64,000 nucleotides of DNA. Source: an uncultured Acidimicrobiia bacterium (GTDB lineage Bacteria; Acidobacteriota; Terriglobia; Versatilivoradales; Versatilivoraceae). The DNA is taken from the NCBI GenBank assembly GCA_963786955.1, contig CAWBAT010000008.1, positions 448,001-512,000 on the forward strand, given 5' to 3'. The notes beneath the pieces were generated by a model. It did not search any database and was not told the DNA's origin. It was given only the letters and a program-made list of their open reading frames with translations. Of this stretch, positions 1 to 64,000 are shown piece by piece; the first letter of the stretch is position 1, and every line of letters starts with the position of its first letter. The position numbers and the translations under genes are program-made.

Positions 1-528
1 GTCCGGCCGCAATACTTCATCCCCATTCATGGCGAGTATCGTCAACTCTTCCGCCACGCCGAAATCGCGCAATCGATCAATGCCGTGAGCAAGAAAGTGA
101 TCATCGCTGAAACGGGCGACCGGATCCAAATCAGCTCGCATGGAGCCCGACTCGCCGGGAAAGTTCCTGTTGGAAGAATCTTTATCGACGAAGGCAGTTT
201 GGATGAAGTGGAAGATGTGGTCGTGCGGGACCGCCGCCACCTGGCTGAAGATGGCATCGTTCTGCCGATTTTGGCGATTCATCGATCGACTGGAAAGCTT
301 GAAGGCCAGCCTGAAATCATCACCCGAGGTTTCGTCGTGATGGATGATGCCGATCCGTTATTAGAAGAGTCTCGCCAACGCGTGTTAAAAACTTTGGAAG
401 AATCCACTTTTGAAGAGCGAACCGATTGGGCCGTGATCAAAGAGAAGATCCGGACCGACCTGCGGCGTTTCCTTTTCAAACAAACCTCCAAACGCCCCTT
501 GGTTCTCCCGGTAATATTGGAGATTTAG
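1..528 (+). CDS. rnj: Ribonuclease J, C-terminal part (5' truncated by window edge)
   Basis: Frame 1 from base 1 reads VRPQYFIPIHGEYRQLFRHA...VPVGRIFIDEG...RDRRHLAEDG...PEIITRGFV...KRPLVLPVILEI, typical of the RNase J C-terminus. Confidence 0.93.
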   Translation, partial: VRPQYFIPIHGEYRQLFRHAEIAQSINAVSKKVIIAETGDRIQISSHGARLAGKVPVGRIFIDEGSLDEVEDVVVRDRRHLAEDGIVLPILAIHRSTGKLEGQPEIITRGFVVMDDADPLLEESRQRVLKTLEESTFEERTDWAVIKEKIRTDLRRFLFKQTSKRPLVLPVILEI

Positions 529-533
529 CGTGT

Positions 534-977
534 GTAGCGACAGGCGTCCACGCCTGTCGGCGCCGTGTGGCAAAGCGCTGGTGCCGGAGCCGTTGCCCCC
601 GAGCGGACAGGGAATTTGTGAAGTAATTCAATTTTGGTTCCCCTCCTTGCTAAGTACTGCTATTCGTAATTACGGTGACGTTTCTGAGGTATGGCGCCGC
701 GTGGGGTCACGCGGCCTACAAAGTTGTAGGCCGGGTCACCGACCCGGCGTTAACGTCACCGTATTTATGAAATGCAGTACTAAGGAGGGGGGCGAGGGGG
801 TGGCCGTTCTGGTGGGGCGCGCACGCCCTGCCCGCCGAACTAACGGCCTGAAAGGCCTCTTCATACCGTAGCCGAGGGCAACGCCCTCGGTTACGATTCC
901 AAAATGTCCGTTGCCCTGTAAGGGCAACACAAACTGGTGCACCGAATCTCTAGGGCTGTCTCAGCGAGACAGCCGTA
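534..977. repeat. Cluster of REP-like palindromes of several families
   Basis: GTAG-led hairpins GTAGCGACAGGCGTCCACGCCTGTCG (534-559) and GTAGCCGAGGGCAACGCCCTCGGTTAC (868-894); GGCCTGAAAGGCC and GCCCTGTAAGGGC hairpins; TAGGGCTGTCTCAGCGAGACAGCC (~950-974). Confidence 0.7.
655..779. mobile_element. 125-bp MITE-like element with imperfect 28-bp TIRs and a CTAAG target duplication
   Basis: Left end TACTGCTATTCGTAATTACGGTGACGTT; reverse complement of the right end TACTGCATTTCATAAATACGGTGACGTT; CTAAG at 650-654 and 780-784. Confidence 0.75.
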
Positions 978-1059
978 CCAATTGACTCTTTGATCATGTG
1001 TGACAACTTCAGGCCTAAACGCATAGGTCCGCCCCTGACGACCTCTTAACCAACTTCTC

Positions 1060-1887
1060 ATGAATGCCATTCAAGCCATTATCCTCGGCGCGGTGCAAGG
1101 GTTTACGGAATTTCTCCCTATTAGTAGTTCGGCTCATTTGATTTTGGTTCCCTGGATTATGGGTTGGGAGGACCAGGGCCTGACGTTTGATGTGGTTCTT
1201 CATGCCGGAACACTCCTGGCCATTCTTACCTACTTCTGGAAAGACTGGTACGGCATGCTTCGAGGGATTCTGAACTGGAAAAGCAATACCGAGGTTGAAG
1301 GAAACGCTGTTGAATCAAGACTTTTTTTATATGTGGTTTGTGCCACCATCCCGGCAGCCCTAGCGGGGTTCTTGGCCGAAAAGACAGTGGAGACAACCCT
1401 CAGGAGTCCCTTTGTCCTTTCCTTTACGATGATTGGAGTGGCGGTTCTTTTGTGGGTAGCTGAAAAGACTGCCAAACTCAAGAAAGGGCTTTCTGAACTG
1501 ACGCTGCCAGATGCACTCAGCATTGGTACGGCCCAGGCTCTTGCCCTGATCCCGGGAACATCCCGATCCGGAATCACGATTACCACCGGGCTTTTTCTCG
1601 GCTTCACCCGGGAAACAGCGGCCCGCTTTTCCTTTCTGTTATCCGCCCCAATCATCGCCGGAGCCGGCCTGAAGAAAGCGCTGGAACTCCGGCACGAAGG
1701 CATCCCCCACACGCATTTGTTCCCCATACTGCTGGGTTTTCTCTCCTCTCTGGTTGTGGGATACTTGACCATCCGGTTCCTGATGAGTTATCTTCAAAAA
1801 AATTCATTGTTCATCTTTATCTGCTACCGTATTCTGCTAGGGATGGTGATTTTGTTTTTGATCCATTTCGCAGGGTTCCGCCCATGA
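1060..1887 (+). CDS. uppP: Undecaprenyl-diphosphatase (BacA/UppP)
   Basis: QGFTEFLPISSSAH and PGTSRSGIT motifs; multi-pass membrane protein. Confidence 0.97.
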   Translation: MNAIQAIILGAVQGFTEFLPISSSAHLILVPWIMGWEDQGLTFDVVLHAGTLLAILTYFWKDWYGMLRGILNWKSNTEVEGNAVESRLFLYVVCATIPAALAGFLAEKTVETTLRSPFVLSFTMIGVAVLLWVAEKTAKLKKGLSELTLPDALSIGTAQALALIPGTSRSGITITTGLFLGFTRETAARFSFLLSAPIIAGAGLKKALELRHEGIPHTHLFPILLGFLSSLVVGYLTIRFLMSYLQKNSLFIFICYRILLGMVILFLIHFAGFRP

Positions 1888-4196
1888 GCCTTCTGGTGCC
1901 CTCAAAACATCCACGCATCAATGAAGCCGTCGGTATTGTGTTTTTCACGTTGACGTTTCTGATCTTTCTGAGCCTGATCTCCTATCACCCGTCTGACCCT
2001 TCGCTCAACAGTTCGCGAAACCTGTTAACCGATCATAATGTGGGGAATCTCATTGGACGGTTCGGTTCGACGCTCTCCGATTTGTTGCTCCAGTTGCTGG
2101 GTTACCCTTCTTTCCTGCTGCCGGTGATGTTTTCGATTCTCGGCTGGAGATGGCTGAAATCGCAGCCCATCGAAATCCCGTGGATCAAGGCCTTAGGCTT
2201 GGTCGGGCTGCTGGCTTCCACTTGTGCTCTGGCCGGACTTCTTTTCCCCAATTATCTCAGCATCGGCTGGTCTCTCAAGGCCGGAGGGCTATGGGGCGAC
2301 CTGCTCGGGGATTGGTTGAAGTCCCGGTTTAATTTGGCCGGTTCGTTGATTCTGACCGTGTCCGTCCTTCTGATTTCGCTCTTTGTTTCGACGCGATTCT
2401 CGTTCTCTGCCCTAGTTGCCTGGTTCAAGAATCATAGTGGATTTATCATGGAGTGGCGTGACCGTTGGGTTCTTAATCGTAAGGTCAGGGCCAAGGAAAA
2501 AGAACGAGTCCGGCTTGAAAAGGCAATGTTAGCGGAGGCGAAGGCCCGGGAAACTGCCAAGACAGTGATCAAACAATCCGTGACAGAGCTCAAAGAGCAG
2601 GGGGAAGCCTCCGCCAGGCGGATTCCCAAAGAGCCCTCTCCACGAAACATGGATTTTGCCGATGCCGAGCCGGTAATTCATTCGAAACGGGCTCCCATCG
2701 AGAAGGCCCATTTTATCCCGACCGGGACCAAGGATTTTGTTTTTCCCCGCATCACTTCGTTACATCCCTCGGAAGGTCAACAGATCGTCAATGAAAAAGA
2801 ACTGCGGCAGCGGGCGATCCAGTTGACGGAAAAATGCAAAGAGTTCGATGTCCACGGTCAGGTGATGCAGATTCACCCAGGCCCCGTCGTCACGACTTAT
2901 GAATTCAAGCCCGAGCCAGGCGTGAAATACAGCCGGATCACGAATTTGGTAGATGACCTTTGTCTCGCGTTGAAAGCCGAATCGGTTCGCATCGACCGGC
3001 TGCCCGGGAAATCTACGGTAGGCGTCGAAGTACCGAATTCTTTTCGCGAGACAATTTATCTTCGCGAGATCATCGAATCGGTCGAATTTCAGAACTCCCC
3101 ATCCAAGTTGACCATTGCCTTAGGGAAAGACATTGCAGGCAAAATCACGGTTGCCGACCTGACCAAGATGCCGCACTTGCTGATTGCAGGGCAAACTGGA
3201 TCCGGCAAGAGCGTTGCCGTCAATGCCATGATTCTTTCCATTCTGTATAAGGCAACACCGGACGAAGTAAAATTTATCCTGGTGGACCCGAAACGTCTCG
3301 AATTGGGCCTGTATGAAGACATTCCCCATTTGCTCACCCCGGTGGTCACGGAGCCCAAGCGCGCCTCGAACGCGCTGAAATGGGCAACCAATGAAATGGA
3401 GAATCGCTATAAGCTTCTAGCGACGGTGGGTGTCAGAAACATCGAACAATACAATGCACTGGTCAGTAAGCCCAAAACCCTGGAGCTCTTTCCGGTAGAG
3501 GAGATCGAAAGAAAGCCACTCCCGTTCATTGTCATTGTCATCGACGAATTGGCTGACCTGATGATGGTGGCCTCAAAAGACGTCGAAGACTCGGTGATGC
3601 GCTTGGCGCAGATGGCCAGGGCTGTGGGGATCCATTTGATTGTCGCGACTCAACGGCCTTCGGTGGATATCCTGACGGGTGTCATCAAGGCGAATTTTCC
3701 GTGCCGCATCTCGTTCCGTGTGGCCCAGAAGGTGGACTCTCGTACAATCTTGGATCAAATGGGGGCCCAGCAGTTATTGGGGAAAGGCGACATGCTTTTC
3801 ATTCCACCGGGTTCGTCCAAAATGGTGCGAGTGCATGCTCCCTTTGTGAGTGAAGATGAAACCAGCGAGATTGTGAAGCATCTTAAGGCTCAGTGCCAAC
3901 CCGTCTACAACCAGAAGGTGCTGGAAGACACCGGAGAGAAGGACAAGCAGCTCGCCGAGGTTGACGCTGAGGTGGACGAGATGTATGAAGAGGCCGTGCG
4001 TATTGTGGTCGAGATGGGGAAAGGCTCAACCTCCATCCTCCAGCGGCGGTTGCGACTCGGTTATGGTCGCGCTGCTCGCCTCATCGATATGATGGAACGC
4101 GACGGCATCGTCGGCCCCGCAGATGGCAGCAAACCGCGCGAAATTCTCAAACGGCGTGATTTCTTTAAGGAAATTGACGAAGAGCGGGGAGCGTAG
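1884..4196 (+). CDS. ftsK: DNA translocase FtsK/SpoIIIE
   Basis: N-terminal TM domain, MPHLLIAGQTGSGKS Walker A, IVIDELADLM, ATQRPSVD, and gamma domain LQRRLRLGYGRAARLID. Confidence 0.97.
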   Translation: MSLLVPSKHPRINEAVGIVFFTLTFLIFLSLISYHPSDPSLNSSRNLLTDHNVGNLIGRFGSTLSDLLLQLLGYPSFLLPVMFSILGWRWLKSQPIEIPWIKALGLVGLLASTCALAGLLFPNYLSIGWSLKAGGLWGDLLGDWLKSRFNLAGSLILTVSVLLISLFVSTRFSFSALVAWFKNHSGFIMEWRDRWVLNRKVRAKEKERVRLEKAMLAEAKARETAKTVIKQSVTELKEQGEASARRIPKEPSPRNMDFADAEPVIHSKRAPIEKAHFIPTGTKDFVFPRITSLHPSEGQQIVNEKELRQRAIQLTEKCKEFDVHGQVMQIHPGPVVTTYEFKPEPGVKYSRITNLVDDLCLALKAESVRIDRLPGKSTVGVEVPNSFRETIYLREIIESVEFQNSPSKLTIALGKDIAGKITVADLTKMPHLLIAGQTGSGKSVAVNAMILSILYKATPDEVKFILVDPKRLELGLYEDIPHLLTPVVTEPKRASNALKWATNEMENRYKLLATVGVRNIEQYNALVSKPKTLELFPVEEIERKPLPFIVIVIDELADLMMVASKDVEDSVMRLAQMARAVGIHLIVATQRPSVDILTGVIKANFPCRISFRVAQKVDSRTILDQMGAQQLLGKGDMLFIPPGSSKMVRVHAPFVSEDETSEIVKHLKAQCQPVYNQKVLEDTGEKDKQLAEVDAEVDEMYEEAVRIVVEMGKGSTSILQRRLRLGYGRAARLIDMMERDGIVGPADGSKPREILKRRDFFKEIDEERGA

Positions 4197-4204
4197 AAAA
4201 AATT

Positions 4205-4385
4205 GTCCACGGTCTAAGGTCAAAAGCAAATCTCTTATGTCCAAAGTCGAAGGTCTAGGGTCCAACGTCCAGGGTCGAATAAAAGGTCAAAAGTCGAAGG
4301 TCAGAATTAGAAGTCTAAGGTCTAAGGTCGAAGGTCGGAACTAAAAAATCCAAGGTCGAAGGTCGAGAGCCTAGAGTCCAGGAAA
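4205..4385 (+). repeat. Degenerate 7-bp tandem array (GTCNAAG-like), about 20 units
   Basis: gtctaag gtcaaaa ... gtccaaa gtcgaag gtctagg gtccaac gtccagg ... gtctaag gtctaag gtcgaag gtcggaa. Confidence 0.9.
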
Positions 4386-4412
4386 TAGAGGTTCCAGATT
4401 GAGGACTGAAGC

Positions 4413-4811
4413 ATGGCCGGGATTGAGAAATTTGAAGATATCGAGGCTTGGCAAGAGGCAAGAAACCTGACTCAAACGATTTACGCATTATCTTCAAATG
4501 GCAATTTCTCTAAAGATTTTGCGCTCAAGGATCAGGTCCGGAGAGCTGCAGTTTCCATCATGTCCAATATTGCTGAGGGATTTGAGCGAAGGGGAGACAG
4601 AGAGTTTCATCACTTCTTGTCCATAGCCAAGGCATCAAGCGGGGAATTACGCTCCCAACTTTATGTTGCCTTGGATCAACATTACATGGACCTGCAGCAG
4701 TTCACTACACTTTCAAACCAGGTAACTCACATTAGCTGCCTCATTGCAGGATTCATGAAGTACCTTGAACAATCAATCGAGAATAGGAACAAGAAGAGCC
4801 CTGGTCTATGA
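4413..4811 (+). CDS. Four helix bundle protein (23S rRNA IVP / bAvd-like family)
   Basis: FEDIEAWQEAR, LKDQVRRAAVSIMSNIAEGFER and FLSIAKASSGELRSQL motifs. Confidence 0.93.
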   Translation: MAGIEKFEDIEAWQEARNLTQTIYALSSNGNFSKDFALKDQVRRAAVSIMSNIAEGFERRGDREFHHFLSIAKASSGELRSQLYVALDQHYMDLQQFTTLSNQVTHISCLIAGFMKYLEQSIENRNKKSPGL

Positions 4812-4823
4812 ATCTACATTGGG

Positions 4824-4874
4824 CTTTAGACCTTTGACGTTTGACCTTAGACTTTTGACCTTCGACCCGGGACC
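4824..4874 (-). repeat. Inverted copy of the 7-bp array downstream of the four-helix gene
   Basis: Reverse complement reads gtcccgg gtcgaag gtcaaaa gtctaag gtcaaac gtcaaag gtctaaa. Confidence 0.85.
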
Positions 4875-5204
4875 TTATTTGTCTTCAGTCTTGACGTTTT
4901 CCTCAATCCAATTCAAATAATTAGCAGAACCAGCGACGATCGGAAGCGCAATGATTTCCGGCACGGCATAAGAATGCAAGCGCTCCACCTCCTTCTGAAG
5001 TTCCGGGAACTTCTCGCGTGAAGTTTTCATGATAAGCAAGACTTCTTGATCTTCAGTCACTTTCCCTTCCCACCAATACCAGGAAGTAATGGAGGGTACA
5101 AGATTCACGCAAGCCGCAAATTTCTTCTCTACGAGGTCCTTGGCTAATTTTGCTGCCTCTGCGGAGTCCCCAACTGTCACCATCACGACGATCTTGTCAG
5201 TCAT
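4875..5204 (-). CDS. cutA: Divalent-cation tolerance protein CutA
   Basis: LVEKKFAACVN, SWYWWEGK and LHSYAVPEIIALPI motifs. Confidence 0.95.
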   Translation of the reverse strand: MTDKIVVMVTVGDSAEAAKLAKDLVEKKFAACVNLVPSITSWYWWEGKVTEDQEVLLIMKTSREKFPELQKEVERLHSYAVPEIIALPIVAGSANYLNWIEENVKTEDK

Positions 5205-5554
5205 TCAGCCCTCCAGCACAGCACCGTATTTAAAGAGGTCCGTGTGAATAATTGTTTCTCATTATAACGATTTTGAGCTAGACTACCGCTACATTTCGGA
5301 ATGGAGAAGCCAACCCCTGAAAACTCCTATGCAGTTGGGGTTTCCGGCGGGTTGATCATAGACAAAGACAGGCAAATTGGATGGCGTCCTTAGACATTTC
5401 GAGATGAATATCCAGGTTCCCCGAAACCAAGAAGTTTTAAGAAGCTCTCCTGACACGGGAGACAACGCATAGAATAGCAGGGCACTGCACATTTCATATT
5501 TTATAGGCGGCCAGCCCCTTGCGGCGTTGCGAGAAAACGAAAGTTATGTTTACC

Positions 5555-5714
5555 GGTTGCCCCTGAAAGGGGCGGAACAAGAATAGCCCAGGGCAGAGCG
5601 AGTGGCGCCAGCCACAAGCGGCGCCCTGGGTAAGAATGCGTTACATCAAAACCCCTCTCCCCCGCGTGGGGTGAAGGAGAGGGATTGGGTGAGGGGGTAG
5701 TTGATGTGATTCGC
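5555..5714. repeat. Palindromic REP/MITE-like elements
   Basis: GCCCCTGAAAGGGGC...AGCCCAGGGC...GCCCTGGG (same family as 845-926) and CATCAA-ACCCCTCTCCCC...GAGGGGGT-TTGATG hairpin. Confidence 0.6.
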
Positions 5715-5724
5715 GTCGGGTTTC

Positions 5725-6090
5725 ATGAAACCACCGAAAAAAACCCTAGCTGATATGAAAAATTTCTCGCTCAGGCAGATTTTAATTCTTTTTATTGCTA
5801 TTCTCCTATTGCTGGCGGGTTATTCAGCGCTGTTTGGAGAATACGGTTTTGTCGCCATAAGAAAAGCGGAACGACACTCGCAGGAATACATCCAGCGAGT
5901 AGAGCAGTTGAAGAAAGAGAACCTGGAAATCAGAAACGAAATTCGCGCATTGAAAAAAGATCCGACAGCAATTGAAAAAATTGCTCGTGAAGAGCTGGGC
6001 CTCGTCAAAGAAGGAGAGATCAAAATGTCTCCTGCGAAACAGCATGAAGATCCTCCTAAAAGCCCTCCCACACAAGATTCCCACCCTTAA
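5725..6090 (+). CDS. ftsB: Septum formation initiator (FtsB/DivIC family)
   Basis: Single TM helix, FGEYG, coiled coil, IEKIAREELGLVKEGE; true start may be the downstream Met. Confidence 0.85.
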   Translation: MKPPKKTLADMKNFSLRQILILFIAILLLLAGYSALFGEYGFVAIRKAERHSQEYIQRVEQLKKENLEIRNEIRALKKDPTAIEKIAREELGLVKEGEIKMSPAKQHEDPPKSPPTQDSHP

Positions 6091-6114
6091 CAGAATCCAC
6101 GACTCCTCCTCAAT

Positions 6115-6232
6115 CTTGACTTCTAACCCTTGACTTTTTACCTTTGAACTTAGACCTCCAACATTCGGCCTTCGACTTTAGACTTTCGACCTCCGACTTT
6201 TGATTCCGACCTTCGACCTTAGACTTTTGAAT
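6115..6232 (-). repeat. Third 7-bp array (same family as 4205-4385, opposite strand)
   Basis: Reverse complement: gtctaag gtcgaag gtcggaa ... gtcggag gtcgaaa gtctaaa gtcgaag ...; 21-nt perfect complement of 4320-4340 at 6204-6224. Confidence 0.88.
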
Positions 6233-6236
6233 TGCC

Positions 6237-6266
6237 TTGACTCGAATCTCATCCAATCCATATAAT
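6237..6266 (+). promoter_or_regulatory. sigma70 promoter of the tRNA
   Basis: TTGACT-N18-TATAAT ending 14 nt upstream of the tRNA. Confidence 0.75.
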
Positions 6267-6280
6267 GCTCTTAGATCAGA

Positions 6281-6357
<77 letters not shown>

Positions 6358-6475
6358 AATTTCCTCAGCTCTTCAATCCTTCCAACCCTTTATTGCTCCG
6401 TACCTTATAGGCTAGTTCAGTCTTTCCGGCAAGTCCTCCTCTTGATCGTCATTTTCCTCATTTGCTAACAAACTG

Positions 6476-7613
6476 CTAACAATTGGTTTTTTCGCGGCCC
6501 TTTAACATCCGTTTTTCTAGCTTCGCGCAAGCTTCAGCTTTAGCCTGTGGGAATAAGTGTCCGTAAGTGTCGAATGTGATCTGAATGCTCGAATGTCCCA
6601 GTTGGTCAGAAACATATTTTGCACTTTCTCCCTGGGAAATCAACATCGATGCAAAGAAATGGCGGAGATCGTGGAATCGAGCAGTGCCCAATCCGGCGGC
6701 GCGCTTGATCGGCTTGAAAATGTGGTCGTCGAAGAAGTCTGGATCAATAAGATTTCCCTGACTACCACGGAAAATGAAACTGTCTGAGCTCTCCGCTGCC
6801 TGCTTCAACCGAGAGAGTAGCTGGATTACGTGATCGCTGAGCCCGACCCGTCGCGAAGATCTTTTTGATTTCGGAGGACCAATTTTCCAAAGCCATTTAT
6901 GAACCCCATCGGTCGCCGCGCACTTCGACAGCGCCTTATTGACGCGAAGCTCTTTTTGAAACCAGTCAATGTCCTCAAACCGTAAAGCCAGAATCTCCCC
7001 TCGACGCAGCCCAGTGAACGCATCCAGATAGATAATCCCATGGCCAATGTTCTTAAGCTCAGCGGCAGTGTCGATCAGTTTCCACACTTGGTCTACTGTG
7101 GGTGGAACAATTTGTTCATGGTTGATCAACGGAAGTTCTACACCCTCGACCGGATTGAAGTGAATGTAACCCTGTTTTCGCGCGCTGCTGCCTTTTGGGC
7201 TGAAACAGCATGACTCTCAGGAGGGTCACGGTATTTCGCAGCGTCTTGGTGGAAACATCCTTGGCGAGCTGAGCAACAAAACTTTGGACATTCTCCAGTC
7301 GAATTTGCTGCAACTTCATGGGACCAAAGAGTGGAATCAGATGCTTTCGAATAATCGACTCATAAGCCGATGAGGTCGAGCCACGGATGCTCAACCGGCT
7401 GGAGATGTAGCTCTCGGCAAACTCAGCAAATGTGACCGTCCTGGGCTCGACATAATCGCCCTTATTGATCTGAGTGAGTATCTCATTGAGCTGTGCGCGG
7501 GCGGATGCCTTGTTTGGAAAGCCCCCCAGCCACTTCTGCTTTCCCCCAGGAATTCGGTAGACAATGGTGTAAGAGCCACCTCGACAAATGATTGAACCAC
7601 TTTGCCTTCGCAT
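6476..7613 (-). pseudogene. Tyrosine recombinase/phage integrase split by a single-base frameshift near 7203-7205
   Basis: The N-terminal arm/core-binding ORF (7116-7613) joins in another frame to SPKGSSARKQGYIHFNPVEGVELP and then the catalytic domain GLRRGE, PPKS, HDLRH, LGH, DTY; lies next to the tRNA 3' end. Confidence 0.88.
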
Positions 7614-7629
7614 TGCTCAGTCCTTATGG

Positions 7630-8278
7630 GAGAGGGAGGCGACCACATGACCTGTTGCTCCCCGTGTTTCAGCGAGTTCAGCGCCTTGGTTGACCAAGCT
7701 CGGTATCGTAAGCGGATCGTTGTCGGAGGGATTTGTACCTTCCTGCTGATGACAATTGGGTTGGCAACGTGGCTTGGCCTCAGTCACTGGCGCTCGATCG
7801 TCGGGTGAGTCGATAACCCGTAAGCCCCCTTCAGCAGGGCAACCAGAGCAGAGAGGAAACCGCAACAAAAAATCCGTATGAGCCCAATCGTGAGGAGCAG
7901 CCGACCGAGATGGCTAGTCAGCAGCCTAAACCGAAAATCTATCAGGATGTGATTCTGGACGTAAGAGATCAAGCTGTGACGCGGGGTCAGAAAACATCCC
8001 CGCCTAAAGGGAAATATCCCGAGATCCCAAGGGGACACCTCAACCTGTCAATCTATTTGCCATTCGCAAGCGAACCTGGGGAATACCAGGTCAGAATCTA
8101 TAAAGATCCAAATAAACCCTTACTGGACACAACCGGTATGGCCACGATCCAAAAATCCATCACGATTCTCGAAATCAAAGTAAACGCCAGCTACTTCACA
8201 CCGGGTGAGTATGTACTAGAAACTCGCCGCAGCGGATGGACTTTGAGTTACAAATACACTTTCCTGGTCGCGGAGTAG
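7630..8278 (+). pseudogene. Remnant of a zinc anti-sigma-like membrane protein (HxxxCxxC, TM helix, extracytoplasmic domain)
   Basis: DHMTCCSPCFSEF followed by a hydrophobic helix, then a stop/frameshift, then ORF 7910-8278 (LSIYLPFASEPGEYQV). Confidence 0.5.
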
Positions 8279-8421
8279 GTAGCTAGACCTATTGTGAGAG
8301 GACCTCTACCTCCGGCTGACCGACCGAGGATTCTAGCAGCAGGCCTTGCCATCTTCGAAAGTTTCTTGCAAAGAAGTGCATGACTATATAGTATAATTGC
8401 TATATTAAGCTGGAGGTCTAG

Positions 8422-8784
8422 TTGCCGACAATAAAGCCGCTGCGCTGGGTGGCAAGTAGCAAGAAAGATCTGCTCGCTTTCCCAGAGGATGTACGTCAAG
8501 AAATCGGATATGCCCTGTACTTCGCCCAGGCGGGAGACAAGCACCCAGCAGCCAAACCTCTGAAAGGCTTTCATGGAGCTGGGGTTTTGGAAATCGTGGA
8601 GGACCAAAAGGGAGCCACGTATCGGGCCGTTTACACGGTGAAATTCGCGGCGGTGGTCTATGTTCTTCACGCCTTTCAAAAGAAATCGACGAAGGGAATT
8701 GCAACTCCGCAGCATGAAATCGAACTGATTAAGGATCGGCTGAAACTAGCTGAAGCTAATTACAAAAGGGGGCAAGAGTCATGA
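8422..8784 (+). CDS. Type II toxin, RelE/ParE (HigB/Gp49-like) family
   Basis: SSKKDLLAFPEDVRQEIGYAL, GVLEIVED, YRAVYTVKF, YVLHAFQKKS. Confidence 0.9.
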   Translation: MPTIKPLRWVASSKKDLLAFPEDVRQEIGYALYFAQAGDKHPAAKPLKGFHGAGVLEIVEDQKGATYRAVYTVKFAAVVYVLHAFQKKSTKGIATPQHEIELIKDRLKLAEANYKRGQES

Positions 8785-9101
8785 AACTAGTAACCGAAAG
8801 CAGTGGGAATGTATTTGAGGATTTGGGATTTGCCAACTCGAAAGAATTGTTGGCAAAAACCGAGCTGGCTCGCCAGGTCTACCTCATCATTAAGAAACGT
8901 GGTCTGACTCAAACGGCTGCAGCCGATCTGCTCGGATTGAAGCAGCCCGATGTCTCCTTGTTGATGCGTGGCCGTTTATCGAGGTTCTCTACCGACCGTT
9001 TGATCCAAATGCTAAATGTGCTGGATCGAGATGTGGAAATCGTGGTCAAACGCAAGTCCAGTTCCAAGCGGAAGGGGTCCGTGAGAGTTATCGCCGCATG
9101 A
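8781..9101 (+). CDS. XRE-family HTH antitoxin
   Basis: SSGNVFEDLG, LTQTAAADLLGLKQPDVS, FSTDRL; ATGA overlap with the toxin gene. Confidence 0.9.
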   Translation: MKLVTESSGNVFEDLGFANSKELLAKTELARQVYLIIKKRGLTQTAAADLLGLKQPDVSLLMRGRLSRFSTDRLIQMLNVLDRDVEIVVKRKSSSKRKGSVRVIAA

Positions 9102-9516
9102 TGTTGGAAGACTCTCTGTGCACCCGCTTTGACTTCTCGGCTTTGTCAGGTGGGCTACCGTTTTTCAATGAAATCTTCTTTCCATCGACATAGTGGAGGG
9201 CCGCACCTTGGCAAAGAGTCACACATAAGACCCTATCTGCGTATAATTTTGCAACCTTACGATTCCTAAGAAACAGATCCTCACGGTCAAGATGGGCGAT
9301 ATCCATAAACCTGCTGAGGTCTGAAATACTAATCGGTACGATGGATCGTTCAGGGGCTAGCATTGAAATTAGCTCTGCATATCCAATCTTGCTTCAATGT
9401 TATCCTTAAAATCCGCTGGCGTCGCCGAGTTATGATTAAGGTCATTGGTTCGGTAACTGCAAAATTAGGTTTGGAGTGCCACTCTTTTTGAGTCGTTCAA
9501 ATCCCTCACGCATATT

Positions 9517-12150
9517 TCATCCCAATGACACGATGGACGCTTCCCCAACATTGCTGTACCGATCAGGAACACAGGTGAAGATAACGACCTGGCATTCCTT
9601 GGCAGCTTTGGCCAGAACGGCACCCATGAGACGCAACCTCTCAGGGTCCGTATAGCCCAACGCATCATCCAGAATGAGCGGGGTCCCGCCGTCCTTGGCC
9701 ACAATCATCGAGCAAGCGGATCGGAAAATCAGTGAGAGCTGTTCCTTTGTGCCACCACTCAACGAGTCAAATGGCACTGTGACTCCCTTGACCGTCCGGC
9801 TGGCGATTTGCAGTTCATCGCTGATGTCCACCTGGAAAGAGTCATCGAAAACCAGCCGCCCAAGTTGTTCGATCTTCTCCTTGAGCGGGGCCACATAAGC
9901 CCGCCGCGCCTTGTCGCGCTCTTCTCGCATGGTTTCAAAAAGGTATCTTGCCGAGGATGCCCGACGAAACAGAGACTTGTTGTCTGCCCCTAGACGCTCA
10001 AGAACGATTTGGGCCGCGTGCAGTTTCTCGTGAAGCCCTTCCTCCCCGTGGATTTTGAGCCGCGTCTGTACCTCCGTCAGTTCCGTTTGAGCTGCATTCC
10101 GGCGATTCTGCGTCGTTACCAGGGACCCCTTCGCCGTCTCGGCCAATGCCTTCACCCGCTCGGGGTTCTTTGCCTTCAGCGATGTCTCGGCGGTACGAAC
10201 GCTGACATCTTCGGAAGCCACGGCCTGGACCGCGTTCGCCAGAGCCATGTCCAAATCATCATCGGGAACGCTCTTTCTCGCCCGGTCGAGGTTATCGCGT
10301 GCCTGATTGAGATCTTTGGACAACAGGTCGAGTTGGACTCGCGATTCCTGATGCTTGATGTTCAAGCCATCCCGCACGCTTCGGGCTGTATCAAGAGACC
10401 CGCGAGCCGATTCCCACTGACCGACCGTTTCCTGTAGTAACGCCTCAGCACTTGCCCGCTCCTTTTTCGCCGAGTCCAGATCACGACAAATAGAGGGTTC
10501 GGCCACGCGCATGGCAAGATAGTCGGGCACTACTTGCTGAAGGCCAAGCAGTTTCTTGTCCAGTTCCTCGTAGGTCAAATCACGGAGATTATCCTTCTCC
10601 ACCTGCACTTTGGATTCCATATGCCGGGTTGCTTCGCGGCGCTCTTCATATGCCTTCCGTGCCTCATCAGGACTGGAAACGCCCGCTTTCGCGCAGGCAT
10701 TATCCAGAATTTGACGCGCCTCTTCGACCTTCCTGGACAGCCCCTCCGCGCTGGAACCGGCCGTGATCTCTACATCCAACGCACCGGGTATGGTCAACCG
10801 TGATCTGTCCGCAACCGAGATCGTTCGTACTTCCCCCTTGCCGAGTTTGACCTCGGCATCGTCAACGGACAGTTGGCAATCGGCCAGTCCGCGAAGGAGC
10901 ACGCTCGGCGCACCGGTCTGCAACTGCGCGTTGGCGGTCAGCAACCCACGTTCGGCGTCCTGGATTGACTTCAATGCGCGGGAGTCTACCTTATTTCGGG
11001 CCAGCAGCGCCTCTGCCTGGGCCGCATTCTGTCGGGCTTGGTCAATGCGTTCCTTGCGTTCCCGGAGTTGATCAAGATGCAGTTTATTGTTGTAGTAGTC
11101 GAAATCGGCTCGCCGGAGAATGGCAAGGGCATCTGCCGCTTTTTTCTCTTGGTCACTTTCATCGAAAGCCTTCTGCTCTGCCTTGAGTTCGGCCTCGGCC
11201 TGGTTCAACGCCGAGAGGGACATTACGCTGGATTCTCTAATATCGTCATGCGCCTTGGCGGCTTTGGCAACCGTATCAACGAGACCTTGGCGCGCGTCCT
11301 TGTCTCGGCGTGCGACCTGCTCGGATTTCTGCGCCGAGTCCAGCTTCAAACGAGCCGCCGAAAGGGCATTTTCCAGAGTGCCTATTTCCTCAAGTGAAGT
11401 TGCGTGGGCAGCCACCGCCTTCGTCAGTTCGTCTTCCTGCTTCTTCAGTTGACTCAGTTCCCGCTGAAGAGAGCCCGCGCGGTCGATGTCCTGGTCAAGG
11501 TCGCGGATTGTCTGCTCAATACGGGCAACTTCCGATTCGGCATCTGTCTGGGCCTTGCGGGATTCCGCGAGTTCCTTCCGTTCACCACCCCGCTCCGTAA
11601 AGTAATGGAGGTACTCCTCACGCACCTTTTGGAAAAGTCCTTCTTCCCGTGGATCGGCGGGACGCCCACCGGCAGCCTTATCGAGCGCGACCGAGAGCGA
11701 TGTCTGTTTCGTCAGGACAGGCTGGTGGATGGCGTCGCCCTGTTGAATAGTCAATGCCTTCCAGAGGTCAATGTCGAGGGTTTCTCGGAGGATGGCCTCG
11801 GCGCGTTCGTGCGCTTCGCGTCCCGTGTGGTTCTCGGGCTTGGGTTTGGTGATAGTGAGTTTGGTCTCCGGTTTCTTGAGGAACCGCTTGAGGTAAGTGA
11901 AGGAGTAAGGCCCGCTCTCTGCCTGCAACTCGATCTCCGGCCCTTCGTCGCGATGGACCGGCTTGATGGCTTCGATACTGCGGTGCTTGCTTGAATCTAA
12001 ATACTCAAAGAGAAGCCCTATGGCCTCGCCTAGGCTGGTTTTCCCGGCTTCATTCGGCCCCTGCACGAGAGTAATGCCAGCGGGTCCGAACTTCACTTCG
12101 GCAGCAGCAATGCCCCGGTAATTGGCGACTCGAAGACGGATGAATTTCAT
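9517..12150 (-). CDS. SbcC/Rad50-like coiled-coil ATPase (Rv1278/YhaN-like)
   Basis: NYRGI, GPNEAGKT Walker A, long coiled coil, LSGGTKEQ signature, LILDDALGYTD Walker B, FTC. Confidence 0.88.
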   Translation of the reverse strand: MKFIRLRVANYRGIAAAEVKFGPAGITLVQGPNEAGKTSLGEAIGLLFEYLDSSKHRSIEAIKPVHRDEGPEIELQAESGPYSFTYLKRFLKKPETKLTITKPKPENHTGREAHERAEAILRETLDIDLWKALTIQQGDAIHQPVLTKQTSLSVALDKAAGGRPADPREEGLFQKVREEYLHYFTERGGERKELAESRKAQTDAESEVARIEQTIRDLDQDIDRAGSLQRELSQLKKQEDELTKAVAAHATSLEEIGTLENALSAARLKLDSAQKSEQVARRDKDARQGLVDTVAKAAKAHDDIRESSVMSLSALNQAEAELKAEQKAFDESDQEKKAADALAILRRADFDYYNNKLHLDQLRERKERIDQARQNAAQAEALLARNKVDSRALKSIQDAERGLLTANAQLQTGAPSVLLRGLADCQLSVDDAEVKLGKGEVRTISVADRSRLTIPGALDVEITAGSSAEGLSRKVEEARQILDNACAKAGVSSPDEARKAYEERREATRHMESKVQVEKDNLRDLTYEELDKKLLGLQQVVPDYLAMRVAEPSICRDLDSAKKERASAEALLQETVGQWESARGSLDTARSVRDGLNIKHQESRVQLDLLSKDLNQARDNLDRARKSVPDDDLDMALANAVQAVASEDVSVRTAETSLKAKNPERVKALAETAKGSLVTTQNRRNAAQTELTEVQTRLKIHGEEGLHEKLHAAQIVLERLGADNKSLFRRASSARYLFETMREERDKARRAYVAPLKEKIEQLGRLVFDDSFQVDISDELQIASRTVKGVTVPFDSLSGGTKEQLSLIFRSACSMIVAKDGGTPLILDDALGYTDPERLRLMGAVLAKAAKECQVVIFTCVPDRYSNVGEASIVSLG

Positions 12151-13287
12151 GCCGCCCCCCTTGCCAGCCGAAGCATAAGCATCAAAGCTTCGCGGGCCAC
12201 CGTGCTTTCATCTCCACCTTCCGAGATCTTGCTTCGAAGCCGCTGCACGGTTCGGTCGGCAAAGCCCGAGAATCCAAGGTTGGCAAAATCCGTATCGTCC
12301 GGTAGCACGAGCAGCTCGTCTTCCCGAACATCGAAGGCCCCCAACACATCCTTCGCGACAACAAGATAGGTCTGAAGTACGCCCTGCAAAGACAGGGATA
12401 GGGAACCGACGAGATTCAGCCGAACAACGGTGCGCTCTTTGTTCTCAATATCCTCCAACGACTTCCGTAATGACTCCACGTCTTCAGCGGTGTTCAAATC
12501 AACGCGACTCGCGCTCGATAAATCGCCACTGGCCGACTTGGACGGCCTTGGTGGTTACTCGACCCTCGTCGACCTCAACGACTTGAGCATAGCCAGACTG
12601 TGTCTCGGAGAAGTCCGTAGCCTCAGGCGTCCCTGAGTACCAGATACGGTCGCCGGTGCCCACCTTGGTCAGGGAGTGACGGTCACCTAGCGCCACGAAG
12701 TGAATCTTTCCTTCGTCAATGGCGCATTCGAGCGATGGCAACAGCAATAACTCCAGGCGGCTTCCCGATCCGGCGTAAGCGTATCGACCGCGCCATGCCC
12801 CATACAAATGCGAACTATCCCGCTCGCAGGGGTGAGATCGTTGAGCGCATCGTCAATGGGGTTGGTGACAGGCCGCTTGGACATCCAGGGAGCGCCCACA
12901 AGCTCCACGCCCTCGTTCACCTTGATCGGGATGGCGTTTTCAACGACCTGAACATGCGCGGGTTTTCGTTCGATGAAGGTGCTCGAACGGTAAACAGAAG
13001 CCACATTCAAGTGGGTCGTGGTTCCCCGGAAGGATAAAGACCGGAACAGGTACTTCCTTAAGGGCCTCGAGTGCCCGTGCAACTGTCTTCCGATCCACTT
13101 GGTTAGACTCGAAGGCGTCGCCGCACACCAGCATGAACTGGCAAGCTTCCTCTTTTGCGATTCGCCCCATGGTTCGAATGGCATCAAACCGTGCTTGGGT
13201 GAACCTCTCCTGAGCTCCTTCCGAGAGGAAGTGGCGAGTCATGCCCAACTGCCAGTCGCTCGTATGCAGGAAACGGATCACTGACAC
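12147..13287 (-). pseudogene. SbcD/Mre11-like metallophosphoesterase nuclease (Rv1277-like), interrupted by about 4 single-base insertions
   Basis: FLHTSDWQLG, GDAFE, PGNHDP, HGAVD, ALGDRHS, YSGTPE spread over shifting frames, with breaks near 13010, 12765, 12735 and 12508. Confidence 0.85.
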
Positions 13288-13452
13288 TCCTTTTCAATCA
13301 AAGCGAATTAGCTTTTGGCCATGCTCCGGACATCCCATTCAATCGATCACCATCCCAGTCTTGTTAATAGATCTCCCTATTACCCAGCAGCCTAAATGTG
13401 CTGACAGGAGGGGCGTATTCATTCCACCAACATAGTCGGTACTGTTGGCATC

Positions 13453-14067
13453 TTACTCTTCTGGCAATTCGTGGAGCTGTGGGAATTCTTCTAATTTTGG
13501 CAAGGTTGGCAACTTCGGCCAATCTGAAAGTTTAGGCTGATCTGGAATGTTGAATGAATCACTCTTACCACGGATCTGAAGTCCAGTACCATAGGGATTC
13601 CAAGGGCTATCGTTCTTGTACGGACTCCCAGCCCCGAACTGGTTCATGATGCTCTCGCTCGAAAAAGGTGATCCATATTTTCCATACGGATTCGAGATGC
13701 TGTCGGCATCATAAGGATTAGAACTAAGTTTCCCGCGATATTTTCCCTGGCTGTCATAAAGCTTGGGCGTGTCGGTTGCATATGGGTTGGTTGTAGATTT
13801 GCTCGAAAAGGGCGATCCATATGTACTAAATTCATTTTTTATCGAGTTTGCTGAATAAGGATTGCCGTGGGGTCCATAATGATTCCCCGTCGAGTTTGGT
13901 CCGTACGGATTTACACTGAAGTCTCCAAGGTATATCGATCTGGGAGCCTTTTTATTTAGTTCCATCAGGTTCTTGAAAGCCTTCTCATAATATTCGTCCG
14001 ATTTCCCCTGCCCAAAAAACATTCCGCAAAAGAACAGCGACAATGTAATTGTCAATAGGCACTTCAT
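13453..14067 (-). CDS. Secreted hypothetical protein with NPYG-x-YGSPFS repeats
   Basis: Signal peptide; GGAGG RBS; repeated N-x-Y/FG-x-YGSP-F/Y-S units; low-complexity PKLP tail. Confidence 0.7.
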   Translation of the reverse strand: MKCLLTITLSLFFCGMFFGQGKSDEYYEKAFKNLMELNKKAPRSIYLGDFSVNPYGPNSTGNHYGPHGNPYSANSIKNEFSTYGSPFSSKSTTNPYATDTPKLYDSQGKYRGKLSSNPYDADSISNPYGKYGSPFSSESIMNQFGAGSPYKNDSPWNPYGTGLQIRGKSDSFNIPDQPKLSDWPKLPTLPKLEEFPQLHELPEE

Positions 14068-14927
14068 TGTTCACCTCCGGTATTCAAGAATGGACAACTT
14101 CACCCCCCTCTGTTTTTCACCTTCGCTTTTTGGACCCTCTCCAATTGTATGTTGTTTAAAGCTTATGCGCCGCCTCTTTTCAGGAGAGTGGCATGATCAC
14201 CGACGAAGCCCGCCGGCGTCTTCCGTTGCGTCCGATCTACTTTCTAGCGCCCGAATCATAAGACCAAAAGGGTCCAATAAGACCACGCACAGGAACCGTG
14301 CAAGCGGCGTTTTCGACCCAGCCTGTACAAGGGACCGATGCATCAAGGCCCTCTAAAATAGCCTGTCTACACTACTTTTTGCCTTTCCCAAGCACCCGCC
14401 TGCCTGGCCGCTTGATGCTGTAGAGATTGAGAATACAACCCTTGCCGGAAGAAAGCACTTCTGTTGCTGCTCCGCCGACTAATCTTGCAGCCGTTGGAAA
14501 AAAGCCAATGACCTCAGGTAGACGCTTGCCCTTCTTTCCGAGTGGGAGAAGAAGAACGCTCCAAGCTTCGATCACCACGACATTAGGCAGGCCCTCGCCG
14601 TATGGTTGGCGTTGATGTTGGTGTTTTTATCGTTCGCCGCAATTCCCATTGAGGGGCCGCGATTTCAAATCAACTTTTTGTGGTTAATTAACGATAACCA
14701 TTTGAATATGGCGGATCAAATAAGTGTCACGAGATTGCAAGCATACATCAGGAAAGGTCCAAGACCGCGTTCATTGTTCGACTTAGCAGAAACCCTAATT
14801 TACTCGGAGAATCACACAACTCTAATGTCGCCCTTGAATCATTATCAACAACTGTCTTGGTAAATTGGACGCTACGCAAGTAAGATTAAGGCATTAAACA
14901 TAGGGATGAGAGGTGCAAAGGAGCCTG

Positions 14928-15707
14928 ATGAAAGATTATAACGGAATCTTTCGAGGCATTGAAGCCACAGTAATCAAGATGGCGTCGAATCATTTGTCAC
15001 AAGCGCAAATTGAAGAGAAACTGCAAGCGTTCAAGGATGTGGAATCACAGAAATTCTCAGATGCAGATTACTATAGAAAACTCGTTGCTGTTATTTTCTA
15101 TTCTGGGTATAGAGCCTCTACAGTCAAGAAGATGCTTCCTGCAATTTGTCGGTGTTTCCATGACCATATTACTGTGGCCGACTACAAAGAAAAAGATATT
15201 GAAGCAATTCTTCTGAATTCAGAAATCATACGAAACAGGAGAAAAGTTGAAGCTTGCGTCAAAAACGCTCATACCTTTAAGAGCATTGTCAGCAAGTTCG
15301 GGTCATTCTCAGCGTACAGTTTCAGGCCAAAGGAATCATTCGAGAATCTCTTGGTCTTAAAAGAGGACATTCAAGGAAAATTAGAAGGGTTTGGCAAAGT
15401 AACGACTTTTCATTTTCTCACTGAGATTGGTTTGCCGGTGATTAAACCGGATCGAGTAGTGTGCCGTATTTTTAAGAGATTGGGCCTAATTGAAAGCCAG
15501 GAAGAATTACTAGAGGCCGTCAAACAAGGGCGGCAGATTTCTGTAATAACGGGCGAGGCAATCCGATATGTCGACTACATCTTCGTGGTCTACGGCCAGG
15601 TAGAATCAGCCACTCTGGGATTCAAAGGAATATGTCTGGAGAAAAATCCACATTGTGAAATCTGTGGCGTGACACAGTATTGCGATTACTTTAGAAATCG
15701 TTCTTAA
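14928..15707 (+). CDS. DNA glycosylase-like protein (3-methyladenine glycosylase I-like/HhH) with a C-terminal 4-Cys Fe-S motif
   Basis: IIRNRRKVEACVKNA, GFGKVTTFHFL, KPDRVVCR, CLEKNPHCEICGVTQYC; AAGGAG RBS. Confidence 0.7.
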   Translation: MKDYNGIFRGIEATVIKMASNHLSQAQIEEKLQAFKDVESQKFSDADYYRKLVAVIFYSGYRASTVKKMLPAICRCFHDHITVADYKEKDIEAILLNSEIIRNRRKVEACVKNAHTFKSIVSKFGSFSAYSFRPKESFENLLVLKEDIQGKLEGFGKVTTFHFLTEIGLPVIKPDRVVCRIFKRLGLIESQEELLEAVKQGRQISVITGEAIRYVDYIFVVYGQVESATLGFKGICLEKNPHCEICGVTQYCDYFRNRS

Positions 15708-15841
15708 AAGTGAAATTCACCGATTAGATTGGTTACCACCCAGTAATTCGTTCGGAAACTCGCCAAATACTGCAATACTCGTTAGGTTCTACGGCTTGTC
15801 GTCCGCTGTTTCATTGAAGTGAGGCAGATCTTTTCAAAGTT

Positions 15842-17536
15842 ATGCAAATCGATAAGCCGACTATTCAATATTACAGCTCGAATGCAGACGACCTGGCATC
15901 AGTCTATGAGCAGGCCATGGGAGGTGTAGTCGATCTTTTTCAACTTGCTTACCCTGCCGGCTCACGCGTACTTGATATCGGCTGCGGAAGTGGTAGAAAC
16001 ATGGCCGAGCTCCTCAGGCATGGGTACGACGCATACGGTGTGGAACCATGTGAAGCCTTCAGGAGCATTGCAATCAGGAAACATCCCGAACTTCAAGGCA
16101 GACTTGCTGAAGCATCTCTCCCCGAACTCGTTAATCCGTTTGATGGGGAGTTCGACGGCATCCTGTGTTCCGCAGTTTTGATGCACGTCTCCAAAGAATC
16201 GCTCTTCGATTGCGCATATTCCTTCAAGAGGGTCCTAAAACAGGGAGGGCGATTACTGCTCTCTGTTCCGAAAGAAAGACCCGATATAAATAGTTCAGGT
16301 CGCGATCCCCATGGAAGACTATTTGAGGAACTCCCCGCCAATTATCTCCAGTTACTATTCGAACGCCTTGGTTTCAGGGAGATCGGAAGATGGGATACTG
16401 CTGACAGTATTGGTCGCCAAGGATACAGCTGGTTAACGCTGCTCTATACCTTGGAGAGCTTGACGGCCAACCGCCACATCGATCAGATTGAAGGTATCAT
16501 CACAAAGGACAGGAAGACTGCCACATATAAGCTGGCCCTCTTCAGGGCATTGAGCGAGATCGCAGTCAATGAGTCCCGCGCTGCAGTCTGGTTACGCGGT
16601 GATGAAGTGGGGATCCCATTGAATAGTATAACGGAGAAATGGATTCAGTACTACTGGCCTCTATTTGCATCGCCCCGCTTCATCCCGCAGATCAGGGGTG
16701 AGAGCCAGGTAAGCAACAAACCTATTAAGTTCCGGAGAAATCTCTCAAAGTTGGTTGAACATTATTCTGACAGCGGTGGTCTTACCAAGTTCGTCCTTGA
16801 CTATCGGAAAAGTTCACTGTCACACATTGCTGAGAAATTGTTGCAGAAGACCGCCCACAGTATCTCTCAGGCAATCATCGAGGGTCCAGTCCAACATGCC
16901 GGAGGAGCATTGCAAATTGGGCGAGTATTTCGTTATGACGCATCAAGGAAGATCGTATTGATGGATTCCGGTATATGGAAAGAACTCTCATTAATGGCTC
17001 ACTGGATACTGGGAGCACTGAAACTGAGATGGGCAGAAATTACTGCAGATATGTCCAAAGGAGAAGTTCCAGCTGGAGAAGTTCTCGACTTGTTATTGAC
17101 GGATCCAATACCTGAGCGAGAGGTGGGCGACGCAAGAAATGTTTTCAACAGCATTGTGGGTAAGGAGTGTGTTTGGAGCGGTGATCCTATCAAAAGCAAA
17201 TTTGAAGTGGACCACGTCATCCCATTCAGCCTTTGGGGAAACAATGACCTTTGGAATCTACTTCCTGTTTTACCGGCCGTTAATCGGGACAAGAAAGACG
17301 GACTGCCATCCAGATCACTACTTTTTCGACGCCGGGATCTGATCATCTACTATTGGAGAGAACTGCGCAAAGCTCACAAGGCAAGATTCGATAAGGAAGC
17401 AAGGCCTCAAGTGGAGCCCAGAGCCAGAACCAAATTTGACATGAGCACAAACTGGGAGGTCCCTCTCTTCCTGAGTATGTCACAATCGATCCAAATGACT
17501 TCCACGCAATTCGGTATGAAACCCTGGGAACCTTGA
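15842..17536 (+). CDS. Class I SAM-dependent methyltransferase fused to an HNH endonuclease domain
   Basis: VLDIGCGSGR and FDGILCSAVLMH; KTATYKLAL helical domain; CVWSG...DHVIPF...NLLP...N HNH motif. Confidence 0.82.
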   Translation: MQIDKPTIQYYSSNADDLASVYEQAMGGVVDLFQLAYPAGSRVLDIGCGSGRNMAELLRHGYDAYGVEPCEAFRSIAIRKHPELQGRLAEASLPELVNPFDGEFDGILCSAVLMHVSKESLFDCAYSFKRVLKQGGRLLLSVPKERPDINSSGRDPHGRLFEELPANYLQLLFERLGFREIGRWDTADSIGRQGYSWLTLLYTLESLTANRHIDQIEGIITKDRKTATYKLALFRALSEIAVNESRAAVWLRGDEVGIPLNSITEKWIQYYWPLFASPRFIPQIRGESQVSNKPIKFRRNLSKLVEHYSDSGGLTKFVLDYRKSSLSHIAEKLLQKTAHSISQAIIEGPVQHAGGALQIGRVFRYDASRKIVLMDSGIWKELSLMAHWILGALKLRWAEITADMSKGEVPAGEVLDLLLTDPIPEREVGDARNVFNSIVGKECVWSGDPIKSKFEVDHVIPFSLWGNNDLWNLLPVLPAVNRDKKDGLPSRSLLFRRRDLIIYYWRELRKAHKARFDKEARPQVEPRARTKFDMSTNWEVPLFLSMSQSIQMTSTQFGMKPWEP

Positions 17537-17631
17537 TGACTGTTCAGATGATACCAATCAAGTGCTGATCTCAAAGTTGGCCTCCTTTTTCAGGTTTATC
17601 ATTTTCAACTTAGGATCTCTTCTGAATTTGA

Positions 17632-18162
17632 TCAAGGCAACTCCAATAAATTGACACTATCAAAACCGATACGTTCCCGAGCCAGGCCGACTTGTTCGCC
17701 GTCGGCGATTAGCATTCCTTCGTAAGTCATTTCAGGAATCAAGGCCGGGAGTACACTTTTGATCGAAAACGACCCCTTAAAATTTGGGTGGTAAGCATTG
17801 TCTCTAATAAATGGTGGTAGATCCCAAAAGCGGGCCTGGATGTTTTCGATTTGAGACCTGAACTTATGCAGCAAAGCGGGGGACCACCACCCCTGTGTCC
17901 CCTTCTTAACTAAGGAGGGGAGCGAAGAACTTGACGACCTCCCCCTGGCCCCTTCATTGTGCAAGGAGCGGGATAACATAAAAGCACCACCCCTGGTCGT
18001 GGCATGATTGCCACGACCTTTCCCCTCCTTAAAAAAGGATGGGAGCAAAAGCCTTTTTCCAAATTGTTTAAACGCCCCGACTCGAAGCTTCTGCTATAGA
18101 CAATAATATTCCCTTTTTCTTTCAATAACTTAATCAAATCATCCAAGAATTCTTGGCGAGGG
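17632..18162 (-). pseudogene. DUF2779-like nuclease fragment interrupted by a palindromic element
   Basis: PRQEFLDDL...IIVYSRSFESGRL [insert] ...RFWDL...YHPNFKGSFSIKSVLPALIPEMTYEGMLIADG. Confidence 0.7.
17868..18050. repeat. Palindromic repeat element (ACCACCCC...CCCTYCTT-N-AAGGAGGGG family), about 3 degenerate units
   Basis: cccttcttaactaaggagggg, ccccttcattgtgcaaggagcggg, cccctccttaaaaaaggatggg; the same core as the hairpin split at 640-790. Confidence 0.6.
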
Positions 18163-18163
18163 A

Positions 18164-18216
18164 TGTCCAATATCTTTACATGTCCATGAATCGTGGACAA
18201 TTAGATATTATGGACA
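18164..18216. promoter_or_regulatory. Nested inverted repeats, probable AbiEi autoregulatory operator
   Basis: TGTCCAATATCT...TGTCCA-N7-TGGACA...AGATATTATGGACA overlapping the start codon. Confidence 0.6.
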
Positions 18217-19235
18217 CGAATCTACCAGAACCCAAGAACGAACTCCTTAAAGCCGCTTTTGCGGCGGGTGAGCGGGTTGGCCTGCACTGGACTTTGGCCG
18301 AGCTAGAACCTCGGCAAGAGGGGGGGCAGCCTGATGCCATCATCAAGCTGCGTTTTGGCGCTCAGGATCTGATGTATGAAGCCGAAATCAAACGCGCCCT
18401 GCGCCCGGCTACTCTCGGCGTGATGTTGCACCAACTGGCCGCGCATGGCAAGCGTGTGCTGTTGGTGGCTGATCATGTAACTCCTCCAATGGCAGATGAA
18501 TTACGCGCGCGCGACGTCCAGTTCATCGATGCTGCTGGAAATGCCTATCTGAACCATCCACCGCTACTGGTGTGGGTAAAAGGGCAATGGCCAGTGGGAC
18601 TTACAGTGGCTCGCGAGGGGGTAATGGGCAGGGCATTCCAAGCTAGCGGGCTGCAAGTGTTATTTGCTTTGCTATGCAACCCTGAACTAGCCGATCGGCC
18701 TTACCGTGAGATAGCCCATTTGACGGGTGTGGCGCACGGTACGGTCGGTTGGGTGATGCCTGAGCTGCCGCGCTTGGGCTACATTGCAAAGGTAAAAGGG
18801 AAGCGAAGGCTACTGAATCCCGAGAGACTCTTGCAGCAATGGGTAGAGGCTTACGTGCGCACATTGCGCCCAAAATTGGTTATAGGTCGCTACATTGCCG
18901 AAACGCTGGACTGGACTATAGGGTTCGATGGCGGCAAGTATGACCTACTGTTGGGCGGCGAACCCGCCGCACGGCTGTTAACGGACCATTTACGCCCAGC
19001 CACAGTGACTTTATACGGTGCTAAAGCCGATCCACGGCTGCTCTTGGACAAGCGACTGCGCCCGGAGAGAAATGGCAACGTGGAAATCCTGCGGCGATTC
19101 TGGCACTTCGATGGTGAGCGACCAGGGTTGGTACCGACTGTGCTGGTATACGCAGACCTTCTTGCTATCGGCGATGCCAGGTGCAGCGAAACGGCGAAAT
19201 TAATCTATGAGCACATCATTAAACGATTTGTCTAA
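18210..19235 (+). CDS. Type IV TA antitoxin, AbiEi-like
   Basis: QFIDAAGNAYL, AFQASGLQVLFALL, PYREIAHLTGVAHGTV, GGEPAA, LVYADLL; overlaps a nucleotidyltransferase start. Confidence 0.8.
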   Translation: MDTNLPEPKNELLKAAFAAGERVGLHWTLAELEPRQEGGQPDAIIKLRFGAQDLMYEAEIKRALRPATLGVMLHQLAAHGKRVLLVADHVTPPMADELRARDVQFIDAAGNAYLNHPPLLVWVKGQWPVGLTVAREGVMGRAFQASGLQVLFALLCNPELADRPYREIAHLTGVAHGTVGWVMPELPRLGYIAKVKGKRRLLNPERLLQQWVEAYVRTLRPKLVIGRYIAETLDWTIGFDGGKYDLLLGGEPAARLLTDHLRPATVTLYGAKADPRLLLDKRLRPERNGNVEILRRFWHFDGERPGLVPTVLVYADLLAIGDARCSETAKLIYEHIIKRFV

Positions 19236-19422
19236 ATGTGGTGATCTTGACCAATTGGCCGAAGTAATCGCAGTCCTTCGGCGTTATGCACCAAATTATA
19301 AACCATTGCTAGTAGGCGCGATGGCGCGCGACGTGTTGCTGTCTTACGCACATGAGATACCAATCGCATGTGCCACGATGGACATCGATCTCGCTTTTGC
19401 CGAACAGTTTCGAGTGTTTTGA
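19207..19422 (+). pseudogene. Truncated AbiEii-like nucleotidyltransferase toxin
   Basis: LLVGAMARD...ATMDIDLA motif, then stops after 71 aa. Confidence 0.75.
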
Positions 19423-19621
19423 TGACCTATGATAGCCAGAGGTGGCAGGCTTCACAATGTTTCTAAATCGTTACAGATCAACAAATACGAGGTTTTTCGG
19501 GTAGACAAGGTCAAATTGGAGTGGATGAAGTCTTGGCAAAGGACAGTATATCCTTCTTTGACTCTTGATCAGGGAGTTTTCATACAGTCTCGCGCCGTGT
19601 TAGACGCCTCGTCGATCATTC

Positions 19622-20062
19622 CTACCCGCCTTGTGATTGAAGCAGGAATATCCCGGCCGCGATCAACACGATCGCCAAGACTCGCACCCCGGTCAGGGGT
19701 TCCCGCAGTGCAAGAAACCCCGCGAAGAGGACAAGTGCGTTGGAAGTTCCCCAGATGATAAGCGATGAGGTGACCCGCAATCCGCGCTCGTAGGCGAGCA
19801 GCGCGAAAATGTCCACGCCCGCTGCGGCGATACCCGCGCCAGCCAGTATCCAGAATGCTTCCTGCGTGAGAACGATCTCGTGCCCACGAGCCCTCATCGT
19901 GAGCATAGCGACAGAATTGACCAAGAAGGCGACGGCAGTGATCACCATCGCTCCAAGGGCCGCGTTGATCTTAGTGGACCCGAGCTTCAAGCAGATGGTC
20001 CACGCGGCGGCTGACACGCCCGAGAGCAGCGCAAAGACGATTGCGGATGTAGGCACTTTCAC
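19622..20062 (-). CDS. EamA/DMT-family small membrane protein (likely integron cassette gene)
   Basis: 5 hydrophobic helices and LREPLT; GTCTAAC (attC inverse core) 16 nt after the stop. Confidence 0.75.
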   Translation of the reverse strand: MKVPTSAIVFALLSGVSAAAWTICLKLGSTKINAALGAMVITAVAFLVNSVAMLTMRARGHEIVLTQEAFWILAGAGIAAAGVDIFALLAYERGLRVTSSLIIWGTSNALVLFAGFLALREPLTGVRVLAIVLIAAGIFLLQSQGG

Positions 20063-20272
20063 CTCCCCGATAGGGCTTGGCGTTGACGTCCCCTGCTCTT
20101 AGCTGGCTGCTGACAAAGCCGAGTTGTCAACATTAGCACTCTACCTCAATAATGGCGAACCATTGATTAATCGACAATTTTGCCCTGATAATTGCCTAAT
20201 AGCGAGGTTTTAGGGCATTTTCGCCCAAAGCTTATTACCAACCAAACTGCGCCACTTCCCGAGCAGAACCTT

Positions 20273-20375
20273 ATGCCCGCCCCCGGCAAAAGTCAATAAC
20301 CCAGACTCTTGGATGAGGTTCGACAAGTCCTTCGTTTCCATTACTATTCCATCCATGCCGAGCGCGCGGATAAGA
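20273..20375 (+). pseudogene. 5' remnant of an integron integrase (IntI N-terminal SAM-like domain)
   Basis: MPAPGKSQ*PRLLDEVRQVLRFHYYSIHAERA resembles the IntI N-terminus (KPKLLDQVR...HYSxRTE). Confidence 0.65.
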
Positions 20376-20641
20376 AAGTGAATGTTCCTGTAGGTCTTGG
20401 CGAACGACATGCAATTTGTTCTTGACAGAGAAGAATTGTCCTAGCTAAAGTTCGCGTTGGGATCCAGGATCCAATTATGCTGCTCGGATTCTTCGACACT
20501 CCAACCAAGAGCAGCCAGCCGAGAAACCCTATAACGAGGATAAGCCGGAAACTGAGTCTACTGAAAACAGCCTGTCTCCTCCAATCTCTTTCAAAAAACG
20601 AGGCAAGCACTCTAAGTAAATTGTCAAAGTGAAACTGTTCA

Positions 20642-21052
20642 ATGAACCATAAGATTAGAATCCTTATTGCGAAGATCGGCCTGGATGGTCACGATCGCGG
20701 GGCCAAGGTTGTAGCTCGTGGTCTCCGTGATGCGGGAATGGACATTATTTACACTGGACTCCATCGAACTCCTGAAGAAGTTGTGTCCGCCGCCGTCCAG
20801 GAGGATGTTGATGTCCTCGGAGTGAGCTTGCTCTCCGGTGCCCATATGACGATTCTTCCCCGTATTTTTAAGTTACTTAAAGAAGCTAATGCCGAAGACA
20901 TCCTCGTGGTAGTTGGCGGCGTCATTCCAGATGAAGATATTTCGATGTTGCACGAAATTGGCGTTGCGCATGTGTTTTTGCAGGACACACCTCTCGACGT
21001 GCTGGTCAGCCGCATCAAGGAATTGGTCGAGGTTCGTCTGTCTCGTAGATAA
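20642..21052 (+). CDS. hcmB: Acyl-CoA mutase small, cobalamin-binding subunit (HcmB-like)
   Basis: GLDGHDRG, SLLSGAH and GGVIP B12-binding motifs; in a cluster with the large subunit. Confidence 0.85.
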   Translation: MNHKIRILIAKIGLDGHDRGAKVVARGLRDAGMDIIYTGLHRTPEEVVSAAVQEDVDVLGVSLLSGAHMTILPRIFKLLKEANAEDILVVVGGVIPDEDISMLHEIGVAHVFLQDTPLDVLVSRIKELVEVRLSRR

Positions 21053-21060
21053 TCAGGCGT

Positions 21061-22518
21061 ATGAGTTCAATTGACCTCCAACAGCTCAAACGGGAACGTG
21101 GGGTTGACCTGACCGTCTGGCCACCATGTTACGAATCGGGCTATCGGCCGCATGCGGGGCAGGAACATTGGCTACCAGAAATCGAATGTGCTGATCCGGC
21201 AGAACGCGACGAAATCATTTTTGCTAAACTAAGGCATCAGATTTCTTACGCTTGGGAGCACAGTCCCTTCTATCGGAGTAAGTGGCAGCAAGCCGGCGTC
21301 TCCCCAGAAAGCTTGAAAAGCCTCAGTGACTTGAGTCGGTTCCCCGTAGTCCAGAAATCAGATCTTCGTGAGGCCCAGTCCAAAAATCCGCCCTTTGGGG
21401 ACTACCTCTGTATCGAGTCGGCTGATGTATCGCGTATCCACGGTACAAGCGGAACCACTGGACTGCCGACAATCTTTGGCATAGGAGTTGATGACTTGGA
21501 ACGAATTGGTGAAGCCCATGCTCGCATCATGTGGGGAGCAGGTCTTCGATCAGAAGACCGCATCATGATCTGCTCATTCTTCAGCCTATATGTTGGTTCT
21601 TGGGGAGCTCTTAAGGGTGGCGAGCGACTAGGTGCTACGATGCTTCCATTTGGTGCCGGTGTTACTGGTCAGACAAGAATGGCGGTCAGCTGGGCTCGCA
21701 GATTACAGCTGACTGCCTTCTACAGTACGCCCTCGTATATCTTGCATTTTGCCGAAACCGCAAGGCGTGAAGGGATTGATCCACGAACCTTGGGATTTCG
21801 CACGTTATTTTTCTCAGGGGAACCAGGAGCTGGGATTCCGGCAACAAAAAAACTGATTGAGGATACATTTGGAGGTATCTGCATCGACATGGGGAGTATG
21901 GCAGAGATGCTGCCGTGGATGACAAATAGTGAATGCCGTTACCGAACGGGCATGCATCTGTGGCAGGACTTAGTCTATACAGAAGTGTGTGATCCAGTGA
22001 CGTTCAAGAGGGTTGATTTCGGTTGCGAAGGAACCCCGGTCTATACCCACTTGGAGCGTACTTCGCAGCCGATGATCCGCCTCGTCTCAAATGATCGAAC
22101 CCGTTGGGTCAATGACTCCTGTCCTTGTGGGAGAACATATCCTCGCCTCCCTTCCGGACTATATGGACGTTACGATGATATGTTCATTGTGCGTGGGGAA
22201 AACATCTATCCCAGCGCAATCGAAGACACCCTCCGAACCATTGACGGATTTGGTGGGGAGTTTAGCGTCATCATATCCAGGCAGGAGAACATGGACGACT
22301 TGCTCATTCGGGCTGAATACATTCCCGAATACGGTACACCCTGTCAATTGGATGGATTGCGGATCGAGATGAGAGATCGTCTCCGTTCCCGGATCGGAGT
22401 CCGTCCAGTAATTGAGTTATTACCGCAAGGGACCTTGCCTCGAACGGAATTTAAGGCCCGCAGAGTCATCGACGATCGAGATCTTTACCATAAGGGTCTT
22501 GCCAAGGAATATCTATGA
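21061..22518 (+). CDS. Phenylacetate-CoA-ligase-like acyl-CoA synthetase (probable 2-hydroxyisobutyrate-CoA ligase)
   Basis: HGTSGTTG, SGEPG, CPCGRT, GRYDDMFIVRGENIYP; position in the mutase cluster. Confidence 0.8.
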   Translation: MSSIDLQQLKRERGVDLTVWPPCYESGYRPHAGQEHWLPEIECADPAERDEIIFAKLRHQISYAWEHSPFYRSKWQQAGVSPESLKSLSDLSRFPVVQKSDLREAQSKNPPFGDYLCIESADVSRIHGTSGTTGLPTIFGIGVDDLERIGEAHARIMWGAGLRSEDRIMICSFFSLYVGSWGALKGGERLGATMLPFGAGVTGQTRMAVSWARRLQLTAFYSTPSYILHFAETARREGIDPRTLGFRTLFFSGEPGAGIPATKKLIEDTFGGICIDMGSMAEMLPWMTNSECRYRTGMHLWQDLVYTEVCDPVTFKRVDFGCEGTPVYTHLERTSQPMIRLVSNDRTRWVNDSCPCGRTYPRLPSGLYGRYDDMFIVRGENIYPSAIEDTLRTIDGFGGEFSVIISRQENMDDLLIRAEYIPEYGTPCQLDGLRIEMRDRLRSRIGVRPVIELLPQGTLPRTEFKARRVIDDRDLYHKGLAKEYL

Positions 22519-23525
22519 CCGTGAATATCGACCATCTTGAGAAAGAAATTCTCGGAGGGTCGATTCGCGCACTGGCCCGCGGCCTAACTTTGGTTGAGGA
22601 TGGAGGAAAACAGGCCGAGGCACTTTGTGAGAAGCTTTACGTGCACACTGGCGGGGCCCACGTAGTAGGGATCACCGGAAGTCCGGGAACCGGTAAAAGT
22701 ACATTAGCGCGTGCCCTCGCTCGATCAGCCCGAGCGCGTGGACTCAGTGTCGGGATCATTGCGGTGGACCCTTCGTCTCCTTTTTCCGGTGGATCTATTC
22801 TTGGTGATCGTATCCGCATGAATGATCTGGCACTAGACCCGGGAGTCTTTATTCGCAGCATGGCAACGCACGGGGCCTTAGGTGGACTGTGTCCAGCGGT
22901 TGCCGAGGGCGTCGATTTGATGGATGCGGCGGGCAGGGAACTGGTCATTGTTGAAACCGTCGGAGTGGGACAGGACGAAGTGGACATCATGGAAATTGCC
23001 CACACTGTCGGTGTGGTTAGCGTGCCGGGACTCGGCGATGATATTCAGACTCTCAAAGCGGGCATTCTGGAGATTGCAGATCTTCATATCGTCAACAAAG
23101 CTGACCGAGACGGAGCCAGTCGCCTTATTGCGGATCTCCGCTCCATCTCGATGTTTTCTCCAACAAGAGAGAGTGCTTGGGTCCCTCCGATCTTGAGTTG
23201 CGTGGCTACACGGGAAGAGGGAATCGAGGTTCTTCTGGAAAACATTTTCAAGCATGCAACCACACTTAGGAACTGCGGCGAACTGAATCTCCGACGACGT
23301 CGTATTGTAAGGGCCCGGGTACTAAGGATTGCCCAGCAGCTCTTCAAGGATGCAATCGCATACACCGGGGATAATTTGGAAACGATGCTGGAGCGAGTTG
23401 AACGGCGTGAGCTCGGGCCACATGCCTGTGCCAGGGCGATCTTGGCAGAGGTGGCCAGCTCAGAAGTAGCCCGTCGCTGTACTACGGAACACCTTCGCCT
23501 CCAAAAAACGAGTCCCATACAATAG
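22515..23525 (+). CDS. meaB: MeaB/ArgK-family GTPase chaperone of the mutase (MeaH-like)
   Basis: GITGSPGTGKST, AVDPSSPFSGGSILGDRIRM, ETVGVGQ, VNKAD. Confidence 0.92.
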   Translation: MTVNIDHLEKEILGGSIRALARGLTLVEDGGKQAEALCEKLYVHTGGAHVVGITGSPGTGKSTLARALARSARARGLSVGIIAVDPSSPFSGGSILGDRIRMNDLALDPGVFIRSMATHGALGGLCPAVAEGVDLMDAAGRELVIVETVGVGQDEVDIMEIAHTVGVVSVPGLGDDIQTLKAGILEIADLHIVNKADRDGASRLIADLRSISMFSPTRESAWVPPILSCVATREEGIEVLLENIFKHATTLRNCGELNLRRRRIVRARVLRIAQQLFKDAIAYTGDNLETMLERVERRELGPHACARAILAEVASSEVARRCTTEHLRLQKTSPIQ

Positions 23526-23645
23526 CTTGCGACTGCTATCGCTGCAGGGTTCTCCTCGGGCCTTTGCCTTAAATTTGTTGGAACCCTGACAGAAGACTTG
23601 GACTTTCACGACACTCAACAACGGAATTCTTAAGGAGCCTAAAAG

Positions 23646-25328
23646 ATGTTCAGCAAGGAACCCTCGGAGCGGGCAAAATTAATGAGGGAGGACTGGGAAA
23701 GAAGAGAACTCCAAGAATTTCTCGATCGCCAGCCGGAGTCCAAATCCGAGTATCACAGTGCCTCGGGGCTCCCTCTAAAGCGCGTCTATACGCCAGTGGA
23801 TGTTGCCGAGACATCCTTCGAAGATATTGGTTTGCCGGGAAAGTATCCCTTTCTTCGTGGACCTTATCCGACGATGTATCGAGGACGTCCGTGGACGATG
23901 CGGCAGATCGCGGGATATGGCACCGGAGCGGATACCAATGACCGCTTACGTTACTTGATTGCACAGGGGCAAACCGGAATCTCAGTCGACTTCGATATGC
24001 CGACGCTTATGGGCTATGACTCGGATGATCCTCGATCCCTTGGCGAAGTTGGCCGTGAAGGGGTTGCGGTCGATACCATTGAGGACATGGAAGCCCTATT
24101 TCAGGGAATCAATTTGGAAGAGATTTCGGTTTCAATGACGATTAATCCCACGGCTTGGATTCTCTTGGGGATGTATGTGGCGCTGGCAGAGTCCCGTGGA
24201 AATGATTTGAATAAACTCTCGGGCACTGTGCAGACAGACATTTTGAAAGAATACATTGCTCAAAAGGAATGGATTTTCCCAATTCGTCCTTCAATGAGGC
24301 TGGTCCGGGATATGATCGTTTACAGCACGCAGCACTTAAAGCGCTATAATCCTATCAATATCAGCGGCTATCATATTTCCGAAGCAGGCGCCACTTCAGT
24401 ACAGGAACTCGCCTTCACTATTGCCAATGGGATCGCCTACGTTGAAGAAGTTGTGCGTGCTGGACTTCCTGTCGATTCTTTCGCACCCCGGCTTGCATTC
24501 TACTTTGTTGCTCAAGCTGACTTTTTTGAGGAAATTGCCAAGTTCCGAGCAGCGCGTCGGATTTGGGCCAAAATCATGAGAGACCGTTTTGGAGCCCAGA
24601 AACCGGAATCGATGCGATTGCGCTTCCATTGTCAGACAGCAGCCATAACGCTCACCAAGTCGCAACCTCTAAACAATATTGTGCGCACTGCGCTCCAGGC
24701 GCTTTCCGCAGTTTTGGGCGGGGCACAATCACTGCATACAAATGGTCTGGATGAAGCTTACGCTATTCCCAGCGAAGAAGCTATGAAGGTGGCCCTCCGG
24801 ACTCAGCAGATCATCGCCGAAGAATCCGGAGTGACTAGCGTCATCGATCCGTTAGGCGGCTCATATTATGTTGAAGCATTGACCAACCAGATCGAAGCCG
24901 CCGTGTTCGAAATGTTAACAAAAGTGGACGGCATGGGAGGCACGGTCAAAGCTATTGAGGAAGGGTACTTCCAACACGAAATCGCCAATTCTGCGTACGA
25001 GTTTTCACGCCGGAAGTCTTCAGGAGAGCGGACTGTGATTGGAGTGAACAAGTTTGTCGATCCCGACAAACCAACGCCTTTGCAGATTCACCGTGTCGAT
25101 CCTCAGACTGAAGATCGACAAGTCGGGCGGCTACGAAGGATACGACAGGAACGTGACAATAGTGAGGTCACGGGGCTTCTGGACCGCCTGGAACGGGAGG
25201 CACATGACCCTTCCTCAAACCTCATGCCTGTCACAATCGAACTTGTTAAGGCTCGTGCAACAATGGGGGAAATTGTGAAGCGACTCCGTGGAGTATTTGG
25301 TTCCTACGAGGAACTTGCGGTCTTCTGA
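23646..25328 (+). CDS. hcmA: Acyl-CoA mutase large subunit, 2-hydroxyisobutyryl-CoA mutase type
   Basis: WTMRQIAGYG (Ile where MCM has Tyr and ICM has Phe), DFDMPTLMGYDSD, RYNPINISGYHISEAG, LRFHCQTAA. Confidence 0.85.
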   Translation: MFSKEPSERAKLMREDWERRELQEFLDRQPESKSEYHSASGLPLKRVYTPVDVAETSFEDIGLPGKYPFLRGPYPTMYRGRPWTMRQIAGYGTGADTNDRLRYLIAQGQTGISVDFDMPTLMGYDSDDPRSLGEVGREGVAVDTIEDMEALFQGINLEEISVSMTINPTAWILLGMYVALAESRGNDLNKLSGTVQTDILKEYIAQKEWIFPIRPSMRLVRDMIVYSTQHLKRYNPINISGYHISEAGATSVQELAFTIANGIAYVEEVVRAGLPVDSFAPRLAFYFVAQADFFEEIAKFRAARRIWAKIMRDRFGAQKPESMRLRFHCQTAAITLTKSQPLNNIVRTALQALSAVLGGAQSLHTNGLDEAYAIPSEEAMKVALRTQQIIAEESGVTSVIDPLGGSYYVEALTNQIEAAVFEMLTKVDGMGGTVKAIEEGYFQHEIANSAYEFSRRKSSGERTVIGVNKFVDPDKPTPLQIHRVDPQTEDRQVGRLRRIRQERDNSEVTGLLDRLEREAHDPSSNLMPVTIELVKARATMGEIVKRLRGVFGSYEELAVF

Positions 25329-25592
25329 AAATTCTGAATTCTTCTGTATCACACGTTCGACAGAAAGAGTTCATGAGATTCCTACGAGGTAGGATTTTAA
25401 GAGATAGGGCTTCTCCCAGCGCGCTACTTCAAGTAAGTAACTGGCGGCTTTTGTACAAAGAATCTTGGAAGAATCACGAGAACCGCCGAATATTTTGAGG
25501 TGAACGATTGCTTTAGAAAATCAAATTGGCAAATCAGAGCGATGCGATGGACGATTTCATGCCTTAGGAAACGGAGCGCGCGCCGGAAACTA

Positions 25593-26324
25593 TCATAGGC
25601 GGCTACTGTCAGAACTACTGGTTTCTTTATGCTCGGAGGTGGGCCTCAGCAGCAATCGCATTGCACTGAGGATGTGGTTTTTCATCAGCTTGGCGGCCAT
25701 TGTCTTATTATGAGCCTTTAAGGCATTCAAAATTTCGATGTGTTGGTGCCAGATTTCGACCGGGTACTCGGGAATAAGCAAAACTGCGTGCATCACACGT
25801 CCAAGTTGACTCCAATAACGGTCTAAACCCTCCTGAAGAACACGGTTGCCACTGGCTTTATAGATGAGCTGGTGGAAACGTTGGTCCAACCGAATCAACT
25901 TCATCAAATCTTTTCGCTTTAAGGATTGCTTAGCTTCTTGAGCGAGTCTTTCAAGTTGGGCCAGCTCTACACTAGTGATCGAAGCAGTGGACCGCTCAAT
26001 GGCAAGGATCTCGAGCTGAGCCCTTACCTCGTAAAGATCCCGGACGAAATCTAGTTCTAATGGCGCTACCATAGCGCCACCATTTGCAAGCCTGACAATC
26101 AGACCTTCAGTGGCTAGAACTTCTAAGGCTTGTCTCACTGGCTGACGGCTAACCCTGTACCCTTTGGCTAATTCTTCTTGAGTAAGGGTTTGACCGGGCG
26201 CAAGCCGGCCTTCGATAATCGCCTGGCGCAATTGGCAGAGCAGTTGATGCCGAACATTAGCTCGTTCAACCTTGCCCAGAAGCAGTGACTTGGAAGTTTT
26301 CTGAGACGGTCTCATTAAATCCAC
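25593..26324 (-). CDS. GntR-family regulator (FCD domain)
   Basis: LAPGQTLTQEELAKGYRVSRQPVRQAL wHTH; LYEVRAQLE, DQRFH, SGN, QHIEIL. Confidence 0.9.
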   Translation of the reverse strand: MDLMRPSQKTSKSLLLGKVERANVRHQLLCQLRQAIIEGRLAPGQTLTQEELAKGYRVSRQPVRQALEVLATEGLIVRLANGGAMVAPLELDFVRDLYEVRAQLEILAIERSTASITSVELAQLERLAQEAKQSLKRKDLMKLIRLDQRFHQLIYKASGNRVLQEGLDRYWSQLGRVMHAVLLIPEYPVEIWHQHIEILNALKAHNKTMAAKLMKNHILSAMRLLLRPTSEHKETSSSDSSRL

Positions 26325-26871
26325 TAATTTGCTGAAACCTACACCCTAGATGTCTAGCCGCGCTTAACGTGCCAGTCCAGCAGAAATGGAACCTGTGACA
26401 GTCTGGCCTAAGGTGCGAACAATACTAACAGAACCATGCCGTCCCAACAACCAACACACGTTCTCGGCGGAGATTTCGGATTCATTTTGGCGATTGCAGG
26501 GAATTAACTGAAAAGCATCGAATTAAGTGAGAGTACGTGGTGAAGGAAGAAATTCCATTGGGATTTCTTCCTGAATGAGAAATTGCATTTCCGGTAAAAA
26601 TTGGCTTGCGGGGTGTCCGCATAAACACGAGTGCCGAGGCCTGAAGGTCTGCTGCGACAGACTGCCGAGACATGAGACAAGCACAACCAGGCGGATAAAT
26701 TAACGCCAAACCGTGGCAGCATTGTGCAAAAGTCAGTGGCGATCAAATGGGCCCAAGAGATCTCGTAATAGCCGCGAAGAGGCTGTGGTCGAGATTGAGA
26801 CGCAGAAAAGAGTGAAATAGGTTATAAGGAATTTGACAATAGACTATCAGCACTCGATGATGAAAGAATCT

Positions 26872-27729
26872 TCAATATACCTGTTTGAGCACCGATTCGT
26901 CTCGCCACTGCTTGAAGTTCTTCCTCAACTCGAAGGCCTTTTCAGACAGACAGCTACAGTTCTGTGCAAGTACTTCAAAAATGCGGTTCGCAATGACTCG
27001 ATGCCCGAGATTGTTGGCGTGCACGCCATCAGGATCGATCATCCAGGTCGCCATGCCCTCCGCCGCAAACACGTCGGCGTACAACGCGTCGCATTCCTCC
27101 GCGAGGCGCTTCAGACTGCAGTTATAACCCATGAACGTGGCAATGTTGCCTTTGTTAAAGGGCAAGTACCGGTCAAACCCCGTCATAAAGTACGCATTTA
27201 CAATCACGATGAGAGCCCCTGTCTGATTCTGGATGTCCGAAACGATATGCCGCAGATCCTCGAGGAAAATCGCCAGTGGCGTTCCTGCTCGCGCATCGTT
27301 CAGGCCGTAGGAAACCAGAACTAAGTCGGGTCGATGCGCAATGACGTGCTTCGAGTACCGTTCCATCGCGCTGGGCTTACCAGAATGCTCATACTCCTCA
27401 CTTCTTTGAGAGACAACATTGGCGCCTATCCCGCTATTGATCATTTTGAGGGGTTCGAGCTGAGATTCATTAATCAAGTCTGCCAATCGGCTTACCCATG
27501 TCAAAGAAGGGCTGGTCGCTGTCCCTCCTGCTGTGGTGCTTTCCCCGAGGGCCACGGCGACCCGGAACGGCTTTTCGCAACGGTCCCGTTTCTGAAGTTG
27601 TGGGGATATCCCGGCCAATTTGGTTCCTGATGCGGGCTTGGGCATTTCGCCTTGCGCTCCCACTCCTACCGTGAGTGTCGTGGCTGTAATGCCAATCGCC
27701 GAGTTCATAAATTCTCGCCTTGAGTTCAT
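26872..27729 (-). CDS. Tat-exported SGNH/GDSL hydrolase
   Basis: SRREF Tat motif; LGESTT, NSGIG, YGLND and DGVHAN blocks. Confidence 0.85.
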   Translation of the reverse strand: MNSRREFMNSAIGITATTLTVGVGAQGEMPKPASGTKLAGISPQLQKRDRCEKPFRVAVALGESTTAGGTATSPSLTWVSRLADLINESQLEPLKMINSGIGANVVSQRSEEYEHSGKPSAMERYSKHVIAHRPDLVLVSYGLNDARAGTPLAIFLEDLRHIVSDIQNQTGALIVIVNAYFMTGFDRYLPFNKGNIATFMGYNCSLKRLAEECDALYADVFAAEGMATWMIDPDGVHANNLGHRVIANRIFEVLAQNCSCLSEKAFELRKNFKQWRDESVLKQVY

Positions 27730-28247
27730 AGAGATGCCTCTCCCAATAGTGTCTTTTATTTCCGACGTTATGAGTTGACGAGCTGCTGAACTTCGCCGAG
27801 GCTCATCCCGGCGACATGGCTACCTCCGTGGGTCACTGCAACAACCGTTCCATTTCCTTCCACCCACATTACTTTCCAAACTTTCCAACCATCCGAAAGA
27901 AAATCGAAAGTCAAAAGCAACTCTGGCACTTATATTATATTTTTTACATATGAACTAATAGAAGCAAAAAAGTCCTCGTAATTGGTGAATTTTAATATAT
28001 TAATTAATTATCTCAGAAAAGAATGGACATTTTAACATCGATTTCCGATAATTCCACCGAAATACATCAGCAACCTTTTCCCTAACAGTTTCGCAGAACT
28101 ATCTCGCAGCCGTAGCTTTTGTTCTTCACCCTCAGATGCTCCTCAAGTTCTGCTTGGGAATATTTTTGTCGACGATGGGGAGCTGTTAATCGCCTCTAGG
28201 AGCAATAAATTGACCCGCAGTCCTGAAAAGAAAGGGTTTTTGAAGCC

Positions 28248-30773
28248 ATGACTTCAGGTGCTAAACAGATCGTGTCGAACAAGTCTACAGCGGGAGCAAG
28301 GGAATGGACATTTAAACGGGCGAAAAGCCTTTGGCGGCCGATGACAAGAGCTGTGCAGCATGTTGGTGTTCCCGGCTACCAGTGGCAGGCTTCGGTCCTC
28401 TGGGACGGCTCACTTTTTTTCGGACCTCTTTTGTGGCGGGACAATCCGGCAGTAAGAGAGGAAGCGGCATCGCTGGGTGATAACTTGCTGGATGTTTCCG
28501 TGGGTTACGGTAATCCGATGCGCTTTCTAGACCGCGCTGGCCTAGGTAGTCCCAGCATTATTCAAAGCCTCGATGAGGGTCGTCTTCTCATTCCCCATGT
28601 TGAGACAAGAGAAGGCAAGTTAGTTTGGGATGAAACTGTTTTTGGTCATCTTCTGGGTCGCAAGACTGAGGAAGGCATGAACCCTTGCCCAGACGACGTA
28701 CTCATTGTACATGCGCTATTTAAGGTCCGGAATACCAGCAAGAAGTCTAAGCGAGGCCATTTGTGGCTTCATTTTGGAAATTCAAGCCAGCTCAGGTTGG
28801 GTTACAAGGTGGGCCGAGGCGACAAACTCAGCCGGGCGATCCCACACCGATTCGAACCACCGTTTGGAGTACTTGGAACGAAGGTTCGCTATGTGATTCC
28901 GAATCCGGCGAAAGGAACTTTGGTCTGGCACGGTCAAATCGCGCGGCCGAAGGGGGTTGAAAATCTGGCCACAAGAGTTGTTGAATGGAATGTGCCGCTA
29001 TCCGCTGGTGAGGAAGCCGAACTACGACTGATTGTGCCCTTTGGAGTGATTGACAGAAAGACCGCCAACCGGATCGCAGATCTGAATGGCGATTCCTTGT
29101 TAAGTGAAGTGCGACACTTTTGGAAAAGGCTCGCTGGCGATTCGGCGGCAGTCATCACTACCGCAGACAGTTTTATAAATGACTATGCCGCCGCCGCGGC
29201 CGCACAAACCATAGGACAGATCGGCTATCGCCATCAGGCACGGGTGTGGATGTGCAAGACGACTCCGGCCTGGTACGAACTCTATTGGCCGCCATGTTCG
29301 GCATGTGCTCTTCCCACATTGGATCTCCGAGGCCTGACAAAGTATTCACGTCCGGTGCTTCAAAGCTTTCTTGATTCCCAGACTGATCGAGCCTATAACC
29401 TGACAAAGGATCGACGGCCAAAGAAAGGGGAAAGTGTCCGGAGTGAAGGGTTTGCGAAGGCGCCAGGTTTCTTGGGAAATTTTGGAGTATGGACTATGAA
29501 CACTCTGCTCCTGAGTCACGGGCTGGAACTCTGGGCTCTGGCTTCTCATTACCGGATCACGCGCGACCGCACGTGGCTGGGTGAGGGCCCGGGATCGCGA
29601 CTGGAATCCATCGTTGCAGCCTGCGACTGGCTTGCGGTCCAGCGACGGCGAACGATGCGAAAAGAAAACGGAAGAAAGGTTCCACAGTGGGGGCTATTGC
29701 CAGCGGCCGCAGCACACGACTGGATGTCTGGCTATACGATCTTCAACGATGCCTATTGCCTTTATGGGATGATCGAGGCTGTTCGGCTACTCCGCGAAAT
29801 CGGCCATCCGAGGATAGAAGAACTAGCTAGAGAATTGAATGATTATCGCACCTGCACTCGGGACCGGTACCGAGATGCACGTGACCAGGCTCGCCGGGTT
29901 CCTGCAGCGGACGGCTCAGAATTGCCTTATGTGCCTCGCGAAATAAATGAGCTGGATTGGAGAGATACCGACTGGACATATACAGGTTACGGGCCACTTC
30001 GCGCTGGTGCGTGGGGAGCGTGGGATCCGCATGATGAATTGGTAGACCAGGCGTTAGCATTTCTTGAATCGGGGATGCCGAAAGGAAAGGGATTTTACTT
30101 TCATCGGTCCCGCTTCTCTGGGAAAGACAAGTTCGGGCACAGAACAGCCGACGATAATTTTAATGACATTGATGATTCCAGAGCCGCCCGGCATTTTCTC
30201 TGGAGGCATTACGTCGAATACGAAACCGCGTTCCCTGTCGGTCTTGATCTTTTCCTTCAGCGAGACGACCTACCGCGGTTCTTTGATTGCTTTTTCAACA
30301 ACATGTCCGCTGCTGTCCATCACGGTTTCCGAGTCGGAGTTGAATCGTTGGATGGTGTTCCCTCGGAGACTCCAGGAGAGGCAGCGCGCTGGCGAGCCAT
30401 ACGCGGCATGTTTATAAATGAACGTGACGGCTATGATGGTACACAACAATCCTTATGGCTTCTTCAGGCGGTCCCGCGGTCCTGGCTCAAGCCCGGCGGG
30501 CATCTTGCAGTCAAAAAGATGGGAACGCATTTTGGCGGCCACGTCGATCTCGACATCAGCCTGGCTCAGGACCGGAATTCAATTATGGTTTCAGCCTCAC
30601 TTGACTTGTCGGTAGCGCCTACAGAGGTGCGCATGAGGCTGCGTTCCGATGACGGCCGGCCACTTGTTGCGGCACGGATCGATGGAGCTGACACGCCGGT
30701 CCTGGAAGGGGACACGATCAGGCTGCCGGATCAGATCAAGGGGACATATAGAGTTGATGGGTGCTTTGCGTAG
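28248..30773 (+). CDS. Hypothetical (alpha/alpha)6 glycosidase-like protein
   Basis: HGLELWALASHYRITRDRTWL, GLLPAAAAHDW, LLQAVPRSWL, THFGG; distant paralog of 44765-47443. Confidence 0.6.
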   Translation: MTSGAKQIVSNKSTAGAREWTFKRAKSLWRPMTRAVQHVGVPGYQWQASVLWDGSLFFGPLLWRDNPAVREEAASLGDNLLDVSVGYGNPMRFLDRAGLGSPSIIQSLDEGRLLIPHVETREGKLVWDETVFGHLLGRKTEEGMNPCPDDVLIVHALFKVRNTSKKSKRGHLWLHFGNSSQLRLGYKVGRGDKLSRAIPHRFEPPFGVLGTKVRYVIPNPAKGTLVWHGQIARPKGVENLATRVVEWNVPLSAGEEAELRLIVPFGVIDRKTANRIADLNGDSLLSEVRHFWKRLAGDSAAVITTADSFINDYAAAAAAQTIGQIGYRHQARVWMCKTTPAWYELYWPPCSACALPTLDLRGLTKYSRPVLQSFLDSQTDRAYNLTKDRRPKKGESVRSEGFAKAPGFLGNFGVWTMNTLLLSHGLELWALASHYRITRDRTWLGEGPGSRLESIVAACDWLAVQRRRTMRKENGRKVPQWGLLPAAAAHDWMSGYTIFNDAYCLYGMIEAVRLLREIGHPRIEELARELNDYRTCTRDRYRDARDQARRVPAADGSELPYVPREINELDWRDTDWTYTGYGPLRAGAWGAWDPHDELVDQALAFLESGMPKGKGFYFHRSRFSGKDKFGHRTADDNFNDIDDSRAARHFLWRHYVEYETAFPVGLDLFLQRDDLPRFFDCFFNNMSAAVHHGFRVGVESLDGVPSETPGEAARWRAIRGMFINERDGYDGTQQSLWLLQAVPRSWLKPGGHLAVKKMGTHFGGHVDLDISLAQDRNSIMVSASLDLSVAPTEVRMRLRSDDGRPLVAARIDGADTPVLEGDTIRLPDQIKGTYRVDGCFA

Positions 30774-30834
30774 AATAAGCAGTCGGACAGCAATACTCAG
30801 TTTATTCCAATGATGGTCGAAGGAGGAAAGAGCA

Positions 30835-32487
30835 ATGGCAAAAGGTTCTCGGAAGACAGGCGGCTCCAAGCCGCCGGTATTGCCGCCGTACATAGCGAAT
30901 GAGAAGCAGCAGTTTTCGTTTCTGATGAGTGAGGATTTCTTGGAGAGGCACAACGTTGCCTGGCGTGTTGAGCCGGGAGAACAAGACCCGGCCAATCCTC
31001 TGGTTGAGCCCAAGTATCCGTGGGACTCCGGCTGCACTTTCCTCCACGGAAGCATCATGGTAGACCCGATGGATCAGTTATGGAAGGCCTGGTATCTCAG
31101 CAAGCCGCTAGGGAAGGGGCCTTCCGAGAACCCGGCCGCGGGCCGGATTCTGACCTATGCCGAGTCCGAGGATGGCGTGCATTGGACAAGGCCCGAGCTG
31201 GACATCGCCCTGTATGAGGGACGTACACGGAGCAACATTCTTTTTGACCTCGACTCGGGTGGGCTGTCGCAGCATCCTTCGGTGATTGTTCATCCCGATG
31301 CCGATCCCGATTGGCGTTATGAGATGTTCGTGTTGCGCTATCCGGGGCACGGAGGTTCGGCCGAAGTCGTCCGGGGCTTTCCGTTACCGCCAGGCGAGAC
31401 AAAGCATAGCGGCGGTGTGTATCGTTACCACTCGTCCGATGGTAAGCACTGGCAGCCTTGGGAGATCTTGGGCCTCAGTACACGCGACAGCATTCTGGTT
31501 CACCAGTTACAGGATGGAACGTATCGCACTTTCTACAAAGGCATAACCGCAGTTCCTCCCGGCGGCCTGGTTCCGTATGACGTTGCCGTTGGCGAATGCC
31601 GCATTATCGTCGTTCGCACCAGCGAGGACGGGACCAACTGGTCGGGATACGAACCGGTCATCACGCCGGACTGGATGGACCCGCAAGATACGCAGTTCAT
31701 GGAGCTGGATACAGTGCCTGAGAAGGGCGGCTATATCGGAACACTGGCTGTGTACCACCTTCTTACCCAAAGCATTGACATTCAGTTTGCGGCCTCGCGC
31801 GACGGCAAGCGCTGGTGGCGGCCGGACCGTCGTCCTTGCGTTCCCTTGAACACCCTTGGCGATTACGGCGGCGGCATGATCTGGCCTTTGCAATCGCCCC
31901 TTCACCATAACGGCAGGCTGTATTTCTACTATTCCGGTTGCGACGGATTGCACGCCGATTACATGACTACGGAGTTGGTGCAGGAATTTCGCCGGAGTTT
32001 CCGCTGGCCTCATTATCCGACCGGATTGCGGTCGGGTACGGAAATGGATGCCTACTCACCCAATGCGGGGATGACTTGGTTTCACAGCGCAGGATGCCGG
32101 GCCTCCTGGAGGTTGGGCCGCCTGTGGGCTGCGGTAACTGCCAGCGGCGGGCCTTTGGAAGGGATACTTGGCACCAAACCGCTTTCTGTCGGTGGAAAAC
32201 GCTTGAGCGTAAACGCGCAGACGATTCGGGACGGTTCGTTGCAAGTTGAGCTTCTGCAAGGGAAGTCGATCCAGGGACGAGAAGGACCTTTGGGTGACGA
32301 CGTGGTGATTGATGAAAAGCCGATTCCCGGTTTCAGCCGCGCCGATTGCACACCCTTCAAGGGAGACAGCGAAGCGGCATTCATCCAATGGAAGGGCGGC
32401 GACCGCGTTCCGGCCGACGAGATTCGTGCCCGCTTTTATTTCAACCAGACGCGGTTGTATTCGTTTGACTGGGTGACTGAAGGCTGA
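30835..32487 (+). CDS. Asp-box beta-propeller protein (GH32/43-like fold), copy A
   Basis: NPLVEPKYPWD, YAESEDGVHW, SSDGKHW, SEDGTNW, SRDGKRW, LYFYYSG; AGGAGG RBS. Confidence 0.7.
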   Translation: MAKGSRKTGGSKPPVLPPYIANEKQQFSFLMSEDFLERHNVAWRVEPGEQDPANPLVEPKYPWDSGCTFLHGSIMVDPMDQLWKAWYLSKPLGKGPSENPAAGRILTYAESEDGVHWTRPELDIALYEGRTRSNILFDLDSGGLSQHPSVIVHPDADPDWRYEMFVLRYPGHGGSAEVVRGFPLPPGETKHSGGVYRYHSSDGKHWQPWEILGLSTRDSILVHQLQDGTYRTFYKGITAVPPGGLVPYDVAVGECRIIVVRTSEDGTNWSGYEPVITPDWMDPQDTQFMELDTVPEKGGYIGTLAVYHLLTQSIDIQFAASRDGKRWWRPDRRPCVPLNTLGDYGGGMIWPLQSPLHHNGRLYFYYSGCDGLHADYMTTELVQEFRRSFRWPHYPTGLRSGTEMDAYSPNAGMTWFHSAGCRASWRLGRLWAAVTASGGPLEGILGTKPLSVGGKRLSVNAQTIRDGSLQVELLQGKSIQGREGPLGDDVVIDEKPIPGFSRADCTPFKGDSEAAFIQWKGGDRVPADEIRARFYFNQTRLYSFDWVTEG

Positions 32488-32633
32488 GAAGCGTCGGGGG
32501 AGACCAGGGCGCCAAACACGCTGGGGCCGGTCCGCCGCGCCAGGTTCATCTTTGGTTGGGTGTTTTATAGAGGATAGGTAGTAAGTCATGATCATGTCGG
32601 TTATCTCAATTACTTACCAAGGAGGAAAGAGTA

Positions 32634-34286
32634 ATGGCAAAAGGTTCTCGGAAGACAGGCGACTCCAAGCCGCCGGTATTGCCGCCGTACATAGCGAATG
32701 AGAAGCAGCAGTTTTCGTTTCTGATGAGTGAGGATTTCTTGGAGAGGCACAACGTTGCCTGGCGTGTTGAGCCGGGAGAACAAGACCCGGCCAATCCTCT
32801 GGTTGAGCCCAAGTATCCGTGGGACTCCGGCTGCACTTTCCTCCACGGGAGCATCATGGTAGACCCGATGGATCAGTTATGGAAGGCCTGGTATCTCAGC
32901 AAGCCGCTAGGGAAGGGGCCTTCCGAGAACCCGGCCGCAGGCCGGATTCTGACCTATGCCGAGTCCGAGGATGGCGTGCATTGGACAAGGCCCGAGCTGG
33001 ACATCGCCCTGTATGAGGGACGTACACGGAGCAACATTCTTTTTGACCTCGACTCGGGTGGGCTGTCGCAGCATCCTTCGGTGATTGTTCATCCCGATGC
33101 CGATCCCGATTGGCGTTATGAGATGTTCGTGTTGCGCTATCCGGGGCACGGAGGTTCGGCCGAAGTCGTCCGGGGCTTTCCGTTACCGCCAGGCGAGACA
33201 AAGCATAGCGGCGGTGTGTATCGTTACCACTCGTCCGATGGTAAGCACTGGCAGCCTTGGGAGATCTTGGGCCTCAGTACACGCGACAGCATTCTGGTTC
33301 ACCAGTTACAGGATGGAACGTATCGCACTTTCTACAAAGGCGTAACAGCAGTTCCTCCCGGCGGCCTGGTTCCGTATGACGTTTCTGTTGGCGAATGCCG
33401 CATTATCGTCGTTCGCACCAGCGAGGACGGGACCAACTGGTCGGGATACGAACCGGTCATCACGCCGGACTGGATGGACCCGCAAGATACGCAGTTCATG
33501 GAGCTGGATACAGTGCCTGAGAAGGGCGGCTATATCGGAACACTGGCTGTGTACCACCTTCTTACCCAAAGCATTGACATTCAGTTTGCGGCCTCGCGCG
33601 ACGGCAAGCGCTGGTGGCGGCCGGACCGTCGTCCTTGCGTTCCCTTGAACACCCTTGGCGATTACGGCGGCGGCATGATCTGGCCTTTGCAATCGCCCCT
33701 TCACCATAACGGCAGGCTGTATTTCTACTATTCCGGTTGCGACGGATTGCACGCCGATTACATGACTACGGAGTTGGTGCAGGAATTTCGCCGGAGTTTC
33801 CGCTGGCCTCATTATCCGACCGGATTGCGGTCGGGTACGGAAATGGATGCCTACTCACCCAATGCGGGGATGACTTGGTTTCACAGCGCAGGATGCCGGG
33901 CCTCCTGGAGGTTGGGCCGCCTGTGGGCTGCGGTAACTGCCAGCGGCGGGCCTTTGGAAGGGATACTTGGCACCAAACCGCTTTCTGTCGGTGGAAAACG
34001 CTTGAGCGTAAACGCGCAGACGATTCGGGACGGTTCGTTGCAAGTTGAGCTTCTGCAAGGGAAGTCGATCCAGGGACGAGAAGGACCTTTGGGTGACGAC
34101 GTGGTGATTGATGAAAAGCCGATTCCCGGTTTCAGCCGCGCCGATTGCACACCCTTCAAGGGAGACAGCGAAGCGGCATTCATCCAATGGAAGGGCGGCG
34201 ACCGCGTTCCGGCCGACGAGGTTCGTGCCCGCTTCTATTTCAACCAGACGCGGTTGTACTCGTTTGACTGGGTGACTGAAGGCTGA
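32634..34286 (+). CDS. Asp-box beta-propeller protein, copy B (4 aa differences from copy A)
   Basis: Same motifs as copy A; changes G>D, I>V, A>S, I>V. Confidence 0.7.
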   Translation: MAKGSRKTGDSKPPVLPPYIANEKQQFSFLMSEDFLERHNVAWRVEPGEQDPANPLVEPKYPWDSGCTFLHGSIMVDPMDQLWKAWYLSKPLGKGPSENPAAGRILTYAESEDGVHWTRPELDIALYEGRTRSNILFDLDSGGLSQHPSVIVHPDADPDWRYEMFVLRYPGHGGSAEVVRGFPLPPGETKHSGGVYRYHSSDGKHWQPWEILGLSTRDSILVHQLQDGTYRTFYKGVTAVPPGGLVPYDVSVGECRIIVVRTSEDGTNWSGYEPVITPDWMDPQDTQFMELDTVPEKGGYIGTLAVYHLLTQSIDIQFAASRDGKRWWRPDRRPCVPLNTLGDYGGGMIWPLQSPLHHNGRLYFYYSGCDGLHADYMTTELVQEFRRSFRWPHYPTGLRSGTEMDAYSPNAGMTWFHSAGCRASWRLGRLWAAVTASGGPLEGILGTKPLSVGGKRLSVNAQTIRDGSLQVELLQGKSIQGREGPLGDDVVIDEKPIPGFSRADCTPFKGDSEAAFIQWKGGDRVPADEVRARFYFNQTRLYSFDWVTEG

Positions 34287-34366
34287 GAAGCGTCGGGGGC
34301 AAATCCAGCCGAAATCCTTCCAGAGCTTCTGCAGTCACACCATTTCGGGCAGGGGAGAACCGATAG

Positions 34367-35257
34367 ATGGAGAAACGGCAGCTTGGCGCGACGGATATGC
34401 GCGTCGGTGTCCTCGGTTTTGGCGCCGCCGAGATCGGATTTGAAAACGTCAGCAGCCAAACGGTAGCAAGAATACTGCTGGAAGCACTGGATCAAGGGCT
34501 TGATGTCATCGACACTGCGGAATGTTACCCGGGAAGTGAAGAGAAGATCGGGAAAGCAGTGGCGCATCGGCGAAAAGACTTTTACCTGTTTACCAAGTGT
34601 GGCCACCCCAAAGTTTGGTCGGATGAAGACTGGCGCCCAGAATCGTTGCTCGCTTCTATTCAACGCAGCATCAAACGCCTGCGCACCGATATGATCGATC
34701 TTGTCCAATTGCACTCGTGCTCTCTTGAAGAACTTCAGAAGGGCAACGTCATTGCAACCATGGAGCGAGCTCGAGAAAAAGGTTACACGCGTTACATCGG
34801 CTACAGCGGAGACGGCCAGGCGGCCCGCTTTGCCATAGAGTCCGGTCGATTTGATACCTTGCAGACCTCGGTTAGTATTGCCGACCAGGAAGCTTTCGTG
34901 CTCACCCTTCCGCTTGCAATGAAAAGGAAGGTCGGTGTCATCGCTAAACGACCTATCGCCAATGCCGTCTGGCGCTACGGCGGCCGCCCGACGAATGCTT
35001 ATCATCACGTTTATTGGGAGCGCTTGGAAAAGCTTCAGTATCCATTCCTGAAGACGCCAGACGTATCTTCCGTCGCATTGCGCTTTACGCTTGCGGCGCC
35101 CGCTGTGGCCACTGCCATTGTCGGTACCTCCAAGCCCGGCCGCTGGAAGCAAAACGCCAAATCGCTAGAACAAGGGAATCTTTCCAAGGATCAGATCGTT
35201 GAAATTCGTAAGCGATGGGATGAAGTCGCGCCTCCCCATTGGATAGGTCAAGGCTAG
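34367..35257 (+). CDS. Aldo/keto reductase
   Basis: LGFG, IDTAECY, FTKCG, SIKRLRTDMIDLVQLH, RYIGYS. Confidence 0.92.
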   Translation: MEKRQLGATDMRVGVLGFGAAEIGFENVSSQTVARILLEALDQGLDVIDTAECYPGSEEKIGKAVAHRRKDFYLFTKCGHPKVWSDEDWRPESLLASIQRSIKRLRTDMIDLVQLHSCSLEELQKGNVIATMERAREKGYTRYIGYSGDGQAARFAIESGRFDTLQTSVSIADQEAFVLTLPLAMKRKVGVIAKRPIANAVWRYGGRPTNAYHHVYWERLEKLQYPFLKTPDVSSVALRFTLAAPAVATAIVGTSKPGRWKQNAKSLEQGNLSKDQIVEIRKRWDEVAPPHWIGQG

Positions 35258-35498
35258 AAGCCCAGCTCTTTCTTGGTTCAGTTTGTTGTCTTGCGCAGAT
35301 TTGCAGGATATTTAAGTTTGAGCTTTGCTGATTTGGTCACATGTATGACCTTTGCATTTGTGTAAATTAGCAATCTGAGGAGGCAGCTTTGTGGCTTGCA
35401 GCAGGTCTTTGTCATAGTTACGTGTTGCCTGGTGGAATCCGAATTCGTGAATGGGTGCCGAAAAGGGAAAGGTTTCTAGACGCTGAGGAGGTGCTGAA

Positions 35499-37055
35499 TT
35501 GATTTACGACGCCACGATGCTGGACATCGGCCGGGACAAACAAGTCTTTGTCGACGACCTGATTATCGAATCAGTCGAGAACATTTGCCGGACCTGGCAT
35601 CAGCCAATCCGAGCAACGGATGGGCCGGTCATCGTTAGCGACAGACCGTGGGAGCCTATCACTTACTTTACCTTTAACAGCTCACAGGTGATTCGAGATC
35701 CGAAGGATGGTCTGTTCAAATGTGTCTATCAGACTTTGGAACTCTCGCCTCGGGCTGGCGAATCCCCCCTGGGCACCATTGTCTCTCACCTCCTTTACGC
35801 CGAGTCCGAAGATGGCGTTCATTGGCGCAAGCCCTCTTTTAATATTCACAAGGTGAATGGGGAAAGCACCAACATCATTATTCCGAATGCCATGGTCGTT
35901 TCTTATGTGCTCAATCCGCACGAGCATGACGAGTCTCGGCGCTTCAAGGCGCTTTATCTCAGTTACAAGGCGCGGGAAGGTGAAGAAGCCGACAGGGTGG
36001 TAGCCGCGACCTCCGGCGATCTAATCCATTGGGCCAACCTGCCCGAATCACCGGTCTTTGGGCGGGCGGGTTCCCGCAAGGGGGACGCCAATGCGCTTCA
36101 TTACGATACGGCAGGCAGAATCTACCTCCTCAACATGCGTCACTATGACATCCAGGCAGTGGCGACCAACCTCAACAATCCGGTCGTGGAGGAGTGGTGC
36201 ATCTGTCCGCCCTACTACCCTCTGGACTGGTGCCGGGCCAATAAGCGGCGCGTCTGGCAGTCCGAGAGTGCCGACCTGATCCATTGGTCAGAGCCGTACT
36301 CGATCCTCACACCTGAGGACGGGGAAGATGACCTCGATGAGACATTCTACGGGTTCTGCCAGTTTTCTCTGGGCAGCGTGATGATGGGGTTTCTTCCCAT
36401 CCTGGATTACGTCTCCAACACCATGCGATCCAGACTGGTGTACAGCCGTGATGGCAAGAACTGGCATCACTTGAACAAGCGCCAACCGTTCCTGACCCCG
36501 CGGGGTGAAGGCCATTGGGATAGCTATATGGTCACGCTTTCCCACGGCCCCATCGAGGTGGGTGACGAGCTCTACCTTTATTTTGGTGGGGCGAGCAACC
36601 ACCATGACTGGTGGATGACTGGCGCTCGCGAGGGCTTGCAGGTGCCGGAGGCCACCGACAAAAGCAAAGTCAACTTCGCCTTAGGCCTGGCGAAGCTGCG
36701 GCTGGATGGATTCGTGTCGCTTGAGGCGAGAGCGCCCAGACGCGGCATCCTGATCACGCGGCCCCTGATCTCGGAAGGCATGCAGCTAGTGGTCAATGCA
36801 CGGTGCCGCGAGGGCGGATCGATGGCCGCCGAAGTGGTCAACCTGCGCGATGAGGTTTTTCCCGGCTACTCGCGTCAAGAGTGCGACGTCTTCAAGGGCG
36901 ACGCGGTCCGGCATGTGTTTTCCTGGAAAGGAAAGACGGAGTTGCCGCCGGTCAGTACGCACAAGGCTTATTACCCGAATCCGGAATTCGAACGCTACCG
37001 CAAATTCCGTTTCTACATGGATAACGTGGAACTTTATTCCTTGACGATTGCCTGA
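35499..37055 (+). CDS. Asp-box beta-propeller protein (divergent paralog)
   Basis: KQVFVDD, YAESEDGVHW, SRDGKNW, LYLYFGG, GLAKLRLDGFVSL; GAGGAGG RBS with TTG start. Confidence 0.7.
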   Translation: MIYDATMLDIGRDKQVFVDDLIIESVENICRTWHQPIRATDGPVIVSDRPWEPITYFTFNSSQVIRDPKDGLFKCVYQTLELSPRAGESPLGTIVSHLLYAESEDGVHWRKPSFNIHKVNGESTNIIIPNAMVVSYVLNPHEHDESRRFKALYLSYKAREGEEADRVVAATSGDLIHWANLPESPVFGRAGSRKGDANALHYDTAGRIYLLNMRHYDIQAVATNLNNPVVEEWCICPPYYPLDWCRANKRRVWQSESADLIHWSEPYSILTPEDGEDDLDETFYGFCQFSLGSVMMGFLPILDYVSNTMRSRLVYSRDGKNWHHLNKRQPFLTPRGEGHWDSYMVTLSHGPIEVGDELYLYFGGASNHHDWWMTGAREGLQVPEATDKSKVNFALGLAKLRLDGFVSLEARAPRRGILITRPLISEGMQLVVNARCREGGSMAAEVVNLRDEVFPGYSRQECDVFKGDAVRHVFSWKGKTELPPVSTHKAYYPNPEFERYRKFRFYMDNVELYSLTIA

Positions 37056-37211
37056 TTTTCTAAGAAAAAGACATCTGAAGATAATCCTTCGCGCCCAGCC
37101 CCTTCAAGCTATCCTCACGTCAAAAAATATTCGATTTACTTCATATGTGAATTATATTACTACAATATTGGACTTTAAAGATTGATTTTAACTCAAAAAG
37201 AAAGAAACTAT

Positions 37212-37241
37212 TTGACACAAAAACATATTCTAGTGTAGTTT
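37212..37241 (+). promoter_or_regulatory. Putative sigma70 promoter
   Basis: TTGACA-N18-TAGTTT in an AT-rich intergenic region. Confidence 0.45.
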
Positions 37242-37461
37242 TACTGGTCTAAAGAAATTTTTCCGCTACTTAGAGGCGAAAGTAGGGTACTGGTTGTGAG
37301 CGCCTTCATAGCATTCCAAGGCTATACTCCCGGAACCTCCTGGATCGGCACACCATAGTAGTCGCGATCCGCTAGGTGCCGGAAAGATTCACCACATACT
37401 TCTCAATGCTCGCCTTCGGTGAGCATTGCTCTTAGGGAGCTATTTGGAGAGGAAAAAGAGT

Positions 37462-39051
37462 GTGACAATCTCTTCGCCTGGTCTTTTAAATCCGCCTGTC
37501 TTGCCGGCATACGTTGCCAACGAAGGACATCAGTTTTCGTTTCTAACGGGTCTCGATTTTCCGGAAAAACACAACGTGGCCTGGCGTATTGAGATTGCGC
37601 AAGATGATGCTGCCAATCCACTTCTCGTGCCTAAGTATCCCTGGGATGCCGGATCAATAGCCAGCTACGGAACAGTCGCCATCGATCCCATCGATCGGCT
37701 TTGGAAGATGTGGTACATCAGCCGCTCTCCAAGGCCTTCTCCTTCCTCCGGTCCCGCTACAGGATGGATCCTCACCTACGCTGAATCCGAGGATGGCTCG
37801 CGATGGAATCGTCCTGAGTTGGACATTTCTCTTTACCAGGGGCAGACAAAAACCAACATACTGTTCGATCTCGATTCGGGCGGTTTATCCCAGCAGGCGT
37901 CAGTGCTAATCCATCCAGATGCCCCGCCGGATTGGCGGTATGAAATGTTTCTCTTTCGCTGGCCGAACTATGAAGGGTCTTCTCGGGTTGTGAGCGGGTT
38001 TCCTCTATCTCCAGGTGAAATAAAGCACACGGACGGGATTTATCGTTACCGCTCAGCAGATGGAAAACACTGGCAGGCTTGGGAAAAGATTCCGATGGAG
38101 ACACGCGATAGTCTATGGATTAGTCAGTCTAGGGACGGGTCTTACCGTGCGTTCTCTAAGATATGTATGCCTGCGCCACCAGGGGGTCTAGTTCCTTATG
38201 ATTGTGCGGTGGGAGAGTGTCGCATTATTGTACAACGGACCAGCGCCGATGGGACGGTGTGGTCTCCATACCAGCTTGCGATCACTCCTGATTGGCTAGA
38301 TTCTCCTGACACGCAGTTCATGGAGTTAACCGCGATCCCGGAACGAAACGGTTATGTGGGGCTACTGACCGTTTATCATGCATTGAGCCAGTCCATCGAC
38401 ATTCAATTCGCCGCTTCTCGTGATGGGAAAACGTGGTGGCGTCCGGATCGGCGCGCCTGCGTGCCACTGAAGCCGCTCGGAGAGTATGGCGGGGGAATGA
38501 TCTGGCCTATGCAGCCGGCGGTTCATTACGGCGGTAGAGTCTATCTTTTCTACTCGGGCCAGGATGGATTGCATCACGACTACATGAACACCGAAATCGT
38601 CGAACGGGCCCGTCAGGGGGGACTTCCCGGCTGGCCTCATTATTGGACAGGCTTGCGGATGGGAGATGATTATTACACGCCCATCGCCGGGCTCCAATGG
38701 TCGCATGGCGTCATGTGCCGAGCTTCCTGGCCGGAGGGGAGACTGTGGGCAGCGGTAACTGCGAGCGGGGGACCTCTGGAGGGGCAACTGGGGACGAAGG
38801 TGCAGACGCTGGGCGGGAAGCAACTGCAGGTAAATGCAGTAACGGTCGGAGATGGGACTCTCGAAGCGGAACTGCTGAAGGATGATCAACCGATTCCAGG
38901 GTTCACACGAGCGGACTGCGTGCCGTTTCAAGGCGATGAGAAGTCGGCGATGATGCGGTGGCGGGGAGGGGAGCGATGTCCTGTGGAACAGGTGCGCACC
39001 CGCTTCTATCTGAAGCGCGCACGGTTCTATGGCTTTGATTGGGTCTCTTGA
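37462..39051 (+). CDS. Asp-box beta-propeller protein, paralog C
   Basis: Colinear with copies A/B (HNVAWR, NPLLVPKYPWD, SRDGKTWWRPDRR); GTG start after GGAGAGG. Confidence 0.7.
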   Translation: MTISSPGLLNPPVLPAYVANEGHQFSFLTGLDFPEKHNVAWRIEIAQDDAANPLLVPKYPWDAGSIASYGTVAIDPIDRLWKMWYISRSPRPSPSSGPATGWILTYAESEDGSRWNRPELDISLYQGQTKTNILFDLDSGGLSQQASVLIHPDAPPDWRYEMFLFRWPNYEGSSRVVSGFPLSPGEIKHTDGIYRYRSADGKHWQAWEKIPMETRDSLWISQSRDGSYRAFSKICMPAPPGGLVPYDCAVGECRIIVQRTSADGTVWSPYQLAITPDWLDSPDTQFMELTAIPERNGYVGLLTVYHALSQSIDIQFAASRDGKTWWRPDRRACVPLKPLGEYGGGMIWPMQPAVHYGGRVYLFYSGQDGLHHDYMNTEIVERARQGGLPGWPHYWTGLRMGDDYYTPIAGLQWSHGVMCRASWPEGRLWAAVTASGGPLEGQLGTKVQTLGGKQLQVNAVTVGDGTLEAELLKDDQPIPGFTRADCVPFQGDEKSAMMRWRGGERCPVEQVRTRFYLKRARFYGFDWVS

Positions 39052-39101
39052 GATCAACGGGCGCTCGATGATTCTTATTCTGCTCGGGAAAGGTTAACAC
39101 T

Positions 39102-40724
39102 ATGGTAAAGCAGAAGAAGACCTTGAAACTTCGGCAAAAATCGGGTGTGGTCGGCAATCAATCGCCACCGGGGGTCTTGCCGCCGTACATCGACAAGAAG
39201 CCAGGGGTCTCGTTTCTCACTGGCCTTGAGTTTCCAGAGAAGCACAACGTTGCGTGGAGGATTGAGCTTGCGCAAGAGGACTCTGCCAATCCTCTCCTCG
39301 AGCCGAAGTATCCGTGGGATGCCGCTTCGATATTTAGCCACGGGTCGGTGATGATTGATCCCATCGACGGCCTATGGAAGATGTGGTACATCACAACGCC
39401 CAAAAAATCACCACTTCCGATTAGTCCGGCGGCGGGGCGGGTTCTGAACTATGCTGAATCGGAAGACGGAGTCCATTGGAATCGCCCGGAATTGGATATT
39501 TCGCTTTATCAAGGAAGGACGAAAACGAACGTTCTGCTGGACTTAGATTCCGGTGGAGTGTCCCAACACGCTTCCATTCTCGTTCATCCGGACGCGCCTC
39601 CGGATTGGCGCTATGAAATGTTCGTTTTGCGCTACCCAGGCCATGAGGGTTCTTCGCCAATTGTGAAAGGGTTTCCTCTTGATCCCGGTGAAACCAAGCA
39701 CAGCGAGGGGATGTATCGGTACCACTCCAAGGATGGGAAGCACTGGTCGGCGTGGGAGAAGTTGGTCATCGATACGCGAGACAGCCTCTGGATCAGCCAA
39801 TTGCCCGACGGGACGTATCAGACCTATCATAAGACTTGTATGCCCGCGCTGCCGGGCGGTTTGATTCCTTACGACTGCGCAGTGGGGGAGTGCCGCATTA
39901 TGGTACGGCGGACGAGCGCGACAGGGACCGAGTGGTCGCCTTACCAGCTGTCGATCACGCCCGACTGGCTCGATTCACCCGACACGCAATTCATGGAGTT
40001 GATCGCGGATCCAGAGCGTGACGGTTATGTTGGGCTGCTGACCGTCTATCATGCCCTGAGCCAAACGATTGACGTCCAATTTGCAGCCTCCCGAGATGGC
40101 AAGACATGGTGGCGGCCCGACCGGCGGGCGTGTATACCCCTAAAGCCGCTGGGGGAATATGGCGGCGGGATGATCTGGCCCATGCAACCGGCAATTCATC
40201 ATGGCGGGAGGGTCTACTTGTATTACTCGGCCTGTGACGGATTGCATAACGATCATCTGAACACGGAAATCGTGGAGCGAGCGCGGCAAGGGGGACTCCC
40301 AGGCTGGCCGCACTATTGGACGGGCATCCATATGGGAGAGGATGCACACACACCGATCGCCGGATACACTTGGTTCCACGGTGTCATGTGCCGAGCCTCC
40401 TGGTCCGAGGGAAGACTGTGGGCGGCGGTAACAGCGAGCGGAGGACCACTCGAAGGACAGTTGGCGACGAAGGTACAGAGGGTGGGCGGGAAACGGCTAG
40501 AGGTAAATGCAGTGACATTGGGAGATGGGACGCTCGAAGTGGAACTCTTGAAGGATGACCAACCCATTCCAGGGTTCACGCGAGCAGACTGTACACCGTT
40601 CCGAGGAGATGAGAAGTCGGCACAGATCAGATGGCGGGGCGGGGAGCGCTGTCCGGCGGAGCAAGTACGCACCCGGTTCTATCTGAAGCGCGCCCGATTT
40701 TACGGTTTTGAGTGGATCTCATGA
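39102..40724 (+). CDS. Asp-box beta-propeller protein, paralog D
   Basis: Highly similar to paralog C and to copies A/B. Confidence 0.7.
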   Translation: MVKQKKTLKLRQKSGVVGNQSPPGVLPPYIDKKPGVSFLTGLEFPEKHNVAWRIELAQEDSANPLLEPKYPWDAASIFSHGSVMIDPIDGLWKMWYITTPKKSPLPISPAAGRVLNYAESEDGVHWNRPELDISLYQGRTKTNVLLDLDSGGVSQHASILVHPDAPPDWRYEMFVLRYPGHEGSSPIVKGFPLDPGETKHSEGMYRYHSKDGKHWSAWEKLVIDTRDSLWISQLPDGTYQTYHKTCMPALPGGLIPYDCAVGECRIMVRRTSATGTEWSPYQLSITPDWLDSPDTQFMELIADPERDGYVGLLTVYHALSQTIDVQFAASRDGKTWWRPDRRACIPLKPLGEYGGGMIWPMQPAIHHGGRVYLYYSACDGLHNDHLNTEIVERARQGGLPGWPHYWTGIHMGEDAHTPIAGYTWFHGVMCRASWSEGRLWAAVTASGGPLEGQLATKVQRVGGKRLEVNAVTLGDGTLEVELLKDDQPIPGFTRADCTPFRGDEKSAQIRWRGGERCPAEQVRTRFYLKRARFYGFEWIS

Positions 40725-40758
40725 AGCGGATAGCAAGCTAATAAGGGCTCACCATATC

Positions 40759-42828
40759 ATGGCAAAAAGAAGTTCAGGAGTTCGACCCCATGTAAGATGC
40801 GGGATTGATACCGGTGGCACCTTTACGGACCTGGTCGGTTTGGACGAGACGACTGGAGATCTCATCATCGCCAAATTTCCGTCCTCTCGGAATGTCCCGG
40901 TCCGCTCCATTGTGGGTGTCATCAAGGAATCGGGAATCGAGACCCGAAACATATCGTCGCTCGTCCTTGGGACCACGCTTGGCCTCAATGCGCTTCTCCA
41001 GCGGAATGGCGCCACGTTGATATACGTAACAACGAAGGGTTTTGAGGATGTGCTTTTCATCCAGAGGATGAACAGGCGCTACCACTATTCCTACGAATGG
41101 GTCAAGCCGACGCCATTAGTTGAGAGGCGCAACTGCCTTGGCGTTGAAGAGCGAACCGACGCGCGAGGAAAGGTCCTGGTGCCTCTTGGCGCTAAGGAAA
41201 TGAAAAGACTCGCCGGAATGATTGCCGAGCGCCTGAGGCAATATCGCGGTCAAGAAGTGGCGATCGCCATCTGTCTGCTCTTCTCGTACCTAAACCCACA
41301 GCATGAGATCTCTCTGAAAAAGTATTTGGAATCCAGATTCCCTGATGTTCCCCTTTCAGTCTCTCACGAAGTCGCCCCTATTTGGCGGGAGTACGAGCGT
41401 GGTTCAACGACGGTGGCGGATGCCTACGTCAAGCCGATTCTTCGCCGTTACGTCACGAGCGTACGCGAAAGCCTCAGGAGTCTCGGGCCTCAACGGCCCT
41501 GGACGGTCATGAAATCCAACGGTGGGCAGGCAACTGCGAAAGCTGTTGAGGGCCAGCCCGTTAACATCCTATTGTCCGGACTGAGCGGGGGCATCATCGG
41601 CGCAAAGTATTTTGCCAATCTTGTCGGGGAAGCAAATCTAATCACACTCGACATGGGCGGGACCAGTTGCGACGTGGGCTTGGTTCAGAATGGTGCTCTT
41701 TCTTACGTCACGAACTATGAAGTGGAATGGGGCGTGCCGATCAGCGCTCCGTTCGTTGATGTGATCTCCATCGGGGCCGGCGGCGGAAGCATCGCCTGGG
41801 TTGATAAAGGGGGATTCCTGCGCGTGGGACCGCAAAGTGCAGGGGCTGAGCCCGGGCCAGCGTGCTACGACCAGGGTGGTATGGAAGCAACCGTTACCGA
41901 TGCAAACCTCGTACTGGGCAGGTTGAACCCGGAATACTTTCTGGGCGGGAAGATGAAGTTGAACAGCACCAAAGCCAAAAGCGCCGTCACTCAGCTTGGG
42001 CGGAGGCTAGGCATGGACTGCGCGGAAACGGGCCAGGCGATCCTCGATGTTGCCGACGAAAACATGGCCAACGCGATTCGCCTGATGTCAGTGGAACGGG
42101 GTCTCGACCCACGTGATTTTGCGTTGGTGTCGTTCGGCGGGGCAGGACCGCTTCACACGGAGGGGATTGCCGAGAAGATTGGAATGGGCCGGATCATCGT
42201 TCCTCTCTACCCGGGCCTCTGCTCCGCGTTTGGTGCTCTAATTGCCGATTTTAAAGTCGACAAGATTTTGAGCCAGCACTTCAGGTCAACAGAAATAAAG
42301 GCTGAGACCGTCGAAAGGTTTTTCAAGAAAATGCTGACCGCGGCTCTGACGGAACTACGCCAGGACGGATTCAAAGGCAGGCCTATCGTGCAGCGGTCCA
42401 TCAGCATGCGTTACGCCGGGCAAAACTATGAGCATGATGTCAGAGTAAAGAGCGGACCCATCACTCCGTGGACACTCCAAACCATTTTTGAGGCTTTCCA
42501 CAAACTGCATGAACAATTCTACGGATACTCCATCAGCCGGGAGGTTATCGAACTTATCCGGTTCAATGTGAGTGTGATTGGGCCGTCGAAAATGCCCACA
42601 CTGAAGAAGATTCCGAGCGGCAGGATCCCACCGCCCACTCAGACACGCGCGGTCTATTTTAGAGGCAAAGGCTTTATCCCGTGTCCGGTTTATAGCCGGG
42701 CGCTTCTCCTCAGTAAGTGTGAGCTGAAAGGGCCTGCGGTTGTTGAGGAACCGGACTCGACAATTCTACTCCATCCCGGTAACAGGCTTCGTGTGGACAG
42801 CCAGGGGGTCATCACGGTCACGCTATGA
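40759..42828 (+). CDS. Hydantoinase/oxoprolinase A subunit (ATP-dependent amidohydrolase)
   Basis: GIDTGGTFTD, EYERGSTT, DMGGTSCD, GAGGGS, GPQSAGAEPGPACY, FGGAGPLH. Confidence 0.92.
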   Translation: MAKRSSGVRPHVRCGIDTGGTFTDLVGLDETTGDLIIAKFPSSRNVPVRSIVGVIKESGIETRNISSLVLGTTLGLNALLQRNGATLIYVTTKGFEDVLFIQRMNRRYHYSYEWVKPTPLVERRNCLGVEERTDARGKVLVPLGAKEMKRLAGMIAERLRQYRGQEVAIAICLLFSYLNPQHEISLKKYLESRFPDVPLSVSHEVAPIWREYERGSTTVADAYVKPILRRYVTSVRESLRSLGPQRPWTVMKSNGGQATAKAVEGQPVNILLSGLSGGIIGAKYFANLVGEANLITLDMGGTSCDVGLVQNGALSYVTNYEVEWGVPISAPFVDVISIGAGGGSIAWVDKGGFLRVGPQSAGAEPGPACYDQGGMEATVTDANLVLGRLNPEYFLGGKMKLNSTKAKSAVTQLGRRLGMDCAETGQAILDVADENMANAIRLMSVERGLDPRDFALVSFGGAGPLHTEGIAEKIGMGRIIVPLYPGLCSAFGALIADFKVDKILSQHFRSTEIKAETVERFFKKMLTAALTELRQDGFKGRPIVQRSISMRYAGQNYEHDVRVKSGPITPWTLQTIFEAFHKLHEQFYGYSISREVIELIRFNVSVIGPSKMPTLKKIPSGRIPPPTQTRAVYFRGKGFIPCPVYSRALLLSKCELKGPAVVEEPDSTILLHPGNRLRVDSQGVITVTL

Positions 42829-44543
42829 GAAAGAAAACTAAGGCTACGCACATGGACATGGTCACGCTGACCGTCATCAACAATGCTTTGGTGAATATTT
42901 GCCGCGAAATGGGGACGGCGATGATGCGGACTAGCTACTCCCCCATTTTTAACGAAGCTTTGGACTTCTCTTGCGTCATCTTCAACCCCCGCGGCGAGAT
43001 GATCGGCCAAGCCGAGTTTTGTCCCACAATGCTCGGCTCAGCCCAGTATGCCGTGAAGTGGACGATTGAAGAACTGGGCCTCGATTCTTTCCAGCGGGGC
43101 GATGTGGTCATTCACAACGATCCCTATCGCGGTCAATGTCATATGCCGGAGCACATGGTGCTGAAGCCCGTGTTCTTTGACAATCAACTGCGGTTTTTCG
43201 TTGCCAACATTGCCCACGTCGGTGAAATCGGCGGAATGGCTCCGGGTTCATTCGCGGCTGACGCCACGGAAGTTTATCAGGAAGGACTGCGACTTCCACC
43301 CATCAAGATCATGAAACGCGGTGAATATGTTCAGGACGTGTGGAAGATCATCCTCAGCAATCACCGGACACCGAAATCGAGTTGGGGCGACCTGCATGCG
43401 ATGATTGGCTCGCTCAGTATCGCCGAAAACCGGTTGATAAAGCTTTTGGAGCGATATGGAACAAAGTTCCTGGCAGCCGCGTCCGACCGGCTGCTTGACT
43501 ACTCCGAGCGTTGGATGCGAGCCGAAATCCGTGAAATTCCAAACGGCGTCTATCGAGCCAGCGACTGTTTAGAAGACGACGGCATCACGAACCAGCCGGT
43601 TTGGATGCGCCTGAAGCTCATCGTGAGAGATGACGAGATCATTGCCGATTGGACGGATTCCGATCCTCAAGCGCGAGGTCCCATCAATGCAACCTATGTT
43701 GTGACGGCGGCTGCGACCTACAGTGGCGTGCTGCATGTGACCAACAAGGAAATTCCTCGCAACTCCGGATGCTACCGTCCGATCCGCGTCTTGACCAAGC
43801 CCGGGACGTTGGTCAACGTCCGCCATCCCGGTCCCTCCGTGGGAGGGAACACAGAGACTCACCCTCATATCCAGAATGTTGTGGTTTCGGCGCTCAGCCA
43901 AGCCATCCCGGAACGCACTGCGGCTGCCGAAGGCGCTAGCGCTTGCAACTTTCTTTTTGGCGGGATTCATCCTGAAACGGGCGAGTACTACACGAACTAC
44001 CACTTTGAAGGATGTGGTTGGGGAGCGACGGTCACGCACGATGGAAACTCCGTAATGTGTCCAGTCAACGGCAACTGCCGCAATACCCCCGTGGAGGTAT
44101 TTGAAACCAAATATCCGTTTCTCACTCTCGAGTACTCCATGCGGAAAGATTCCGGCGGCGCAGGAATGCACCGTGGAGGTTTGGGGAGTAAGCGAAGGTT
44201 GCGGGTGATGGCTCCAGAAATTACCGTTAGTGCTCTGCTCGACAGGACGAGAACTCACGCGTGGGGATTGTTCAGCGGTGGCGACGGCGCGAGCGCTAAA
44301 TTGCTAGTTAAGAAGAGAGGTGACAGGCAGTTTCGAACCTTCTCAGAGGCTTTCGGAACCATCTCCGACACCAAGTTTACGCGTATTCTGTTGAAAGAGG
44401 GGGATGAAGTCATCATCGAGTCACCGGGCGGCGGCGGCTATGGTGATTCAGCGAAACGTCCAACCAAAAACATTAAAGAGGACATCCAGCAACGCTATAC
44501 CTCAGAAAAGGCTGCGCGAAAGCACTATGCATACAAAGGTTAA
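42825..44543 (+). CDS. Hydantoinase/oxoprolinase B subunit
   Basis: SPIFNEALDFSC, HNDPYRGQCHMPE, EVYQEGLRLPP, NTPVEVFE, DSGGAGMHRGG, PGGGGYG. Confidence 0.92.
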   Translation: MRKKTKATHMDMVTLTVINNALVNICREMGTAMMRTSYSPIFNEALDFSCVIFNPRGEMIGQAEFCPTMLGSAQYAVKWTIEELGLDSFQRGDVVIHNDPYRGQCHMPEHMVLKPVFFDNQLRFFVANIAHVGEIGGMAPGSFAADATEVYQEGLRLPPIKIMKRGEYVQDVWKIILSNHRTPKSSWGDLHAMIGSLSIAENRLIKLLERYGTKFLAAASDRLLDYSERWMRAEIREIPNGVYRASDCLEDDGITNQPVWMRLKLIVRDDEIIADWTDSDPQARGPINATYVVTAAATYSGVLHVTNKEIPRNSGCYRPIRVLTKPGTLVNVRHPGPSVGGNTETHPHIQNVVVSALSQAIPERTAAAEGASACNFLFGGIHPETGEYYTNYHFEGCGWGATVTHDGNSVMCPVNGNCRNTPVEVFETKYPFLTLEYSMRKDSGGAGMHRGGLGSKRRLRVMAPEITVSALLDRTRTHAWGLFSGGDGASAKLLVKKRGDRQFRTFSEAFGTISDTKFTRILLKEGDEVIIESPGGGGYGDSAKRPTKNIKEDIQQRYTSEKAARKHYAYKG

Positions 44544-44751
44544 GTCCATCGGGCCGCTGCAGGGACATTGGGAAGAGAACAAGACCAACTGGCACGAACA
44601 GAAGATGGTCTATTGCGAAGCTTGCGGCGTGCTCATTCCGAAGAGACTATGGGTCGTCGAGGTGAACGGCAAGAGGCACGATTTCTGCGGCAGAGATTGC
44701 GCGAGGCTTTACCGAGAGTTATCACGGCCGGGCATCAAGCACAGCAAATAG
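44527..44751 (+). CDS. Small Cys4 metal-binding protein (TRASH/YHS-like)
   Basis: CEACG...FCGRDC; 74 aa; overlaps the stop of the B subunit. Confidence 0.55.
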   Translation: MHTKVKSIGPLQGHWEENKTNWHEQKMVYCEACGVLIPKRLWVVEVNGKRHDFCGRDCARLYRELSRPGIKHSK

Positions 44752-44764
44752 GAAACGACGAATC

Positions 44765-47443
44765 TTGTTTGTGGGATCCGGTGAGGATATCAAAGTGGAC
44801 GCGACCACTCGAAAGAAGATTGCGATTGAATGGAAGGGCGGGAAGCCCAGGGGACGCATCCGCGTCACCGACGGGAATCTCGTCAGTGCCCAGGTGTCTC
44901 AAGGGCAGGGGTCTATCGAGGGCAGAAATCAATTCGCGAGCTTCGAGGACTCCCCATTTCGGATCGAGGCGACCATCGAGGGGATCTTACGCCAGTATGG
45001 TCCCGGTTCGACCATCGTCACGATATCGGCCGAGACTCAAGGCTTCAGCTTCTTCCTGCGGGATGTCAATTCCGAATCGCCCATCTTGATTCCAGATTAC
45101 GGCGTTCTAGTCACGACTGGAGATGACAAGAGATCGTTTTTGGAAGTTTGGAGTGCAGTGAACGCCCGTGGATTACGAACCCGACTACAGCAGATGGAGG
45201 CTGAACCTGAAGAGTCTTTTGAAGCAGCTCAAGAGAAAGTTCGGCGGATGCGCTGCCCAACCTGGCTAGGCCTGAGCCGGGATATGCGGATTTTTGCGAT
45301 GAGTGAGAGGCTGGAGTGGGTTCAGCCACAGTTCCATGGGTTTGAGGTTCCTTTGCCGGAAAACCATGATAAGCCGTGCCGCTATGACTTTCAGATGGGA
45401 CGCGGTTGGGGAGTTGTCGATGAGATTGAGCGCTCTCTGGAAGACGGCGTTCTGCCAATTCTGCAGGGGACTTTGGTGGACGATGATATCCGATACGACT
45501 TGACTGCCTTCGTTTCGATGGAGAAGGGGACGCAGCCCTTGCGTGGCACACATTTCCTGGTCGCTGATGGACATAGCAGAGGCCATATGTTCACTGAGGA
45601 ACAGGGCCGCCAGTTTGAGTCGCTCCTCTCGGAAGAGATGAATCGGGATGAAGAGACCGTCTTCTTCATGCGCATCATAGCCACCAACACGGCTCCCTCC
45701 CTTCGTTACGCTTTCTTCAGAAATGTCGCTCCAACAACCATGGTCACGGTGCCGGTCATGGGCATTATTGAAGCTCCATCGCCCGAGTGGAATTTTGATG
45801 GAAATAAAGGATTCGGAGTCTATGAGAGTGGCAGGGTGTTCTCTATTTCGAAACTCAATGGAAACCCCCTAGCGCATGAAGAAGTCACAATCCTGTTGAA
45901 GCCAGGCGAAATGGCTAGTTTCGAGGTCTTTCTCCCACATCGTCCCATCTCCCACGATCGTGCCGTTACGCTGGCCGGCAGCAACTTTGTCAATCGCCAT
46001 CAGGAATGCCGAGCATTTTGGACGGGAAAGCTAAACTCAGCCGCGAAACTTGACCTGCCCGAACGGCGTATGAAAGAGATGATCCAGGCAGGGTTATTGC
46101 ATTTGGATCTGGTGACTTACGGCCACGAACCGGATGGGACTCTTGCGGCCACTATTGGCGTTTACCCTCCAATTGGTTCTGAAAGTGCTCCGATCATCCA
46201 ATTCATGGACTCTATGGGATGGCATGATACAGCTCGCAGGGCTTTGATGTACTTTCTCGATAAGCAGCATGACGACGGACTCATACAAAACTTTGGCGGT
46301 TTTATGCTAGAGACCGGGGCTGCGTTATGGAGCATTGGCGAACACTATCGCTACACCCATGATGACCGGTGGGTGAAGGAGATTGCTTCCAAGCTGACTC
46401 GGTCATGTGAGTTTATCCTTAGATGGCGCCAAAGGAACCAGCGTGAGGACTTACTAGGGAAGGGCTTCGGCATGATGGAGGGGAAAGTCGCGGACCCAGA
46501 GGATCCCTTTCGCGCGTTCATGCTGAATGGGTATGCCTACCTGGGCTTAAGTCGGATGGCTGAAGTATTGGCGCAAACGGATCCTGATGCTGCGCTTAAA
46601 TGGAGGACCGAGGCGGAGGGACTTAAAAAGGACATTCGAAGGGCTTTTTTCGAATCCATGGAGGATTCTCCCGTAGTTCCTCTGGGCGATGGTACCTGGT
46701 GTCCTACAGCTCCACCTTGGGTCGAGTACCGTGGACCCTTGATGCTTTATGCTGAGGGCGGCCGATGGTTCACCCACGGGGCGATGGTGACTCGTGATTC
46801 AATGCTTGGCCCCCTGTATCTGGCATTCCAGGAGGTTCTCGAACCCACGGAGATAGCTGCGAGCTTCTTGCTGAACTTTCAATGTGAATTCATGATCAAG
46901 CGCAACGTGGCTTTCAGCCAACCGTATTACAGCCGGCATCCCGTGATTCATCTCAGGCGTGGCGAGGTAAAGTCCTTCTTAAAGGCATACTACAATACGC
47001 TGGCAAGTTTGGCTGACCGGGAGACCTACACCTTTTGGGAACATTACTTCGGAGCGAGCCCGCACAAAACGCATGAGGAATCTTGGTTCCTCATGGAAAC
47101 TCGATGGATGCTCTACATGGAACGAGGGAAGACTCTCGAGTTGCTCCAGGGAATTCCTCGATCTTATCTCGAGAATGGAAAGCGCATTGAGCTTGAGCGA
47201 GTTATTAGCTACTTTGGTCCAATCTCTTTGCGTGTGGAATCAAAACCGGACCGCATTGAGGCGATCGTGGAGTGTGCGTCGGATCGGCGACCACAACGGG
47301 TAAAGCTGCGGTTACCTCATCCCGAAGGACATATACCGGCATCAGTGGAAGGTGGTACCTACGATCAGAACACAGAAAATGTTTTGATTGAACCGTTCAA
47401 TGGCTGGATCAAGGTTGTCTTAACATTTAAAAGGTCAAACTGA
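44765..47443 (+). CDS. Hypothetical (alpha/alpha)6 glycosidase-like protein
   Basis: ETGAALWSIGEHYRYTHD, GKVADPED, TFWEH, LLQGIPRSYL, SYFGP, LRLPHP. Confidence 0.6.
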   Translation: MFVGSGEDIKVDATTRKKIAIEWKGGKPRGRIRVTDGNLVSAQVSQGQGSIEGRNQFASFEDSPFRIEATIEGILRQYGPGSTIVTISAETQGFSFFLRDVNSESPILIPDYGVLVTTGDDKRSFLEVWSAVNARGLRTRLQQMEAEPEESFEAAQEKVRRMRCPTWLGLSRDMRIFAMSERLEWVQPQFHGFEVPLPENHDKPCRYDFQMGRGWGVVDEIERSLEDGVLPILQGTLVDDDIRYDLTAFVSMEKGTQPLRGTHFLVADGHSRGHMFTEEQGRQFESLLSEEMNRDEETVFFMRIIATNTAPSLRYAFFRNVAPTTMVTVPVMGIIEAPSPEWNFDGNKGFGVYESGRVFSISKLNGNPLAHEEVTILLKPGEMASFEVFLPHRPISHDRAVTLAGSNFVNRHQECRAFWTGKLNSAAKLDLPERRMKEMIQAGLLHLDLVTYGHEPDGTLAATIGVYPPIGSESAPIIQFMDSMGWHDTARRALMYFLDKQHDDGLIQNFGGFMLETGAALWSIGEHYRYTHDDRWVKEIASKLTRSCEFILRWRQRNQREDLLGKGFGMMEGKVADPEDPFRAFMLNGYAYLGLSRMAEVLAQTDPDAALKWRTEAEGLKKDIRRAFFESMEDSPVVPLGDGTWCPTAPPWVEYRGPLMLYAEGGRWFTHGAMVTRDSMLGPLYLAFQEVLEPTEIAASFLLNFQCEFMIKRNVAFSQPYYSRHPVIHLRRGEVKSFLKAYYNTLASLADRETYTFWEHYFGASPHKTHEESWFLMETRWMLYMERGKTLELLQGIPRSYLENGKRIELERVISYFGPISLRVESKPDRIEAIVECASDRRPQRVKLRLPHPEGHIPASVEGGTYDQNTENVLIEPFNGWIKVVLTFKRSN

Positions 47444-47477
47444 ACGGGGAGACTGTGACTGGTACTGAATTCGAATA

Positions 47478-47552
47478 TGGGAGCCGGTGTCCTCACCGGC
47501 GACCTTGGCTTCTGGAGATATCTATGTCGCCTGCCGGAGACAGGCTCCCACA
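47478..47552. repeat. REP-like doublet
   Basis: TGGGAGCCGGTGTCCTCACCGGCGAC ... GTCGCCTGCCGGAGACAGGCTCCCACA inverted pair. Confidence 0.6.
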
Positions 47553-47601
47553 TTCTCAATAATAGTAACTACGACCAAATCTATCGGGAGAAAGGAATAT
47601 C

Positions 47602-48777
47602 GTGGAAATACGCAAGACAACCTCAGTTTCTGTTCTTTCAGAAAATCTGAGAAAGAAGATTGTTGATTTTAGATTGAGGCTGGCCATGGTTCACGCAGGT
47701 TATCCGGACCCATCTACCGGCTATCCACCCATGTCCAGTGAGTGGGGAGTGTTTCCGCAAGCTCCTGTCGTGCGCTCAACAGCTTTCTACGGCAGCGAGG
47801 CTTTTTCCTACAACCATCACCAGTCGCTTACCAAGTTTAAGGGAAGGTACGTGGTTTCCTGGAGTAGCGGATTGAAACATGAAGACCACCCGGGCCAGGA
47901 AATTCACTACTCAACATCCTCCAACGGTCTAGACTGGGAAAAGGAAAAGGTGCTGGTACACTCGGATCCAGACTCAAGAATCGTCAGACACAACCACGGA
48001 ATCTATGCGACGGAGACACATCTATATATGTTGGTTGGTGTCTGTAATACACGCGGGAATACCCAGCTGGGGATGTGTTCCATGGATGCTGAGAGGCTGT
48101 GGATCGATGTGTATGAAACTGAAGACTTGCAGATTTGGAAACATCATGAACGGATCACAGACAGGGTTTATTCCTTTGAGGAGCCGCGTCTGACTCGGTC
48201 TGGTAAATTGTTGTGCTTCGGGGCAGCTATCGATGATTGGGGACAAGGTTTAGTTCTTCTTTGGGATAAGGGAGCAAAGCCGACCGACATTCCGCGAACG
48301 ATAAAGATCCCCAAAACCGACGGTCTCGAGCCTTTGCAGGGAAGCTGGTACCAGACTGAGGATGGCAAAATCTGGCTGTTTTTGAGAGATGGCAGCTTTT
48401 CGTGCCGTCTAGCCTTAACTTGGAGTGAGGATGAGGGGGAAACTTGGTCAAAACCACTGCTGACGGATTTTCCCAATTCGAGCTCCCGTGTTTACGCGGG
48501 CAGGCTTGATGACGGCCGGTACTATCTCGCGGGCAATAATTTTGACCGGCTGCTGGAGCGTCGGTTCCTGCTGCTGGCCGTGAGTGAAAATGGGCAAACG
48601 TTTGACAACATGTACACGATTGTGTCTGGCGAGACTACCAGAAGGATAGAGGGAAAACATAAAGAGGATGGATATCACTATCCGAATTGCTATGTCGATA
48701 AGGGCAAACTATTTGTAACTTACTCGGTGAACAAGGAAAATATTGAGGTCGCCGAGATTGACACAAAGAGAATGTGA
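47602..48777 (+). CDS. Exo-alpha-sialidase-like BNR repeat protein
   Basis: YNHH, SSNGLDW, WSEDEGETWS, SENGQTF, YHYP. Confidence 0.7.
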   Translation: MEIRKTTSVSVLSENLRKKIVDFRLRLAMVHAGYPDPSTGYPPMSSEWGVFPQAPVVRSTAFYGSEAFSYNHHQSLTKFKGRYVVSWSSGLKHEDHPGQEIHYSTSSNGLDWEKEKVLVHSDPDSRIVRHNHGIYATETHLYMLVGVCNTRGNTQLGMCSMDAERLWIDVYETEDLQIWKHHERITDRVYSFEEPRLTRSGKLLCFGAAIDDWGQGLVLLWDKGAKPTDIPRTIKIPKTDGLEPLQGSWYQTEDGKIWLFLRDGSFSCRLALTWSEDEGETWSKPLLTDFPNSSSRVYAGRLDDGRYYLAGNNFDRLLERRFLLLAVSENGQTFDNMYTIVSGETTRRIEGKHKEDGYHYPNCYVDKGKLFVTYSVNKENIEVAEIDTKRM

Positions 48778-48800
48778 GCTGCGGTTGTTCTGCTTTGGGC

Positions 48801-50074
48801 ATGAATGAGATGAATCAGCATCTAACAAAACCATTGGTATCAAACTCAAGCGCCCAGCCAATCTGGAAGGACCCAGTGATCTGGTTCATTCTGGGTTTGT
48901 ACTTTGTCAGTACCTGTATCGTAAGTTTTCTCCCTGTCACCTTCCCGATTTTCAAAAAGGTTTTCGGCTCGACTTTGGAACAATTGGGCCGCATTCAGGT
49001 GTGCTATTACGGAAGTGCGGTCGTCTTTACTCTCGGGGGTGGGTGGTTCGTTAACCGCATGGGGTATAGACGCGCCACCGCCATTGCGTTAGCAGATATT
49101 GCGGCCTCGTTGGTCCTCATTGGCAGTGCTCAATCCTATGCGACGGTTCTCGTGGGTGCGTTTTGCTTCGGGTTGGGTGTTTTGTCGATTGCTGTCGCGA
49201 CGGCCTCAATAATTGGAGAGCACTTTAGTGCCCTACGACAGAGACTTTTTTTTCTGCAAGGGATTTGCGGTTCCGCCGGAAACATACTCGGTCCCGCTGC
49301 GTTGGGATGGTGGCTGGGGAACGTGGAGCGCCTCGGAAAAAGCTGGAGGGCCGGTTACTTCGGCACTGCACTCATTATTAGCCTATTGATTCTTTGGCCT
49401 TTGCTGCTTCGATCCAAGACCCTAGTCGAAGAAAGTAAGGATATCAAGGTCGCCCCGAGTGGGCACAAGTTTAGCGGTTAAGTCTATCCTTTACCATCCT
49501 GCCATGTACATGATTGTTTTACTGACATTTTCCACGGGATAACCGAAGGAGGAATGATTTCGTTTGTTGGACAGTTGTACCAGAAAAAGCTTGGTGTGGG
49601 ACCAGCCGAGGCAGCCTATTTTTTGAGTTCCCATGCTGCAGGATTCTTGGCTGGCCGTTCCCTGCTGAGTTGGATTGCTGCCCACTGGAAAATTCAAGAA
49701 CTGGCGCTCCTATCGGCTTGTGCGGCAGGCGGAACCATTTTCTTTGCCGCAACCATTCTTTCCTCAGATTATTTCTGGGGTGTCGTCTTTATGGGTCTTG
49801 CAGGCGTTTGCGTGTCAGGCAACGGTCCTTCCCTCAACTCCTATCTAGCATTGCGCTTTACAAACCAAGCCAAGAGCGCGTTTTCCTTGATGAGTGGAAT
49901 TAGCTATATCGGTGGGGCTGTGGGCCCATATCTGATCGGATACTTCGGCACCGATTTGGTCTAGAAAATAGTATCTGGATCAACCCGCTGTTCAGCTTCG
50001 CCTTGGCTGTATCAGCCCTCCTATGGTTTCTTAGGACAAGGTCAGCAGGAGTTGGGTTTCCGCTCGGGCGTTGA
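48801..50074 (+). pseudogene. MFS transporter with two single-base frameshifts (~49462 and ~49955)
   Basis: GWFVNRMGYRR motif A; frames rejoin through GTSLAVKSILYHPAMY and GLENSIWINPLF to give a full-length MFS. Confidence 0.75.
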
Positions 50075-50221
50075 GTTGATTGGACATCACCGTACTGGAG
50101 ACGATCACCATGGCAGGAAAGTCTGGGATAGACGTCGATTGCCACTCCAACCGAATCACAAAAGCGACAACATTAATAATGTCAGACGTACTTTTGGGGT
50201 TGGGGGCCTTACTGTTAGTCT

Positions 50222-52402
50222 GTGTACCTCCAGCATGGACAGTCGCCTCAGGCGCGGCAGCCGGTAAGTGTTGTTGTGGGAAGCGGCGCGCCGGAAATGG
50301 AGCAATTTGCAGCCTCCGAACTCTGCCACTACCTGGAGAAGCTCTTCGGCATCAGAATCCAGCCAACCACTACCCCGCCGAATTCCTCAGGGGTGCTCCT
50401 CCTTGTGGGCGGGCCCGAAAGCAACCTAGCGGTAAAGCAGGCAACGGCGAGGGAGCCATTTCCCAAAGTTACGGACCAAGGCATCGTGCTGCTGCACACG
50501 AAACTGGGAAAGCAACCGGCACTCATTGTAGGCGGCGGAAGCCCACGCGCGACACTGTGGGCGGTGTATGAATTAGTGGAGCGATGGGGAGTCCGTTACC
50601 TCGTGGACCGCGACGTATTCCCTGAACGTGTAGGCCAGTTCAAATTACCGGAATTGGATGTAGTGATGGAGCCTTTACTGCGAGTAAGGGCCCACCCAAC
50701 GCTTCAAGACTTTGCTTCCAGCGGTGAGTCGTGGGGCATCGCACATTTTAGTCCCTTGATTGACCAACTGGCCAAACTCAAGTTCACCCGAATGAACATC
50801 TATCCCTTTGGATGGCAACCGTTCCTCGACTATGAACTCCACGGAATCAAACGACACTCAGCCTGGCTGTGGTACGACTATCATTACCCTATCACGACAG
50901 ATATGCCTGGGCGAGAGCTCTTTGGGAATGCCGCAGAGTTTTGGAATCCTGATCTGCCGCTGAATGGGAGCTACGAGGAATTAGTGAAGGCAGGCCAGCG
51001 GCTCGTGCAAGCTTTGATCGACCACGCCAATCGGCGGGGAATGAATGTGGCCATCGGTGCGCCCACGACAGACTTTACGCCTGAGTTTGCGTCCATTCTA
51101 AAGGGAGCGGAGAAGAGCGGTTTGCGGACCGGGCGAACCATCGTGCCTGGCGCCAAGACTCCAGTGGACGATCCTCAATTGGAGGAGTTAGCGCTTACGA
51201 CGTTGCGCGCCACGATCAACACCTACCCTGGAGCCGAATACGTAACGGTATGGATGCCCGAGGTTCGTCAGTGGACCGGTGAGTATGAGCGAGCGTGGCA
51301 AGCACTGGACTCAAAATACGGGATTAACAAGATTCGGTCCCTGGAGGAGGTAATTGCTGCCGCCGAAAGGCGCAAGGGATCTGAAGTTCCGGTGCAGCGA
51401 GTCCTGAACGAGGTTAAAGGAGATATTACGAGTCTTTACTTTTACGACCGTCTGCTGGGAGGATCCAAAGCAATCGAGTACTTCCGTCGACCGAATCTCA
51501 AATTCATGTATTGGGGAGTATCAGAAGAATTGTTCCCCATTCTAGACCGCATCCTACCGCAAGGTTGGGAAATTGGGGTCATGCCGTCGAACCAACCAAG
51601 CCACCTTCTGGAGCGAATTGAGATATTGAAGGATCTGCCCTCTCAGAATCCAGGTGTGCTTGATCTGACCCTTGACGATGACAACATCGGTATTGTGCCT
51701 CAATTGACGACCAATTCACTTTACCAAATCGTCCAGGTGTTAAAGCGGAATGGCTGGGCTGGATTTGTAGCGCGCGAGCGTTTTCCGGGTGATCATGATT
51801 GGCCTTTGGCCTACCTGGCGAAAGCGGCTTGGGATCCGAATGCGAATCCCGACGCAGTAGGCCTTGACCTCTTTAGCGTTGTGTGCGGGACGCAGTGTGC
51901 AGAAAATATCATGACTGCGTTTCATGAAATCGAGTGTGTCACGACCTATTTGGGTGACAGCAATATGAATTTTTCGAAGGAAAGACGAGGAACTCTGATG
52001 AAGTACTGGAGACCTGGGCCGGTTCCCGCTTATTTAGCGGCAGTCAAGAATGGCTACCAACGGGCATTAGTTGCGGCAGAAAGGGCTCGGGAGAAAGCGA
52101 TACCGGGGGGGCGTGCTTACGTGGATTTCTGGGTAGGACGTTTGGAGTTTGCAGCGAGATACGCAGAGACAGTGCAGGAAGTCCACTATGGCGGAGCAGC
52201 AGAAATGGCTAATGACTATCGTGGAGCGTTGCATTATGCGGAACGAGCGAACGGTTCTCTGCGTCAAGGGCTGGAGGCCTATGCCAGGGTTGCTCGGACC
52301 CAAACAGACCGAGGCGCAATTGCCATGATCGATGAATTCGGTTACCGTCGATTGAACGCCAAGATTGCTGAATTGACCGAATTGGTCCAAGACTCGCAGT
52401 AG
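50222..52402 (+). CDS. Secreted GH-like protein (GH20/GH67-type N-terminal domain plus catalytic barrel); signal peptide appears frameshifted (ATG at 50179)
   Basis: EQFAASELCHYL, GGGSPRATLWAVYELVERWGVRY; paralog of 53477-55720. Confidence 0.55.
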   Translation: MYLQHGQSPQARQPVSVVVGSGAPEMEQFAASELCHYLEKLFGIRIQPTTTPPNSSGVLLLVGGPESNLAVKQATAREPFPKVTDQGIVLLHTKLGKQPALIVGGGSPRATLWAVYELVERWGVRYLVDRDVFPERVGQFKLPELDVVMEPLLRVRAHPTLQDFASSGESWGIAHFSPLIDQLAKLKFTRMNIYPFGWQPFLDYELHGIKRHSAWLWYDYHYPITTDMPGRELFGNAAEFWNPDLPLNGSYEELVKAGQRLVQALIDHANRRGMNVAIGAPTTDFTPEFASILKGAEKSGLRTGRTIVPGAKTPVDDPQLEELALTTLRATINTYPGAEYVTVWMPEVRQWTGEYERAWQALDSKYGINKIRSLEEVIAAAERRKGSEVPVQRVLNEVKGDITSLYFYDRLLGGSKAIEYFRRPNLKFMYWGVSEELFPILDRILPQGWEIGVMPSNQPSHLLERIEILKDLPSQNPGVLDLTLDDDNIGIVPQLTTNSLYQIVQVLKRNGWAGFVARERFPGDHDWPLAYLAKAAWDPNANPDAVGLDLFSVVCGTQCAENIMTAFHEIECVTTYLGDSNMNFSKERRGTLMKYWRPGPVPAYLAAVKNGYQRALVAAERAREKAIPGGRAYVDFWVGRLEFAARYAETVQEVHYGGAAEMANDYRGALHYAERANGSLRQGLEAYARVARTQTDRGAIAMIDEFGYRRLNAKIAELTELVQDSQ

Positions 52403-52463
52403 GAAAACGACTCGGAGTTGTTGACAACCATTGCCACCAGCGCCGAAATAGAGAGGTGCCGGC

Positions 52464-53291
52464 TTGAATCGGAGACAGTGCCTTGGTCTTGTTACGGGCG
52501 CAATGCTTGCTGCAAGGAAAGGATCTGACATGGCAGAGGCTGCAGTGCCACCCGGCAAGCTGCAAATGCGGACAGTGGGGCGCCAGACGCTGGGTTTCGA
52601 GCTGCCGCAACTTCCCGGTCAGGAATTTAGAATCGCTATCCCGGAATTGATTTCTGACAAGACGCAAGCAATCCTACCGTGGGGTTTCGCTTCGCCTGAT
52701 TTTAGGATCATGAAGAATTTGGCTCAGCTGGACATCGAGGTTTCAAATAAGCTCCGAATGGAAGCGAAGATCAGTTTTTTGGGCGACCGGATTGAAGCGC
52801 GTGTCCGGGCCACGAATCTTTCAGCTCGAGCTTGGGATGAACTCAATGCCTTCACTTGCTTTGCGTGTTACAAAGCCCCCTCCTTTCATGATCCTCAGTT
52901 GGTTCGGACCTACTTTCCCGTGGAAGGGAGGTGGAAGGCTGTTGCAGAGCTTTTTGCCGAGCAAAATCCGGGAAGCGATCCTTACACATTTTTTTCTGTT
53001 ACCGGCGGTCCTCAGCTGGAAGAGCTTTGGGCATGCCGGGAAATCCGGCAACGCCATCCCCAGTCCGCTTCAGGAGGCTGCGCATGCCTTGTCTCGACGG
53101 ATGGGAAGTGGATCGCTGGTATAACCACACAGAAACCTGCATTTCTTTTTAACAATCGGCAACTGAGCTGCATTCATGCAGACCCTTTGATGGGAAGGGT
53201 TTCTCCTGGTGAGACCAGTGAGGGACTCAGTACGATCTTCATTTTCCCGGGGACGAAAGAAGACTTCACGAAACGCTGTCACACAGCCTAG
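52464..53291 (+). CDS. Hypothetical protein with a twin-arginine-like N-terminus
   Basis: MNRRQCLGL; GAGG RBS; SCIHADP motif. Confidence 0.55.
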   Translation: MNRRQCLGLVTGAMLAARKGSDMAEAAVPPGKLQMRTVGRQTLGFELPQLPGQEFRIAIPELISDKTQAILPWGFASPDFRIMKNLAQLDIEVSNKLRMEAKISFLGDRIEARVRATNLSARAWDELNAFTCFACYKAPSFHDPQLVRTYFPVEGRWKAVAELFAEQNPGSDPYTFFSVTGGPQLEELWACREIRQRHPQSASGGCACLVSTDGKWIAGITTQKPAFLFNNRQLSCIHADPLMGRVSPGETSEGLSTIFIFPGTKEDFTKRCHTA

Positions 53292-53476
53292 CCGTCACGG
53301 CGAGTTCTTAGTTTCGCGGCTATTCGGGAGCCCGAGTCACAGAGAGAGGTGCAAGCAGCTCTGACAGAAATTTTTCGTGGCTTGAAAACTGACGTTCGGA
53401 TCGCGCCGATCTCTCCCAATGTGGGTGCTATACCAGCAACCAACGAGTATCGCCGAGTTGATAAAGGAGAAATTCA

Positions 53477-55720
53477 TTGAGTCACTACAAAAGGGTCCAG
53501 TACTTTATTCTTATGACCATCTGGATGGTTTGTATATCCGCACAAGCGGCGCCGCGGACCGAGGTCATCATAGGTGCATCGGCGCCGGACCTGGAGCGGT
53601 TTGCAGCCAGTGAACTGTGTGACTACTTGGTGAAACTGTACGGACTTCAGACCCACCCGAGGCAGAGCATGTCACCGTCTGCTGAGGCGGTTTTTCTGAT
53701 TGGCAGTCCTGAGACGAATGCGGCAGTGAAGCGGGCGACCGCGGAGCAGGGTTTCCCGAGGGTGACAGATCAAGGCATCGTGCTGCGGCGGACGAAGTTG
53801 GAAGGCCGTCCCGCGTTGATCGTCGGTGGAGGAAGTCCGCGAGCGACGCTTTGGGCAATGTACGAACTGGTGGAGCGTTGGGGGGTGCGCTACCTGACCG
53901 ACCGTGATGTCCTGCCGGAGAAGGTGGGAGAGTGCAGAGTCCCGGATCTGGATGTGGTAATGGAGCCGATCTTCCGTATTCGAGCTCACCCATCAATCCA
54001 GGATTTCGCGCCCAGCGGGGAAGCCTGGGGCATGGCGGACTTTCGCGTTTTGATCGACCAACTCGCCAAACTCAAGTTCACCCGCATGAATATATACACT
54101 TTCATGTACCAGCCCTACCTGCAATGGGAGTACAAGGGCATCAAGCGACGTTCCGCGTGGCTCTGGTACGATTATCACTATCCGATCACGCCGGACATGG
54201 TGGGGAGAGAACTGTTTGAGAATGCGGCGGAGTTCTGGAATCCCGACCTGCCGCTCAAGAGTAGTTACGAGCAGTTAATGGCAGCGGGCGAGCGGCAGGT
54301 GCACAACCTCATCGAGTATGCCCACCGGCGGGGGATGGAGTGTGACGTCAGTGCTTCCACTAACGATTTTCCTCCGGAATTTGCGCCGCTGCTGAAAGGA
54401 GCAGAGAAATCACAGCTCGCCGCCCGACCAGGCAAGAACACCCCGGTGGACGACCCGGAGGTCTTTGAATTATCTGCCGCAATCCTTCGCGCAACGGTCA
54501 ACACGTACCCGGAGGCAGACCGCGTGGCTGTGGCGATGCCGGAAGCAAAACAGTGGCTGGGTGAGTATGAACGCGCTTGGCGGGCGCTTGACGCCAAGTA
54601 CGGGATCAGCAAGGTACGCTCTCTTCCGGAGGTCACGGCGGCGGCGGGGCATCGCAAGGGATCGGGGCGCTGGCCGGGGGATCTCGGAGTGGAGCAGGTA
54701 AAAGCCGATCTCACTTCTCTCTATTTCTACGATCGCTTGCTGAATGATCCGAAAATTCTGCAGGACACCCTGCGCCCGGACATTAAGTTTATATACGGTG
54801 AACCTGCCGAGGAACTGTTCCCCATCCTAGACCGGATTCTTCCGAGTGGATCAGAAGTCGGAATCCACCCTGAGAATCAACCCGAGCACTTCCTACCGCG
54901 CGCGGAGATCCTCTCTACTCTAAATACAAAGAAGGTCCCCGGTTTCATGCATGTGACGCTTGACGACGACGTGGTCGGCCTGGTCCCGCAACTTCGGCCG
55001 ACCGTGCTGCACAAGGTCATTCAAGTGTTGCATCGCTATGGTTGGACCGGATTTGTGGCCCGGGAGCGTTTTCCGGGTGATCATGACGCCGTTTTGGCGT
55101 ACTTGTCCCGGGCGGCGTGGGACCAGAATGCAACGCCGGATGCTGTGACGCGCGACCTGATCCGAGCGGTTTGCGGGGAGGGATCTGTGGAGGACATGGT
55201 TGCTGCGCTCAATCTTGTGGAATCGGCAACCCTGACTTTGGCGACCGGCAGGGCCGAAGGCCCCGTAGCTGAGGGTGCCGTCTGGTCGCGGCGTCTCGAT
55301 GTTCCTTTTGCATTCTATGTGCCGGGGATGATGATGAAGTTCTGGAAGTCGCGGCCGATTCCGGCTTATCTGTCGAGCGTGCAGCGTGACTACGGGCAGG
55401 CGCTGGAGGCGGCCCGTCGGGCCGCGGCAAAGGCAAAACCGGAAGGACAATGGTATCCCGACTTCTGGGTGGGGCGGATCGAGTTTGCCCTCGGTTATGC
55501 GAACGCGGTTGAAGCCTTGTACCGGGGTGCAACGGCGGAGGCCGCCAAGAAACCGGGCGAGGCCCGGAGTGAGGTGGAGCAAGCCCTGTCGTCGCTGCGT
55601 GGCGGACTGGAAGCGTATGCCCGCGTGGCTCGCAACCGGACGGACTTGGGAGCCATAGCGGTAGTGAACGAATATGGGATTCGGGCATTTAAAGCTAAGA
55701 TTGCCGAATTGGGCAAGTGA
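53477..55720 (+). CDS. Secreted GH-like protein (paralog of 50222-52402)
   Basis: Sec signal ending AQA; ERFAASELCDYL, GGGSPRATLWAMYELVE; AAGGAG RBS. Confidence 0.6.
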   Translation: MSHYKRVQYFILMTIWMVCISAQAAPRTEVIIGASAPDLERFAASELCDYLVKLYGLQTHPRQSMSPSAEAVFLIGSPETNAAVKRATAEQGFPRVTDQGIVLRRTKLEGRPALIVGGGSPRATLWAMYELVERWGVRYLTDRDVLPEKVGECRVPDLDVVMEPIFRIRAHPSIQDFAPSGEAWGMADFRVLIDQLAKLKFTRMNIYTFMYQPYLQWEYKGIKRRSAWLWYDYHYPITPDMVGRELFENAAEFWNPDLPLKSSYEQLMAAGERQVHNLIEYAHRRGMECDVSASTNDFPPEFAPLLKGAEKSQLAARPGKNTPVDDPEVFELSAAILRATVNTYPEADRVAVAMPEAKQWLGEYERAWRALDAKYGISKVRSLPEVTAAAGHRKGSGRWPGDLGVEQVKADLTSLYFYDRLLNDPKILQDTLRPDIKFIYGEPAEELFPILDRILPSGSEVGIHPENQPEHFLPRAEILSTLNTKKVPGFMHVTLDDDVVGLVPQLRPTVLHKVIQVLHRYGWTGFVARERFPGDHDAVLAYLSRAAWDQNATPDAVTRDLIRAVCGEGSVEDMVAALNLVESATLTLATGRAEGPVAEGAVWSRRLDVPFAFYVPGMMMKFWKSRPIPAYLSSVQRDYGQALEAARRAAAKAKPEGQWYPDFWVGRIEFALGYANAVEALYRGATAEAAKKPGEARSEVEQALSSLRGGLEAYARVARNRTDLGAIAVVNEYGIRAFKAKIAELGK

Positions 55721-55788
55721 GGAAGAGGGAAACACTTACGGCAAGTTGATTTCGTATCGGGCTTCAAAATTCGGGAGGGAACAATACT

Positions 55789-56949
55789 ATGAAGATCACA
55801 AAGGTTAGCGCGCACGCGGTAGGAGTCGTCATCCCTAGACCTGGAGGTCCCGCCCCGCGAAGGAACTGGATCTTTGTGCGAGTGGAGACCGACGAAGGCC
55901 TCGTAGGGCTGGGGGAGGCGACCACTGAAAACTACGAACACGCGGTCCTCGGCATGGTGAATGACCAGTTTGGCCCTTACCTGGTTGGAAAGGACCCGAC
56001 AAAGATCACGCGCGCTTGGCAGGAGATGCAGCGGCTCTTCTGGTGGCGTGGTGGCGTGGTCGGTTCCAGCGCAGCCAGCGGCATCGAACAGGCGCTCTGG
56101 GACATCACCGGGAAAGCTTACGGTCAGCCGGTTTACAAACTGTTGGGGGGGGCTGTCCGCGATCGAGTGAGGGTCTATGTCCGCAACGACCTGGGATTGC
56201 CGGATGAGGTCGCCGAGATCAAGGCGGCGGCTCAGGAAGGCTTTACTGGATTCAAGACTGGCCTCGGAAAATATTACGATCCGTACGATGAGAACAAACA
56301 AGTCGACCGGGCGATAGAGTTGTATCATAAGCTCAGAGAGGCCGCGGGACCCGACTTCGACTTAATGGTCGATTGCTTGGGCAATTTCTCTCTGCAGGCT
56401 GCGTCGCGACTTATCCAGGGTATCCGCGACTTGCGCCTGTTGTTCGTGGAGGAACCGGTGAATGTGGACAATCCCCGCAACTTTGTGGCGCTGCGGCGGA
56501 CCTTCCCTGACGTCCGAATCGCGGCGGGCGAACGCCTGTATACCCGCTGGGGAGTTCGCGAGTGGCTGGAAACGGGAGCAGTCGACGTCCTTCAGGTTGA
56601 CATCACCCACTGCGGCGGTATCGGTGAATTGATGCGAATCGCAGCCTTCGCTGAGGTGTACAACGTAATGGTCGCTCCGCACAACCCTTATGGCCCTGTC
56701 GCGCTGGCCGCAAACCTTCATGCCTGTGCGGCCATGCCGAACTTTCTGATCCTGGAGCACTGGCGCTATCACTCCTTGTTCAATGAAGTTCAACAATTTG
56801 GTCCTCAGGTGGAGGGCGGCTGCGTGCATCTGAGCGATCGACCCGGACTCGGGGTTGAACTCAACTGGGACTATGTTGCCAAGCATCCATTTAAGACGCT
56901 TCCTCTTTACGACTTTAAAGAACGCGATGGGGGTATGGCGCTTGTTTAA
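55789..56949 (+). CDS. Mandelate racemase/enolase-superfamily acid-sugar dehydratase (DgoD-like)
   Basis: NWIFVRVETDEG, GIEQALWDITGK, EEP, AAGER, APHNPYGP. Confidence 0.88.
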   Translation: MKITKVSAHAVGVVIPRPGGPAPRRNWIFVRVETDEGLVGLGEATTENYEHAVLGMVNDQFGPYLVGKDPTKITRAWQEMQRLFWWRGGVVGSSAASGIEQALWDITGKAYGQPVYKLLGGAVRDRVRVYVRNDLGLPDEVAEIKAAAQEGFTGFKTGLGKYYDPYDENKQVDRAIELYHKLREAAGPDFDLMVDCLGNFSLQAASRLIQGIRDLRLLFVEEPVNVDNPRNFVALRRTFPDVRIAAGERLYTRWGVREWLETGAVDVLQVDITHCGGIGELMRIAAFAEVYNVMVAPHNPYGPVALAANLHACAAMPNFLILEHWRYHSLFNEVQQFGPQVEGGCVHLSDRPGLGVELNWDYVAKHPFKTLPLYDFKERDGGMALV

Positions 56950-58033
56950 GCATCTTCGAACAGTATCCCGCCGGAAGTTTGCCAAGGCAATGGCTAGCTT
57001 CGTCGTTGGCATGGGTTCAATTTCAAAACCTTTCCAGGCTAATTCGAAGAGTCTTCTCGCCAGCCAGGCAAGCTTGCTTGGTTCCGGCGACAGCAGCGCT
57101 GCGTCGGAGACTAATAAACCGGACAAAGGAGGGGGAATGAAAGCGCTTATGAATAGGGACACGATGGAGCCCTATGACCTCAGGCAGGTCGTCTACATCC
57201 ATGATGTCGATCACAATGAATCGCTTTCAGTAGGCCCAAAGGGAGAGGCTTACACCTGCGGTTTCAACACGGGCCGGGTGTTTAGGCTGGATCTCGCGAC
57301 CAACACGGGTCAGGCATTCGCATCTACCGGGGGGCGCCGGGTGCTGGGACAGGTGGTGGACGCAGATGGGAACCTTTACTGCGCCGAGCCGGAGAGCCCA
57401 GGCAGCAAGATCATTCGCATAGCGCCAGATGGGGGAAAGAGCGTGTACTGCACAGGTCCTCACGGCGGGAGTTTCATGTCGGCAAACACGCCCGCGTTCG
57501 ATCGCCACGGCAACATGTATCTCTCCGATACGGGCAGCTGGTCGCGAGAGATCGACGGTCATATTTACAAAATTCCACCCGGAGGCGGAGATGCCCATTT
57601 ATGGTTTCCGGAGCCGGTCGACACACCGAACGGAATCGCCATTGATGGTGGGGAGGAATACATCTACTTCGTGGAGACCTGGGGCCATAGCATCGCTCGA
57701 ATTGCCATCAAAAAGGACGGCTCGGCGGGACACTTCGAACGAATGGTCCACATGCCGCGACACGTGCCTGACGGGATCGCCTTTGATGAGCAGGGACGCT
57801 TGTGGATTGCCTGCGACCGTCCGGATGCCATTTACGTTTTCGACATCAGTAGCCGGAGACTTGAAGTGTTTGCCGAAGATTGGCAAGGCGGAGCGCTAAG
57901 AGGAGCCGATCATGTCGCATTTGCTGGGTCTCAACGTGACATTTTATTGGCTTCGTCGGTCGACCGGCCGAGAGTCCACCGCTTCGATCATCCTGGTGTT
58001 CGGGGTTTGAGACTCAACAATCCTAAACTCTGA
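56942..58033 (+). CDS. SMP-30/gluconolactonase family protein (possible Tat signal; alternative start 57137)
   Basis: SRRKF; PNGIA, PDGIAFDEQGRLW. Confidence 0.8.
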   Translation: MFKHLRTVSRRKFAKAMASFVVGMGSISKPFQANSKSLLASQASLLGSGDSSAASETNKPDKGGGMKALMNRDTMEPYDLRQVVYIHDVDHNESLSVGPKGEAYTCGFNTGRVFRLDLATNTGQAFASTGGRRVLGQVVDADGNLYCAEPESPGSKIIRIAPDGGKSVYCTGPHGGSFMSANTPAFDRHGNMYLSDTGSWSREIDGHIYKIPPGGGDAHLWFPEPVDTPNGIAIDGGEEYIYFVETWGHSIARIAIKKDGSAGHFERMVHMPRHVPDGIAFDEQGRLWIACDRPDAIYVFDISSRRLEVFAEDWQGGALRGADHVAFAGSQRDILLASSVDRPRVHRFDHPGVRGLRLNNPKL

Positions 58034-58060
58034 TTGTCTGCTGGGAGGGAAATACTTCAA

Positions 58061-59104
58061 ATGAGCGACAAGAAACTTCGCTTTGCCATGTTTGGAACGG
58101 GCAACTTCGGCCCGTTCTTTGCCAAATATATCAACGAGGTTGCCGAGCTAGTCGCGATTTGCGATCCTAGCCCGGAAGCAAGGGCTCGTTTTATCGAATC
58201 CACACAACTGAAGGTTCAGGAATTCGAGAAGTACGAGGAGTTGCTCGATACCGTTGAAGTCGACGCAGTCGCATTGACGGGACCGAATCACACTCACAAG
58301 GCCATCGCCATCAAAGCCGCTCAGGCTGGCCGGCATGTATTTTGTGAAAAGGCGATGGCATTGACGGTGCCGGATTGCTGGGAAATGGTGCGTGCCTGCG
58401 AAGCCGCAAACGTCCGCCTCATGGTGGGTCAGAAGCGACGCCTGCGGCCGCCCTGGGCCAGAATGATCCACCTGCGCGACGTGTTGGGTCCCGTCCTGGC
58501 AATCTCAACGGTTGGCTATTTTGCAGGGGACTTTCACGGTTGGTGGACTCGAAAAGCCGAGAGCGGTGGTGTCCTGGATTGCTCTGGGGTTCATGAGCTC
58601 GAATGGATGCGCGCTATGGGTGGAGATGTCGCTGCGGTTAGCGCCATATCAGCTCCTCAAATCGACTCCCGGTATGATTTCGCGGATTCGATTCACGTCT
58701 CGCTTCAGTACCGCTCAGGCGCGATCGGGTTCCTGGGAGTCTCTCTTTCCTACCCGCTAAAGAAGTACCGTGAGGTCTACGGTGCAGACGTGGTTTGCCG
58801 AAATGGCGGGATGCGGCTCGTCTCGTCAATCCAACATGCCGACCTGCATTGGCGGCTTTCCAGTGAGGCAGTGGATCACCAGGAGAGGTTCGAAGAGACG
58901 GGGGGCAATCCTATCGGCGCTGAAGAAGCTCTGCGCAGGGAGATGATCGAGTTCGTACGCTGGGTGACTGACGGAACTCCACCGACCTTGACCTGGGAGC
59001 AAGGGCTTCGATGTGTGGAGATCATTGAATCTGCGCATCGCTCGGCCAAGCAGGGAGGGTCATGGATACAGCTCCCTCTCTATCGAGATCTGGAACCAGC
59101 GTGA
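58061..59104 (+). CDS. Gfo/Idh/MocA oxidoreductase
   Basis: GTGNFG, PNHTH, HVFCEKAM, SGGVLDCSGVH. Confidence 0.88.
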   Translation: MSDKKLRFAMFGTGNFGPFFAKYINEVAELVAICDPSPEARARFIESTQLKVQEFEKYEELLDTVEVDAVALTGPNHTHKAIAIKAAQAGRHVFCEKAMALTVPDCWEMVRACEAANVRLMVGQKRRLRPPWARMIHLRDVLGPVLAISTVGYFAGDFHGWWTRKAESGGVLDCSGVHELEWMRAMGGDVAAVSAISAPQIDSRYDFADSIHVSLQYRSGAIGFLGVSLSYPLKKYREVYGADVVCRNGGMRLVSSIQHADLHWRLSSEAVDHQERFEETGGNPIGAEEALRREMIEFVRWVTDGTPPTLTWEQGLRCVEIIESAHRSAKQGGSWIQLPLYRDLEPA

Positions 59105-59114
59105 TTCCTATTTG

Positions 59115-59220
59115 CTGGGAGCGCGGGCGTCCCGTCCGCAGTGGCGGCTTTTCAGGCCGCTGGGGGGCAGGCGAGGACGCCTGCACCACAAGGTTGTGGT
59201 GCGGGCCTCTGGCCTGCACA
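59115..59220. repeat. REP-like palindrome cluster
   Basis: TGGGAGCGCGGGCGTCCCGTCCGC; GCAGGCGAGGACGCCTGCACCAC-AAG-GTTGTGGTGCGGGCCTCTGGCCTGC. Confidence 0.65.
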
Positions 59221-59247
59221 AATGTCAGGAAGAGAAAAGGAGACTTA

Positions 59248-60864
59248 ATGACTGTTGCTGAGATGATCATGACGGCGGCTCGAGACCGGGGCCTACGCCA
59301 CTTCTTTGGAATTCCAGGAGGTGGGGCGCCGCTGGATCTGATTGAGGCCGGGCGCAAGCTAGGTGTGAATTTCGTTAACATGAGTCACGAATCCTCTGCA
59401 GCCATCACTGCGGCTTACTATGGCTCAATGAAAAACACTGCAGGCTTGGCAATGAGCATTCGCGGCGTAGGAGCGGCTAATTTGGCGGGGGGCATTACTA
59501 ATGTCTATTTTGAACGTTTGCCAGTGGTCGCTGTCTGCGAATCTGTCCCGAGTTCGATGGCGCAGGGCGAAAGCGTGCAGCATTGCGATCAGGAGAAGCT
59601 GTTTGAGCGAATTGCGAAATATCAATCGGTTCTCACCCCTGAGGGAGCAGATGGAGTGGTTCAGAAGGCTTTCTTTCAGGCAACTGAGGGTAGACCGGGT
59701 CCTTCGATTCTCCACTTGCCCTCGGACCTGGGTGAAGGGAGCGCCATCATGGCAACTCAGGAGACTGACTTCAGAAGAACCGTTTTTCCAGATGAGAAGG
59801 AATTTGACAGCCTGAGAGACATTCTTAAGAACAGCCATCATCCCGTCATCATCGCGGGCGCTGACCTGCTGCGGGCTGGGGCCGGCAAGGAGCTGTTGGA
59901 ACTTTCCCAAACAATCGAGGCTGCTGTTCTGGTGACCATGGATGCACGCGGAGTATTTCCGGAATCCCATCCACGGTGGGCAGGAGTCTATATGGGATTT
60001 TCTAACCCCAACGTGATCGAGACCAGAGTATTAAACCAAGGTGATGTCGTTTTGCTTGCCGGCGTGGATGCCATGATGACCCACTCTCTCTGGAAGAACA
60101 AACTGCCTACTTGCGAGTTGGCCGCTCGGCCAGACTATTCAACGCTATCGAGTTCTCCGGTAGCCCGACTTAATGGCGACCTCAAGACAATTCTTCAGCG
60201 CCTGTCACTTCATCGGAAGCCTGGTTTCTCGGAATCTGAAATTGAAGCACTACGGAAAGGAATTCTGCAGTATTTCAAGCGGCCGGTCCACGCCCGCTTC
60301 GCTACGCAAGACATTATTGAAATCACCCGAGAGATCCTTCCTGCTGATGGGATTCTCTTCTCTGAAACGGGAGCCTTTGTTTGCATGCTGGAACATCTTT
60401 GGCGAGTTGCAAAGCCAAGGACGTACTTCGGCACGTCCGGCGGAAGGACGATGGGGCTTATGGTCCCGGCAGTTCTTGGTGCTCGTCTCTCTAATTCTGA
60501 GCAGCCAATGGTTGGACTTGGGGCGGATGGAAGCTTGCTAATGCGGCTCGGAGAGCTGGAGGTGTTTGCCAGAACGGGGATTTCGATGCCATTGATCATC
60601 ATCAACGACCAGGCTTTGGGAACAATGAAGTCAAGGCAGAAGTCGAGAAAATTGCCCGATTTTGGTCTCGACCTTCATCCGGTGGACTTCAGCGCGATCG
60701 CCAAAGCATTTGGGCTGCGAGGGGTGACCGTTGACTCTCCAGAAGCATTCCGCCAAGAATTACGTTTGGCCATGCAGGCTGATCGCACGACACTGATTGA
60801 TGCCAGAATTGATCCCGCTGCGTATCACGATAGTTTTGGTCCGACCATTGGCGTACTGAATTAA
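59248..60864 (+). CDS. ThDP-dependent enzyme (acetolactate synthase-like family)
   Basis: FGIPGGG, HESSAA, GRPGP, and GADGS...INDQ ThDP-binding motif; AAGGAG RBS. Confidence 0.88.
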   Translation: MTVAEMIMTAARDRGLRHFFGIPGGGAPLDLIEAGRKLGVNFVNMSHESSAAITAAYYGSMKNTAGLAMSIRGVGAANLAGGITNVYFERLPVVAVCESVPSSMAQGESVQHCDQEKLFERIAKYQSVLTPEGADGVVQKAFFQATEGRPGPSILHLPSDLGEGSAIMATQETDFRRTVFPDEKEFDSLRDILKNSHHPVIIAGADLLRAGAGKELLELSQTIEAAVLVTMDARGVFPESHPRWAGVYMGFSNPNVIETRVLNQGDVVLLAGVDAMMTHSLWKNKLPTCELAARPDYSTLSSSPVARLNGDLKTILQRLSLHRKPGFSESEIEALRKGILQYFKRPVHARFATQDIIEITREILPADGILFSETGAFVCMLEHLWRVAKPRTYFGTSGGRTMGLMVPAVLGARLSNSEQPMVGLGADGSLLMRLGELEVFARTGISMPLIIINDQALGTMKSRQKSRKLPDFGLDLHPVDFSAIAKAFGLRGVTVDSPEAFRQELRLAMQADRTTLIDARIDPAAYHDSFGPTIGVLN

Positions 60865-60943
60865 TTGAGCCCACGAGACTTGAGTGACTGTTGTAGGATC
60901 TGGATTGCAGTATCACTGCGCAAAGCAGAAGGAGGAATAGTGT

Positions 60944-61852
60944 ATGCCTAAAGCTGAACCTTGGCGTTATGAAAAGCTCACCTGGCCGGAAATCAACCAG
61001 GCCATCCTGGCCAAAAAAGTTGTGCTCGTACCCATCGGCTCCACAGAGCAACATGGATATCACCTGCCCTTGGATGTAGACGTGGTCTGTCCTACCGGCA
61101 TTGCCCATGCCGCAGCCCGACTCATCCCTGACGAGATTTTGGTGATGCCGCCCCTTGTGCATGGCTATACGGCTCACGTGATGGATTTTCCGGGAACGAT
61201 CAACATCCACTGGGAGCATTTCATCAACTTTGTCTTGGATGTGGGCAAGAGTCTTGCGTACCACGGATTCAAGAAAATCGTCCTGCTCAACGGCCACGGC
61301 TCAAATATTCCCAATCTTGACCTGGCGGCCCGTCGGATTAATCTGGAAACCGACGCCGAATGTATTGCCAGTTCTTGGTGGATGATGCTTACGGTGGATA
61401 AGAACTTCATGCCATCCTGGCGAGAAAGTAAGTTCCCGGGAGGTTGTGCACATGCTTGCGAGCTGGAAACCTCGGTTTATCTCTATTTGGACGAGGACAA
61501 TGTGCGTAAAGATCAGATCGAAGACGGGGAGATTGCCTTTCACGTAAAGAATCGCTCGGACTTTCAATGGGTTGACCTTTTCAGCGCAGGCCCTGGTACC
61601 GCTGTTTCCTGGACAGCCTCCTACACCGACAGTGGGGTTTTGGGGCAAGCCACCCTTGCAACAAAACAGAAAGGTGAACAAGTGGTGAAAGAGGCGGCAG
61701 GGCAGCTGGCCAGGATGATTACTGAGTTTCGGGGCAGACCGAAGCCAGACCGAGGTGATCACCATGCAGCAAAACCGACAATGCCGATGCCCTGGCAGCA
61801 AGATGAATTACCAACGAGACCTGGCAATGTGCATTTTAAGTCAACTAAATGA
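60944..61852 (+). CDS. Creatininase/creatinine amidohydrolase family protein
   Basis: PIGSTEQHGYHLPLDVD, FPGT, NGHGSN, HACELETS. Confidence 0.92.
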   Translation: MPKAEPWRYEKLTWPEINQAILAKKVVLVPIGSTEQHGYHLPLDVDVVCPTGIAHAAARLIPDEILVMPPLVHGYTAHVMDFPGTINIHWEHFINFVLDVGKSLAYHGFKKIVLLNGHGSNIPNLDLAARRINLETDAECIASSWWMMLTVDKNFMPSWRESKFPGGCAHACELETSVYLYLDEDNVRKDQIEDGEIAFHVKNRSDFQWVDLFSAGPGTAVSWTASYTDSGVLGQATLATKQKGEQVVKEAAGQLARMITEFRGRPKPDRGDHHAAKPTMPMPWQQDELPTRPGNVHFKSTK

Positions 61853-61988
61853 AGATTTGCTCTTGGGACGTCTGCCGCTGAGAAGGGAAGACCGCAGCGG
61901 GCTCTAATCAGGCCTGTCGCGGTGCAAGCGAAATGTTGCTGGAACCTTTCCATCGTCGGTTAAAGACACCCAAAAAGGTAACCAACAG

Positions 61989-63329
61989 ATGCGTAAATAT
62001 CCAAAATCCGCAATGATTCTGAAGCACAACAGCCGTTTCATTCCTGGAGGAGTGTCATCCATCACGCGTATGGTCAAGCCTGAAATCGCCTTCGTCAAGG
62101 GCCAAGGCGCTTACCTGTGGGATGCCGAGGGAAACCGCTACATCGATTACCACGCAGCATTTGCTCCGCACGTCCTCGGGCACAATGATCCCGAGGTTAC
62201 CGAAGCGGTAGTTCATGTTCTGCGTAGCTCTGCCAGTCTCTACGGTTCCGGCGCCACCGAATTGGAGGGAGAGTTGGCTGAGCTGATTTGTTCGAACGTT
62301 CCCGCGGCAGAATCGGTCGAACTATTGAATACCGGCAGCGAGGCCACCGCGCAAGCGATTCGTTTGGCGCGGGCGGCTACTGGCCGCGACCATGTGATCG
62401 TGATGCAGGGGGATTACAATGGTTGGCATAACGACGTCTCCTGCAATCTGATGACTCCCTTGAGTGAGCTTGGGCCGCGAGTCTCGCCGGGAGAGTATCC
62501 CTATATCTCGATCAGCGCCGGTGTACCGGAAGCCCACAAGCGACTGGTTCATCCCATCAATTTCAACGACCTTGCCTCGGTGGAATACGTCTGTGAGCAG
62601 CGAGAAGTGGCTGCCTTAATTACGGAACCTGTTCTGCAGAACATCGGTATCGTCAAGCCCGACCCGGGATACCTGGAAGGACTTCGAAGATTAGCTGACC
62701 GCTATGGGTTCGTCTTGATCTTTGATGAGGTCAAGACGGGCTTTCGGCATTCAGTGGGGGGCTACAGCTCTTTGTGCGGTGTGATTCCGGATTTGATCGC
62801 GTTTGGAAAGGCCGTGGCCAATGGCTACCCAATGGGAGTGCTGGCTGGAAAACGAGCGCTGCTGGACGGGTTTGTCCATCCTGACCCGGCCAAACGGGTA
62901 TTGCTGGCTGGTACTTACAACGGTCACCCGGTGCCCGTTGCTGCCGCGATTGCGACCATCAAGATTCTTTTGAAGAATGATGGTTACGTGTATCGCCATC
63001 TCGAAGCTTTGAGTTCTCGAATGGAAGAGGGACTCCGAGAGATCATACGCACTCTGGGCCTAACTGCGGTTGTTTCGCGGCAAGGTTCGGCCTTTTGCCT
63101 ATACTTCATGAACCATCTCCCGCGAGACTGGCATGACCTGGCAGAAAACCATAACTTTGGGCTGGATGAAAACCTGCGCCAGGCTTTGATCGAAAACGGA
63201 GTGTATTTCTATCCGCTGGCGATCAAGCAATGCTCGATTTCGTTTGCTCACACTGAGTCCGACATTGATGCCACGCTAAGCCAAATGGAAATCGCGTTGC
63301 GGCCCCTTGCTCAAGAATCGGCGCACTGA
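61989..63329 (+). CDS. Class III PLP aminotransferase (glutamate-1-semialdehyde aminomutase-like)
   Basis: IPGGVSS, NTGSEAT, FDEVKTGFR, FGKAVANG, GTYNGHP. Confidence 0.88.
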   Translation: MRKYPKSAMILKHNSRFIPGGVSSITRMVKPEIAFVKGQGAYLWDAEGNRYIDYHAAFAPHVLGHNDPEVTEAVVHVLRSSASLYGSGATELEGELAELICSNVPAAESVELLNTGSEATAQAIRLARAATGRDHVIVMQGDYNGWHNDVSCNLMTPLSELGPRVSPGEYPYISISAGVPEAHKRLVHPINFNDLASVEYVCEQREVAALITEPVLQNIGIVKPDPGYLEGLRRLADRYGFVLIFDEVKTGFRHSVGGYSSLCGVIPDLIAFGKAVANGYPMGVLAGKRALLDGFVHPDPAKRVLLAGTYNGHPVPVAAAIATIKILLKNDGYVYRHLEALSSRMEEGLREIIRTLGLTAVVSRQGSAFCLYFMNHLPRDWHDLAENHNFGLDENLRQALIENGVYFYPLAIKQCSISFAHTESDIDATLSQMEIALRPLAQESAH

Positions 63330-63433
63330 AGTCTGGCCCGGGAGCCCGATGCGTGGTTCTTGCCTGACTCTGATATTTTTTGACAGCAGCGAGTCGTCCT
63401 TTGCTAAAACCTTGGCGGCGAAACGATTAACCC

Positions 63434-64000
63434 ATGGCTCTCTGGAATCGTCGGGAATTTGTTGCGTTGGGAGTGGGCACGATCACAACGGCCATCACCC
63501 AAGACTCCCCAACCGCAACAACCAGCGACAGCAAAAATCGTGCGGCAGTGCTGGGAATCGGACACGCTCATGCGGCAGCTAAAACCAAAGTGCTTCGTGA
63601 CTCACTTGATTTCGAGCTGGTAGGAGTCTGCGAACCAAATGAAAAGCTTCGACGGCAATACGGTGGAGAGCCTGCCTACCAGGGAGTTCGGTGGCTTTCC
63701 ATCAATGAACTGTTGGACGACCCTTCAGTGCAGCTGGTTGCGGTGGAATCTCTCGTCCAAGAAAACTTGGCCTATGCCAAACAGGCCATCGAAGCAGGTA
63801 AACACATCCACCTCGATAAGCCCCCGGGGAATGACTTGGAGAGACTGCGTTCTCTTCTGAGTGAGGCTGACCGCCGACAACTCGCGGTTCAAATGGGATA
63901 CATGTGGCGCTACCACCCAGGAGTTCAAGCGGCCATTGAAGCGGCACGAAAAGGTTGGCTGGGGGAAGTTTATTTATTTCGCGGCATCATTTGCTCTGAA
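63434..64000 (+). CDS. Tat-exported Gfo/Idh/MocA oxidoreductase (3' truncated by window edge; absent from the ORF track)
   Basis: MALWNRREFVAL...LGIGHAHA...GKHIHLDKPPG...GYMWRYHP; open to the end of the window. Confidence 0.85.
   Translation, partial: MALWNRREFVALGVGTITTAITQDSPTATTSDSKNRAAVLGIGHAHAAAKTKVLRDSLDFELVGVCEPNEKLRRQYGGEPAYQGVRWLSINELLDDPSVQLVAVESLVQENLAYAKQAIEAGKHIHLDKPPGNDLERLRSLLSEADRRQLAVQMGYMWRYHPGVQAAIEAARKGWLGEVYLFRGIICSE

What the first reader, a model, noticed from the sequence alone, without database searches (positions are those of the whole stretch)
4205..4874. Four-helix-bundle gene enclosed by inverted 7-bp tandem arrays: candidate RNA-structured mobile or regulatory module
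Seen: about 20 degenerate GTCNAAG units upstream and about 7 reverse-complement units downstream bracket a bAvd/IVP-like ORF placed right after ftsK, with no transposase. The arrays could pair in many registers and loop out the ORF in the transcript. Established: the family includes proteins encoded in excised 23S rRNA intervening sequences and is structurally related to the DGR accessory protein Avd; its function is unknown. Inference: an IVS-like excisable unit, or a protein recognising its own heptamer array. This is my strongest candidate for an uncharacterised system here.
Basis: partly seen in the sequence, partly recalled or inferred. Interest (0 to 1): 0.72.

Follow-up and report, generated by a model that had tools for sequence, protein, structure and literature searches.

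The report
Four-helix gene wrapped in its repeats
A small gene of a 30-year-old mystery family sits between ftsK and cutA, enclosed by mirror-image arrays of a 7-base repeat that the encoded protein itself most likely reads, which gives that family and the puzzling 7-base repeats of bacteria a testable function.

Summary
ORF 4413-4811 (PF05635/TIGR02436) lies between a 5' arm with 19 GTC-cored heptamers (4205-4381) and a complementary 3' arm (4815-4872). A third, gene-less array lies at 6110-6230.

It is not a local oddity. By eye all 8 PF05635 loci of this genome have inverted arrays, each with its own unit; a strict automated rule passes 4 of 8, against 2 of 20,000 random segments. TRF finds arrays on both sides of 63 of 80 relatives from many phyla.

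At the ftsK-cutA site the cassette is old and vertically inherited. It is intact in three species, flipped in two, decayed in several and not found in two.

Three results point to the protein reading its own repeats:
- The unit is GTYNNDR, with a fixed core and free spacers.
- The unit beside a genome's gene predicts which arrays abound there.
- Residue 62 tracks core base 3: D/E with C, N/T/S with T. This held in a second sample, and one clade of D rows was rejected (p-AU 0.011).

Its relative Avd grips an RNA hairpin with five protomers.

No RNA wobble signature, excision or mobility was seen. I found no paper on this architecture. Earlier notes of this scan report it in over 100 other genomes.

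The parts
1884..4196 (+). ftsK, the left neighbour; its stop codon lies 9 nt before the first repeat unit
   Evidence: ORF; Pfam FtsK_SpoIIIE 2.3e-72 with the 4TM, alpha and gamma domains
4205..4381 (+). 5' arm: about 19 degenerate heptamers GTCNAAG in blocks of 2-6 units; every core is GTC
   Evidence: TRF; pattern count against shuffles; 19 GTC, 0 GTT, spacings mostly 7
4382..4412 (+). Leader with a Shine-Dalgarno-like GAGGA (4401-4405) before the ATG; it is conserved in G002, where it is inverted together with the ORF
   Evidence: Sequence; comparison of the G000 and G002 junctions
4413..4811 (+). Four-helix-bundle gene (23S rRNA IVP / S23p / TIGR02436 family), 132 aa; Asp62 at the N-cap of helix 3
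   Evidence: PF05635 3.4e-34, TIGR02436 1.3e-32; PDB 2gsc at E 3.6e-14; AlphaFold2 model with pLDDT 95 and helices 11-27, 36-58, 62-88, 94-128; Foldseek 2gsc TM 0.79-0.93, 2rld, Avd 4dwl
4815..4872 (-). 3' arm: 6-7 units CTTNGAC, the reverse complement of the 5' arm; it ends 3 nt before the cutA stop codon
   Evidence: TRF; 6 GTC at spacing 7 on the reverse complement; pairs with the 5' arm in the fold
4875..5204 (-). cutA, the right neighbour, convergent with ftsK
   Evidence: ORF; CutA1 1.6e-39
6110..6230 (-). Gene-less array of the same unit class (10 GTC, 3 GTT on the reverse complement) between ftsB and tRNA-Met; also present but shorter in G002, and present in G001
   Evidence: TRF rows 6115-6147 and 6171-6227; G002 sequence; G001 matches at C72:3275-3495

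Best explanation
This is a resident, vertically inherited cassette of the same build as the ORF-bearing intervening sequences of 23S rRNA: a four-helix-bundle gene (IVP/S23p, a relative of the DGR protein Avd) enclosed by two complementary tandem arrays. I propose that the arrays are the recognition sites of the encoded protein. By homology (inferred) the protein forms a pentamer, as Xcc0516, BT_0352 and Avd do. Each protomer would read one R-G-T-Y core, spaced every 7 nt here and every 8 or 9 nt in some other clades. Residue 62, at the N-cap of helix 3, would specify the third core base: Asp here, hence GTC. The commonest arm in relatives has five cores, which would fit one ring. Because the period varies while the core stays, the ligand is more likely single-stranded or hairpin nucleic acid than B-form DNA. 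Avd's grip on its RNA stem-loop through flipped-out bases is the precedent. The complementary arm can sequester the sites in a long hairpin, so protein and hairpin would compete. That would give autoregulation of the cassette, and action in trans on the many gene-less arrays of the same unit that sit between genes. Recombination between the inverted arms flips the ORF and keeps the arms alike. Shown here: the anatomy, its generality, the orthology with inversion and decay, core conservation, genome-level cognate arrays, and residue-base covariation. Inferred: binding itself, the pentamer for this protein, RNA versus DNA, and the physiological role.
For: (1) By eye all 8 PF05635 loci of the genome have inverted arrays, each with its own unit. 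A strict automated rule passes 4 of 8 loci against 2 of 20,000 random 400-bp segments. (2) In 80 loci from many phyla, TRF finds arrays on both sides in 63, on one side in 15 and on neither in 2, and period 7 dominates. Where both arms were scored, the units are inverted copies within 1 mismatch in 35 of 43. (3) The unit logo over 73 loci, in ORF sense, is G 71, T 67, Y 71, N, N, not-C, R 71, so the core is fixed and the spacer saturated. (4) Cognate arrays: (GTCNAAG)x3 gives 110, 111, 68, 86, 58, 58 and 21 matches in the 7 genomes that also hold an IVP at least 55% identical to this one. The 29 genomes without a 50% homologue give 0-12. G031, whose IVP genes are flanked by GAGTTCC and GTSCTGA, has 0 class-A matches, but 215 GTSCTGA matches (25 in G007, at most 2 elsewhere) and 246 GAGTYCN matches. 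(5) In the own genome 95 of 137 period-7 arrays fall within 1 mismatch of the five unit classes that flank IVP genes, against 27% for random heptamers. (6) Residue 62 against core base 3: D gives GTC 34, GTT 0. N/T/S give GTT 57, GTC 2, other 2. E gives GTC 2. In the second sample alone, D gives GTC 15, GTT 0, and N/T/S give GTT 17, GTC 0. One clade of all D rows is rejected with column 62 removed (p-AU 0.011). A starred N subclade with GTT 8-mers nests among D rows with GTC. (7) The window obeys the rule: D62, and 19 + 6 GTC against 0 GTT in the two arms. (8) Family members 2gsc and 2rld are deposited with five chains. All five protomers of the Avd pentamer contact an RNA stem-loop, with flipped-out bases in the crevices between protomers (preprint 10.1101/2023.10.23.563531, passages read). 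(9) Inversion: the ORF lies on the opposite strand in G002 and G010 while the arm polarity is unchanged.
Against: No binding was measured; all support is comparative. With the first 69 proteins alone, one clade of the D rows could not be rejected (p-AU 0.21). On well-supported branches only 5 independent contrasts exist (3 concordant, 0 discordant, 2 uninformative; sign test p 0.25), so the covariation rests on few provable events. There are exceptions: L078 (T with GTC) and L098 (N with GTC). The 26 second-sample loci with other residues at position 62 (R, A, P, H and others) were left out and show mixed cores. The unit rotation was chosen by fit to a profile, which inflates the logo somewhat. 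Arm mismatches show no excess of G.U over A.C in mRNA sense (74 against 64, p 0.44), so pair-by-pair selection on an RNA stem is not visible. In the more distant subfamily D the units are diverse, and some have the opposite chirality. Several genomes with a homologue of at least 50% identity have few class-A arrays: G017 7, G006 3, G003 0. A sixth array class (AAGGCAG, 14 arrays) has no IVP gene in this 93%-complete assembly. The arrays here are long and degenerate, not the neat five-core arms of most relatives.
Confidence: 0.55

Rival explanations
1. A selfish DNA system of the REPIN-RAYT kind. The IVP protein acts on DNA hairpins made by the arrays and spreads or maintains gene-less copies around the genome. 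The single-copy gene flanked by its own repeats is the stationary 'master'.
For: The layout is the same as for RAYT genes (recalled knowledge): a gene flanked by inverted copies of its cognate repeat, with many gene-less copies of that class between genes. Here 95 of 137 arrays fall in the classes that flank IVP genes. Array class tracks the gene across genomes. The gene is vertically stable at one site. Arm mismatches look DNA-like, with no wobble bias. Arm lengths differ between species.
Against: The family has no known nuclease or recombinase chemistry. Its invariant residues (E8, D35, Q41, S48, N52, E55, G56 and others) match no catalytic motif known to me. Paralogs are old (17-49% identical to this one). 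No near-identical gene-less copies were looked for or seen. A period that varies between 7, 8 and 9 nt fits flexible single strands, which this rival also allows, so it is not excluded.
Confidence: 0.2
2. A purely RNA-level intervening-sequence-like element. The arms form a long double-stranded stem in the ftsK read-through transcript, and RNase III cuts it, as in 23S rRNA IVSs. This separates or destabilises the IVP message. The protein's function would have nothing to do with the arrays.
For: The fold pairs the arms around the ORF with z -5.3. [quoted passage not shown] No terminator-like site and no convincing promoter lies within 4000-5000, so read-through from ftsK is plausible.
Against: A stem needs only complementarity. 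That does not explain a core conserved across phyla with a fixed chirality, different cores for paralogs in one cell, or the residue 62-base 3 link. There is no G.U over A.C excess. No joints or ends were seen in the RNA contigs, but these could not have shown them.
Confidence: 0.12
3. Hitch-hiking. Heptamer arrays are a slippage-prone intergenic repeat of these genomes, with their own cause. IVP genes merely tend to land in, or be retained within, such hairpins. The arrays could serve as bidirectional terminators between convergent genes.
For: Period-7 arrays are common in this genome: 140 TRF arrays of at least 3 copies, the next period having 25. Arrays survive at this junction after the gene has decayed (G012, G011, G016, G017). 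Array regions are somewhat enriched between convergent genes (20 of 78 intergenic regions, against 14% background). Relatives without the cassette have a short GC-rich hairpin there instead (G014, G007).
Against: It does not explain why the unit class follows the IVP subfamily within one genome and across genomes. It does not explain the covariation with residue 62, nor the more than 1000-fold enrichment at IVP loci.
Confidence: 0.08

Closest known systems
ORF-bearing intervening sequences (IVS) of 23S rRNA (Coxiella burnetii helix 45, Leptospira, and others) that encode S23p
   Same: Same protein family (PF05635). The ORF sits in the loop of a long stem made by terminal inverted repeats. Tandem heptamers (GACAGAT, three copies, number varying by strain) lie just upstream of the ORF in Coxiella, at the RNase III site (PMC4990558, passages read).
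   Different: This cassette lies between two protein genes, not in rRNA. Its arms are whole tandem arrays of 6 to about 19 units. No excision has been shown. Gene-less arrays of the same unit are scattered through the genome. The ORF has flipped in sister species.
Avd of diversity-generating retroelements bound to the Sp RNA stem-loop (PDB 4dwl, 8ub7; preprint 10.1101/2023.10.23.563531)
   Same: Same fold (Foldseek TM 0.70/0.85 to 4dwl). Avd is a pentamer. All five protomers contact one RNA hairpin and read flipped-out bases in the crevices between protomers, using the same residues.
   Different: Sequence identity is only 11-15%. No reverse transcriptase or template repeat is in view here. 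The proposed ligand is a tandem repeat with one core per protomer, not an 11-bp stem with three flipped bases.
REPIN-RAYT systems (REP-associated tyrosine transposases flanked by their REP sequences); recalled, not searched here
   Same: A single-copy, vertically inherited gene is flanked by inverted copies of its own repeat class, with many gene-less hairpin copies between genes. Different paralogs have different repeat classes.
   Different: RAYTs are HUH nucleases and IVP has no known catalytic motif. REPs are single palindromes, not tandem arrays of 7-9-nt units.
TRAP (trp RNA-binding attenuation protein); recalled, not searched here
   Same: A ring of identical subunits, each reading one short core (GAG/UAG) of a tandem repeat with free spacers. 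Binding competes with an alternative RNA hairpin.
   Different: Unrelated fold (an 11-mer beta-sandwich ring). It is not encoded inside its own binding sites.
Heptamer direct repeats of Beggiatoaceae, Cyanobacteria, Bacteroidetes (TAACTGA; PMC4679880) and of Geobacter metallireducens (PMC2700814)
   Same: Abundant intergenic tandem 7-mers, often 4-5 copies, of unknown function, with a patchy distribution across phyla (passages read).
   Different: Those papers do not mention four-helix-bundle or IVS proteins (0 occurrences of the terms searched in each). Most of their sets are direct repeats upstream of start codons, not inverted pairs.

Membership tests
23S rRNA intervening sequence protein / S23p / TIGR02436 four-helix-bundle family (protein) | Match to PF05635 and TIGR02436 above the curated cut-offs | tested here: met
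   PF05635 117.7 bits (cut-off 33.8); TIGR02436 112.2 bits (cut-off 24)
23S rRNA intervening sequence protein / S23p / TIGR02436 four-helix-bundle family (protein) | Four-helix-bundle fold like Xcc0516 (2gsc) and BT_0352 (2rld) | tested here: met
   AlphaFold2 pLDDT 95 with four long helices; Foldseek 2gsc TM 0.79-0.93, rmsd 1.4-1.7; 2rld TM 0.70-0.88
23S rRNA intervening sequence protein / S23p / TIGR02436 four-helix-bundle family (protein) | Conserved motif GxxRxxxSxxxNxxE (Zhang and Ye 2013, PMC3936711, passage read) | tested here: met
   R44, S48, N52 and E55 are invariant or nearly so in alignments A1 and A2. The window protein reads RRAAVSIMSNIAEG.
23S rRNA intervening sequence protein / S23p / TIGR02436 four-helix-bundle family (protein) | Homopentamer | not tested
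   Inferred from 2gsc and 2rld (five chains each) and from the literature passage. No complex prediction was run.
23S rRNA intervening sequence (the element) | Inserted in a 23S rRNA helix | tested here: not met
   It lies between ftsK and cutA. Rfam finds only tRNA-Met in 3900-6500.
23S rRNA intervening sequence (the element) | Terminal inverted repeats that form a stem enclosing the ORF | tested here: met
   Arms at 4205-4381 and 4815-4872; the fold encloses the ORF, z -5.3
23S rRNA intervening sequence (the element) | Excision from the transcript by RNase III | not testable with these tools
   Only assembled RNA contigs were on hand, with no ends or joints.
DGR accessory protein Avd | Encoded next to a DGR reverse transcriptase, with template and variable repeats | not tested
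   The ORFs listed for 1-9000 include none that I recognised as a reverse transcriptase, but only six of them were scanned against Pfam. No search for a reverse transcriptase or template repeat was run.
Transposable element / MITE | Transposase or recombinase in the unit; multiple near-identical copies; presence/absence with target duplication | tested here: not met
   No such gene lies between the arms. The paralogs are 17-49% identical to this protein. The site is orthologous across genera, with divergence tracking the flanks. Target duplications could not be judged at this divergence.

The most novel reading that the evidence does not exclude
The IVP/S23p proteins are a widespread class of programmable repeat readers. 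A pentameric ring would have each protomer bind one core of a 7-9-nt tandem repeat, with a simple residue-to-base rule: Asp/Glu62 for C, Asn/Thr/Ser62 for T/U, and possibly small residues for purines. Each paralog would own a private set of hairpin arrays across the genome. This would explain the long-unexplained heptamer repeats of many bacterial phyla and the origin of the ORF-bearing rRNA intervening sequences.
Probability: 0.35. Interest if true: 0.9.

Novelty: new variant of a known kind. Interest (0 to 1): 0.78.

Why it matters
The PF05635 family has had a crystal structure since 2006 and a name since 1993, but no function. Tandem heptamers have been noted in cyanobacteria, Beggiatoa, Geobacter and Xanthomonas without a cause. 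If the protein reads its own repeats by a simple residue-to-base rule, both puzzles become one testable system. A gel shift with a 35-mer and a D62N swap would settle it. It would also suggest how Avd-type pentamers came to grip RNA in retroelements, and how an ORF-bearing hairpin could end up inside rRNA. A small ring protein with a one-residue specificity switch for a repeated core could also be a useful RNA or DNA tagging tool.

Tried and rejected
RNA evidence. One RNA run held 26% of the sampled words. Laying four runs gave only assembled contigs: an exact 113-nt piece at 4056-4168, a diverged cutA piece, cross-matches to the conserved motif at 4544-4647 from other organisms, and tRNA. There were no joints or ends, so this says nothing on transcription, processing or circles.

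Wobble test. I expected G.U to exceed A.C among arm mismatches if an RNA stem were selected. I found 74 against 64 (p 0.44) over the 51 of 88 loci that had a scorable arm alignment.

Known RNA families and signals. There is no Rfam match other than tRNA-Met in 3900-6500. There is no terminator-like site in 4000-5000, and two weak promoter-like sites against 0.8 expected.

Profile search for loci. The 9-sequence alignment was too diverse for the search for related loci, so I used the single protein instead.

G006. From its flanks I guessed that GTSCTGA arrays would abound there, but there were 0 matches. Its arrays are irregular.

Tree-aware test. On starred branches there are too few contrasts to reach significance.

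Further residue-base pairs. Unit position 6 against columns 112, 108, 80 and 77 gave raw p values of 4e-8 to 2e-5. I did not validate them.

Not run. I did not predict a pentamer complex, because a pass would rest on likeness to 2gsc and 2rld. I did not test population-level inversion, because the single run search and the single read-laying run were already spent.
Full report
**1. What is there**

The window holds three period-7 tandem arrays of one unit:
- 4246-4366: 17.7 copies, consensus GTCGAAG.
- 4824-4867: 6.1 copies, CTTTGAC, the reverse complement.
- 6115-6227: the reverse-complement sense again.

Counting cores directly:
- The 5' arm 4205-4381 holds 19 GTC and no GTT, and 12 of 18 spacings are exactly 7.
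- The 3' arm 4815-4872, read as reverse complement, holds 6 GTC, all spaced by 7.
- The third array holds 10 GTC and 3 GTT.

A two-unit pattern with up to one mismatch occurs 16 times in the window, against 0.27 expected. All 16 lie in these arrays.

Between the first two arrays lies ORF 4413-4811. It matches PF05635 at 3.4e-34 and TIGR02436 at 1.3e-32. It is preceded by GAGGA. The unit fills the whole gap between convergent ftsK (1884-4196) and cutA (4875-5204).

As RNA, 4197-4880 folds with the two arms paired around the ORF. The MFE is -216.2 kcal/mol against -184.8 +/- 5.9 for shuffles, z -5.3. Rfam finds nothing here but tRNA-Met at 6281. No terminator-like site and no convincing promoter is seen in 4000-5000.

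**2. The protein**

- PDB by sequence: 2gsc (Xcc0516) at 3.6e-14 and 2rld. Each is deposited with five chains.
- AlphaFold2 model built on a 50-sequence alignment: pLDDT 95, helices 11-27, 36-58, 62-88 and 94-128.
- Foldseek: 2gsc (TM 0.79-0.93), then 2rld, then Avd (4dwl) and the DGR ribonucleoprotein entries.
- Asp62 is the first residue of helix 3.

**3. The same build around every paralog**

The genome (5.65 Mb, 9 contigs; the window is C8:448001-512000) has ten PF05635 matches at eight loci. Two of the loci are split into two pieces.

Reading their flanks, all eight have tandem 7-mers upstream and the reverse complement downstream. The unit differs by locus:
- GTCNAAG (this one)
- GAGTYCG
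- GATRCGR (two loci that are segmental duplicates, each flank itself a hairpin)
- GTYNAAG
- TCATTGN
- CATTYGG
- GGTYAAG

A strict automated rule asks for both arms at score 8 or more and inverted units within 1 mismatch. It passes 4 of the 8 loci, a fifth passes at 2 mismatches, and three degenerate ones are missed. Only 2 of 20,000 random 400-bp segments pass.

**4. Heptamer arrays in the genome at large**

- Among TRF arrays of at least 3 copies, period 7 has 140. The next commonest period, 6, has 25.
- Of 137 arrays with a 7-letter consensus, 95 lie within one mismatch of the five unit classes that flank IVP genes. Random heptamers do so 27% of the time. Note that the arrays beside IVP genes are themselves included, and the classes were defined from them.
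- Another 14 arrays form a sixth class (AAGGCAG/AAAGCAG) with no IVP gene in this 93%-complete assembly.
- Many arrays form inverted pairs with loops of 15-150 nt, that is, gene-less hairpins.
- Merged into 89 regions, 11 lie inside long ORFs. Of the 78 intergenic regions, 49 are between tandem genes, 20 between convergent genes and 9 between divergent genes. The background is 72%, 14% and 14% (ORF-based gene calls, so crude).

**5. The ftsK-cutA site in relatives**

Earlier notes of the scan call this genome an Acidobacteriota bacterium. I located ftsK, IVP, cutA and ftsB in eleven relatives by tblastn and read the spacers.

| Genome | State at the junction | IVP identity |
|---|---|---|
| G001 (same genus) | Present, same strand as ftsK | 76% |
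| G008 (other genus) | Present, same strand as ftsK | 69% |
| G002 (same genus) | Present, opposite strand | 87% |
| G010 | Present, opposite strand, one in-frame TAG | 60% |
| G016 | Remnant, residues 11-45 | - |
| G017 | Inverted remnant (by eye) | - |
| G012, G011 | Arrays with unrelated filler | - |
| G004 | A few units only | - |
| G014, G007 | Not found; a short GC-rich hairpin instead | - |

In every genome with arrays, the GTC-type arm is on the ftsK side and its complement on the cutA side, whichever way the ORF points.

IVP identity falls in step with the flanks:

| Genome | IVP | ftsK | cutA |
|---|---|---|---|
| G002 | 87% | 95% | 96% |
| G001 | 76% | 89% | 92% |
| G008 | 69% | 76% | 70% |

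I read this as one old insertion, inherited vertically, flipped at least twice by recombination between the arms, and lost by decay. The arrays outlast the gene. The third array is also present downstream of ftsB in G001 and, shorter, in G002.

**6. Generality**

The window protein found 562 relatives in the species-representative genomes. The best 80 (51-66% identical) come from Acidobacteriota, Planctomycetota, Verrucomicrobiota, Desulfobacterota, Nitrospirota, Chloroflexota, Bacteroidota, Cyanobacteria, Gammaproteobacteria and others.

- TRF finds arrays within 300 nt on both sides in 63, on one side in 15 and on neither in 2. Period 7 accounts for 140 rows, period 14 for 42 and period 8 for 11.
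- A stricter scan of 89 loci (these 80 plus nine from this genome and its relatives G001, G002 and G008) scores both arms in 43. The upstream unit equals the reverse complement of the downstream unit within 1 mismatch in 35 of them. Read as direct repeats, only 1 of the 43 arm pairs is within 1 mismatch.
- The commonest arm is 31-33 nt, in 26 of 86 arms. That is four units plus a core, or five cores.

**7. A conserved core**

I rotated the units of 73 loci to a common frame, in ORF sense. The result is G 71, T 67, C/T 71, then two free positions, then no C, then A/G 71, or GTYNNDR. The frame was chosen by fit to a profile, which flatters the logo. Still, a GT dinucleotide should occur in about 36% of random cyclic heptamers by my arithmetic.

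The chirality, with the GTY arm at the 5' end, does not change when the ORF flips. It is nearly constant here.

A stem alone needs no conserved core. A shared host factor would not explain why paralogs in one cell use different cores.

In a second subfamily, 29 loci related to the paralog at C8:340k, the close members (53-61% identical) use YCATTNN units. The distant members are diverse, and some have the opposite chirality.

**8. Cognate arrays across genomes**

(GTCNAAG)x3 with up to 2 mismatches gives these counts:

| Genome | Matches |
|---|---|
| G000 | 110 |
| G001 | 111 |
| G002 | 68 |
| G033 | 86 |
| G010 | 58 |
| G016 | 58 |
| G008 | 21 |

All seven hold an IVP at least 55% identical to this one. 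G033 belongs to another family. The 29 genomes without a 50% homologue give 0-12.

Five genomes have such a homologue but few class-A arrays: G017 7, G019 4, G006 3, G003 0, G031 0.

For G031 I read the flanks of its two genes, GAGTTCC and GTSCTGA, and predicted that those units would be the abundant ones there:
- GTSCTGA x3 gives 215 matches in G031, 25 in G007 and at most 2 elsewhere.
- GAGTYCN x3 gives 246 in G031, 38, 20 and 22 in G000-G002, and 23 in G033.

The tool's reversed-pattern control is not clean for these units. These genomes are kin, so the counts are not independent.

**9. Residue 62 and core base 3**

Discovery set: over 69 proteins and 2,292 residue-base tests, the best pair was alignment column 62 against unit position 3.
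- D goes with C in 19 of 19.
- N goes with T in 29 of 31.
- T goes with T in 9 of 10.
- Fisher p is 1.9e-13.
- With these rows alone, one clade of D rows was not rejected (p-AU 0.21).

Second sample: I drew 60 loci from 400 Acidobacteriota genomes and 14 from relatives. None shares its last 100 residues with a first-set protein.

Calls allowed periods of 7-9 nt and needed at least 75% of one core. The second sample alone gives:

| Residue 62 | GTC | GTT | Other or mixed | No call |
|---|---|---|---|---|
| D | 15 | 0 | 1 mixed | 6 |
| E | 2 | 0 | 0 | 0 |
| N | 0 | 11 | 1 GTA | 4 |
| T | 0 | 5 | 1 GTG | 0 |
| S | 0 | 1 | 0 | 1 |

The 26 second-sample loci with R, A, P, H, G, Q, L or I at position 62 were left out. 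Their cores are mixed, and A goes with purines in the four cases seen.

Both samples together give D with GTC 34 and GTT 0, and non-D with GTC 4 (two of them E) and GTT 57.

In the tree built without column 62 there is a starred clade (95) with the loop motif GxGRR[ST] and 8-9-nt periods. It holds D rows with GTC units, and a starred subclade (97) of N rows with GTT units nests inside it. One clade of all 41 D rows is rejected (log-likelihood 118 lower, p-AU 0.011).

Only five independent contrasts lie on starred branches. Three go the predicted way and none the other way (p 0.25).

A carboxylate pairing with the amino group of cytosine, and an amide or hydroxyl pairing with T or U, is chemically sensible. 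That judgement is my own.

**10. RNA or DNA?**

- Against selection on an RNA stem pair by pair: arm mismatches that would be G.U in mRNA sense number 74, and those that would be A.C number 64 (p 0.44; 51 of 88 loci had a scorable alignment).
- For a single-stranded or hairpin ligand: the period varies between 7, 8 and 9 nt while the core stays. That would wreck helical phasing on duplex DNA.
- Precedent: the related Avd pentamer holds an RNA stem-loop with all five protomers. Flipped-out bases sit in the crevices between protomers and are contacted by the same residues of different protomers (preprint 10.1101/2023.10.23.563531, passages read).
- The public RNA data were contigs only and showed nothing useful.

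**11. Literature**

What I saw in each paper:
- Coxiella IVS paper (PMC4990558, passages read): a 28-bp stem, RNase III excision, and three tandem heptamers upstream of the S23p ORF whose number varies between strains. It lists transposon-remnant and mobile-element ideas for IVS origin.
- MacGregor 2015 (PMC4679880, passages) and the Geobacter metallireducens genome paper (PMC2700814, passages): abundant heptamer repeats. The searched terms for four-helix or IVS proteins occur 0 times in each.
- Zhang and Ye 2013 (PMC3936711, passage): 18 IVP genes in cas loci.
- Altae-Tran 2023 (PMC10910872): a figure legend only, which names the domain.

Five full-text searches turned up no paper that describes inverted tandem arrays as the general setting of this gene family. 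None links residue 62 to the repeat. Subscription-only papers are not covered.

Earlier notes of this scan report the same architecture in more than 100 other genomes. One claims a residue-to-base code. Those are unchecked notes. What I assert rests on the calls above.

**12. Verdict**

The cassette is an IVS-type unit outside rRNA. It is old and vertically inherited at this site, and it can be inverted between its arms. The best-supported reading is that the arrays are the protein's own recognition sites. Excision and mobility are not supported here. The physiological role remains an inference.

Noticed in passing
window 6281-6357 and 6476-7613: tRNA-Met is followed by a phage-type integrase split into two overlapping ORFs (6476-7129 Phage_integrase; 7116-7613 N-terminal SAM-like domain). 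It looks like a frameshifted remnant of an element integrated at the tRNA.
   Followed up: no
own genome, contig C4:772,388-774,700 (outside the window): A satellite with a period of about 150 bp. Each unit has blocks of class-A heptamers (GTCAAAG/GTCCAAG) plus a conserved A-rich segment. It is interrupted by about 700 bp of non-repeat sequence at 772,900-773,620.
   Followed up: partly
own genome, 14 arrays, for example C7:157178-157266 and C4:300854-300994: A sixth heptamer class (AAGGCAG/AAAGCAG), partly as hairpins, has no PF05635 gene beside it in this 93%-complete assembly.
   Followed up: no
L177 (G121:C391) and L198 (G157:C12): In two other Acidobacteriota the IVP cassette, with GCGTC-type arrays, sits directly between stretches that I read by eye as tRNA genes on both sides. 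No tRNA scan was run on them. If they are tRNA genes, this would be a stable-RNA context reminiscent of the rRNA IVS.
   Followed up: no
L109 (G033:C26), L183, L186, L197, L201, L185, L191, L196: The repeat period is 8 or 9 nt in some clades (for example GGAAGTCT, GAGTTGCN, GTCTNTTCR), while the GTC or GTT core is kept.
   Followed up: partly
own genome C5:11,892 and C4:382,427: Two IVP cassettes (GATRCGR units) lie in paralogous gene contexts and look like a segmental duplication. Each flank is itself a hairpin (A A' - ORF - A A').
   Followed up: no
L107 (G017:C208:7352-7726): In G017 an intact class-A IVP cassette lies two genes upstream of ftsK, between the homologue of the window's first ORF and a uppP-like gene (judged by eye from the flanks). 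The ftsK-cutA site of G017 holds only a remnant.
   Followed up: no
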